Assembly: GCF_006345805.1 (NCBI RefSeq)
Contig: NC_042998.1
Span: 32,860,001 to 32,924,000, forward strand
Source of the DNA: Octopus sinensis
Taxonomy: Eukaryota
Length of the DNA: 64,000 nucleotides
Direction: 5' to 3'
In this document: in pieces, positions 1 to 64,000 of the stretch
Position numbering within the stretch: position 1 is the stretch's first letter
Layout: every line of letters starts with the position of its first letter
Notes under the pieces: model-generated
What the model was told of the DNA's origin: nothing
The model's database searches: none
What the model saw: the letters and a program-made list of their open reading frames with translations, nothing else
Translations under genes and position numbers: made by a program

Positions 1-107
1 ATCTATCTGTCTATTTTTCTATATATCTATCTCTCTGTCTATCTATTTATCTATTTTTTATCTATCTATATATCTATCTATCCATCCATCCATCCATCCA
101 TCCATCC

Positions 108-170
<63 letters not shown>
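1..170. repeat. (TCTA)n/(TCCA)n microsatellite, 5' flank of LINE
   Basis: Direct reading. The same (TCTA)n resumes at about 2430-2600 after the LINE. Confidence 0.95.
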
Positions 171-171
<1 letters not shown>

Positions 172-2424
172 GCCCATCACTCTGCTTAATGCAGACTTGA
201 AAATTTTGGCCAAGGTGCTAGCCAAGAGGTTGGCGCTTGTCATCGAGAAACTGGTCGACAAGGCGCAAACGTGCGCCGTGCCAGGCCGGACCATCCATGA
301 CAACCTCCATCTGATGCGCTACATCATAGACAGGGTAGTTAACGAACCTGGCATGGGTGGGGCCCTGATCAACTTGGATCAATCGAAAGCCTTTGATAGG
401 GTAGACCATCGATACTTGGAGGCAGTCCTGAGAGCGGCTGGTTTCGGTCCCGTCTTCCGCGGCTGGATAGCTGCCTTGTACAGAGGCATCCGTTCGGTAA
501 TTCGCGCGTAAATGGACATCTATCGAGACCTTTCGACATTGCACGTTCGGTCCGTCAGGGATGCCCCCTCTCGGCGCTTCTATACGTATTGACTCTTGAG
601 CCACTACTGCGGAAGCTGGCGACTCTAAGGGCATCCCGTGAGAATTGGGATGCGGGACGAGCGTGTCTGCATACGCGGACGACGTCACCGTCATAGTGTC
701 TAGCCACGAGCACATCGAGCTGGTCGGCGAGACACTGAAAAACTACGAAGCGGTGACAGGAGCGAAAATCAACCGGGAAAAGTCAGTGGGCTTGCGACTA
801 GGCACCTGGAGAAGCAAGCCCATGCCGTCCACCAGCGCCTCCGTCTGGGACGCTGGACCGACGGCCCGTTGAGTTGCTCGGGGTCTGGTTTGGTCCGGAC
901 CTCCAAGTGGAGAAACTGGAACGAGATAACGAGTAGGGTGGTCACTCTCGCCGGCAATGGGCCGAGAGGAAACTGTCCCTAAAAGGTCGAGCGGAGGTGG
1001 CGAACACGTACATCGCGTCCGTCATCTACTACCGCCTGACCGTCGTACCTTGTCCCGACCCTACCATCACCAAACTACAACGCATTCTCTTTCGCTTCTT
1101 GTGGAAAGGATGCGTCCCGATGGTCAGGCGATCCATTTGCTGTCAACACACCGTTAAAGGAGGGCTGGGCATGCCGTGGTTGATGATGCGCAGATACGCG
1201 CTGAGACTGCGACATCTCTGGCTCTATGTAGACGACGGTGAACAGGTGTGGTCGCCGTTTGTGAGGCACGCTTTCCCGCAGCTCGTCTCCATGACCGAAC
1301 TGCAGTCGTGGATCTAAAAGAGGCCGAGGAAGGGCGAATGGCACCGCGAGTGTCGCGTTGCTCTCAATCAACTCTGCCGTCCTGGGTCGACTTTAAGTGA
1401 CTTCAACACAACCAAAGCATTCTATAGGGGTTTAGTGGAGGGGAGGTACGACGACGAGCTCGGGGCGAACCTGGACGTCGACGAGGAGTACCTGACCCGC
1501 CTGTTCAGGACAACATTCGGGCCAGGGCCCATGGACAACTTCCAGAGATCCCTGGCTTGGCAGTGCTACCGAGAAGCGCTACCCGTTCGGGATAAGCTCT
1601 ACAGACACGGCTCGAGAAACACGGGGCCGACCTGCCCGAGATGCGGTCAGAGCGACGAAACCGTTCTGCACGCACTCGTTCAGTGTCCAACAATTTCCGA
1701 CCTGTGGGCTTATGTCGAACAACTGCTGTCACGTGTGGGACGAGTCGGTTTATCAGCTGAGTCTATCGTCAATATTGTCACGCCTCCTTCCTTCAAACGG
1801 AAGGAAGAGCTATTTTCATCATCGTTTGGCTATGGCGAAATAATGTATCTGGTGGACGCGTCTGAAAGGATTGGAGACAAACACTTTCCTCTCTGGTCAA
1901 TCTCTCATCAACTTCTTCAAGTACCACTTGAAAAGGAAAGTGAGAGTAGAGAGGCAAGTTTTGTCTAGCAAATGTTTTAAAAAAAGATGGGTGAATGTAG
2001 CAAGAATGGCACGTATGAATGACGAAGCCACCTTCAGCATAATCCTATGAACCCAGAAATTGAAACAGAGATTTGCTTATTTGCAAAAAAAAAAAAAAAA
2101 AAAAGAAATATAAAATGTGACTTCATTGACCGAGGTTCCGTGGTCTTTTCCGTAGGCTTTTCTTCCCACCGGTAAACCTCACCTGTCCTCCCCTTTACAC
2201 TTCATATTGACATTTCTGTGATAACGATCCCTATTGATCATTTTTTTTTTCTTTTTTTTTCCTCTCCCCCCTTTTTTAACCCCCCCCTTTTTTGTCCTCT
2301 TCTCTCCTTTTACGATCCCTTTTGATCGAAACTCCCCCCTTTCCTTTTTTTAAACCTTCAAAAGAAAAGCTCTACCTTGTAATTTGTTCTATCTGTGTGC
2401 AGCCCTGTGTGGCTAATAAAGAAA
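172..2424 (+). mobile_element. 5'-truncated non-LTR retrotransposon, L1/Tx1-like: RT domain, C-terminal Cys/His zinc-finger region and 3' UTR; frameshifted and dead
   Basis: PITLLNAD-LKILAKVLAKRL, LDQSKAFDRVDH, SVRQGCPLS, SAYADDVT (672-683), KGGLGMP and CPRCGQSDETVLHALVQC are spread over several frames with stops. It ends in AATAAAGAAA (2415-2424) and lies inside (TCTA)n. Confidence 0.92.
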
Positions 2425-2430
2425 CATATA

Positions 2431-2506
<76 letters not shown>

Positions 2507-2515
2507 AATCAATCA

Positions 2516-2567
<52 letters not shown>

Positions 2568-2728
2568 GTCTTGTCTGTCTATCTGTCTGTCTGTCTGTCT
2601 ATTTTTCTATATGTCTGTCACGAATGTTGATACCTCAACCTCCTGCACCGATTTGCACCTACTTACCTGTTTATGTGTATACATTGTAATCTAACTCTCA
2701 TAGTCTTATCTAGTCAAATACAAACAAG

Positions 2729-2770
<42 letters not shown>

Positions 2771-3407
2771 ACGCGCACCAAGCGTAACCTTACAAACATA
2801 CTGATGCGCCAACACTTTTCACTATTTACCTTTCAAACCTCTCTCTCTCTTTCTCTGTATCTCTTTCACACACACACAGGCATACATATGCTGTTAAATT
2901 ATTCTCTTATTTATGAATCTCAGCTTGTCATATTCTGTCTTTGTTAAATTCCGTGAGGTCAAATACACTAAGATCAGATTCCAATATATCTGTCTTCTGT
3001 TGCCATCTTAATCTTCGGCTTATTAAATATTTTAATGGAACCTGCAGCACCTATGTCGTAACATATCCAAGGAACACACATGCCTCTTAGAATCGTGTGA
3101 CAAAACTTCTGAAACACAGGTACGTACATTTGTATTTTGCCGCTTAGCTTGTTTGTAATTCCGACAAGAATTCAAACCTGTTTCACAGCTCTTTACGAGC
3201 CAAGAGAATCTTTGCCTGGTCATTTCACCTGCTGAAACAAGCAACTAAATGTCCCTCAAGCCTGCCTGCCTCCATCTTAAGAAAATAAAATAAATAAAAA
3301 GGACAAAATTTTAATAACAATGTCCAGTGTTTTGCTGAGTGAAGGTTGGCCAGGTGTTAAACATCGCCGCCATCACCCCCATCATCATCATCATCACCAT
3401 GAGGAGC

Positions 3408-3520
3408 AGAAGAAGAAGAAGAAGAAGAAGAAAAGAAGAAGAAGAAGAAGAAGAAAAGAAGAAGAAGAAGAAGAAGAAGAAGAAGAAGAAGAAGAAGAAG
3501 AAGAAGAAGAAGAAGAAGAA
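3408..3520. repeat. (GAA)n microsatellite
   Basis: Direct reading. It explains the poly-E/K/R ORFs at 3320-3544. Confidence 0.95.
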
Positions 3521-3885
3521 GCAGCTCTAACCATCTATTACTAGCTACAAGAAATCTTCATAATCATTCACCTCTTATATTTAAAGAATAAACGGTGTCA
3601 TGTTTCAGATGCATTGGTCTCAAATTTTGGTATAAGTCCAGGAATTTCGAGGGTGGGTTGGGGTGGGAAGTCAGTTAGATCGCGCCCAGAGCTCAACATC
3701 GAAAGGATGAAATGCAAAGTTGACGTTGGTGGAATTTGAAACCAGAGCATAAATATGGACGAGATGCTGCTAAGCTCATCGTCTTATACGTTTCAGACAT
3801 GTTAAATCATATCTGTTGCACTGAAATTTTATCCAACAATATCAACTTTCACTAAGATTCCCCGTCGTATATATTTATCCAACAA

Positions 3886-4206
3886 AGGATTTACGCTAGC
3901 GTAATGGTAGCATTCTTGACGCGAAAACAAAGAGGTGTGAGGTCGAGTCCCAAGCGTACGTGAAGGCCTACTTTGAGGCGGTCAGCTGGCAGAAACGTTA
4001 GCGCGCCGGGCGAAATGCCTAGCGGTATTTCGTCTGAGGCTACGTTCTGAGTTCAAATTCCGCCGAGGTCGACTTTGCCTTTCAGCCTTTCGGAGTCGAT
4101 AAATAAAGTACCAGTTTCGCACTGGGTCAATGTAATCGACTTAATCCGTTTGTCTGTCCTTGTTTGTCCCCTCTATGTTTAGCCCCTTGTGGGTAGTAAA
4201 GAAATG
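3886..4206 (+). mobile_element. SINE family A copy with an extra upstream tRNA-like segment, within one 16-bp TSD
   Basis: TSD tatatttatccaacaa at 3870-3885 and 4207-4222. The SINE-A body starts at about 3976. The upstream segment has A-box-like TAGCGTAATGG and B-box-like GGTCGAGTCC. Confidence 0.8.
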
Positions 4207-5039
4207 TATATTTATCCAACAATATAACTGTCAAGGGAAGAAGAAAAATGGGCTTCTAAGAATGTCACCTAAAACATGTTTCACAAAATGCAGAGCGCCA
4301 AGTGGTTTTTCATGAAAGCTTTCGGAATAAATTTTGTTCTGTGATAAAGAAGACAAGACAAATTATCTCATCGACTTTTGTATGTCAGATATCTTTGTAC
4401 TAATACTTAAAGTTATGGCTCATCACTGTTCTATGAAATATTCATAAACTGCCCGGTTGGAGATAAATCGAAGGTTGGCGATATGCTAACAGCTGCGAGC
4501 CTGTGTTGTGTTATATACTACAACGACATTCGTGTATTAGTTGTTGGAAAGAAGCCAAAGTGCTATAAAGCGAAGCATGGAAGCATGGATTGCTCGAAAG
4601 TTATCTGACGGTTTGAAAAATATTGACGTTTATTATAACCAACAGCAGAAATGGAATCGCAACAACAAGAAGTAAATGAATGTATCTAAGCATAAAGAAA
4701 AGGCAGAAGAACTTGAAATAACAAACAACACTAAAGTTGAACACAGAAAGAATGAATCTACGTCATACGTTTTGGGAAAAGAATCTGATGAGTGCAACAA
4801 CAACGACACAAAAATACAAATAAATATATCTTTTCTTTTTCGGATTCCTTTTCATGTAAAGAAAATGATGAATATGAAGTGCAAATAGATGTTTAATTCA
4901 AAAGGAGAAACACGACTAAGAAATACAAAAGCAGGAGATGGCAGGATTTACAACGCAAAAGCTATAGAAAACGGCATTGTTCCTTCATATATGTTCTAAG
5001 AACGAGGAAGAGATAGCGAATACAGAAAGATACAAATGA

Positions 5040-5425
5040 TCTTTTATCTCTGGGGCTGGGGCTATACTGGGGCGCCGCCTTAAAGGGTTCAGTCGAACAG
5101 CTTGATCCCTGTACTTCTTTTTAAACATGATGGTTTTTCTATCAGCCAAGTTTTACTGAACATTAAGTTACACCAGTTGCCAAGCAGTCCTTGGGGCCAA
5201 ACACAAACACAAACACACACACACACACACACACACATATGCATGCACACACAGACACACATACATACACATGTACAAGCTTCTTTCACTTTTTGACCAC
5301 CAAATCCACTCACACGCCTTTGGTAAACCGGGGATGTAGTAAAAGTCACTCTCTCTAGATGCCATGCAGTAGAACTGAACCGGAAACCCTATGTACAGAA
5401 ACCAAACTCTTTACCACACAGCCAT
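5040..5425 (-). mobile_element. SINE family B (tRNA head, CORE-like domain), diverged
   Basis: The reverse complement matches 34845-35270 (ggctgtgtggtaa...gagtggatttggt...). Confidence 0.75.
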
Positions 5426-5462
5426 TTATATATGTATGTCATGTATGTGCGTATGTATTTTG

Positions 5463-5489
<27 letters not shown>

Positions 5490-5504
<15 letters not shown>

Positions 5505-6944
5505 TAAATGAAATAAAACATATGCATATATATAAACATATATGTACGTACCTACCTCTACATGTACATATACACGCATATATGAGTACAGGACACCAAA
5601 GGGACGTCGAACACAATGAGAAACGAAAACATAGACACAAACCAAAGGAACTGGACATTTTTTAAAAAACAACAAAAAATAGAGTACAGGACAATTAACA
5701 CAAAGAAAAAAAACCCTTCTGCAGTCGCTACGGTTTCATCTACTCTACGTTTCGAAGGATAAAAGCGAGACGTATCTTCGACAAGAAACTTTCCTTCCTG
5801 CGAAAAGCAAATCAATTAAAATTCTGAGATCTTTTCGCAGAGGGGTGAAAAATGGTAAAAATAAATGGTAAAAAAACAGGACAGTAACGACAGTACAAAA
5901 TATAAACAGTAAAATACAGGACAGGGAAAAACAAGATAAGAAGGGCTGTTGACGCCGAACGAAAACAAGTATTGCGAACGCAGAATTTTTTGTGAACGAC
6001 GAGAGGAGAAGGAAGAATGTCGTCCATTACCTTGAAAGGCCAGGCCAGAAAGATAGTCAGAGCGGAAGTATCGTCGCGGGTGAACGACAGGAAGGGGGAG
6101 GAGGAGCAAGAGAAAGGGAGGGAAGAAGGGGAATGGCTGCGAGGAAACCACGAAGAATGGTGAGGGGGAGAGAGAGAGTGAAGAATGAGAGAGAGGAAGA
6201 GACAAGTTAAGTAGAGGAAAAGGAAATCAAAGAATGAAGGCTGAGAAAGGGATGGGACAGAAAGGTGAAGAGTGCGCGTCAGAGTTAATATCAAGACCAA
6301 AACTTGATACACAGAACAATCTTACTTAAGGGGGTGCGTGCGTTTCGTCATATAATATATTAATAAATTAAATAAAACATACACATATATATAAACATAT
6401 ATGTACGTACCTACCTCTACATGTACATATACACGCGCGTTCGCAATACTTGTTTTCGTTCGGCGTCAACAGCCCTTCTTATCTTGTTTTTCCTGTCCTG
6501 TCTTTTACTGTTTATATTTTGTACTGTCGTTACTGTCCTGTTTTTTTACCATTTTTTTTACCATTTTTTACCCCTCTGCGAAAAGATCTCAGAATTTTAA
6601 TTGATTTGCTTTTCGCAGGAAGGAAAGTTTCTTGTCGAAGATACGTCTCGCTTTTATCCTTCGAAACGTAGAGTAGATGAAACCGTAGCGACTGAAGAAG
6701 GGGTTTTTTCTTTGTGTTAATTGTCCTGTACTCTATTTTTTTGTTATTTTTAAAAAATGTCCAGTTCCTTTGGTTTGTGTCTGTTTTCGTTTCTCATTGT
6801 GTTCGACGTCCCTTTGGTGTCCTGTACTCATATATGCGTGTATATGTACATGTAGAGGTAGGTACGTACAAATATGTTTATATATATGCATATGTTTTAT
6901 TTCATTTATTAATATATTATATGACAAAACGCACACACCCCGTT

Positions 6945-6945
<1 letters not shown>
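5490..6945. mobile_element. Non-coding PLE-like insertion: ~860-bp unit, partial tandem copy and ~500-bp inverted copy, in (TA)n
   Basis: About 5493-5982 is the reverse complement of about 6436-6915. About 6353-6436 directly repeats about 5493-5577. Both ends abut (TA)n. Confidence 0.8.
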
Positions 6946-7039
<94 letters not shown>

Positions 7040-7040
7040 C

Positions 7041-7252
7041 ACATAAAATTTTATAATTATGAGTATAATTATAATTAGGGTTCAGCAAAAATTTGCTTCA
7101 CCATATACCGAAATTTAGAAATAGCAGTTAAAACTAACTATTTCACTACTATATAGTTAGTTTTAACTGCTATTTCTAAATTTCGGTATGTGGTGAAGCA
7201 ATTTTTGCTGAACCCTAATTATAATTATACTCATAATTATAAAATTTTATGT
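7041..7252. repeat. Near-perfect fold-back, ~100-bp arms and ~13-nt loop
   Basis: acataaaattttataattatgag...aaaactaacta pairs with tagttagtttt...ctcataattataaaattttatgt. Confidence 0.9.
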
Positions 7253-8340
7253 ATAAGTTTACCGATAATTGTCCTTTAAATATACCGAACTACTTGTATG
7301 TATATATATATATCTCTGTTACTCTTTTACTTGTTTCAGCCATCCGGCTGAGGCCATGCTGGGGCACCGCCCTTGAATGCGTTCCCATGCCCTTGAATGC
7401 GTTCCCATCTATATATATAGATTGATACATAGATAGATACATAGATAGATACGGCGAATAAGGAAATGGAGAGGATACAAAAACGACATACATCAGCCGC
7501 TATACATTCTAGTATGTCTATTTATTCCAATGTATTAGAATGTATTAGAAGAATACATACACATGTAACAACCATGTATTACATACGCATGTACTTGTCG
7601 TTTTTGTATCCTCTCCATTTTTTTTTATTTGCCCTATAAGTTAAGGGTCAACCACTTTTCTCCCCCGCCCGGACGGATGGACAGACAGATAGATAGACAG
7701 ATAGATAAATGATGAAAATAGTAAATTATAATATACTGCTTGGGATGAGTAACAAAGACATGATTAAGTAACAAGTTTTCCATTAATTATCTGTCTAACC
7801 AAACAGTGGGCAGTGTCAAAAGGTGAACGTCTTTGTAGGCGTTTCAGCTGCTTTCGACCGAACTCAACGGAGGAAAGTCTGGACTAATGAAAGTGATTTT
7901 AACAACAACCTGTTACGAAAGAGACATCACACACAAAATGGTTTTTAAAATGTGAAATTGGTGTTGTGAGACTGCGCAAATGGGAAGTGTTCTGGAAACG
8001 AGGTTTGCTTCTTTTCCAATATCTGAACTAGAACCAGTCCAACCTTATCTTTCACTCAACCAGCTACAAACAGCAACGAAATCTTTTTTTCCGTTTTGGA
8101 AAAGATACACTTAATAACTTGAACCTGGATTTCCAGTACATATGGAAAAAGATGTGATGATCGTGACTGGAATATTAAGTGCTAAATTTGTTCGATCGGA
8201 GCCGATCTGCAATAAAAAAACATTATTACTGTGACTAAAATACATTCGTTCTCAATCAGCTTATGTATTATATGAACAATTTTGATTGTAACTTAATACA
8301 TACCATTTCATGAAGGGTGTTTTTTTTACAAACACTTGCG

Positions 8341-8792
8341 AATATTTCTTTCTGAAACAACTGAAAGAAAAAGTATATGTGAAACAGAATACCTTTATCT
8401 ATTTAAAGCCCTTCACTCTATAGATTTCTTATCATGAGAAATAGATAGTTATTTGTAAAACCATTTGTAGTATATTACTTTTTAAAAAAATAATTATACT
8501 GAAAATATTTTCACTATCTTGCACAATTTCAAAAAACAGAAAATAAAATTAATTGAAGTTGTAAACTTGATACGCATACATACAAGCATACAGTAGTACA
8601 TAGTGTCAGAATTGAAGTGAAATAATTGATTGGATAAATACGATATATATATGTACAAGTTCTCTATTTCTGTGTCTCAACGCAGACAATTTGTCTTGTC
8701 GAAAGATTCTAAAAATCTTCTCGTTCACTCTTATTTATAATTGAAGGAATGGTCTTACTCAAACGAACAAGCAGTGTCACTCAGACATTTGC

Positions 8793-8830
<38 letters not shown>

Positions 8831-8884
8831 TTGTCTGTGTGCCGCTCTTTCCTTAAATACACACACACACACACACACACACAC

Positions 8885-8918
<34 letters not shown>

Positions 8919-9200
8919 ATATATATATATATATACATACATACATACATACATATAAATATATATGTGTGTGTGTGTGTGTGTAATATCTCTTTCTGAA
9001 ACAACTGAAGGAAAAAGTATATGTGAAACAGAATACCTTTATCTGTTTAAAGCCCTTCACTCTATAGATTTGTTATCATGAGAAATAGATAGTTATTTGT
9101 AAAACCATTTGTAGTATATTACTTTTTAAAAAAATAATTATACTGAAAATATTTTCACTATCTTGCACAATTTCAAAAAACAGAAAATAAAATTAATTGA
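8341..9200. repeat. 216-bp direct duplication (8341-8556 and 8985-9200)
   Basis: Near-identical copies from aatat(t/c)tctttctgaaacaactg to aaaattaattga. Confidence 0.92.
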
Positions 9201-9276
9201 TTAATTTTACTATATGACAATTATTCGGCTGCCATATATAATTTTTTACTATATGACAATTATTCGGCTGCCATAT

Positions 9277-9335
9277 ATAAGACTCCGAGTTTCGGACGTC
9301 GGGGCAGGAGACTGCTCCGGCATCTCGTCAGTTAT
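9277..9335 (-). ncRNA. Type I hammerhead ribozyme motif
   Basis: Reverse complement: auaa CUGACGA gaugccggagcag-ucuc-cugccccgacguc c GAAA cucggag UC uuau. Stem I is auaa/uuau, stem II is long, and the site is GUC. Confidence 0.75.
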
Positions 9336-10423
9336 TGTGGCAATCAAAAAATGCTATGAAAGTGACCGTTAAGCAAAGGGAAATTGCTATGTAATTGACC
9401 GTTATTAAGATAAAAAGTTCTTGAGAGTGTGTTGCAGTGTGCAAAGGATGGTAAGGAATTAGCAAAATGCACAGAGAGAAGATATCTGTGATGAGAATTC
9501 GGTAAAATACGCAGAAGAGAAAAAGCTATACTGAAGAAATTTAAAGCTACAGTTGATACATATAGTGTAAAAAAGGGGTATTTTGGATGTACCTAGGATA
9601 GAAAAATACATGGTGGTGAAGCCAGACTATATTTCTTCAGCAGATGTTTTATATGGATGTATTGATGCTTGTATATACATATCTTCATACGTATATATAT
9701 TGCATATTGTATTTGCTCTTATGAAAATGATGGGTTGAACTGATGCAATGTATTTGACCATAAGTCTGAGCAACAAGGAAATTCCTACGCAGATAGGCCA
9801 AGTTTCCTTTTTCTTTAACCTTCTACACTATGCGTATTTATTTGCAATTTTTCTGCTTCCTTACAGGTAAAGGATAGGAACTTGAAATATCAAATTACCG
9901 GAATAAAGAAAATATTTTCTGCAATTGTGCTATATTTTGGATCACTTATACTTTTCAAGATGACCAGGAGTTTTCAATAACTTCAAATCTTGTTTTCCAA
10001 ATGCAGGGGTCCCTAAAGTAATGGAATTGGCTTTTCTGGTAACTAATTGCAATGGCAAGCAATGATTTTTATCTCTCGAAAGGATTTCTTTTCAGCGATC
10101 AAAGAAGCATTCTGAATGAATGCAGATTGAGCAGTCTTATTCTATTGAATAAGTTCTAAAGAAAATAGACATTTCCAATATAAATAAACTTGAACAGAAA
10201 GTTTTAGAGAGCAAAATGACCAAAGAGCCATTCTTTACCCTTCTCCTTTTGTATTTCTCTCTTCCCCTTGTCTCCTTCTCTCCCACTCTCTCTTCCTCTC
10301 TCTCTTTCTCACTTTCTCTCCTTCTCTCTCACTGCCTTTCTCTTTGGGATGAATTTACATTTTAATGTACCCTTTTCCTTTTCTTGTTTGTTATTTTTCT
10401 TTTATTGTGCAGTCAGTAGGGTG

Positions 10424-10575
10424 GACGCAGGTATGGCCCAGTGGTTACGAATTTAGAATCACAGTCAAGAGATGTAGTGTTCGATCCCACTACAAGGCAA
10501 CTTAGGCAAATCTCTTTTAACCCTAGCTTCAAGTCTCCCCAGTCCTTGCGAGTAAAATCATTGGACGGAAACAGC
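10424..10575 (+). mobile_element. Old SINE-B-like head, host of the next insertion
   Basis: tggcccagtgg (A box), gttcgatccc (B box), ...ttggacggaaac. Confidence 0.55.
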
Positions 10576-10664
10576 GCTGATACTTCAGTTCTATATTTAA
10601 GAGATGAGGAATTATTTACATTATTTACATTTGGTGGATATTTGTCCTCATCTTGCTTGTTGTT

Positions 10665-10710
10665 AACACAACGTTTCGGCTGTTATACCCTCCAGCCTTC
10701 ATCAGGTGTC
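10665..10710 (-). ncRNA. Minimal type I hammerhead motif
   Basis: Reverse complement: gacac CUGAUGA a ggcug-loop-cagcc GAAA c GUU guguu, with palindromic AACGUU stem III. Confidence 0.75.
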
Positions 10711-10911
10711 TTGGGGAACTTTCTAACCTGGGTTCTCATTCCAAAGGTATTTTTCGATATTATTATTATTATATTATTATTATTATTATTATTTTATTAT
10801 TATTATTATTCAGGTCACTGCCTGGAATTGAACTTGGAATCAGTAGCCCGCGCTCTTAACCTCTACGCCATATGCCTACGGGTAATTATGGAGTGAATAA
10901 TAATGATGATG

Positions 10912-10994
<83 letters not shown>

Positions 10995-11052
10995 AAGAAG
11001 AACATCGAAAAATACCTTAGGAATGAGAACCCAGGTTCGAATTTTTCCCAAC

Positions 11053-11096
11053 ACACCTGATGAAGGCTGGAGGGTATATCAGCCGAAACGTTGTGT
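11053..11096 (+). ncRNA. Minimal type I hammerhead motif (inverted copy)
   Basis: acac CTGATGA a ggctg gagggtatat cagcc GAAA c GTT gtgt. Confidence 0.75.
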
Positions 11097-12383
11097 TAAC
11101 AACAAACAAGATGAGGACAAGTATCCGTCAAATGTAAATAATGTAAATAATGTAGCACTGATACTTGTCGCACAGAATATTCCTGTACGATCCATTCTAG
11201 CTTAGTTAAGACACTTTTTTTAGATTAAAAATTGTCTGTAAGAAGAATATTTCAAAGACGTTACGAATCATTTTATGAAGCTGTAACCTCAAGTAATTCT
11301 TTTTTTTTTTTTTCATTAAGATGTGGTTATGATTAACTGGATATAATTTAACCTAATCAACAACAAATCAATCATAAATTGAAATGTCGTATAGAAAGCT
11401 TTGCAATTTCACAAACTCAGTTGATTTAATATAATGGTTTGAAAGATTACAATAATTGGTATTTTTTGAGAAAATTCATAGCAAATAGAGGATTTTAAAA
11501 AAAGACATTTTGACACAGTTTGGCTCATCTCTGCTTGAGATCTGAAGTGTGAGCCACAAATGATCGTAATGATTATGAGTCGGAAGCAAATAGCTAATTG
11601 GGACTCAGAATGCAGAAAACAATTCTGATTTAGGAATGCGAGGTTCCTATATGCATTCTTGATTGCTGTGAATTCAAGCTGAAATACTGAAGCAGAATTA
11701 TTCACTCAGTTCATCTTATCTCCAGATATTCCTTTTTTTTTGTTTTGTCTTTAAATCTCTAGCCTGAGGTTAAAATCTATTAGGATGTCCTGAGAGATTG
11801 TACGTCTTTGTATCTCATTAGTGACGAACATTATAGCAAATAAAATTGTTTCACAAACAAAATCACGATAAAACAATACCTGATGAGGTTAAACACAAAT
11901 CGTTCTAAAAATAAAACTAATTTGATGATTTCAAGTGATATAATGGCTGTGTAATGTGCGATGCTTGGTTATTATATTGGGCTACGAAGTTAAACATCAT
12001 AAGTTCAAATTCTAAAGTGATAAACTTTTCACTAAATATGTTAAGTAAAACCCGAAATAAAAACGTTCTAATGAATTTACGAAATAAATACTATAGAACT
12101 TTTCTAGAAATATAAATCTCGCTACCAGGTTTCTAGTTTTTATAAAGGAGAAAAAGTGAATAAATAGATTTTATAATCTACAAGTTGTTTTGTCTGCATT
12201 GGAAGCACATAATACAAACTTTGGAAAGGACAAAATAATTAGTAGTTAAAAAGATTAGTTCGTTACAAGTCAAATGCAATTATCGAGGAAAGCAAATTTC
12301 TGAACCTGTTGCCCCCTCTCTCCAAATACTGATTTAAAACTTTAGCACAAGACCAGCAATTACGGGTAAAGGATAAGTTGGTT

Positions 12384-12765
12384 ACTTCGACTCGTACTTA
12401 TATTATCGACCGCCGAAAGGATGAAAGGCAAAGTCGACCTCGGCGGAATTTGAACTTAGAACGTAGCGGCAGACGAAATACCTTTTTCTTTACTACCCAC
12501 AAGGGGTTAAACATAGAGGGAACAAACAAGGACAGACAAACGGGTTAAGTCGATTACATCGACCCCAATGCGTAACTGGTAATCGACTCCGAAAGGATGA
12601 AAGGCAAAGTCGACCTCGGCGGAATTTGAACTCAGAACGTAAACACAGACGAAATACGGCTACGCATTTCGCCCGGCGTGCTAACCTTTCTGCCAGCTCG
12701 CTGCCTTACATTGTTACTATATTCTGATTCTTTATTGCCCACAAGGGGCCAACACAGAGGGACAC
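12384..12765 (-). mobile_element. SINE family A dimer plus a separate ~45-bp tail-only insertion
   Basis: Matches 14816-15230. The tail-only piece at about 12728-12765 is flanked by ttgttactata repeats (12711, 12767). Confidence 0.85.
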
Positions 12766-12951
12766 TTTGTTACTATAATGTGATGCTAAATATCACCCAT
12801 GTGAAACAAGCTGTCTATGTGTTTCTTTGACTAATCTGAGGGTCGCGGGTTCAAGTCACTCTGCAAGCGTAACATAATTTAAATGTATGAATGTATGTAT
12901 GTATGTGTACATGTCTGTATGCACACACATACATACATGCATATCTATATT

Positions 12952-14155
12952 TTGGGTTGTCCGGAAAGTTCATGCCGATTTATATTAGCTTACCTTTCGA
13001 GTTATTTTAGAACATGGTTGAGTCCATGAAATAGGATTTGACTACACCTGCATTTAGAGCACAGTTTAAGCTACCTTTTCATGAAAGAAGGTTTATGTTC
13101 CTATAACCTGTGTTAATTATGTAACCCTTTAAAATGGAAGATAAGAAAGTTCATTTTCGGCACTTGATGCTTTTCTTTTTCCGTAAAGGGAAAAATGCCT
13201 CCCAAGCAACCAAAGAAATATGCGCAGTTTACGGTGATGTTTCTGTATCTGAAAGAACTGTACGGAATTGGTTCGCAAGGTTCTGAGCTGGATATTGTAG
13301 CCTTATTGATAAAGAGTGATCAAGTAGACCATCCACTACCGATGATGACCAAATTAAGTCATTAATTGAGAATAACCTACATTGCACAACCCGAGAATTG
13401 GCAGAAAGCCTCAGCCTATCAACATCCGTGGTTCATGAGCACCTGGTGAAGCTTGGGGACACACATCGCTACGATGTTTGGGCACCACATGAGTTGAGGG
13501 AGAAGAAACTTATGGATCACATTTCCATCTGTGATTCGCTTTATAAACAGAATGAAAACGCGTCATTTTTAAAGCAAATTGTGACAGGTGATGAGAAATG
13601 TATCATCTACTGAAATGTCCAGAGAAAGCGATCCTAGAGTAAGCGACATGAGCCACCCTTAGCCATGACAGATTAACCAGACAATTAATTCTGAGAAATA
13701 CTGCATACAACTGGACGAGTTAAAAGCAGCAATTCAAGAAAACCCTCCAGAATTGGCCAACAGGAAGAGTGTTGTTTTCCAACATGATAATGCAAGACCG
13801 CACGTTTCTTTGAGAACCAGACAAAAATTGCTGCATCTCGGCTGGGATGTGTTACTCCACCCTCCATATTCACCAGATATTGCTTCTTCGGATTTCCCCT
13901 TATTCAGGTCTCTGCAGAATAGTCTTAATGGTAAAAATTTCAATTCCTTGGATGACGTAAAAAGATACCTTGGTGAATTCTTTACCATGAAACCACCTCA
14001 ATTCTGGGAAGAGGGTATTTTCAAGTTAAAGGAAAGATGGAGACGCATTGTGCAACAAAATGGTTCATATTTGGTTGATTAAAAATGTAATGGCAAGTAT
14101 TTATTGACCTTTTTATTTCCTTTAAAAATCGACACGAACTTTCCGGACAACCTAA
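12952..14155 (+). mobile_element. Mariner DNA transposon (DD34D, mellifera-subfamily-like), defective
   Basis: 30-bp TIRs ttgggttgtccggaaagttcatgccgattt and aaatcgacacgaactttccggacaacctaa. The TA TSDs are degraded. Confidence 0.93.
13134..14082 (+). pseudogene. Mariner transposase pseudogene
   Basis: [59 protein letters not shown]. It has in-frame stops and an internal deletion. Confidence 0.93.
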
Positions 14156-14232
14156 TGTATATGTAGTATATACAACCTACTTCTATATATGTGTGGGTGG
14201 AGGGTGTATGTATGTGTGCGTAAGCATATACA

Positions 14233-15975
14233 TACAGAGTGTTTTTATACGTCTCTTTTTTTTTATCAGTAACTGCTTGATGTATTGGTGAACAGTCAAC
14301 GATTTTGCAGAGCTTAAAATTTAATATAGTAGTTAAGAAAATGTTTGGTGACGTGTAAGACTGGAAGCCATCTGAATATTGGAAAACGGTTATCTGTATC
14401 GTGATTTGCGCCGGGTGTCAAAATGCCAATATCGTGACTTCTGCACAGTGCTCTTTGATCACTGTAAAGGCTGTGAAGTATGACATGAACAGCTGCAATG
14501 GAGTCTACGGAGTCTTGGCAATCAGGAAGGGAAACAGCAGGCGTTCTGATTGTGTTCACATCCCGGAATTCACCCAGCAACTGCAGACCAAGGTGATTGA
14601 AGATACGAGCAAGGGAATCCGAGACTTGATGGGAGAGATGAAAGAGTCAGCCCATGAAGTTGGTCCTGAATGAGGATCATCGCTACCTGAATGAGGACCA
14701 TCGCACAAGGAATATAGTGTACCAACCTAAGGATAAAGCAGAACTGCTTGGTGGAGGTAATGACACTTCTGAAGAAGCTAGGCATCCTGTTGATCCAAGG
14801 ATAATTTGGTTCATTAAGGCGGCGAGCTGGCAGAAACGTTAGCACGCCGGGCGAGATGCTTAGCGGTATTTCGTCTGCCGTTACGTTGTGAGTTCAAATT
14901 CCGCCGAGGTCGACTTTGCCTTTCATCCTTTCGGGGTCGATAAATTAAGTACCAGTTACGCACTGGGGTCGATGTAATCGACGTAATACCTATGTCTGTC
15001 CTTGTTTGTCCCCTCTATGTTTAGCCCCTTGTGGGTAATAAAGAAATAGGTATTTCGTTTGCCGTTACGTTCTGAGTTCAAATTCACCGACGTCGACTTT
15101 GCCTTTCATCTTTTCGGGGTCGATAAATTAAGTACCAGTTACACACTGGGGTCGATATAATCGACTTAATCCGTTTGGCTGTCCTTGTTTGTTCTCTCTG
15201 TATTTAGCCCCTTGTGGGTAGTAAAGAAATAGATGTTATTCACAAATATCTAATAATATTCCTCACTTTCATTTATTCCATTGTAAGAAATAATTTCCAA
15301 ATTTTTAAGCCAGGATTCGAAATCGAATCCACATTTTCCTACAACTTTCTTCCTATTGTTCATACCTGTTGCGCTATGACATTTATGAGAGTATGCTGAC
15401 GTCTTAATCTTTTTCGTCTGCCGTTACGTTCTCAGTTCAAATTCCGCCGAGGTCGACTTTGTCTTTCATCCTTTCAGGGTCGATTAAATAAGTACCAGTT
15501 ACGCAGTGGGGTCGATATAATCGACTTAATCCGTTTGTCTGTCCTCTCTGTGTTTAGTCCCTTGTGGGTAGTAAAGAAATAGATAATTTGGTTCTTCTCA
15601 GATGAACTTCTGCTAGGACCAGTTGCACAGCATCCAGAGCAACAGGTGGCTTGCATGCAATCTATGTGACGTCCTACACATTATGAAAAACAAACTGTGT
15701 TGGTCTTTGTATGTGTCTTCAGGGAGGGTGAAATCGTGCCGTCAACATCTTTGAACTGGCCGTTATGCTCAATTCAGAAGGCTGTGTCAAGCTGCTGGAT
15801 ATAGTGGTCAAATTCTGGATGGAGAAGAAGGCTGCTCGAAGGCCATATGTGTGGTAACAGGATTAGGGTTCTTGCTACACCTCCGAAAAATATCAGAAGT
15901 GTTTGCCAGAGAATTCCTACGACTTCACCAACTCTAATTTCTGGTTCCCTAATTCAGCCGATTGTAATCCCATGG
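14233..15975 (+). mobile_element. Degraded Tc1/mariner (maT/DD37D-like) transposase remnant interrupted by a SINE-A composite
   Basis: NSRRSDCVHIPEF N-terminal region. IIWF|FSDE is rejoined across the SINE insertion. NFWFPNSADCNPM lies at about 15925-15975. Confidence 0.7.
14813..15581 (+). mobile_element. SINE-A composite (full unit, body, ~180 bp non-SINE DNA, body) within one 13-bp TSD
   Basis: TSD gataatttggttc at 14800-14812 and 15582-15594. Confidence 0.88.
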
Positions 15976-16377
15976 TGTGCATGTGTATGTGTGTGAGTAA
16001 GTAAGTGAGTGAATGAGTGAACGCGTGTGTGTGTGAGTAAGTGTGTCTGTGTGTGTGTGTGTGTGTGTGGTGGGGGAGGTTAAAACAACTTGAGAACGTT
16101 AATTGGAGTGCAAATAGATGCTGCAAAGGACTGGTACAATAGTTTTATTTCAATGCCTTTTAATATAAATAATTCATATCTACGGAAACATTTTAATGAC
16201 GCAACTGAGTAAAAGGCAGACGATGTTTGTATAAATTATCGCCTTTTCCTTTGCTCCATCTTATTGCTGCCGGTTTTTACAGATTATTATTCAATAAGCT
16301 ATTCACCTCTTAACTTTCTTATGTGGTGAGAAAAGTCACGGAACATTAAACTATCTTATGTATATCATACAATTACC

Positions 16378-17152
16378 GGATCTTTTCCAATTTCTAGTTA
16401 ACTAAACACTTTTAAACTTCGTATACTTGTAGAATATGTCAAAATAAAACATTTTTTTCTCTTGGCTTTCTTGAGAAAATTGTAATTTGTAAGTTTAACG
16501 TAGTTTAATTTTTCGAATTTTAACCAATCAATTGCCTCTATTGAGCTAAAATCATTTGCTGCGTCTAAAACTGAGACAACATCCTGTCACAGACCCTAAC
16601 CCTAACCCTACACTAACCCTAACCCTAACCCTAACCCCAACCCTAACATTAACCCTAACCCTAAATTTTAGCCTTTCGTTTTTTCTTCTTAATTGTTAAA
16701 TTAATTTAATTGTTACGCGTGTGTCTAAAATTATTCGTTTTGATTTTGTTTTGATTTTTTGTTTTGAGATACACGTGTATTGTTTAAACAATTTTCCATT
16801 GCTTAAGAAAAAAAAACGAAAGGCTAAAACGAAAGCAATGGAAAATAATTTAAACAATTAACAAACAAAATAATTCTATAATTTTATACACACGCTTTCC
16901 GTACGTAAACATAACAGTGACAGGATGTTGTCTCAGTTTTAGACGCAGCAAATGATTTTAGCTCAATAGAGGCAATTGATTAGTTAAAATTCGAAAAATT
17001 AAACTACGTTAAACTTACTAATTACAATTTTCTCAAGAAAGCCAAGAGAAAAAAATGTTTTATTTTGACACATTCTACCAGTATACGAAGTTTAAAAATG
17101 TTTAGTTACCTAGAAATTGTGTTGAAAACTGCCTTTCAAAAGGAAAAGATCC
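16378..17152. mobile_element. Non-autonomous DNA transposon with ~210-bp TIRs, 8-bp TSD and internal (CCCTAA)n; Merlin-like termini
   Basis: Ends ggatcttttcc and ggaaaagatcc. TIRs at 16378-16590 and 16917-17152. TSD caattacc/cagttacc. Confidence 0.85.
16594..16664 (-). repeat. Interstitial telomeric repeat (TTAGGG)n, about 12 imperfect units
   Basis: ccctaaccctaaccctacactaaccctaaccc... on the + strand. Confidence 0.92.
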
Positions 17153-17605
17153 CAGTTACCATATCATTCTTCATGTTTTAACATCTTATCAGTGTTATGT
17201 TTTTACCAACACATATTGCTTTTCTTTGATATTTCAAAATGACTCCATAATATTAAAACACATCAGCCATTTTCCTTTTGTGTAATTTCAGTTATTTTCT
17301 CATCAATAAAACATTTATATATACATGTGACGAAATTTTAAACATGCCTTTCTGCGACTAACACTGCTTTTGTTGTTTTAGACTTTTTAAAGTTTATTTC
17401 TTCAAAGCTAATAAATTATTATTAGACTATTTTTATAAAAATGCAATAAACTTACACGCACATACACACACACTCACTCACACACACATACACACACACA
17501 CATGTATATATGTATATGTATGTGTGTGTAGAAGTGGATGGGTGTGTATGTATCTCTCTCTTTCTTTCTCTCGCTCTGTGTAGGTGTATGGATATATATA
17601 TATGC

Positions 17606-17642
<37 letters not shown>

Positions 17643-17750
17643 ATAATATATATATATGTATATATACGTATATATATATATGTATATATATATATACATA
17701 CATATATATATGTATGTGTATGTATATATATATCTATCTCTCTCTCTCTC

Positions 17751-17798
<48 letters not shown>

Positions 17799-17948
17799 GT
17801 ATGTATGAATGTATGTATATATATATATATAATAAATATTAGGGAATAAATCCAAACTTACAGGGAAAAATCAGATTTAGGATTGAATCCAATTTTATAG
17901 TAAAAAATTAGTTCATTGATTAAACCTCGCCAAGTTAAATATTTAAAC

Positions 17949-18012
17949 CACCTGATGAATGACTGTAACTCGAAAATTTAAAGAAATTAACAGCCATGAA
18001 ACGATCGTAGTG
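17949..18012 (+). ncRNA. Type I hammerhead motif inside a ~300-bp element (about 17832-18140) inserted in (TA)n
   Basis: cac CTGATGA atgactgt...acagccat GAAA cgatcg TA gtg, with palindromic ACGATCGT stem III and a GUA site. Confidence 0.82.
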
Positions 18013-18134
18013 TTATATTAATTATATTTTTTTAATAATTTTGTTATATATTTAAATAATATAAATTAAATAATCTTATGTATTGGCTTAAGTTTTTCAT
18101 TGTATGATTTGCCTAATAGTCGTTTTATCTCTAA

Positions 18135-18175
<41 letters not shown>

Positions 18176-18661
18176 TCTGTGTCAGCGTAGTGCATATTTT
18201 TTGCTGTGTCTGTGAGGATATGTACAGATGTGTCAATTAAGTTGTTTGAAGTCCAATATACTTTTGATAGGTTGACTAATAAGGCCTATTCTTGAACAAA
18301 GCTAAAATATATCTTAATGTCTATCAAAAGAAAAGTACATTTATTCAATGAACGAATGAAAATTACAAGTTAAGTGTTAGCAGTCACAATCGATCTAAAA
18401 TACACAATCGATCTCAACACACACGAAGTGTCTCATACACACGCACATTCACAGAAGCACTCAAATTCCCGCCCACATACATTGACTCGGTGTATCTTAA
18501 TTAGGAAAATATGTATAATTAAGAAAGTAATTAATTCTATATAGGAACGCATATACAGTTTTACTCGAAAATATATCTAAAGTTTCTAATGAGAATATGT
18601 AGGTGTGATAACCAACAAATAACTATTTTAGCCTAATTTTCCAGAAGACTAAATGTACATT

Positions 18662-18959
18662 TTGTTTTTGGATTTGGTTTGTAAGATTCTTTATGTGAGT
18701 TCGTGTGTTGAAGCATATTCTGTTGTGTCTAGGGAGAGTCAATTTTTCTTTGTGCCTTATAATTTAACACACTCACCGGTAAAATTTCCCCTTATTCCTT
18801 ACTTTTATATTCTTAAAATTTTTGTTGCGTCTTGCAAACCTTTCAAAAGTCAAGACTATTGAAAAGGTTGCAAGACGCAACGAAAATTTTAGGAAAATAA
18901 AAATAAGGAATAAGTGGAAATTTTACCGGTGAGTGTGTTAAATTATAAGACACAAGAAG
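18662..18959. mobile_element. Fold-back insertion (~100-bp arms plus one-sided extension) with a 12-bp TSD, PLE-type geometry
   Basis: TSD taaatgtacatt at 18650-18661 and 18960-18971. Arms at about 18746-18846 and 18859-18958. Confidence 0.75.
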
Positions 18960-21488
18960 TAAATGTACATTCTTCTATATATTTTTGTTCAGCCGTGTAT
19001 TAACTTTCCTCGGAAGAATTAGAGGCACATCAGTCTACCGTGCTAACTGGATGCTTTAGTAATAGCATGCCTCTCACAATATTTACGTGTTTGTATTATT
19101 ATGTGAATATGTAAATATTGCATTTCCTATCAATGAAATATTTATATGTTCTGTGACGAAATGAAAAATAATGCCTTTTTCTGTCTGACAGTTATTTTTA
19201 CCTCATCTATTTATAAAGCTTAGCATTTATTTATGAGACATGATCAACAGATTCTTTGGATAGCATTCTTATATCTTAGCAACATATAGTTGCCAGATAC
19301 TTTTTTTTTTATTCTGAATTTACTATTACAAACATTAACCGTGCTGTTTCACTGCATATGTATCGTGTGAAAGCGAGGTGTCTACAAAATTGCTCGTTCT
19401 ACCACAAATAATAGCCATGCCTCCTTCAAACTCTGTTTTGTAAAAGGGAAAGCAGATTGAATAAAGCAGTTCCGCATGACTACACGTAAAAGGAAATGTC
19501 TTTGCTTATAGAACTGCTCGTTTAGAGCTGAACAGAAACAGCCAATTCGCATAAGCTGTATGGGTTCAATGTATTCATTATATGCAGGATAGACAGAGTC
19601 CAAAGCCGGAAAAATTTCAGCATTCTTGTACAAAAAAAGAAAAAGCTATAGAAGTTATGTTTTAAAATCTTTACGGACATTGAAATTTTTTGACACTTCT
19701 GTACAAATTGTTTTAATTCTGCGATCTTGAAAACTTGACACAGAACAGAAAATTACTAAAATGACTGTTAAATATAAAATCACACCAAACTCTTAGTTTC
19801 ATGTCCAGAATTTAATTGTAACTATATATCAAATGTCTAGAACAGATTTATTTCTATTTTATGCATATTTTTTTATATAATTACTATGTCATGAAATGTA
19901 ATTATTAACCACGTAAATGACAAACCAATCAAATGTCTGGGAAACGTTCTTAGAAACACATTTATGACAGTTTCTCATGAATAATAATACATTTTAAAAA
20001 CCGCCCCAACTCAAAAGTAAAAGAAAATTTTTGATGCATGGAAAAAAATAAAATAGTTTTAATAGTTTAATCTCGATAATAAGCAAAATATAGAAGGAAA
20101 GAGAAGAAAGCCAGACAGCTAATAGAATAAAAAATAAAGGATAAATTTTATCAAAAGAAATCAATACATTAAAACCACTGAAGAAATTTTGCTATTTCGA
20201 TGCCGTTTTCAGAGCTCGTTTGTCAGAGATGTTTTTTTTTAAAGCTAATCTATTGAGAGAATGACGTCTGAATTCAACACATAATTGGTTTACAAAAATA
20301 AACAATATATGAAATTGGAGTCTGTTTCCGACCAGTATTTAATATCTGCAATCAAAATCAGATCTTTTTATCATTTGGGAAAACTTAATTCAGTTGTATT
20401 TATTAGATAATATTGTTCGTTTCTTTAGATTCATCTCGCTGAACTTTGTTTACAAACAGTTTATTGTTACGAAAATATATACGAAATTGCTATTTCTGAT
20501 ATGGATGTGTAAAACCATATAGTGAGCTCTGAATAAAAGTTATAAAGATAGAAACTGCTCAGGAAATATTTTTGTAAATTGAAAAGAAAAAATCTAATCA
20601 AGCAGAGAGAAAAATGTTAAGCAATAGAAATCCCCTAGTTAACCAATTGAAATCCCCAAGCCTTCAGGCAACTGGGGAACATCAGAAAATCTATATAAAA
20701 GCAACTTTGTTCCATAAAAATTGAACGTATATGATTAGATATCTATTTTCCTATATATAGACGCCTTATTCTATATTTTTTGTCACAACAATAGTAAAAA
20801 TATTTTAAAATTATCAAAATATAAAACATATTGTTACGTTTCTGTCGTAATTCTCATTTTAACGGCTCTTCTTTTTATCTGGCCCTCAGCGGGTGAATAT
20901 GCAACAAATACCATTTTAGAATTACTCTACCTATGGGGTAATATATTTTTAGAGAGGAGTGTTGTTCCTTATAACTGATCATACGCTGATTTAACTCTTA
21001 GGTGTTGTCATCTTAATCTCACCATAAACAGAGTCACAGGGGATTAATGATTACTTAACTACATAGAACGATGTATTTCGGTACTCTTAGCCATAAAAAT
21101 TGTGACAGTACCACGTACACTGGAACCTTAGTGTAAACTGACTGTTTAAGAGGTCATAATGATAACTGTTATTTGACCATATACTAAGAAAATCTTTTAT
21201 CGATATGTTTGCAGTAAATATTAATTGAGATAATTTTTCCATTAGTATTTTGAAATGAAAATCTTGAAGAATAAAGAAATGTTACAAAAAGGAATTTAAA
21301 AGCAAAAACAGAAAAAATACGTACAGGAAGAATAACTAAATCTAAAGAAATTCATGTTTCAGAGTTCAAAAATAAAGGAAAATAAAGGAAAATATTTCAC
21401 AACGCGAGATATTCGGCAACAGTACTTTGTAGTAAAGATTGTTTCCAGCATAACATGACAGTCCTGGTTTAGGATGAATTTTGCTGTA

Positions 21489-21714
21489 ATTTAGCCCCAG
21501 GAGACATCGTCTCCAGCTGGCTATACAACATGATCTGTGTCCTTATATTTTCGAGCAAGGGAATCTAGCACCCCTACTCAGCTCAAACCCAGAAATTGCG
21601 ATACACGGATATTGTTTTGAGCTGAGTGGGGGTGCTAGATTCCCTTGCTCGAAAATATAAGGACACAGATCGTGTCATATAGCCAGCTAGAGGCGATGTC
21701 TCCTGGGGCTAAAT
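21489..21714. mobile_element. Fold-back PLE-like end ('tagccccaggag' family) next to (TA)n
   Basis: Inverted arms of about 98 bp. Shares tagccccaggag..catc.tctcc.gctggctat with 43466-43810. Confidence 0.75.
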
Positions 21715-21777
21715 ATATATACATATGTTTATATATGTATATATATGTATATATATATATGTATTTAATTATGTATA

Positions 21778-21836
<59 letters not shown>

Positions 21837-21899
21837 ACATTATTGGTGAATTGAAGAAATGGAGCTGAACGCAGATTGAACAGAAATCGTTTTATTTCA

Positions 21900-21980
21900 T
21901 TCTACACGTGTTTTCGAAAGGCACAAATTACCAAAATCCGATTGAATAATGGGACCATATTGTGTCTTTCTCTTCAGGAA
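21900..21980 (-). ncRNA. Type I hammerhead motif
   Basis: Reverse complement: uuc CUGAAGA gaaagacacaa...uugugccuuuc GAAA acacgug UA gaa. The downstream tail (cgttcagctccatt) is shared with the 40677 element. Confidence 0.75.
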
Positions 21981-22251
21981 GAAAAAAGGAAATCCGTTGG
22001 AAAAAAAAAAACAGAACAGAGGCGGAGCAAAAACAAATCGAACTATGCTCCTAAGAGCCCATGGCGAAACCATTTCTTCAATTCACCAATAATGTTTTAA
22101 TTTCAATTATCCGCACCAACGCACGGTTGCAACGCCAGATGGTTGTACCTCCAACCGTGCTGTTTACTGCTGTGATTTTGCTACTAAGGTATCGGTTAAA
22201 CTTTTGATTAATCTACTACAAGATTATTCATCTTTCTATTTCACATAATAT

Positions 22252-22294
<43 letters not shown>

Positions 22295-22323
22295 TATATA
22301 TATAACACATATATATATAATAC

Positions 22324-22358
<35 letters not shown>

Positions 22359-22839
22359 AACACACACACACACCTATATATATATATATATATATACATA
22401 CAATGCAACGCTCAATGACGTAATAACCAGCGCAAGCAGTTTTACAAAAATACGCCGATAAATTTACTTCTCACTATGACAGTTCTACGAGCAAAACCTG
22501 TCGAAGACTGACATGACACGTGTCATCAATAATTTTTGTACTCAAACTAAGAATTAACGGTGAACAAAAAGCTTTGATTATTGTAAAGTAGGTCTCCCGT
22601 GGGACCATGATCACTTTTCCATAAAGGATAGTCTCAAGGGATTAAAATTTCAGATCAATATGGATCTCACAGCGTGTTATTAGCAAATAAATTCTTCATA
22701 ACTACTTAACCAATGGAGGTAAAGCGTTAATGCCTTATTTGGATAAGAACATATCAGTAGAGACTAGCTTGTGTAAAAAGGATTAACCTTGTGAAAATCG
22801 CTTTCACATTATTTTCAACCTCAAAGCAAATATACACAC

Positions 22840-22864
22840 AGACACACACACATGCACGCATACA

Positions 22865-22897
<33 letters not shown>

Positions 22898-23230
22898 GCA
22901 TACATACATATATACATACATACGCACATGTACGCATGCATACATACATACATACATACATACATGCATAATACATACATGCATACATACATACATTCAT
23001 ACATACATACATACACGCACACATACATACATACACACACATACATACATACATACATACATATATACATACATACACACATGTACGCATGCATACATAT
23101 ATACATACATACATACATACACACACATACATACATACACACATACATACATGTACGCATGCATACATACATACATACATGCATGCATACATACATGCAT
23201 ACATACATATATGTGTGCGTGCGCATATGT
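22840..23230. repeat. (TACA)n compound microsatellite
   Basis: Direct reading. It explains the ORF cluster at 22754-23339. Confidence 0.95.
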
Positions 23231-24579
23231 ATATAAGCAAGTCCTGTTTGCTAGGACCAATCTGTTTTATAATTTAACACAATTAGATCGGAAACCCGAA
23301 TGCATCGCGTCACCAGAAAGTTTTCCTCGCATGACATAGATTTCATGTTTGCGGAACATCAATAAAGTTTGTCATTCTTTTGAAAAGGTGTTCATTTATT
23401 TATTGCCAATTCAGTCCTACCATGTTTTTCATTAATTCAATAGTGAACAATAAATAAGACTTAACTACTTTAAAATAGTTAAAAATTCTATGACAATTTA
23501 TAAATCACTCCAGAAATTTCACAAGACGTAATTCAACCTCATCAAAGCTAAACTGCACACATGTCGACCATAATGCCATTCTCATTATTAGTTTGGCGTT
23601 TGTTATGCGTTTGTTCATGTGAGATAGCATGAGAATGCAAAGTGAGCTGAATAAAATCGATACATATTGAACTCACTCAGGGGGAATGGTTTCTCACAGA
23701 TTTCTTTTTCTCCGAACATGTCGTGAGAGTGAATCAATAATTATCTCTAAAAATATACTGTCAGGTAGTAGCCATTCTCATTGTAACATATTTGTAACTT
23801 GTAAAGTCGCTGCGAGAAAAAAAAATTCAAAAATTAACTTTCCTTTTCAATACCGTATAATTGAATTTACATGTTTTATAAATTGCATTATGTCTAGAAT
23901 TATTTTTACTAAAAAGGACCTTCAAATTGATAGGAAAGAAGAATAAAAGAACTGGGATGTAGTGATGCTCATACTTTCCTTAATAGCTTTTAAAAGGAAG
24001 GGAAATTGTATGTAAACCAAAAGACATAGCGAGCGAGAGAGAAAGATGACAAAGAAAGAAAGGGTGTACCAAAAAATACAGTGAGCAGGAGCAAAAACTG
24101 AATGAGTGCTACCCTTGCTTGAGAGCGGGAAGGCGTAACTCAAATGAGGACGTCTAGATATCAAAAAATGAAACGTATCCATTTGAAGAGACAGAAGGTG
24201 TGATAGTGAAGGATTACCAAGAGAATTCAACCATTATCGAGAAAGAATTTTCTCTTATGGTATCAAACGTTTCTGCCGGAGGTCGAGAAGTGTTGTTGGT
24301 TTAGTCGAGTCAGAATGCAGTTGACACGATTGTTTGAAACCTCCTCTGATAAGTGGAATTTGGTGAATGATGTTTGATGCCGCTGCCCTCATCTACTTTT
24401 CCTGTCGTGAGGTAGGCCCATATGGAACCCTTGACCAGAGGAAATTCACTTTTGTTTTAAAGACACTTACATCCACACCATGCAGGTCTTTCGGGCATTT
24501 TGGAAGGATAATGAAAAGCTGTGGGCCCTTGGAACCCAAACTGTTGCAGTATCTGATCCTCTATTTTGATTGCGATGCT

Positions 24580-24623
<44 letters not shown>

Positions 24624-24710
24624 TATTAGAGACAAAACCACTATTTTGCAAAACAAACAAGGAAAGACTTAATCAATACATAAAATTTTAATAAATAGTA
24701 AAAAAAACCG

Positions 24711-24753
24711 CCACTACAATTGTTTCTTGTCTTGATCGACAATCTTCAGGTGG
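24711..24753 (-). ncRNA. Type I hammerhead motif, canonical
   Basis: Reverse complement: ccac CUGAAGA uuguc gaucaa gacaa GAAA caauug UA gugg. All three stems are intact and stem III is the palindrome ACAAUUGU. Confidence 0.88.
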
Positions 24754-27700
24754 ACTTCCAATCTAAAATATCAATATTTTAAAATATAAAAATAATAATT
24801 TTAAAATAATTAAAGTATGAATGAAAAAATATAAATATATAATCCATATATAACCTATATATAATCCATATATAATCAATATATAAACAATATATAAACT
24901 AAAATAAACCTATCAACAATTAAATATAAAATATAAAATATAAAATATAAAATATAAAACAAAACAAAAAAATAATAATAATATAATAATAAACTATATA
25001 TACACCCATACACATATACCTAATTATATATAACCATATCTAACTACATACACTAAATCACACCCCTATATATATATCCCTATACATACACATAAAAACG
25101 TCTAGGCAACTATAAATAAATAAAATAGCTAAATACTTCAACACAATACTTATTCATACTCCCACACACACACACATACAACCTACATTCACGCTCTAGA
25201 AAACGGACATCACTTAAAATTATGAACGGAGAAATGGAATAAATGGAATTAAAAATTATATTCACTTGGTAAAACGAACACTACTTAAAAATTATGAATG
25301 AAACAATGCGATAAAACAACAGACATCGCAAATAGACACAAATTACTACGAATTCCTTAACAAACCTACCATGATAAACCAAAACTCATAAAAACATATA
25401 ATGATAAAATCTCCCTTTACTAAACTCTATAACATACCTATATAGCAATCCCCCTAACCTAAACATTCACACACAAATACACACACGTAAACCACACACC
25501 CACGACATATACAAATACCCACACCACTTACACATACCAATACATACATATAAACCTCAACATATACTCCAAAAACCCACTCAACCCCACACAGACAAAT
25601 AAACACAAAAATTATGAATGGATTCTTTTATAAAACTACCATGATAAGCTAAAACTCACAAAACATAAATGATAAAACCTCCCTTTACTAAACACTATAA
25701 CATACTTATATAGCAATCCCTTTAACCTATACATTCACACACAAATACACACACGTAAACACAAACCCATAACAAATACAAACACCCACCCCACTCACAC
25801 ACACCCACAAGTACATATAAGCCTCAACATATACACCAAACAAAATTACTTTACCAAGGAACTTAACATATGTATAAAAAGTATAACCGCTCTGGAAACG
25901 AACATCTTTTAAAATAATGAATGGAGAAATGGAATAAATGGAATTAAAAATAATATTCACGTGGCAAAACGAACACCACTCAAAAATTATGAATGAAACA
26001 ATGTAATAAAACAACCAACATCGAAAATAGACAAATTACCACGAATTCCCTAAAAAAACCATGATAAACCAAAACTCTTAAAACATATAACGATAAAATC
26101 TCCCTTTGCTAAACTCTATAACAAACCTATATAGCAATCCCCCTAACCTAAACATTCACACACAAAAAACACACACGTAAACCACAGACCCACGACTTAT
26201 ACACAACCTATACTAACTTATAAACCTCAATATACACCAAAAACCCACTCCCTCCCCACACAGAGACCAATTAACACATACATCCCAAAACCAAATAACA
26301 AACCCATATACACATTCACACACAAACACACACACCGAAAAACACACACACACAACAGATACATATACTCCCTCACATATACGCATATACATACTCACTA
26401 AACTCGATATATACAACAATATTTACACACCCACACTCATACAGATAAATAAATTATACAACTAAAAACTCACACACAATCTCATATACATAAACACTCC
26501 AATAAAAAACAACATAAATACATCGTAATTAACCAGAATATCAAAAATAACAATATGACATAAGGAGAAATAAAATACATACTTACAAGTCAGTTTCAAA
26601 TTATGAAGTGAAATTAAATTCTTAGCCGTTAAAAAAACCAAACCAAAATTACGTTACCATAGAAATATAACTTATGTAATAAAAAAAAGAAGAATACGCG
26701 CCATGGAAAGTAAACGTCATATAAAATTATGAATGGAGAAATAGAATAAATGGAACTAAAAACTATATCCACGTGGCAAACCAACACTACTTAAACAAAA
26801 TTTATTATGAATGGATTCTTTAATAAAACTACCATAATAAATTATTATATACATTATGAGCTTTAGCTCATCTTAGCAGCTCTAAAAAACAACTTGCAGT
26901 AACCCAAATCTATTCTCGATACCTGCCTTACTACTACACTATTCCATTCCCAATTCCAAGCAACGCTAGCCTCCACCCGGTTACAATTCCCAACTCCACC
27001 CATTCATTCACATTTCAACGACGTTCAACTCCACAGCGCTACATATAAGCCTCAACATATACACCGGAGATTCGCTTTCAATCCGTGCGGATGGGTGAGA
27101 GTATACATTGAGTGTAGTGATGGGGCTCCCATTACTATACACATTTGTACCTGTGTGGTAGTCTCCATGTGTATATTCACGCACGGGTATAAATGCAGGG
27201 GGGGTACACGCGCACGGCATGTACGTGTACCCCCTCACATGTACATATGCATGCTAGTTGGGCTCGATATGTGCAACAATGTAATCGCGCCGCATACATG
27301 CATATGGGCGAGTTGCACAATCAAAATACGCACACGTGTGTGTGTGCGTTCCCTGGTTGTGCAATTCACCCATCTGGGTGTGAGTGGGTGTAAGCGTATT
27401 GCTGTGGATGTCGAGCTTGATACGTATGTATATGAGTGTGTATTGGTGGGTTGTACGTATTTATTGTGTGCATGTGCTTCACGCACGTGCGTCCATGTAT
27501 GGATGAATATATTGGGATTGCTATGTGGGTGTAAATTGGGTATAAGGGGGAGTTTTGTCATTGTATGGGTGTAGGTTTCATTTGTGATGGTGGTTTGTTG
27601 GTGATTTTTAATATGTTCTGTATATTGGGTTAGTTATGTATTATTCTAGTGTGTATAATTGTATACATATGATTGGTGTGAGTGGGATTACGCCCATTTT

Positions 27701-28239
27701 TGGGGATGTATGTGGTTTATTTGTCCGTATAGGCGGGAGTGGCCGTTTGGTGTATATATTGAGGCTCACATGCAATTCCAGGTACGCGCGAATGAAGTGG
27801 GCACTTATATTTGTTATGGGTGTGTATACTTTATTATACAGACAATACCCAAATAAAATCTGTCAATTCAACATACCAAATAAAAAACAAAAAACAAGGG
27901 ATCGTAAACATTCACACATACATACAAAACTCAATAAAAACACCACTAAATAACACCCATCAACATATAAATATATCCTCCAAAATACATATAACAAATG
28001 CATAATAAAAATACATAATAAAATAAAAATAAAAATAAAAAAATATTAAATAAAGAAAATAAAAAAATCTAATATAAATTTTTAAAGTTTTAACATACCA
28101 TAAACTGTTATATTAATATACATTAAAAATGAACTAATTAAAACAAAGAATATCAATAAAGACTAACTATAATTAAAGCCTAGACTACATAACCAAAAAA
28201 TATATTATCTAAACTAATTTAAACTAAACTAAAGTAACC

Positions 28240-29163
28240 TAATAGGGAACTATTATTGCTATTTATCATGAAACTTATTATATAGGTAAAGTAACTTATG
28301 TCTGCATTTTATTTTGCGCTCTTCACCAGTATTAAGTAAATTATCATACTTATAAATAAAATTTCTTTAAACTCATTAGAGCATAAATAACAACAATTAG
28401 CTCCTATAGTATATGATTTAGTTTTACAATTATTTCCCAAATTAAACTATAATTAATATTTAGTGATTTAAGACTCCAAATGTACTTACTAAGTCCGTTG
28501 AGTTGATTCATTTTTATTTTTAAAAGAATTCATGTTGTTGTGCGATTCTTAGTTTTATTTTTGAGGAAGTAGAACCTATATAAACCGCTTTTGGGTAATT
28601 ATTATTCTTAAAGTTATTATCATGTAATGTAACTATACATTTATACACTACATCGTTAATATCACAATTATTATTTAATATACAATTAGATTTATCTCTA
28701 CATGTACAATTAATATAAGTCTTATCATTATTAATATTATTATCAAATAATTTCTTTTTATAAAAATTATTCAGTTTATATTTATTAAATGAAGAAATAA
28801 TGTTACCAAATTATTAGTGGTAGAATAACCAACTCCAAAATTATTAAAATAGAAAATGTTTCTATATTTACGATTATCTCTAATAAATAGTTCTATAACA
28901 TCTAAAATCTCTTTAATAATATTCGTTTTTACTAGATCTCCATAAGGAACTATTAACCATATTTTATTCTTATAACCTTATTATTATTATCATTATTATA
29001 AATATATTTATAATTCTTTATTTTATTAAAATTATTATCAAAATATATCTATGTACAGCATTTAAGGAATTATTAATATTATTAATTTTATCAATATAAT
29101 TATTAATAATAATTAAATTTATTTTTATTTTTATTATTCTTATTTATATTATTATTATTATAA

Positions 29164-29195
<32 letters not shown>

Positions 29196-29505
29196 TATTT
29201 TTATCATTTTTATTATTTTTTTTATAATATCTATTATTTTTACCACTAAACCTAACAAATTATAATTATTATTAGAAGTATCTCGAAAAATATCAATTAA
29301 ATCTTTATCACTAATATTATAAAATTTAATATTCCTATTATAACCTGTCCCTCTAAGGGCCTCATTATAATAATTAGCATGTTTATTAAAAATCTCTATA
29401 TCATAAGAGAGTAATGAAATACGTTTACTTATATTATTAATCAACGATTTTTTAATAGAAAATGGGTGATTACTATTAACATTTATATATCTAAGGTTCT
29501 CTTCG
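28240..29505 (-). pseudogene. PLE ORF remnant: RT C-terminus, Asn-rich linker, CxCx5C, GIY-YIG endonuclease
   Basis: Hand translation NDKTYINCTCRDKSNCILNNNCDINDVVYKCIVTLH...KAVYIGSTSSKIKLRI, with stops and frameshifts. Confidence 0.85.
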
Positions 29506-30689
29506 CTTTGTATGTTTTCTCTCCCTCTCTTCAGCAACTCTTTATTCCTGATACATTTACAGTATTATCCTTTTGTATAAAATAATTTATTTTTGTTCTC
29601 TGAGATGAAGCGTGAGTTTATAAATGTCACATCACAATTCGTCATGCGGTATGTGACATAATTTATAAGTTTGCTTTTCAGTTTATGATTACCATTACAA
29701 ATCCTAGGAAATCGAAAGAATTATCGATGAGAGGATATTAAATTGCGGATGTTTCAATGGGTTGTCGGGTGCTGCAGCGATTTGGCTGAATGCGCTCCTC
29801 CACATTAAATGATGAACATTGATTTCTAATATTTGCACCAGGGGTTTCACATATACGTACACTGAAATGATGGCCTATCAGAATACATCAAGTGCATAAC
29901 TGGTGCAGATTCTTCTTATTCATTTCAGCAAATAATGTCAATTTGAACTCAGACTGTAGAAAACGCAGTACGTGATACTTCATGTCATTCTCTCCCTCCC
30001 TCCCTCCCCCCCTCTCTCTCTCTGTATATGTATGTATGTATATTCTGCATGTATGTATATATCTGTGTATATTCAACTGATGAAGCAAAGCATTTCTAAA
30101 TGCAAAGCCACAAATCCGGGATCTGGAATTATCAAGTACATTTTTACTAGTTTTATCTTACCATTTTGTCTTCTCTCCGTGTTGCTATATGAACACTTAA
30201 GGTGGTTTTAGAGTCAGATCATGGCTGCTATTTTCAGCATGGCAGTATCTCGTAGATACCCTAAGTTATAAGTTAATACACAAGTGTTGACTATTCCGTG
30301 GTAATTACACTACTGAGCGTAATAAATGGGCGAGGGTAAAAAGTGATTTTACCCTTTATTTATACGGCAAGGAGAAAATGGAGGGGATCCAGAGATAGTA
30401 TGCATGAACTGTTAGACATTATATTATGTCTATTTATATGCCCTAATTGTATCTACCGATCCCTACAGTACACTGAAAAGATGGAAATAACATGTGGCAT
30501 ACAGTGACCTCTTGGCAGAAACAGCTGTAAGAAACTGTTCTTCTTTCTCTACTCTAGAAATTACTGGTACTTATATATGTAAAACACAATCTTCACACAT
30601 GTATATATATTCTCATAATTGTTTAAAATAAATAAATAGACATAATATAATGTATAACAGTTGATGCATACTACCTCTGCATCCACTTC

Positions 30690-30894
30690 ATTTTCTTCTT
30701 GCCGTATATTAGCCAGATTGGAGCAATCTCGAGTATAACCAGCAGAAATTTCAAAGATAATTTGGAACTCGACTGAGGAAAGAAAACTCCTAATGACCCG
30801 TCCTTGTTTTCTTTGTATCGTCTGTCTGGATGTTTTGTTGTCCCTTTTTTGTATGACCTAACTGTTTAGATGTTTTGCGTTCTTGTCCCATTTT

Positions 30895-30900
<6 letters not shown>
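30690..30900 (+). mobile_element. Non-coding repeat ending at (TA)n; same family as 49560-49915
   Basis: Shared cagattggagcaatctc...gactgagga...atgacccgtcc...ggatgttttgttgtccc. Confidence 0.7.
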
Positions 30901-30935
<35 letters not shown>

Positions 30936-31448
30936 TACAAAGCAGAACTGTTATTGAGATGATCGTCAGTTTTATATTTTTAGCAAATTTAAGTAGAAAT
31001 CTATTAAAAATTTCTGTTTATTCTTATTAGTATGTTTGTTTTTGTTTTATTTATTTATTTTTTTTTTGCTTGATCTTAATTCGTTTAAAGTGAAGACACT
31101 TTCTCAGGCAACCTCGTTTTAGCTGATGCATTAAAATTGGGGTGCTTTTCGATGACCCGATCTTTATTAAATTTAGCTGCAAGTTAGACAGATGAGCAGT
31201 CAAATTATTCGATAGAATCTTTTTATAAAGGGACATCGAACAAATCATTTTGTTAGTTATACGTTTGAATAGGTTTTTTAGCTTTTTTTTTCCATGGCGA
31301 AATCCGTAATATGGTTGTGTGCTTGTGTGGTGTGTCTATGAATGTTTATAAATATTTTGCTATTATTTTCCTTCACGCTCACCACACATGTGTAATCATA
31401 TACATACATACTGACAGGCAGACAAACAGACAGCTATGAAATAAATAA

Positions 31449-31528
<80 letters not shown>

Positions 31529-31656
31529 GTATGTATGTATATATATATATATATAAATTTTATTTAAAAAATATATAACTTATAACTAGATCTCAAAAAG
31601 TATAAAATGAATGATGAATATATAATATAAGTAAAAACTCCCTAATATTATTATTA

Positions 31657-31749
<93 letters not shown>

Positions 31750-32715
31750 GTGCATGTATATATATATATGTGTGTGTGTGTATGTATATATATACATACA
31801 TATATATAACACATATATATACACATATATATACACATATATGTATATGAAGTAGATGATGATGATGATGATATTATGTGTGCGTGTGAGAGTACATGTG
31901 ATTTAATTCAGTGAAAGAGTTTCAAAAACAGAATAAGTGAGGTAATTTAACAAAGAAATGGAATTTTCTTCTCCGTAAAATGATAATCGGGGGAAAAAAA
32001 TCTCTATTTTTCAATTCGTCTTCTTATAGTTTTAAATTTCGCTTCTTTTTTTATTTACTGTAAAATATTTCAACGTGTGAAATTAATATTCTCGATTAAT
32101 AATGAATAGAATGTGTTCTTTGCAAGAAATTATTTGAAATCCAATAGATTATTGATTTTGAGACTGCTAAGCAATTTATTTCATATTCTTTTGAATAATT
32201 GCTCTTGAAAACTGAAGCCAAAGTTATTTTCTTGTGTCATTTTGCTGGCAATAATATGGTCTGAGTCTTCTACGGCTGCAAAAGACATGCACAAACACAC
32301 ACACACACTCACACATGCACGGACATACATACACATGCACATAGACACACACACCGAGAGAAAGAAAGACGTATATACGTGTGCGAGTGAAATGGCAAAC
32401 CTAAAGTAGTAGTCGCTATGTAACGATCTCTTATCCGTTTAATAATACCAATATATATACACACACATTACTATTAAAAATCTTTATATCATCTAATTAT
32501 ATTACAACTAATTTGATTTCGCCACAGAGTGATTCTTCGGGTAACATTTCTTATTCCTGTCTTTGAATCTGGTTGTATGTCTTCATGACCATTAAATCGT
32601 TTGTGCGTGTTTGTTTATGCGTCGGTGTTTCTTTGCATGTCCGTGTGACGTATGTTTCCGCCTGTATGTTTTTGTGGCTGTATCTCTTTGTTGAAATATA
32701 TGCCTGTGTGCAATT

Positions 32716-33287
32716 TATTATTTTATTTTATTTGTTCCTTCTCAAGCCATGCCTGGCTCATAAGGGCCGGTTCCCCGGTTTCCTTGGCGTATAGGTTCCC
32801 CACCTGGACGGGACGCATGTCCGTCGCAGGTGAGCTGCTAGATGCAAGAGGAAAGAGTGAGAGAAAGTTGTGGCGAAAGATTCAACAGAAGTTCGCCATT
32901 ACCTTCTGCCGGAGCCGCGTGGAGCTTAGGTGTTTCGCTCATAAACACACACATCGCCCGGTCTGAGATTCGAACCCGCGATCCCTCGACCGCGAGTCCG
33001 CTGCTCTAACCACTAGGCCATGTGACTCCACAAAATAAATGCGCCCTTTTTAAAGCCTAGCCAGTCTCATGGGCCCGGTTTCTCGGTTTCCGTGGCGTAT
33101 GTGTTCCCCAGCTGGATGGGACGCCAGTCCATCGCAGCGTTACTCATTTTTGCCAGCTGAGTGGACTAGAGCAACATGAAATGAAGTATTTTGCTCAAGA
33201 ACACAACGCATCGCCCGGTCCAGGAATCGAAACCAGGATCTTACAATTATGATGCTGACACCCTAACCACTAAGCCTCGCGCCTCCA
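32716..33287 (-). mobile_element. Tandem of two different tRNA-derived SINEs (D: 33287-33041; C: 33031-32716) within one 13-bp TSD
   Basis: TSD cctgtgtgcaatt at 32703-32715 and 33288-33300. The heads carry A and B boxes (tggcctagtgg, ggttcgaatc). Confidence 0.85.
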
Positions 33288-34353
33288 CCTGTGTGCAATT
33301 GCATGTAGGTAAGAAGGGCAGGATAGAGGCTCGCGTGTGAAAATTCATTTCGTATCCAGGTGTTTGAAGAATTAACTGTTGGGAAGTTACGAATATTCTG
33401 ATTTACTGAATTAATATGAAGTGAAACTGTTTTAAAGAAATTCAATAGACCAACGTCAAGTATAACAATTGGAATAGTTTGGAGATAATTTTTCTAATGC
33501 TCTAATTACCACACTCTAGAACATTGGGACAGAAACCAAATTTGTAAGTTTATCTCTACCAGCTTTTCTATAGAGTTAAGAGGCAGCGCTGAAAGTTATG
33601 ATGTTTCTTATATGAATACGTCTATGTAAACAATGTTATCGAAAAGAGAAAAAATAGGGCGCGGGTGAACTTTAAGAGTTATTACTCTTTCAACAGCACC
33701 ACATTCAACCCAGAAACAATCCACGAATACAAGGCGTTTGTGGATAGAAAAATTGTAGAGATTGAAACTGTAGAGATAGTAGAGATTTCATAGAAAATCT
33801 GTGGAGATAAAATTAAAAATGAAAACATCGCACTGCTAACACACAAGTGAGGCTCAATATTGATTTGTAAAATATTAATATACTTAGTAGGATATTATGG
33901 TCGCAAAATTAAATACTCTGTCCTTGCTACTAAATAATACGAACACTAATTATCTTATTTATGTGTTCCAAATTATTAATAACGGTTTGGTAGGGACAGA
34001 GGAAAAATCTTAAAGGGGGAGGTCTTTATCATTTTTATTTTTTTCACGTCATACACTATTATCTCTTCATATCACATTTTGTCTTAGTGGCATCTTTCAA
34101 ATCTTACAGAACACTGCTATATATGCAGAATGAATGTATGCCCTGAAACCAAAATACCTTTACTTTAAAAACATTTATTTTTTGTCCTATTTGTAGAACC
34201 CAATACAATTCGCAGCTTTAAGTTCAATTCCTAGCTTTCGTCTTTTTAAGTTTTCTAATTAGTAAAGCAGAATTTAAGCAACTATTTAAATGTAACAACG
34301 CATAATCACGTGATCAAGAATGCTGCATGCATAGCCATGTGGCTGAGACGTTC

Positions 34354-34628
34354 TTATTTCTTTATTGCCCGCAAGGGGCTAAATACAGAGGGGACAAACA
34401 AGGACAGACAAAGGGATCAAGTCGATTACATCGACCCCAGTGTGTAACTGGTACTTAATTTATCGACCCCAAAAGGGATGAAAGGCAAAGTAGACCTCGG
34501 CGGAATTTGAAAAACACAGACGAAATACCTATTTCTTTACTACCCACAAGGGGCTAAACACAGAGGGGACAAACAAGGACAGACAAACGGATTAAGTCGA
34601 TTACACAGACCCCAGTGCGTAAATGGTG
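34354..34628 (-). mobile_element. 5'-truncated SINE-A dimer with a 17-bp TSD
   Basis: TSD atgtggctgagacgttc at 34337-34353 and 34629-34645. Confidence 0.9.
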
Positions 34629-34844
34629 ATGTGGCTGAGACGTTCGCTAAGGCAAATACAGAGTTCCAGTTCCATCATCTGTGTGTGTTTACGAACATAT
34701 ATGTATGTGCTTATATATGTTGTATGTGCGTGTGTTGTGTCGTGTGTGTGTGTGTGTGTGTGTGCGTGTGCGTGCATGCGTGATGCTTATGCTTGGTGTT
34801 GGAGACATGATTCTATCGAATACTGTAACATACTGTAACATATA

Positions 34845-35270
34845 GGCGCAGGAGTGGCTGTGTGGTAAGTAGCTTGCTTACCAACCACATGGTTCCGAGT
34901 TCAGTCCCACTGCGTGGCACCTTGGGCAAACGTCTTCTACTATAGCCTCGGGCCGACCAAAGCCTTGTGAGTGGATTTGGTAGACGGAAACCGAAAGAAG
35001 CCTGTGGTATATATGTATATATATGCATGTGTGTGTTTGTGTGTCTGTGTTTGTGTGTCTGTGTTTGTCCCCCTAGCATTGCTTGACAACTGATGCTGGT
35101 GTGTTTATGTCCCCGTTACTTAGCGGTTCGGCAAAAGAGACCGATAGAATAGGTACTGGGCTTACAAAAAGAATGAGTCCCGGGGTCGAGTTGCTCGATT
35201 AAAGGCGGTGCTCCAGCATGGTCGCAGTCAAATGACTGAAACAAGTAAAAGAGTAAAAAGAGTAAAGAGT
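34845..35270 (+). mobile_element. SINE family B, full length (tRNA head, CORE-like ccttgggcaa, internal (TG)n, gtaaaaga tail)
   Basis: tggctgtgtgg (A box), gttcagtccc (B box), gcaccttgggcaa. Other copies at 38343, 5040 and 62195. Confidence 0.88.
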
Positions 35271-36084
35271 ATACCGATGCGGTAAGCTACAGATCTATAA
35301 AGTAGAGGCTGAAAGAAATATCAGCGTAGATATATCCGACTAAAATCCTTGAAGGTGACGTCCTAATCTAGACGAAACCCAACGACTAAAGCTAAGAACG
35401 GAATAAAACAATATTCTTATCAGAATAATAATTGTTACTGAAAAATAAATGTTTATCAATAATCGAAGGAGAATGCTGTTTAGATATTGAATGGCTATAT
35501 CTTGTGTTTCAGTTGTCAGTGACATATTGATGAATATATGTCGCATACAATCTTTTAGATCTTACAACTTGATATGTGCCACATTTAAATTTAGATTTTG
35601 GGAAAATGTCAATAACAATATATTGTTATCATGACAGAAGGAATATCGTAATTATGCAATAGTTCTGGTGAAATCGATAAGAATGCCAGTGCATATCAGG
35701 TGCACCATATGGAATATCACCTTCATAAATATATGAAAACATTAACTTTTCTGTTATATTCAGAACCGTAATGTTTTCAACTGATAGTATCATGGTTTTA
35801 TAAATAATAATTGCCTGTTTTCCTCTATATTGATATATTAATGATATCAACACAGAGCATCCCGGAAACTAAAATGTAAATAAAAATTTTATGAACTTTC
35901 AAGAGAAGGTGAAATAATTCTGCTTTGGAATATCTCAAAACACACACATAAAGTTATAAATAATATGTAAATATTAGGCACAAGAATTTTGTGAGTAATG
36001 TGTTGCTGTGGACACCAAATCATGGGAGCACAACGGCTGGAAGACGTATAAGACGTACATAGAACGGCTTTCAGAAGATGTTGG

Positions 36085-36492
36085 ATACCAGCAGAAACGT
36101 TTGCACCCGGGTGAAATCCTTAGCGGTATTTCGTCTGCCCTTACGTTCTGAGTTCAAATTCCGCCGAGGTCGACTTTGCCTTTCATCCTTTCGGGGTCGA
36201 TTACATAAGTACCAGTTACTCACTGGGGTCGATATAATCGACTTAATCCGTTTGTCTGTTCTTGCTTGTCCCTTCTGTGTTTAGCCCCTTGTGGGTAGTA
36301 AAGAAATAGATAGTTCGTCTGCCGCTACGTTCTGAGTTCAAATTCCGCCGAGGTCGACTTTGTCTTTCATCCTTTCGGGGTCGATTAAATAAGTACCAGT
36401 TACGCACTGGGGTCGATATAATCGACTTAATCCGTTTTGTCTGTCCTTGTTCGTCCTCTCTGTGTTTAGTCCCTTGTGGGCAATAAAGAAAT
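36085..36492 (+). mobile_element. SINE-A dimer
   Basis: Two bodies joined at aaagaaata|gatagttcgtctgcc. Confidence 0.88.
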
Positions 36493-38342
36493 AGGACATT
36501 GCTTCGTGAATCCGCTCCAACCAGCTTAGAAGAGATTGGACTGGTGAGATTTGCTTGTTGTTGGTTCTGGAGTCTAATGTCATCTGTGAAATGCTAGTAA
36601 TGTTTCATATCACAATAAAGATATTTGCGATCAACTGCTATGGGTTACTTCGAACGATTTCTTCATAATTTACAAATTCAGTTATAATGCAGGCTTAGAT
36701 AAAAAGGACACATTCTAAATAATAATAAAAAAAGCATTATGCGCACAAACACATGCACTAAGAGTTCTCATCTAATACCGCCTTTCTGTTGATCATCTTT
36801 GCTCGTGAGTAATTTTATCCATGCATTTACTTTTGTCAGACATTATCCTTCATTTTATTTGCGACGAAGTACGAGGTTTAATGTTTTCTGTGACAAAATA
36901 TATTTTCGAAATGCGTTTCGCTGTTTCTTACTTTTAAAGCAAGACGTGTGATTCGTCTGTCTACGGGGTTTTTCTTCAAATATAGAAAATTAATGTCTAT
37001 TGAACGATAATAGAGTACTAAAATCGATAAGTTTTCAAGTGGTCCTGATACGATATCGTGCATAACTCTCCAGGCTACACTTGGAAAAACATTGTGCTTG
37101 ATTATTTAATCTTAATTGGAGTAGATACAAGATGGGTTTTCTAAAAGACCTAGCACGAGAATTATCAATACATTTGCATTTACGTGGAGTTCTCAGGATG
37201 GCTTAGAACCAAATTCAGTTTATGAAACAAAAAAGCTTGTTCATCTTTTCTACTTCTACATTTACGAATACATCTATTATGTGTAATAAAAAGATTATGT
37301 AAACCATTTATCTCCATAAAGGAACATTCTACTGCCAAACTGTTTATACTTCTTATCTTTACTACACTGATGTCCTACTCTCATACGGCACCTCTTTATA
37401 TCTATGTAATTTGGAACTTTTTTGAGAATTAAATTCATTGATTTCATATATAATGGAGCATTTGCGTCTGCGTAAGGATATTAGCCTATTTGCTGATAAT
37501 GTAGTACTTGTCTGGTTCGGATATCGGTGCTTTCTATCGTTTAAATATTAGTTGGTGGCTGACAGATTGGGTAGTTTAGATACTAGCCACACAAAGCAGT
37601 AAATAAGACTGGGGCAGTAGAGAATCGAATCAAACTAAAGGCAGTGTATAAGTTACTTACCTCTATGACGATTCCAAATGGTTGCACAGTTTAGACAGTG
37701 CAGCACAGCCTTTCATACAGTCTACAGGGCTCCACTCCGGATTTCTTTGAAGGTTGTCTCCTTTCCGTAACCCTGGATAGGGGCCCATACCGGGTACTGT
37801 CAGCCAGAGCCAGCTGAGCCCGGGACTCGTGTCAGGCAGGGTCGTCACTCCCTGAAGTAGTGAAGAAAATCGCTACCCACTACCTATACATAATACTACT
37901 TTCATACAGTAATACTACTGGAATTCAATCTATTCACACTGAGACCAATTTTACACGAGGAAGAAGCATGATAAACTGAAACCGACTTCGATGCTTAACT
38001 AGTTATCATAAAAGGGATCGGGTGAAATACATCCATTTTTTTTACAAGAGCGGAGTGGTAGAGTGATAGATTAAATACCTTGCGGTATTCAGTTCCATCC
38101 TTTAACATTCTGTGTTTATATAATACCACTGGGGTTAAAATAAGTACCTGCCAAGTACTGGATTTGGTTTAAAAGATTCATTTATTTTACAGAATGTTTG
38201 AACTACTGAGGTTAGAAATCAATAATATGCGGCTGCTTTTTCTTTAATCGATGACGGAAGAATGGGAGAAAAGTCGACACAATGAGACCAGGAATCAGTG
38301 AACTCTAAAGTTTTGATTGTAAAATATTTAGTTTAATTTCAC

Positions 38343-38715
38343 GGGCACAGGAGTGGCTGTGTGGCAAGTAGCTTGCTTACCAAACAAATGGTTCCGGGTT
38401 CAGTCCCACTGCGTGACACCTTGGGCAAGTGTCTTCTACTATAGTCTCGGGTCGACCAAAGCCTTTTGAGTGGATTTGGTAGACGGAAACTTAAAGAAGC
38501 CCGTCGTATATTTATATATGTATGTGTGTGTCCCCAACATCGCTTGACAACCGATGCTGATGTGTTTACGTCCCCGTAACTTAGTGGTTCGGTAAAAGAG
38601 ACCGATAGAATAAGTACTAGGCTTGCAAAGAATAAGTCCTGGGGTCGATTTGCTGGACTAAAAAGGTGGTGCTTCAGCATGACCGCAGTCAAAACGACTG
38701 AAACAAGTAAAAAAA
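38343..38715 (+). mobile_element. SINE family B
   Basis: Colinear with 34845-35270; gtgacaccttgggcaagtgtctt. Confidence 0.88.
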
Positions 38716-39051
38716 AAGGGACCAATCAAGAAGAGAACCTTGATAGCAGCAATTGAGACAGTCTTATTTTACTTATGCAAAAATTGGTATTTCATTCGAC
38801 CCATGGTTCCCCTCAGAAGTCAGGATGGCCTCAAGTGTCCGTTGCATAGAGAAAGTAATCGATATGAAACTCCACGTCGATCATTCTCAGTTGACCAAAA
38901 TGCTAGCAGGAAAAAGGTCTGCAGTTTGCCAGAGTGTCTGAAATACTCAGAGTTGCCTACCAGATGAGTCGTCATCTGGGAACAAACTGATAAAAGAATA
39001 AACTGACGAGGTCTTTTCAAAACTTTGATGAAGGACAATGATTCTGTAATG

Positions 39052-39349
39052 TTTGTTGTTTGTTCCTTCTCGAGCCATCTCTGGCTCATAAGGGCCGGTT
39101 TCATGGTTTCTTTGGCGTATAGGTTCCCCACCTGAACGGGTCGCAGGTGAGCTACAAGATGCAGGAGGAAAGAGTGAGAGAAAGTTGTGGCGAAAGATTT
39201 AGCAGAAGTTCGCCATTACCTTCTACCGGAGCCGCGTAGAGCTTAGGTGTTTCGCTCATAAATACACACACCACCCGGTCTAAGATTCGAACTCGCGATC
39301 CCTCGACCGCGAGTCCGCTGCTTTAACTACTAGGCCATGTGCCTCCACA
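39052..39349 (-). mobile_element. SINE family C with TSD
   Basis: Matches 32716-33031 and is flanked by acaatgattctgtaatg (about 39035 and 39347). Confidence 0.88.
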
Positions 39350-40533
39350 ATGATTCTGTAATGGCAACTGAACTTAAGCAGCTTATGATGGAATGCAACA
39401 CGTAGAGCAATCGTCATCATGCTCGAAAGTAGTTCTAATTATATTCGTTATTATTCATCGTTTTATTAAAACATTTATCAGGGCTCCTTCGAAGTTCGGT
39501 ACTATTTTTGCCGGGGGGAAAAAGATTTTCTTCAATATTTTATGTTAACGCTAATTTTGAATTCGATTTCTCTCCAGAGAAAACGATACTTTTGAGTTAA
39601 TTTTTTTCCTTTTATTTTAAGAAAAAAGTTTCTGTATAATTTTTGCATTATTTTTTCAATATTCTATATTAACAACATTGATTGTGAATTTGAATTTTTT
39701 AAAATGAATACCTACTGGTGTCTTTTATTTATTGGAATTCTCGGCCGAAAAAAAAAATACCGAATTATTTTTGTTGAACGACAAAATACGTATTTATTAC
39801 AATTAAATATATGCGAATATATTTTCCTTTCACTCTTAGTTGCTTATTTCCCGAATAAAAATCTATATAATTTAGTTTCCCTGAATAAGGTATTTCTTAG
39901 ACAAATCAATTGTCTCAAGGACAGTGTTTCTTCCGACAAGAAATTTGGGAAACAATTTTCTAAAGTAGATTTTGTGCGTCTGCTTTTTCAAGCAAAAATT
40001 GCAAACGGCTGACTTGAATAAGAATATTGTGTGCATTTATTTATTTATTTATTTATTATTTATTTATTTATTTGAAGAAGGTAGCAATACAAAATGTTTG
40101 GGAAGGCCTGCGTTGATGAACATTTTGCTACTTGTGTCAAATTTCTGCCTTGCCGTAACAAAATCTTCTTGATAAAACGAAATCTGTATACAAACCACTG
40201 CTGGTGGAATTAATTATGCTTAACTATAAAAAAAAAATTAGTATCCTCTACAACTAACAGAATTTATTAGTAAAAGAGTTTCAGAAATATGTTACGTGAG
40301 TTATTCAAATATAAACAAGTTTTATAAATGGTAAAAATTAAGTCTCCCAAAGGATCAAATAAAATATTAAAAATAAAGAGAAAGGAGATGAGATTTGTGA
40401 CATGCATGCAATTTTTCATTTGAAGAGAATTAATTTCTGTTGAGATTCCAAATTGGTCTGTAAAAGAAATGCACGATGATTTTAATCACTGTATGTAGGC
40501 ATGTAGACATACATTAACGCACATACACATAAA

Positions 40534-40605
<72 letters not shown>

Positions 40606-40676
40606 CGCTATGGGCTCCGTGTGAGCAATCATCTAAAAGTTTTTTGTGCATTTTGATGTTGACATAAGTTCCTTGC

Positions 40677-40759
40677 TTTTCCTGATGAGAAAGCGACATA
40701 ATGTACTCCTTATTCCTTCGCAATTAGGAATATGCAGCCTTCGAAACATATGTCGAAAA
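40677..40759 (+). ncRNA. Type I hammerhead motif
   Basis: ttttc CTGATGA gaaagc...gccttc GAAA catatg TC gaaaa, with a 5-bp stem I, palindromic ACATATGT and a GUC site. The element starts at (TA)n. Confidence 0.82.
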
Positions 40760-40963
40760 TAAAGGAATTTTGTTAATTCGTCGTTCAGCTCCATTCTTTC
40801 ATATATTTATATATTTTTAAAATAAACATACAAATTTCCTCACGAAAGCACGTAATCTATACCCTAGGCACGTTACTTCAACCGTGTTTTTTCTGATGTG
40901 AATTTGCTACCCAGGTATCGGTTAATTCGAATTATCCTTAATAAGATAATTCATTCAACTACT

Positions 40964-41015
<52 letters not shown>

Positions 41016-41695
41016 ATATATATAATATATATATATATACATGTTCTAGACTTTGGGGTGTATGTCTGCATCACATTAGTTGGTGGAGAAATGAATTGAA
41101 ATATCTGCAACCGGAAATTGTAACTGCCACGCTGTTCTGTATTTATTCCTTGTTTTACAACAACACTAAAACTTTTGAAATGCAGAAATAGTAAATGATA
41201 TTTGAAAAAAGAAACACATGAAGCATTACGATTAAAGAAGATCTTTTTCTGATTAGATGAAAACAACACAAACGATGATTATAATGCAAGGTGATTGTTG
41301 TTAATTTATAGTTTGGTGCAAGCTTTCTCGTTTTATTCTCATATAAAAATCTCATTAATTCAGAGATATTGTCAACGGAAAAACGCTGATACATTAATTG
41401 ATAAATTAGCTGTGTTGTAGGAAGCTTTGGTCTCTTCTTTCATTACGAAAAAGAAATCACGTGCATATTTCGTGAAAGAATAATAGTCGAATATGACACC
41501 AGGTCGATGGAATTACACAAGGTCGCTTAAAACCCTGTCACCAATAGGAAATCTAAGAAAATTTCAATGTCTGTCTTAGCGTTTTTCTAGAGTATATAAG
41601 TTTCTGACTGGTTACAATAATCAAACTGAGCGTTAGAAAAGGCATTTAATCGGCAGTAGTTACAAAGTGACTCAAGGGCCGAGAGTTTATGCCGT

Positions 41696-41727
<32 letters not shown>

Positions 41728-42405
41728 AGTGTGTGTGTGTGTGTGAGTGTGTGTGTGTGTGTGTGTGCGTATGTATGTATGTAGGTAGGTAGGTATGTAT
41801 GTATGTGTGAATGTATGTAGGTATTCACACAAAACATTTAATTTACAGAAGTTACAAAGTGACGAAAGGACCGAGAGTTTATGCCGACTATCAATAAATA
41901 AATGCATGTGTGTGTGTGTGTATGTGTTTGTTTTTGTGTGTGTACGTGTATTTTCTCATGTTTTGATTTCGATTTTTCAGCTCGTGTCATCGCCACACCT
42001 AAACATACTCACGCGTGCGTACAGACACACACACACATGTATACGTACGCGAGAGCAAACGAACGAATGAAGTAGCTCTTAACATAACCGGTTGGTGTTA
42101 CATGTGTTCTATACTGATGTGTACACTGTCAAGAAAATTCTTAGAAATTCCAATTTTTATATAATTTCATTAAAATATGTCTTTCAATCTGGCTTAAAAC
42201 GTAAATTCTATTGTTGAAGATTTCAACTACAGAAAAATAATATAATTTCACTGCAAGTTTGTTATATTGCACTGCAAGATAGCATTTTATAACGTATCTG
42301 TCTATACTGCATAACTTCAGAATACTGCAAAGTTTATAACATTTTCTACCAAAACGTTTCATAAGGTATGTATTACAATTATATCAAAATTTGTTGCAAA
42401 ACTCG

Positions 42406-42487
<82 letters not shown>

Positions 42488-43465
42488 TTGAGTTCCGGAT
42501 AATTTACACGTGTTGACTTAGTTTCTTGATAACGTTCGCAAAAAATGGGTATTTTTTAATAAAAATTTCTATAAATATATTTCAGATATTATAAATTGTA
42601 ATTGTGTTTGAATCTCATGAGAAAAATAATTATTATTTTGAAAAGCAAATTACTTTCGAGAATTCTACCAGCCTTTGTCAAAAATTCTCTGAAAGAAGAG
42701 TGTCTTTAGAATTGTGAGAATAATGCTAGAACTAATTATTTTATACTGCTATGCCTGTAGAGTATATCTCGAACCAAAAATTCTCCGGTAGCACTGCCAG
42801 GCCAAGAATTTCTGCTGATTATCTATAGACCCTGGACCGAAATAACTCCCGACCAGATCAACGAACTGATTCTCTAGTCAGCTAAAAAATACCACGTAAG
42901 TTTATGAACCCTTAGAAAGTACATTACAATAATCTGACATACCCAATTGCTAAGATTTTAAATTCTGGACTAAACTTTGAGCCTTACATTGCCAACGTAA
43001 AGGATAAGTCCAATAAAAGAGAAATAATTAAAATTGATGATACATCCGCTGACCACAAAACCTCCTCTACCTACGAACTACCTTTCCATAGACAAATTGA
43101 AACATAAGCTAATGACCTAAAGCTAACACACTTAAATATGCACACCTGTTTTAAAAGTTTTACGTGCATAAATAATTTCTGGGCAAAAATAATCCCAAAG
43201 TTAATCGATAAGAAATTCTCCGCAACACCTTGCCATTACAGCTCACCGTAGAAACCAATTTTCATTTCATTTCAATCCCGAGAAACACCAGGAAAATTTC
43301 CTCTCAACTGATTCCATATAAAACCAAGGTTAATTTATGCATCCGAGGATAAGGTTCAGCTGAACGTATCTTCAAGTCACTGTCATTACAATTCTTTTCA
43401 AAGAATAACATATTTATAATAAATCTCTGAACGAGGTGTAAACAGTAGCTGCACGACAACGTGAA

Positions 43466-43810
43466 GTATATTTGACACTTAAATGTGGCTAACCACTAAG
43501 GGTGGGTGCTACTGTAGCTTGTAGCCCCAGGAGAACATCTTCTCCGGCTGGCTATTGACACACTTTCTGTGCCCTATCAGTATTTGCAAAGGGAAGCCAT
43601 CATTCCCATCGTCGACCTGACGTGATACGCACGGACCCGAGTTTCTGAGTATTTACCCGTCGTCAGCGCACGATTGCTTCCCTTTGCAAATGCTGATAGG
43701 ACACAGAAAGTGTGTCAATAGCCAGCTGGAGAAGATGTTCTCCTGGAGCAACAAGCTACAGTAGCATCCACCCTTAGTGGTTAGCCACATTCAAGTGGCA
43801 AATATACTTC
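43466..43810. mobile_element. Fold-back PLE-like end (~130-bp arms) with an HHR in the loop
   Basis: Arms at about 43466-43597 and 43676-43810. Confidence 0.82.
43628..43672 (-). ncRNA. Type I hammerhead motif, slightly degenerate
   Basis: Reverse complement: cgugcg CUGACGA cgggua aa uacuca GAAA cucggg UC cgugcg. Confidence 0.7.
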
Positions 43811-43894
43811 AAAATGATATATTTGTACTCTGCAAAAGTATGGAGTAACCTTAAGATTGATTTAAATTAATAAGCATTAATATGTGTGTATTTA

Positions 43895-43929
<35 letters not shown>

Positions 43930-44914
43930 ACACACACACACACATATGAACAAAACATTCAAACACTGACAATTGAAATCAGATGTCACTACTGTTAATA
44001 TCATCTGTGGATAAAATCTAAAACTGATGATATCAACAGCAGTGACATAGGTGGATCGCAGGCAAATAGCATTATTAAGCTATAATATACAAAATTTGCA
44101 CGAAGCGTAAAGATGCCGAAAAGCATCAACCTGCTAGAAATAATAGGTAAAGTCTTAAGCCACCGTAAAGCACCAAGATAACTGATAAATAGCAGTAGGT
44201 GAGGAAACAGAAAGAATTAATATGTATATATGTATGCATGTATGTATGTATGTATGTATGTATGTATGTATGTATGTATGTATGTATGTATGTATGTATG
44301 TATGTATGTGTGTGTCTGTATGTATGTATGTATGTTTACATATCTATATATCTGTAGTGTCCGTGAACTCTTCTAGTGCTCTCTGTACACCCGGTAGCAG
44401 GTCTTGTTTGTTTACAAATGTTCGTGTGCGTACATATATGTATCCTCGTTAACACTAAGAATGTTCACGCCACTTCCATTATTACATAAAAAAAAAACCT
44501 CACCGCCGCTTATGGATATAAATTTTGAATTCATCTCAACTTTCTTAACGTGAATTATTGAATTCATGTTAACTGACACTTTGAAGAAAAATTTCATAAA
44601 TAAGTTGGCGATAAATCAATATTTACACTAATCGAACGTGGAAAAAAAACATTCAAAATTATCGGCAACAACATCAGCCATAGCGCTGATGGTGATGATA
44701 ATAAAAATAAAAATGGTGTCAAACTTTGGCACAAGATCAGCAATTCAAAGAGGGGGTGAATAATCGTTAACATCGACCTCAGTACTCGACTGGCACTTTA
44801 TTTCATTGACTGCAAAAGCGTGAACAGCAAAATATTAACCTCGGATGTGTTTGAACGCCAAACGTAGAACGCTCGAACAATATGCCGCTAAGCAATTTTG
44901 TTCGATTCACTATC

Positions 44915-45338
44915 GTTTCTTGTTTTTTTATTGCCCACAAGGGGCTAAACATAGAGGGGACAAACAAGGACATACAAACGGATTAAGTCGATTATATCGA
45001 CCCCAGTGCGTAACTGGTACTTATTTAATCGACCTCGAAAGGATGAAAGGCAAAGTCGACCTCGGCGGAATTTGAACTCAGAACGTGAAGACAGACGAAA
45101 TACCTATTTCTTTACTACCCACAAAGGGCTAAACAAAAAGGGACAAACAAGGAGAGACAAACGGGTTAAGTCGATTATATCGACTCCAGTGCGTAACTGG
45201 TACTTATTTAATCGACCCCGAAAGGACGAAAGGCAAAGTCGACCTCGGCGGAATTTGAACTCAGAACGGAACGGCAAACGAAATACCGCAAAGCATTTCC
45301 CCCAGCGTGTTAACGTTTCTGCCAGCTTGCTGCCTTAA
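44915..45338 (-). mobile_element. SINE-A dimer
   Basis: Junction gacgaaatacc|tatttctttactaccc at about 45095-45120. Confidence 0.9.
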
Positions 45339-45399
45339 TAATTATAAGATTTCTTTCAAACTTTCGCTAAAGTTCAACAATTTGTGGTGGTTGGAAGGA

Positions 45400-46560
45400 T
45401 CGGATAGACGATTACATTGGCCGAAGCAGACAATGTCTCTTTTGAGTTCTTTGTGTCATATATGCCACACATCCTCTTTTTCCATAGCTACCAGATAAAC
45501 AGGCAAAAACTGCCTGCCTTTTGCGACCAAAGGAAGGTGATGATGCGACCTTCAACCTGGAAGCGGCCGAGAGATGGACTCATTTGGCGCATGAGAGACA
45601 AATGTTTGGCATTAACTTCACAAATCAGCAATGCTCAGGCCCTGGTCAAAAAAGTGCAGGGAAGTTCTGTCTTGTGTATGCATCCCGGCTGTCGACACTA
45701 CCATGCCAGTAGGACATGACAGATTAAGGATTTCTGGAAATCAGCTGTGGGATCTGGACCGAAATTCCCCCGGGACAGACAAGCCAATTGATTTTTGTCA
45801 ACGCTCCGAATCTCTCTAAGGATATCGCCACATTTGCTTGTCACTAATTCCCTGTAGAACGCTATGGTGGAGCAGTGGGCTATGGGCGCCTGGTGACAGT
45901 CTATGTATCAGGTGCCCGGTTTAAATCTACAACTGGATCCAGGTCTGCAATTTCGTCAAAGAGATCAGTTGTGAAAATGTGAGACTGACAAACGACAACT
46001 ACACCTGTTTACCATGAAAGAAGCGTTGGAGATGTCGCACGCTCATCAATGCCCGGTCCATCTTTCAATAACAGCTTCATCTCTGCCCATTTGGACGTTC
46101 GCTTTGACCACTCAGCAAGTACCACTGTATATTGGAGTGATTCAGCCTTTCGAAACGAGTTCGAATTTGATCGCTTCTGGGACAGCTATCAAGTAGCGAT
46201 GGTGGACCCTGTCAAACTCTTTCGACTTAAAAGTGCCAGATTTGTTTCCCGCTTGCTGCATAATGCATCGCATCAGGTAGAGGCTGCTGTAGATGGATCT
46301 ACTGGAGATCGCACGGGTATATACTTCCTCGACCAAAACAACGATGATAAGCGCCAATCTCTTTGCTAATGCCTAGTGTAAAATCTTAGACTCTGCATTT
46401 AACTGGCTTATGAATTGGAAATTATCTTTAATAAACCGTTTGTTGACATCCTTTTTCTGTAGCGTTAACACGTTCCGAATATTATAACTGAGAATTCTCT
46501 TTCTCTGCTGCCACTTGTAAACCTTTACATAGAAATCAAAGCTCCTTCTATGATGTAAGA
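45400..46560 (-). mobile_element. Older, internally deleted relative of the Tx1-like LINE
   Basis: Minus-strand QLNAESKIL..LAKRLALII..RSIYSSLYLMRCI..KSKEFDRVHHRYL aligns to the ORF at 197-511. Confidence 0.8.
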
Positions 46561-46617
46561 ATTATCTGGTATATATGTGTGTGTGTGTGTGTGAGAGAGA
46601 GAGATAAAACGTGCTCT

Positions 46618-46667
<50 letters not shown>

Positions 46668-46954
46668 GTATATATAGCACGTCAATTTATAGTGTTAATT
46701 TATTTATTTAAATAGACATAATGTCTAAAAGTTGATGAACCACGTATTGATTCCCTCCATTTTCTTATTGCTATATAAATTAATGGTAAAATAGCTCTTT
46801 ACCTTCACCCATTTAGTACACTCGGTAATGTAATTTCAATTCAATAAAAACACTTGTGTATTAATAATTGGATATTCTACCAGCAGTATATTGGATAGAT
46901 ATTATCTTTTAGTTGGTTAGATTCACAACCTCTAACTTACTTGGAATATATATA

Positions 46955-46989
<35 letters not shown>

Positions 46990-46993
<4 letters not shown>

Positions 46994-47700
46994 GCACATG
47001 TTTTTTTGACACTGGAAAGGAAGCATAATATTTGTACAGCATTTATGGCAATGATATGCGTGTAAAAGGACAACGAGAGAACATCAGATAGTGTGAGGCC
47101 TAGCATTTGTAGCAACTTTAAGGATGTTATTTGTGTATTGGCGTTGTGTTGTATTGGTGCGGGGGAAACACTTTTCTTTGGTATTTGAAGCAACAATGTT
47201 GCTTTTCAAAGAGACTGCCTTCTCAGTTACGAATAGAGGATATGTGTTTTGGAGATTCCCTTCCCGTTCATAAGGGCAGTGCAGGTTAGTGTTGTGTGGG
47301 TTGCGTACGGATGACACAAGGCTGTGTAAAGGTAACGTGAAATAACGCGTGGTATCATCTACACAGCATCGTTGATATCGAAGTGAGTATTAGAAGTTTC
47401 TTGATATACTAGAAATACGGGAGAGATAGTTCGTCCGCAGTTAGGGTTAAAGAGGCAGCTCTTCTCGATAATGGAATGCTGTGCATTATTTATGATCAAA
47501 CATTTAAATGAACAAAGCTGCTTGATTGAAATTTATATGACTCGTATTCAGTCGAATGACAGTCTAAGCTTCCGAAAATCCTCTCAATTTTTAGCTGCTC
47601 CGTCTGAGGATTGAATTTGTGGAATTAATGTCGCGTGGGTTTCCCCCAGAAACGTTCAACACTTTAAGTTTATTGCTTAAAAATTTAATAATGTAACCCG
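46990..47700 (-). mobile_element. Highly degraded LINE RT C-terminal fragment (Jockey/CR1-like)
   Basis: Minus-strand VDDTT and MLGLTLSDVLS...HIIAINAVQILCFLSSVKK. Confidence 0.45.
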
Positions 47701-47788
47701 AAGCTTAACGATAGCAATGTTAATGTATAAACAAAATAAAGGAGCCAATATCTATATAGATAAGATTATAAGCACATTTGTAGGTGTA

Positions 47789-47832
<44 letters not shown>

Positions 47833-48771
47833 GGCAGATGTGTACTATATATATACGTACGTAAATCTGCGTGTAGGTAAGTAGGAATATAGATTTATCT
47901 GTATATGTTTGCAGATGGGTAACTTGCTAGGGTCATTATGTAGTCTTCTTATCTATGTATGCATATAGATACGTAGGTAGTTTGAAGGGAATTTATTTTC
48001 TTTCTGTTATAATTTCGAAGCAGTGACAATCGAATTAATTCAACATTTTAGTAAGAAGAGGATAAAATATTTAAAAGAAAAAAAAAAAAAAGCAGCGGAT
48101 TTGTCTAAAACAATTTATTAATTTGACATATTGACAATATAAATGTGAAACGTGACAGCTCTCTGAAATATTTTATTTCTCTTACATTTTTCTTTTTTCC
48201 TTACATAATTTCGGAGTTTCTCTTTTAACGTTTCTTGCTTTGTGTATTTTGGAAACTTTCTGTTTTATTATTGCTGGAAATATTAATCTATCATTGTGGT
48301 TGTTTTTATTGTTATTCGTATTGATGTTTACGTCTATAGTTTTGACGTTCTCTTTATTTTCGATTTTGCTTCGGTTCTGATGCTATTTTCGGTGCGAGAT
48401 GGAAAGCTTCGACTGGTTGCAATATATTGAGCAGGCATTGATTTTGTTTGGCAAAATGAGCTGACATTTGGACTTGCCACCTGAGTTTAATGGAATCCAA
48501 TTGTATTTCGATATTAATCAGTTGATCGAGACCAGAGGTAACTGAGCAAAAAGTTCGGCTAGAACAACTATGGAATCACTTCTCTAACCTATATTGACAG
48601 ATATGCTCGCAGAACTTTTCAATTGACTCCGCTTCCACTTTCTCTCTCTTTACCATCTTCATTTCCTCCTCCCTTATCTCTTTACCATTTCTTTGTAGTT
48701 ACATATCATATACATCTCAGAAAAATACATGCACACGCACACTAACACACAGACACCTATATGCACCTATA

Positions 48772-48862
<91 letters not shown>

Positions 48863-48884
48863 ACAGAGTATATAATATTTTATA

Positions 48885-49915
48885 ATAATTATAATAAGGG
48901 CAACTACATCGTACAGTCACATGTTAGAAGAAGATATCAAATGACTCTAAAATTACTTTATTTATCACATATGATGTTATATCCCTAAACTAGAAATCAA
49001 TTGATCTACGGCTAAACTTTTTGAAAATTCTTTTTCGTTCATTTCCTACGCTTTCAGGCCGTGTCTTGTGTGATAAATAAAGTAGTTTGGGAGTCATTTG
49101 ACATCTTCTTCTAGCATGTGACACTACCCTGTAGTTGCCCTTACTATAATTATCATAAAAAATGATATACTCTGTTTAAATTTATACCTAAAAGATTTTA
49201 CATGCAAGCTACTTGATAAAATCCTCTATAGGGTTTATCCTTGATTATTATGATAATAACGATAAAGGCTTCCTTGTAGAAGCAGATGGACTGAAGAATT
49301 AAGGAGGGCGAGTCCATCTGCTTCTACAACTCTCTCTCCCTCTTCTCTTCTCTTCCCCCTCCTTACTTCTTTTGTTCCTCCTTTTCTTTTTCTCTCTCTT
49401 CTCTTCTCACGTAACCGATAGGCCAGACTGTCAGCCCTCTTTTTGCGTCTGACTGGTCACTGCCACATCGATATTCTTCCCTTTGTTTGTGAAAGTTTTG
49501 TATCTCTGCCGTAAGGCTTCATTTCCACACGCGCCAGCTGAATTCAATTCGTCCCAAGTCGAAAGACACCTGTTGTTATGTCTTTTATTATTATTATTTT
49601 TATTTTTATTGTATTTTCTATTTATATTCGTGTAACATCGTCTGTTTTTCTATCCTAGTTTTCATATACATTCGATGCTTTCTTCCAAGGAATCTAATGC
49701 TCTTAGCTTAGATTTTCCTTGGGGCTGGTCAGATTGGAGCAATCTCAAGATTAATCAGCCGAAATTGCGAGGATGATCCGATTCTTGACTGAGGATAGAA
49801 AGCTTCGAATGACCCGTCCATGTTTTTTTGTATCGTCTATCTGGATGTTTTGTTGTCCCTTTTTGTATCACCTAGTTGTCCGGATGTTTTGCGTTCTTGT
49901 CCCGTTTTGTATTAT
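48885..49915. mobile_element. Cluster of fold-back and PLE-like ends
   Basis: Inverted arms at about 48886-48948 and 49091-49153. Hairpin at 49274-49330. A 30690-family copy ends at (TA)n near 49915. Confidence 0.6.
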
Positions 49916-50759
49916 ATATATATATATATATATATATAATTTGTGAATAATCACCACTGTTTGTTGTTTGTATTTTAAACACCACACGGTAGTAGGCTTC
50001 TTCTAACTCATTGAATAATTTCAATTGATCGATGTCTTAAGACACACTGTATTGCATACGCAAGCTCCGATTGTAATTGTGTTTAGATTTTGTATGCAGA
50101 ACGTTTCCTTAAAATAATTTCTCTAAAGCAATTTCTGTATATTTATTATTTGACGTATCGTTCATTCAGTTTGTACCTAATAATCAAAAGAGAATCCGCT
50201 GTTTTATAAAGACATGAAATAGTTTTAAGAGTGCAGTTAAGTGAAACAGTGCATGCTAAGAGGACACTTGCATTGCCTTTGCACTACGACAAATCTCTTT
50301 TACATATCGTACTTACAATGTGATGTTTTTCGATTGCTAATCGTTAAAATAAAGCTATAAACGGAGCTCATAAAATTTTAGGTTTTTATAATAAAGTGAA
50401 AGAAAGACGTATTCCAAGAACAACTAGAAATTGCTGTATCATTTAGATGAACTTCCAGTTTCGTATAGAGCACATAAAATGATTTTTATCATAGATACAT
50501 TGTGAATTTAGTCGAATTAAGTGCTTCAGCTATACTGTATCGACACTGAAATGGTGAAAGGTAAAGTTTATCGCGATAGAAATTGAATTAGTAATTTTAT
50601 GGTATGAGTTCATATCCCGACCGTGTGAAATTTACTTTTCATTCTTCTGATTTAATAAAAGAACTACTGGTGTCGATGTAATCTACAAGACCCTCAAAAG
50701 CGTTGTCCCACCATGGCCTACTCCAATGACTGAAGCAATAAAATAATGGAAGTAAAGAA

Positions 50760-51105
50760 AATAATCCTTTCTACTATAGGCACAAGGCCTGAAATTTGCG
50801 GAGAGAGGATAATTCGATTACATCGACCCCAGTGCGTAACTGGTACTTAATTTATCGACCCCGAAAGGGTGAAAGGCTTTACTACCCACAAGGGGCTAAA
50901 CACAGAGAGGACAAACAAGGACAGACAAACGGAGTAAGTCGATTATATCGACCCCAGTGCGTAACTAGTACTTATTTAATCGACCCCGAAAGGATGAAAG
51001 ATAAAGTCGACCTCGGCGGAATTTGAACTCAGAACGCAGCGGCGGACGAAATACCGCTAAGCATTTCGCCCGGCATGCTAACGATTCTGCCAGCTCGCCA
51101 CCCTA
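50760..51105 (-). mobile_element. SINE-A composite
   Basis: A full SINE-A unit followed by a partial body. Confidence 0.85.
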
Positions 51106-53118
51106 AGTGACGAAAGTATGGAAATATGTGTACCGTTTGGTAGCGGGTTTAGTGAGGTAATGCTTTACGTAGTACAACTGGTGTTCACTTATTTTATTCT
51201 ATTTTATTGATTTTCTATTTTTGTTTTTTATTTTCTTCTATTTTATTTCATTTATTCATTGAAAAATAATCTAAATGGTCAACTTTTGCACAGCACTTAA
51301 GAGGAAATTGTCATTAATCATAGAGTTCTGGCCAGTGTGTGGGAGGATACTGGATAGACACAGGTGTGGCTAAATAGAAAAGACACAACAAGATGATTAC
51401 TGTCAGAGGGTTGCGAGGAAACGGTATGGATGCTGCTATTGCGAAAGACAAGGAATGGTACATAGTATCGCAAAACCAAATTAAATTCTGAAATGTGGAG
51501 ATTGTCTCTTATTTTTATATCTTTGGTTTATGCTGTAGGTATAATTTCATTTTCCCGTTAAACAAATTTGAGAAACAAACTACATGACTCGGGTTAGGTA
51601 TTTAAAAACAGAGCGACACACACATAAACACACATCGCTAGATTCGCTTTTGTTTTATTTCTCAACAATATGGTTAAAGTGTCAAAACGTATCGTAGCAC
51701 ATCTGTGACATGGCCATTGACATACAGATCTAATACAATACTGTTAGAAGTAAAACAAAAGTTACTGTAAAGTATTTTTAAAAGAATCTAACACAACGTA
51801 GACCATTCACCTTCAACCTACGGCTTCTAGACTAGAACAAACATACAAACAAGATTATTCTCGTTTTGTTTGTTGGTCATATGTTGTCTACATCTTACAA
51901 ATTGGTTTCGTGATATCACCCACCTATTTCTTGATAGTGTATCAATTTCAATACATTATAATTAAAAAGTAAAATGAAAGTTAGTGTGGTGGCAAATGTT
52001 TATTTTTAAATGAGATTTCCACAATGTTTTAGATCGAATCACTACAAATTTAAGAGAATTTAAGAGAATTACTTGAAATGGAAACTACGGCAGTTCTTAT
52101 CCACTGTTTACAAAGACTCATTACCATCTCATAAAGATGTATTAATTATACAGAATACCATTTTCGTCAATTATATTTGTCAATAAATTTGACCTCAAAT
52201 TTTGGCACGATGCCAGCCTTTCCTAGCGGAAGACTTAAGTCTATTAAATCAACCCCAGTATTCAACTGGTACTTATTTCATGAACGCCGGAACGAGCAAA
52301 GACAAAACTGATATAGGTGGAATTTGAACTCAGAATTTGAAGACGGACGAAATGCCGCTAAGCATCATTGTCGTTCCTGTTTTACTTCACCTGGCACGGG
52401 TTAGACGCGACTACAAGAGACACGGTTTTACGACAGTATGGCGACATTTTTACACACTCATTTTGCACAAAGAATTTCGGATTACTTATGATAAAATCCG
52501 GAGTATACACAGATTATTTATATGTACAAAATACACACACACACACACACACACATCTATATAGGTCAGCATGTATGTTCGTTCCAGTTTTGTCCCAAGA
52601 TAGCTTAAATTTCGCAAAGCGTAAACGCCATTACAAATTAATATATTTAAATCATATTAATCGTATTTAACGTTCCTTTGGATGAGCGTATCTCTTACTT
52701 CTTTCAGTCATTAGACATTGGCCATGCACACATGCACACAACAATAACACCAACACATACAAAAACCACCGTGAAATAGACACATAATCTCATCGCCAAT
52801 CATCTCAAACACATCATACAAACACGCATACACATGTAATATGCAAAACAAAACTAAAATTTCAGTAAAAGAATTACATACGAATACTTACAGGTACACT
52901 TTAATGAAAAACGATGCTCACGTTTTGTCACAGCTTTATACGGGAGCGTATGTACTTACACTCAGCGCTCCACACACATTTACACTACATGCAAAGGTCG
53001 GAACTCAACACTCATGCGCGTAAACAAACAAGCACATGCGCTCTCCAAAATAACACCTACACACGCACTTGACGTTCAAAACAGATATGCAGCTATATAT
53101 ATATGTATGTGTTTATAT

Positions 53119-53173
<55 letters not shown>

Positions 53174-53512
53174 CTACGCAATTTACGTTAGGCTTCTCTT
53201 TCCTCGCCTACTCTCTTAAGTTTGAAGTTCTTTTCTCCTTCTCGCATTCAAGTTATTTTCAGCAAAGCATAGCTTTGATGTTCATGGAATCGCTTTCTGG
53301 AACATAATTCCGTTTTTGTTTTTTCTCTTCTCATTTTTCCTTCTACACTTTGATGATGGCGTACGCCTGAAACGTGAATATATTTTCATTTATTTCTCTT
53401 TGGGCTTGACTCTAATAATAACACTTACCGCGTTTTGTTTTTGTGTTGTCTTTTCATGCACATGTATGTATGTATGTATGTATGTATGCATGTATGTATG
53501 TATGTATGTATG

Positions 53513-53544
<32 letters not shown>

Positions 53545-53665
53545 TGTATGTATGTATGTATATATAGGGAATCCAAACAAAGAAGGACAAACAAGAAAAA
53601 ACAATAACGCGAGGACGTGGTAGAAGTAATGTACCATCAGATGCTCATAAAAGGAAAGAAAGAGG

Positions 53666-53700
53666 ATTTAACGTTTCGAGCCAAGCTCTTCTTCAGAAAT
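53666..53700 (-). ncRNA. Minimal type I hammerhead motif (35 nt)
   Basis: Reverse complement: auuu CUGAAGA a gagc uug gcuc GAAA c GUU aaau. Confidence 0.78.
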
Positions 53701-53781
53701 AGAGGAAAGTACAAAGGAGGGGAAGACGGGGGAGAAAATCGCCAACGATACACAAGACTTTCTCACATTTTCTCCGTGTTC

Positions 53782-53817
53782 CTTTCTGTCGAAGAGCGTT
53801 GGCTCGAAACGTAAAAG
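53782..53817 (+). ncRNA. Hammerhead-fold motif with non-canonical CUGUCGA core
   Basis: cttt CTGTCGA a gagc gttg gctc GAAA c GTA aaag. Confidence 0.65.
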
Positions 53818-54294
53818 ACTTCCTCACTTCTTGAGCGTTAAACTAATACATCTGTTTGTTGTTCACAGACCCGTCTTCGTCTTTTTTTTGTAAATTCTCA
53901 CTATATATATATATATATACATAAATACATACATGTGTGTGTGTGTTTGTGTAATGGGACTCAACTATCTCGGCAGAGTTAATTTCACATATACATCCTT
54001 CCCTGACCACTTCTGTATGAAAACCCTTGTGACCGACTGCTATGAATGGTTAGAATTCACGAGACACTGTCTAACTGCATGAGAAATAGCGGTAACAAAC
54101 ATAACAGAGTGAATATATAAGGGATCAGGTAAGTATACACATGTTGTCTTTTTTTGTTCGGGATTATTTCAGATTTGACTTTGATCAACTTGTTTTTAAG
54201 TTCCTAATCATTCGTTGAGCCCTGAAAAAAAAAATTCATTTAGACGAGTTAAGATGTAGTTTGTTGAGTATACGTAAACTTTGTTACCACCACG

Positions 54295-54351
<57 letters not shown>

Positions 54352-55530
54352 GCGCGAGTGTGTGTACACGCATGAGTGCATATGCGTACGTACACGTGTC
54401 TTTGCGTTTGTGTTATTATTGATATTGACTTAACAATCGATGTCACCTTTTGTATGACCTGTAAATAAAGATCGATAAAATAGATACCCCATTGAAATAA
54501 TACTATGGTTTATATGACCGATCAGACCTTTGAACGCAGTGCTCCACCATCGCTGCAGTTCACTAACTACAACCAGTAAGAGAAGAAAATGTGTTTACAT
54601 ATATCTACATTTCACAAAAAAATATCAACACTCCACATTCATTGATTTTACTAGGAAGACAAACAGTGAGTTCTTAAAATGGTACTTCTTTAAATACTAT
54701 TTCCAGCAGTCATTCTTCCATTCAGTAATATTCTTCAGATCTTTTCAGATCTTCTGTGTTTTTTTTTTCTTCTGATCATGTCGGGTGAAAAGGTTAGTAA
54801 TATAAAGTTACCTTACGGATCAATCATCTTCTTGTATTGATTTTGTTTAACTATAAATTAGGTCAGTTTCCCAGGGAGCTAGTTGAATCAATCGAATCTA
54901 GTGAAGTCTACAACTGCTGTATTCTTGAAAAATGAAAAGCTCAGCCAATCCTAGATAGATTTTCTCCAGAATCCCGACCAATTACTAAATATCTATTTCC
55001 GCAAATCGTTCTATCTCTTTACTGTTGCCATAATGTTTTCGAACATTTCAAAATTTCACAGAAGTTGAGAAAAAAATTTGAAAGAAAAGTAACAAGCGTA
55101 TTTTTCGTATTGGTTTATCCATCGCTTTCAAAAAAGATGAAAACACTAGAATTATGATTAAATTTGTAGATATGACTAGCACTATGATCCAGTAACGCCG
55201 GGTCATAGTGCTAGTGCATGCAATATACAGCTGTGTGCGTGCGCACATACACGCGAGTACTGTCCAAATCTCCAACCAATCACATACAGCTAGCTGGCAT
55301 TCAATTGGCGTATCAAGTTTCGGGCATTTTGATTGGGTTTTGGATAGAAAATTCACAAAAAAGTCACTTCTATTGATTTTTTAATGGCTTTGTTGGGTGA
55401 CTGGGAAAATGTAAAGATGTGCACAACCACTCTTGGACGGTTTTGAATGACCATAGAAAGTGCGAGCCCTCTAACTGAAAAATTGTGGATTTGTATACAG
55501 GACACGCACACACAGACACACACACACACG

Positions 55531-55572
<42 letters not shown>

Positions 55573-56224
55573 CATTTTGCCGTTTATATATAGAGAGATA
55601 TCATCTAGGCTTCGATCAGATACAGTATAGCTTTTAACTTTGATCACTGTCTCCTGCAATTTCCATCAACTTCAAACTTTTCTAATTTATATAATTCCTT
55701 TCCTTTTTCAAAATGAAAAGACTGATGCATTGTTTCCTATTTTATGTAAACTGAAGAAATAAAAAACCAATGTTGAGCTTAGCAGACGAGGAACTCAGAA
55801 ATATCTTGAACTCTGTAATGCATCCAATACATCACGTGTTTCTTACGCTCATTACTCTTGATATATTCCTCAACTCACCCTGCCCGGTTCGTTTCTTATC
55901 TAAAAAAATGTAGCCTTATTAGCGTTTTATACAGTGCTTATTTGAGGTACGAAAATCAAAAATACACTTACGAGGCTGATATTTGTCCTTTTCAATTAGA
56001 TCTCAATTCCTAAACTAGTCTTTTGCCATATTTTGTGTTCAATGTGTTCAAAGCTCTATATTAGCTTATGCGTGCGCAATCGAAAGACGTGGAAAGTTAG
56101 TGCATTATTTTATTTGCATATATATATATATAATGGGAAAGTTTACGAAAATGAACAAAAGACGAAGGCAGGTGGACTACAAACAAACAAATGTATTAGT
56201 ATAGCGCTCAGGAATAGAAAAAGT

Positions 56225-56260
56225 CTTTTACGTTTCGAGCCTACGCTCTTCGACAGAAAG
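56225..56260 (-). ncRNA. Second copy of the CUGUCGA-core hammerhead-fold motif
   Basis: Reverse complement: cuuu CUGUCGA a gagc guag gcuc GAAA c GUA aaag. The element (about 56130-56335) is flanked by (TA)n. Confidence 0.65.
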
Positions 56261-56602
56261 ATATACAGAAAAAAACAAGGAGAGAAAAAAATGCGTGTAG
56301 GAGCTAACGATCTATCATGGCGTCCTGACTTCGATATATATATATATACATATATGTATGTTGCGTAAGTCTCTTTTGCCGAACCGCTAAGTTACGGGGA
56401 CGTAAACACATCAACATCGGTGTCAAACGATGGTGGGGGTACACAGACACACAAATACATCATTCATACACACATACATACATACATACATACATACATA
56501 CATACATACATACATGCATATATACATACATATATACATACATACATACATGCATATATACATACATACACACATACATACATACATACATACATACATA
56601 CA

Positions 56603-56635
<33 letters not shown>

Positions 56636-57171
56636 GGTGTTCTCTTTTTGATGTTTTATCAAATTAATGTATTTAATTTCTGTTGTGTTTATGGAACTTA
56701 ATTAAATTTGACGCCAATTAACTAAATATTTCTCCAAATATTTTCATGTTTTCGTCAGTGTTGATATATTTGGCAATAAGTCACTTAAATAATTCTATAG
56801 TAAATTTTGTTTTTCTAGATACCTGAACTGTTTTTCTAGATACCTGAATTAAGCCAAATTTTGTTATTTTGCTTCTGTTCGCGGATGCTGCGTCAATTTT
56901 ATTGCTCTTCGTGTTATCCATGATGAAATTTTCTGAATTATTTCAACATATTAATATAACAAGTTACAATTTTGTAAAGAAAAATGATTCCTACTTCGGG
57001 ACAAAATCACAAAAAAAAATTCAGTACAGGAATACTGTCGACTAAACTGTATCAAGTACACTTTTTGGTACTTCTTTTGTCGATACCAGAAAGATGAAAG
57101 ACAAGGTTTTAATCTTGGAAGCTCTGGAATCACAATATAAAAAGAGACACAACTGAGTATCACAAAGTATT

Positions 57172-57843
<672 letters not shown>

Positions 57844-59150
57844 AAATACTACAAAACATACAATACCTTCCCATTTATAATTGTCCACTGATTTATTGCA
57901 GTGACACTGGACAGGGTTAATCGTTAGAGCGTGCGTCTAAGTAAATGCAAGGTGCTATTTAGATATGGTTATTTAGTTCGGGGTGCAAATCCAGCAGGGG
58001 AATTATTTTCGCTTTATTTTTCAATAATTCAATATGAATGATTTCAAGTTTTGGTATAAGTCCAGCAATTTCAGGGAATGATAAGTCGATTAGAACGATC
58101 CAAGTGCTCAACTGGAACTTATTTCATTGACCCCACGAAGGGATGAAAAGCAAATTCGACCTCGGTGGAATTTGAACCCAAAATGTGAAAACGGACAAAA
58201 TGCCGCTAAGCATTTTGCCTGGCGTGCTAACGATTCTGCCAGCGCGCCGCCTTTGATTGATTCAATAAAGTATCAATCAAATACTAGAGGAGACGAATTA
58301 ATCCACTAAGCCATCCTAAAATGTCTGCCATTGTGTCAATATTACAAGTTTTAATTTAGTCGCAGCCATTTCTGTTCTGAATTAAAATTCGCTAAGATCA
58401 ACCGGTCGTCTTCCCGTCGTGGATGAAACAAAATACCAGTTAAGCACTGAGGCCATTGTAATCGACTCTACTCATCGTCTGAAATTTGATTGTCTCAGAT
58501 TTCTATTGCTTTTACTGAAAATCGATATAATCGATAACATATCCCACAAAAAATGTTTGCTTTTGCTAATATCTTAAGTGGATCTTTCTTGGAGAGTTCA
58601 CTGAGTTGAAGAAAGGAGCATTCCTTCAGCCACGCCATCAATCTTTTGATTGATGGTGTGGTTAGGCGAATGCTCTTTTGTAGCTCCTTAAACGTAGCTG
58701 ATTCTGACAGGGAGAGAAGAGAAATGACACCAGGACTTTGTTGCTAATTGATTTATTGATCCAGAAGAGATGAAGATGTCCTCGGCGTTATTTGAACTTA
58801 ATGCAATACACTTTTGACACTTTTACACCTTATAAATTTGATTGACAATTCCCAGCATAAGAAGGCAGTTATCGGTTTGGAGCCGCAGTCAATTGTATCT
58901 TTTTCAGCACTTTATTGGTTCTTAACGTTTCTACACCGGAAATATGAGTTCAACTCGGACTCAGACCAAAAATAACTCGATTGTTATTCCTAATAGAACT
59001 TATAATTTCTTACATAATAATTGCTAACAATTTTATGGGAAACGAACCAGTACTTGAGTGGTCCTCATTTTCTGAACGCTTTAAAGGTGAAAGACAATCT
59101 CAAAATTAGCAGAATGTTGACTGCAGAGTTAAGAAACGCAACTAAGTACC

Positions 59151-59376
59151 TATTTCTTTACTACCCACAAGGGATTAAACACAGAGGGGACAAACAAGGA
59201 CATACAAACGGATTAAGTCGATTATATCGATCCCAGTGCGTAACTGGTACTTATTTAATCGACCCGAAAGGATGAAAGGCTAATTCAACCTCGGCAGAAT
59301 TTGAACTCAGAACGTAGCGGCAGACGAAATACGGCTACGCATTTCGCCCGGTGCGCTAACGTTTCTGCCAGCTCGC
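59151..59376 (-). mobile_element. SINE-A monomer with a 14-bp TSD
   Basis: cgcaactaa(g/a)tacc at 59137-59150 and 59374-59387. Confidence 0.9.
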
Positions 59377-60276
59377 AACTAAATACCACAAGACGACATT
59401 TTTTCTCTACCGATGCTCATCTCCATTCTCCTATCTCGCCCTCCTGGCAGTAATAATAATGACTTCTGAATCTGGAACAAAGTCAGACATTTTATGGGAG
59501 GATGTTATCGATTTAATTGACTTCTTGAGAGCAGTTTTATCGACCACCAAAAGATCAAACGAAAAATCAGCGGTAGCAAGATGTGAATTGAGAATGCGCA
59601 GGGACTGAAGAAAATAGTTTTTGAGGGAGTTAACAATAATTTCCGGTTTAGGCAAGAGATCAGAAGTCATTGGGAACTGAATGTAGTTGATTTTACTTTT
59701 TTAACCGGCTGAAGAACGATGAGGTGCAAAACCTCCATATATAAGTACACTATTTTTTATGTTTTCCACTAATGTATAAAAGAAATGTGTTTCTAAGCAA
59801 CTGCGCGTATGAGTGTATTCTCTCGCATTTAAGAATTACAAATATTTCCTTCACACTTAATAACTGTAATTCAATGACCATATATCTATTTCCTTGATCA
59901 AATCCGACGAAAGAGAAAATAACATTTTCATGTAATTCTTTTCGATTTTCATTTAACCAATATGGAGTTTTGCATTTCGTTTTCTGTGTAACCTACACTC
60001 CACTGAACATACACACAACTAACTCTTTAAAATACGTTTTGCGAATTAAGCAAATATACCAACAGGTTTTATTTTGAAAATACTGACGTTACAAAAAAAA
60101 AGTAAATAAAGCATTTCCTTGCTTCTACAGTTTTTGAGAAAGCAGAGTCAGCACTCAAACATCAATCAAGTAAACAAACTGATTAAACAGAGGCACCTAA
60201 TTTCTTGTATTTGGATATGTTCTTATGGGGAGAGAGAGGTATACAAATAATGAACAAAATAATAATAATAATAATA

Positions 60277-60307
<31 letters not shown>

Positions 60308-60347
60308 TATAATAATAATAATATAATAATAATAATAATAATAATAA

Positions 60348-60570
60348 TCTATCCTATGCAAAATACTTTCTATGTAATCTCAAGTTTTAAAACAAACATA
60401 ATTTTCGTATGTTTTTTTTAGACATTCACTAGTACAACACTAAGTACAAAACCAAATATATGGCACACTAGGCATGACACCAACATGAACTTCCAGCTTG
60501 TTGTCTCTTGAGGTCTCTGGGTGAGACTTGGAGCCAACTTGTACAAATGTAAAAGCAAAAGTCAAACATA

Positions 60571-60575
<5 letters not shown>
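60348..60575 (+). mobile_element. Probable 3' end of a second R4/Dong-like element within (AAT)n
   Basis: ILCKILSM* resembles the HILRGTLSIQ* terminus. (AAT)n lies on both sides. Confidence 0.5.
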
Positions 60576-60624
<49 letters not shown>

Positions 60625-61003
60625 TAATAATAATAACAATAATAATGATGATAATAATAGCAATCATGATAATGGTAATAATAATAACTATGTCAACAAT
60701 AATATCGACGACAATTTGGCGTAGTTTCTAATTCTGTGTATTTATCGATTTGGTGTTATGTCAGATTTCATCGGCACCAGTGACTTCTTCCTATTAAATT
60801 ATTGCTTGCGACTTTGGAGTAGGAAAGTGCTACGGCCTTATCTTTTATGGTTTTCCTGTCGGTGTTGCCGCTGTTCAAATATTAGACGTTGTCGTTAAGG
60901 TTAAAAATACATTGCAGAAATGGAGAACAATGTTTCATCGGAACTACAACGTCGTATACATAAAACCATCGACACGAGCCAACATACACACACGCACACA
61001 CAC

Positions 61004-61371
61004 TTGTGGCACTCCGTCGGTTACGACGACGAGGGTTCCAGTTGATCCTATCTACAAAACAGCCTGCTCGTGAAATTCACGTGCAAGAGGTTGAGTACTC
61101 CACAGACATGTGTACCCTTAACATAGTTCTCGTAAGATTCAGCGTGACACAGAGTGTGACAAGGCTGGCCCTTTGAAAGACAGGTACAACAGAAACGGGA
61201 AGAAAGTGAGAGAATGTTGTGGTGAAAGAGTACAGCAGGGTTCGTCACCACATCCCTGCCAGAGCTTCGCCGAGCTTTAGGCGTTTTCGCCCAATAAGCA
61301 CTCACAACGCCCGGCCTGGGAATTGAAACCGCGAGTCCGCTGCCCTGACCACTGGGCCATTGCGCCTCCAC
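61004..61371 (-). mobile_element. SINE with a family-C-like head and a different 3' half
   Basis: Head tggcccagtggtcagggcagcggactcgcgg is shared with 33031. Tail is ccctcgtcgtcgtaaccgacggagtgcc. Confidence 0.8.
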
Positions 61372-62194
61372 ACACACATACACGCACACACACACACTCA
61401 TGTACACGTCATGCATATGTTTCTGAGAATCTGTGTGTTATCTATATTTATATATCTGTATGTATGTATATTCATACACACACACACACGAAGCAGTTAA
61501 AAGGTATCATATAGCAATCAAACACACACTTTTACATAATTACGCAACGCATAAAAACGCACACACATTTAAGTGTACAAATATGACTGTAGGATAAAAA
61601 AAATATAGCGTTACACTTACGTAGTTCCCGGTTCAATCACAATACACAGAACTTTGAGCAAGTGTCGTCTACCATAGACTTGAGTCGATCCCAAATATCC
61701 GAATGAAGTTTGGCTGACTACTCTGTCTGAAAACAGGTCAAAGCTGCGGTTCTTTTCTTGGCTCGTAGACTCAAATTATCTCTCAGTTGTTCGCCTTCAT
61801 TTGGCCCCTCGGTGAAGTTTATGAACTTCAATCTGTTGCAATCATCGTTCCATGAATCTGGCGTGAAGATAACTTCCCACTTTCTCGATCTGCGCTCAAT
61901 GAATGTATCATGTGTTGTTGGTTGAATATTTAACACGTCGAACAAAATGCTTTGTGGTATTCATTCTGGCTCTTTACGTCCTGAGTTCAAATCCCAGGGC
62001 TGGTACATCATTTATCAGACAAGTACTAAAATCAATGTAATTGAATTGTCTTCTCCCATCAAGATTGCTGGCGTTTGTCCCTGCAACGATGCGGGGTCTC
62101 GTTTAGTTGGGAACGTTTTGATCTCGGTAAATTAAATGTCATAGAAACCAGGCAAACGTCTTTATGAGTCCTAGAGTTCAAGAAAAATAAATAT

Positions 62195-62820
62195 AGGTGC
62201 AAGCGTGGTTGTGTGGTAAAGGTATTTGCTTCCCAAAAGGCGGCGAGCTGGCAGAAACGTTAGCACGCCTGGCGAAATGCGTAGCCGTATTTCGTCTGCC
62301 GCTACGTTCTGAGTTCAAATTCCGCTGAGGTCGACTTTGCTTTTCATCCTTTCGGGGTCGATAGATTAAGTACCAGTTACGCACTGGGGTCGATGTAATC
62401 GACTTACTCCGTTTGTCTCTCCTTGTTTGTCCCCTCCGTGTGTAGCCCCTTGTGGGCAGTAAAGAAATAGGTATTTACTTCCCAACCACGTGGTTCCGGG
62501 TTCAGTCCCGTTGCGTGACACTTAAGGCGTCTTCTACAATAGCCTCGGGCCAACCAAGGCTTTGTGAGTGGATTTCGTAAAGGGAAACTGAAAGAATCCA
62601 TCATGTGTGTGTGTGAGAGAGAGACTTTGTGTCGGAGTTTATCTCCCAGCACTGCTTAAGAATCGGTGCCGGTATGTCTGCATCACTGAAAATCAGTGCC
62701 TAAGCAAAATGACTGATAGAATGGGCACCAGACTTTTTAAAAAAACAATCGATTCGTTCGATTAAATTCTTCAACGCTGTATTCCAACGTGGCCGCAGTC
62801 TAATGACTAAAACAAATCAA
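62195..62820 (+). mobile_element. SINE-B interrupted by a SINE-A monomer (62237-62468) with a 17-bp TSD
   Basis: TSD aggtattt(g/a)cttcccaa at 62220-62236 and 62469-62485. Confidence 0.88.
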
Positions 62821-62974
62821 AGATAACAGATAAACACACATACACACACACATATACATACATGGTACGATGGGTAAATTGTCGACATTTTATATTTTTA
62901 ATTTTATGCATGTGTATTGTTTGTTTTTGAACTTGTCGACTACACAGTAAAGTAGAGTCAGTTGGGCACCGTTT

Positions 62975-63695
62975 GTAAGAAAAAAGGCAATCACTCTGCC
63001 AGAAAATTGGAAACGGCATGCTGTACTGCTTGGCATTCACACCAGAAGCCCCAATAAGAACATTTTAGTGTGTGAATATGAGGACATGTACCGAGAGTGA
63101 TAAAAATCAAACATCCAGTCAACATCATGGGGTTTGGAATGATCACCAGTGATGGCGATGTTATATTTCCATTCATCTTCCCACACGGCCTCACACTCAA
63201 CATGGAGCCATTCATCAAGTGCCTGGAGGAGGTAGTGCTGCTCTGGCTCAAGAGGGTGGCTGCTGGAAAACCCTCTGTCTGGCAACAGAACTCTGCACCA
63301 TGCCACACAAGCAGGAGAACCCAGCCATGGCTGTCAGACAATTTCTGCAACCACATCAACCCTAACATCTGGCCACCTAACTCTCCACACTGCAACCCCA
63401 TTCATTATTATGTGTGGGGCGCAGTTGAGCAAGAGACCAACAAAATTCCTTGTAACACCAGGCAAGGATTATGACAGCATTCACCAGTTTAAACAATGAG
63501 ACCTTCCAGAAGCTTTGCGGGAGATGCTGAAGTCGTCTGGAGGCCGTGGCTGAAGCCGATGGCGATTTTATTGAATAAATTGACTCTTTAGTTATTTCAA
63601 GATATTTTTGTGTAATTTTCGTAAATATATCTGCTAAAACAAGATATCAGTGTTATTATCACTTTGCGTAATTTAGACGACAATATCTTCACTGC

Positions 63696-63700
<5 letters not shown>
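62975..63700 (+). mobile_element. maT (DD37D) transposon 3' half, dead
   Basis: WQQN(D)SAPCH...WPPNSPHCNPIH(D)Y has 37 residues between the two mutated catalytic positions. It ends ...caccct before (TA)n. Confidence 0.82.
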
Positions 63701-63769
<69 letters not shown>

Positions 63770-64000
63770 AGTTCAGTAACATTTTTGATTCAGTTGATTA
63801 TGGTACTTAAGTTAAAGGCACCAGAATTTGGTATGGTATTAGCCATATAATTCAAAATGGGGTGATTATAATCAAAATAAGCAACAAGGATATCCAAAGG
63901 TAATACAGTACGATCGTTTCATGCGACTCCATTCAATTAAACAATGCAGCACCCACTTTGTGATGTTGGTAAATGGAATAACTATAAATGAATCTTTTCA
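63770..64000 (-). mobile_element. PLE-like end at (TA)n with the 3' half of an HHR; the rest lies beyond the window
   Basis: Reverse complement of 63906-63923 is cau GAAA cgaucg UA cug, the same stem III as 17949-18012. Confidence 0.55.

Follow-up and report, generated by a model that had tools for sequence, protein, structure and literature searches.

Dense one-way A-to-G (A>G) changes, confined to fold-back arms, biased in their 5′ neighbour and nested among genomic copies, were found in the 3′ untranslated region (UTR) of a Penelope-like retroelement of Octopus sinensis. The element lies in a stretch of 64,000 nucleotides, referred to as the window. Very probably, these changes record repeated ADAR hyper-editing of the double-stranded RNA (dsRNA) of the element, with inosine reverse-transcribed as G and fixed in germline DNA by retrotransposition; from the genomic copies we infer which enzyme acted, in what direction the series ran, that RNA was the stage edited and that retrotransposition carried the changes into the germline.

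The retroelement and its 3′ UTR

The search for copies of the element gave 1274 first-look candidates, of which 40 were scored. The insertion in the window has the following parts:

24583 to 24617, no strand: (TA)n tract, the target, at the 3′ end of the insertion (family homology stops at 24583-24618)
24618 to 29501, minus strand: 5′-truncated Penelope-like retroelement of a young and high-copy family; its 3′ UTR measures 3.6 kb (96.8-98.0% identity to 6/6 longer copies)
24722 to 24749, minus strand: candidate hammerhead core (CUGANGA...GAAAC) near the 3′ end (motif match)
28259 to 29501, minus strand: 3′ part of the ORF, with the end of the reverse transcriptase (RT), a Cys linker and a GIY-YIG-type endonuclease, frameshifted in the window copy (motifs by eye)

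Homology with the window copy ended at 29501 in five of the six longer copies compared, and divergence from the family majority was 0.2-2.7% (76 segments). YRDD and VYK...YIG motifs, read by eye in the translations of copies L033 and L031, place the RT before a GIY-YIG-type endonuclease. The Pfam and NCBIfam profile libraries gave nothing over the cut-off for the element ORF, and the Rfam search gave no hammerhead match, with three weak non-specific hits only. Identity as a Penelope-like element, proposed from the sequence alone, was upheld by the RT and GIY-YIG-type motifs, the 3′ hammerhead core and the tandem and inverted 5′-truncated partners. Further matches to the hammerhead core were observed at 10673-10705, 11057-11089, 43641-43666, 53673-53696 and 57237-57269, with a chance expectation of 0.48.

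The best reading, from motifs recognised by eye, would be a Hydra-type (Hydra-clade) Penelope-like element with a C-terminal endonuclease. DKT, a CxCX5C linker, CxxC and CxH motifs, the lack of CCHH and the (TA)n target were all found by eye. In common with the Hydra clade as described by Craig et al. (PMC8557442) are the order of RT and GIY-YIG-type endonuclease, DKT, CxCX5C, CxxC, CxH, the hammerhead, the (TA)n target and inverted 5′-truncated partners. The element differs in having KWK at the place matching the RWK of the clade, and in being longer than 3 kb, with a 3.6-kb tandem and fold-back 3′ UTR, whereas members of the clade are generally <3 kb (PMC8557442).

Several other features of the family and of the window were observed. 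The RT-endonuclease linker (L031 5141-6106, window 29100-29250) carries a long Asn/Lys/Ile/Tyr low-complexity tract, whose reading frame is preserved in L031 and L034. Subfamilies L167, L172, L173, L176, L179, L183, L184 and L186 have additional tandemly duplicated segments of the 3′ UTR, and 3′ UTR length differs by >2 kb between close relatives. On the strand opposite to that of the retroelement, positions 1-4800 of L031 (G000:C5:103285500 onward) hold reading frames 198-264 aa long, which we take to resemble Polinton- or adintovirus-type genes. Long near-perfect inverted repeats, MITE-like and with arms of 99 and 102 nt, lie at 21489-21714 and 18750-18955 of the window.

Polarity of the changes in the fold-back arms

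The units, hairpins and inverted block of the 3′ UTR were mapped as follows, where H1 and H2 are paired tracts, L168 is a sister subfamily, and the rounds are the putative editing episodes:

25250 to 25391, minus strand: H2-homologous forward unit, with 6/34 A changed to G on the sense strand (outgroup comparison)
25765 to 25823, minus strand: left (forward) arm of the reported pair; 6/12 A changed to G, round 2 (against L168)
25967 to 26081, minus strand: H2-homologous forward unit, with 8/25 A changed to G on the sense strand (outgroup comparison)
26841 to 27827, plus strand: 990-bp block whose orientation is the reverse of the ancestral one; its plus strand corresponds to L168 3865-4858 (colinearity with L168)
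26845 to 27039, minus strand: H2 arm, paired only since the inversion; sense A>G 47/104, mirror change 0/50, round 2 (against L168)
27040 to 27335, plus strand: first arm of the H1 hairpin; round 1, when plus was sense (outgroups and L168)
27336 to 27760, plus strand: second arm of the H1 hairpin; round 1 (outgroups and L168)
27763 to 27821, minus strand: right arm of the reported pair, in inverted orientation; 11/27 A changed to G on the sense strand, round 2 (against L168)

The sequence-only reading had paired 25765-25823 with the reverse-complemented 27763-27821 in an ungapped 59-nt alignment containing 18 mismatches, and this alignment was reproduced exactly. The mismatches comprised 9 A/G, 7 C/T, 1 C/G and 1 G/T, and shifting the alignment by 1-3 nt raised them to 38-47. 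The left-arm allele of the window was present in 29/29 copies at 17 of the 18 sites and in 28/29 at the remaining one, and the right-arm allele in 15/15 copies at 17 of the 18 and in 14/15 at the remaining one, so that the arm pair is a trait of the family and not of the window copy. Editing private to the window copy was rejected, given these near-fixed sites and the strand symmetry of the private changes of 54 copies.

The composition of the left arm was A26 C25 T6 G2, i.e., 51/59 A+C, so that one polarity was nearly forced and the 59-nt statistic is weak alone; composition by itself gave 16/16 transitions of one polarity with P=0.065-0.097, and the polarity was rejected as evidence on its own. 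Plain GT/AT microsatellite tracts of sister families likewise self-pair with G.U only. The ADAR interpretation that had been attached to the polarity is nonetheless supported by the relatives, although its own statistic was insufficient. Against L168, 6/12 A had changed to G in the left arm (counted from the alignment), and the right arm showed 11/27 plus-strand T>C (sense A>G) with the mirror change at 0/13; by outgroup comparison, A>G in the left arm was 4/10 inside the arm vs 1/33 outside. The claim that all 16 G.U transitions were A>G on the two arms held for 14 of them against L168, the other two (27796 and 27807) being later sense C>T changes at which the early copy L220 keeps the old base. 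Sense C>T, named beforehand as an alternative, therefore covers 2/16 sites, and as a main cause it was rejected by the outgroups. The C/G mismatch (25808/27778) represents two A>G changes opposite one another. An ancestral G at 25794 and 25791, indicated by distant outgroups, was dropped; the closer L168 has A at both.

An assembly or sequencing artefact is scarcely credible. Fold-backs and low-complexity repeats are error-prone and the support comes from contigs rather than raw reads, but the states are common to dozens of loci on many contigs, and contigs from 4/4 public runs (four study codes) span all 30 bins of 26860-27830. Plus-strand A>G places numbered 18 in run X15 and 7-9 in the other three runs; these are contigs whose RNA nature is guessed, their counts would be usable only with matched DNA, and no hyper-edited RNA read was seen among them.

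Polarity was next assigned against the sister family L132, of which the RT is 95% identical and which carries the same GU-rich units, with the inverted block absent in 30/30 loci. Each piece of the window, written in GU orientation, was compared with 28-30 L132-family loci; ancestral calls required 80% agreement and 10 votes, and columns near gaps and homopolymers were masked. In the first H1 arm (27100-27340), T>C was 46/98 and A>G 1/43, that is, plus-strand A>G 46/98 with the mirror change at 1/43. In its partner (27500-27646), A>G was 18/36 and T>C 0/62, again plus-strand A>G and belonging to round 1. T>C reached 29/70 vs 0/38 in H2 (26845-27005); the right arm of the reported pair had 10/25 vs 0/10, and the forward control pieces 13/707. 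In window coordinates, plus-strand A>G occupied 27040-27760, covering both H1 arms and ceasing at either end, and sense A>G occupied 26860-27040 and 27760-27820.

The forward partner arms showed A>G at 18/69 vs 16/288 elsewhere (P=3.5e-6; the partner tracts were defined after homology was seen), and the unpaired proximal UTR of the window showed 0/137. An A>G excess limited to the fold-back, as the earlier reading had anticipated, was accordingly found, with both reported arms changed; the ancestor was AT-rich, and the bias was absent from the unpaired parts. In L132, short imperfect inverted repeats with G-rich arms were seen by eye at sense 3500-3700 and 4110-4290; they are possibly an older edited hairpin.

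These counts bear on an explanation without any burst, in which ordinary mutation was joined by selection for G.U-tolerant pairing, or by compositional drift of the inverted A/C-rich strand including sense C>T. Composition does explain the 59-nt statistic, and a real sense C>T drift exists and covers the two sites mentioned above. However, T>C climbed from 1.8% to 44% with transversions remaining at 3-5%, and background C>T/G>A rates were two- to threefold above those of A>G/T>C. Within H1, changes at A/T sites were polarised 46 vs 7 and those at ancestral G sites 5 vs 5 (P=0.016); G sites were thus unpolarised, although G.U tolerance should polarise them equally. Early copies, moreover, differ from the unedited form almost solely by A>G-type change. 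The explanation is largely refuted, and we consider it highly improbable.

The inverted block and the graded series of copies

A one-way-cluster scan of 216 loci flagged four, L168 among them; the other clusters, per 150 bases, were L022:4276-4425 (8 T>C), L069:4951-5100 (8 A>G) and L078:151-300 (9 A>G). L168 holds H1 in the sense orientation of the element, with the block flanks unedited, and its H1 was predicted to fold into a single long sense hairpin (z=-23). Since 26841-27827 (plus strand) of the window is colinear with L168 3865-4858, the block was inverted; its start, previously placed at about 27090, was corrected to 26841 by this colinearity. L168 and the window have round-1 changes in common, with G in place of ancestral A at 58 sites of one H1 arm and at 35 of its partner. 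The flanks edited in the window and not in L168 showed T>C at 47/104, 18/84 and 11/27, with mirror changes at 0 in each; the 18/84 are round-2 changes additional to round 1 at 27336-27520 of the second H1 arm.

A segment of opposite polarity had been said to need several rounds or an inversion after editing, and this was borne out, as L168-type relatives show an older H1 and then the inversion. As read from these relatives, the segment would be an older hairpin edited while still sense, with 47-50% A>G in the cleanest tracts. Because H1 stands in sense orientation in L168, its changes require neither an edited antisense transcript nor U>C made by the RT on the present sense strand. The order suggested by the relatives is that H1 was likely edited before, and the new arms after, the flip of this 1-kb piece. 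Among the loci examined, no unedited H1 hairpin and no unedited inverted copy was identified.

For the series as a whole, 41 rows, a few of them partners within one insertion, were projected on the L168 block. In the pre-inversion full copies L217-L219, T>C in the H2 arm was 0 of 103-104 (three further pre-inversion rows do not span this arm). In 34/34 rows scored as inverted, it was 32-56 of 97-104, with A>G at 0-1 of 49-52. L237 is edited and was scored as not inverted, its marker matching in both orientations. Compared with the pre-inversion block, nine early inverted copies showed 39-83 T>C among 50-107 differences, and A>G at 0-1. The block is joined after L168 3253 in 8/9 early copies, and forward sequence resumes at 5033-5044 in eight.

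Some patterns of the early copies nest and grow toward the modern subfamilies; that of L227 lies inside that of L228, with 0 private, 38 shared and 26 added sites. Others are partly independent, with 14-34 private sites relative to L220 and to each other, as in L223 vs L224 (21 and 22 private, 46 shared); the sites shared between such "independent" patterns could reflect common ancestry or site preference. A second inverted piece in L224 (3713-3992, element-sense numbering) carried 38/121 A>G and zero other changes. In the forward partner tracts of the early copies, with related copies pooled, 100-base bins reached, e.g., 52/210 and 42/212 A>G, as against 11/1833 in their ORF and proximal UTR.

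Sense C>T after the inversion numbered 4-14 in the early copies, 42 in the window and 60-64 in L135 and L167, and erodes the round-1 edits. The sense strand is C-poor, with 4-7% C outside the inverted block (element-wide, e.g., window 24620-29600), and master lineages keep acquiring sense C>T though private changes are nearly symmetric. This ongoing gain points to a second strand-specific process. Private changes in 54 young copies, from which three inverted partners and one duplicate had been removed beforehand, comprised sense A>G 55 vs T>C 68 (P=0.65), i.e., no excess; together with the four flagged loci of 216, this indicates that the youngest subfamily is seldom edited anew, or that such events were missed by best-hit sampling.

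The copies suggest a succession of states. The starting point would be a family of L132 type, whose GU-rich units are all forward. Hairpin H1 would then have been gained and about half of its A's changed on the sense strand (L168 type), after which the 990-bp block with H1 would have been inverted, so that the G.U pairs of H1 became antisense and the block flanks became complementary to downstream units. In several copies, both arms of the new duplexes would then have acquired sense A>G, in patterns that differ between copies and with more changes in later subfamilies. Finally, one edited lineage would have amplified widely, while sense C>T eroded the old edits. In each cycle, long dsRNA would be edited to the ceiling, RT would copy inosine as G, and insertion in cells reaching the germline would be followed by amplification; the cycle would repeat whenever a rearrangement creates a new duplex.

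Putative deaminase signature, known systems and meaning

In the main tracts, 41-50% of A were changed, with few other changes, and in each round the changes were A>G on whichever strand was then sense, with the mirror change at 0-1. In the pooled outgroup set, the fraction of sites changed was 42/67 (63%) with A as the 5′ neighbour, 50/98 (51%) with U, 14/60 (23%) with C and 5/21 (24%) with G, and A/U differed from C/G with P=1.5e-6. The 5′ G depletion that the sequence-only reading had expected of ADAR was seen when round 2 was taken by itself (0/11), and was not significant on its own in the pooled outgroup set (P=0.064; P=0.12). No significant 3′ preference was found (14/30 changed with a 3′ G, P=0.23, with few G sites). 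Clusters of APOBEC-type sense G>A were not encountered, the dominant change being sense A>G.

The eta-type error-prone polymerases also give a 5′ A/U bias (WA-type signature). Error-prone DNA synthesis, by the RT of the element or by an A/U-5′-biased translesion polymerase, might thus yield A>G bursts on a structured template with no deaminase; the observed bias fits, and every retrotransposition goes through RT. We nevertheless regard this as improbable, as 40-50% of A were changed in paired arms while the ORF and proximal UTR of those copies show 11/1833, both partners changed on the same strand, the tracts moved when the inversion made new duplexes, and the second inverted piece of L224 has 38 A>G and nothing else.

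The signature agrees with ADAR hyper-editing of dsRNA. The reported 5′ order of ADAR1 is U=A>C>G, and the density lies within its editing ceiling of 50-60% of A (PMC3113232); invertebrates differ in their 3′ neighbour preference (PMC5625713). In the genome, 17 places match the PF02137 adenosine-deaminase domain, for each of which ADAR1, ADAR2, ADAD or ADAT is possible. A deaminase might instead have acted on DNA, in a sense-strand DNA hairpin or a DNA:RNA hybrid during insertion. ADARs can deaminate dA at mismatches in model DNA:RNA hybrids (PMC12925331), and genomic sequence cannot separate RNA from same-strand DNA. Deamination of first-strand cDNA, however, would read as sense T>C, opposite to both rounds, and the level and neighbour order match dsRNA editing (PMC3113232), so that this alternative appears very improbable.

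ADAR-type A>G hypermutation is known from retroviral proviruses, in the U3 of Rous-associated virus and an inverted repeat of avian leukosis virus (PMC12925331) and in the 3′ LTR of BLV (PMC8025556). These resemble the present element in A>G clusters in an inverted repeat, in the change of nearly 50% of adenosines and in a DNA record made via reverse transcription. Those, however, are rare somatic or cell-culture cases, whereas here the marks are host-chromosomal and common to whole subfamilies, in a non-viral retrotransposon with two or more rounds separated by an inversion. In vertebrate LTR retrotransposons, "DNA editing" by APOBEC likewise leaves clustered, strand-biased deaminase scars fixed in genomic copies, but as sense G>A via cDNA deamination in LTR elements, and was reported absent from 19 invertebrates (PMC4866542, PMC2873906); the present element is Penelope-like and belongs to an invertebrate, and its sense A>G changes are restricted to duplexes. 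The transcripts of metazoan repeats also form dsRNA that ADAR hyper-edits, with similar target type, level and 5′ G depletion (PMC5625713, PMC3113232); that editing is described at the RNA level (PMC5625713), whereas here it stands in DNA. A literature search, with subscription papers mostly outside its reach, turned up no report of germline retrotransposon families in which ADAR edits are fixed. What the locus adds is the ordered two-round series with an orientation switch; the chemistry itself is known from proviruses.

A-to-I editing is usually viewed as a transient RNA change, and here it appears as inherited DNA across a transposon lineage, with intermediate states surviving within one genome. 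The inversion serves as a natural experiment, in which the edited strand and tracts switch as dsRNA editing predicts. A wider proposal can be advanced tentatively, at somewhat less than even confidence: ADAR may be a recurrent, structure-targeted germline mutagen in this active retrotransposon lineage. Each new fold-back of the 3′ UTR would be hyper-edited, copied into DNA and then amplified, and the large modern subfamilies may have been founded solely by copies with editing-weakened duplexes, so that editing would steer the heritable evolution of the element. If hyper-editing is indeed the source of these changes, A/G differences that exist between the genomic copies of a repeat can be mistaken for editing, or mask it, in RNA-seq studies. 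It would also follow that retroelement RNA is a target of ADAR in cells contributing to the germline, that Penelope-type RT reads through long inosine-rich hairpins, and that the family holds a fossil record of ADAR specificity.
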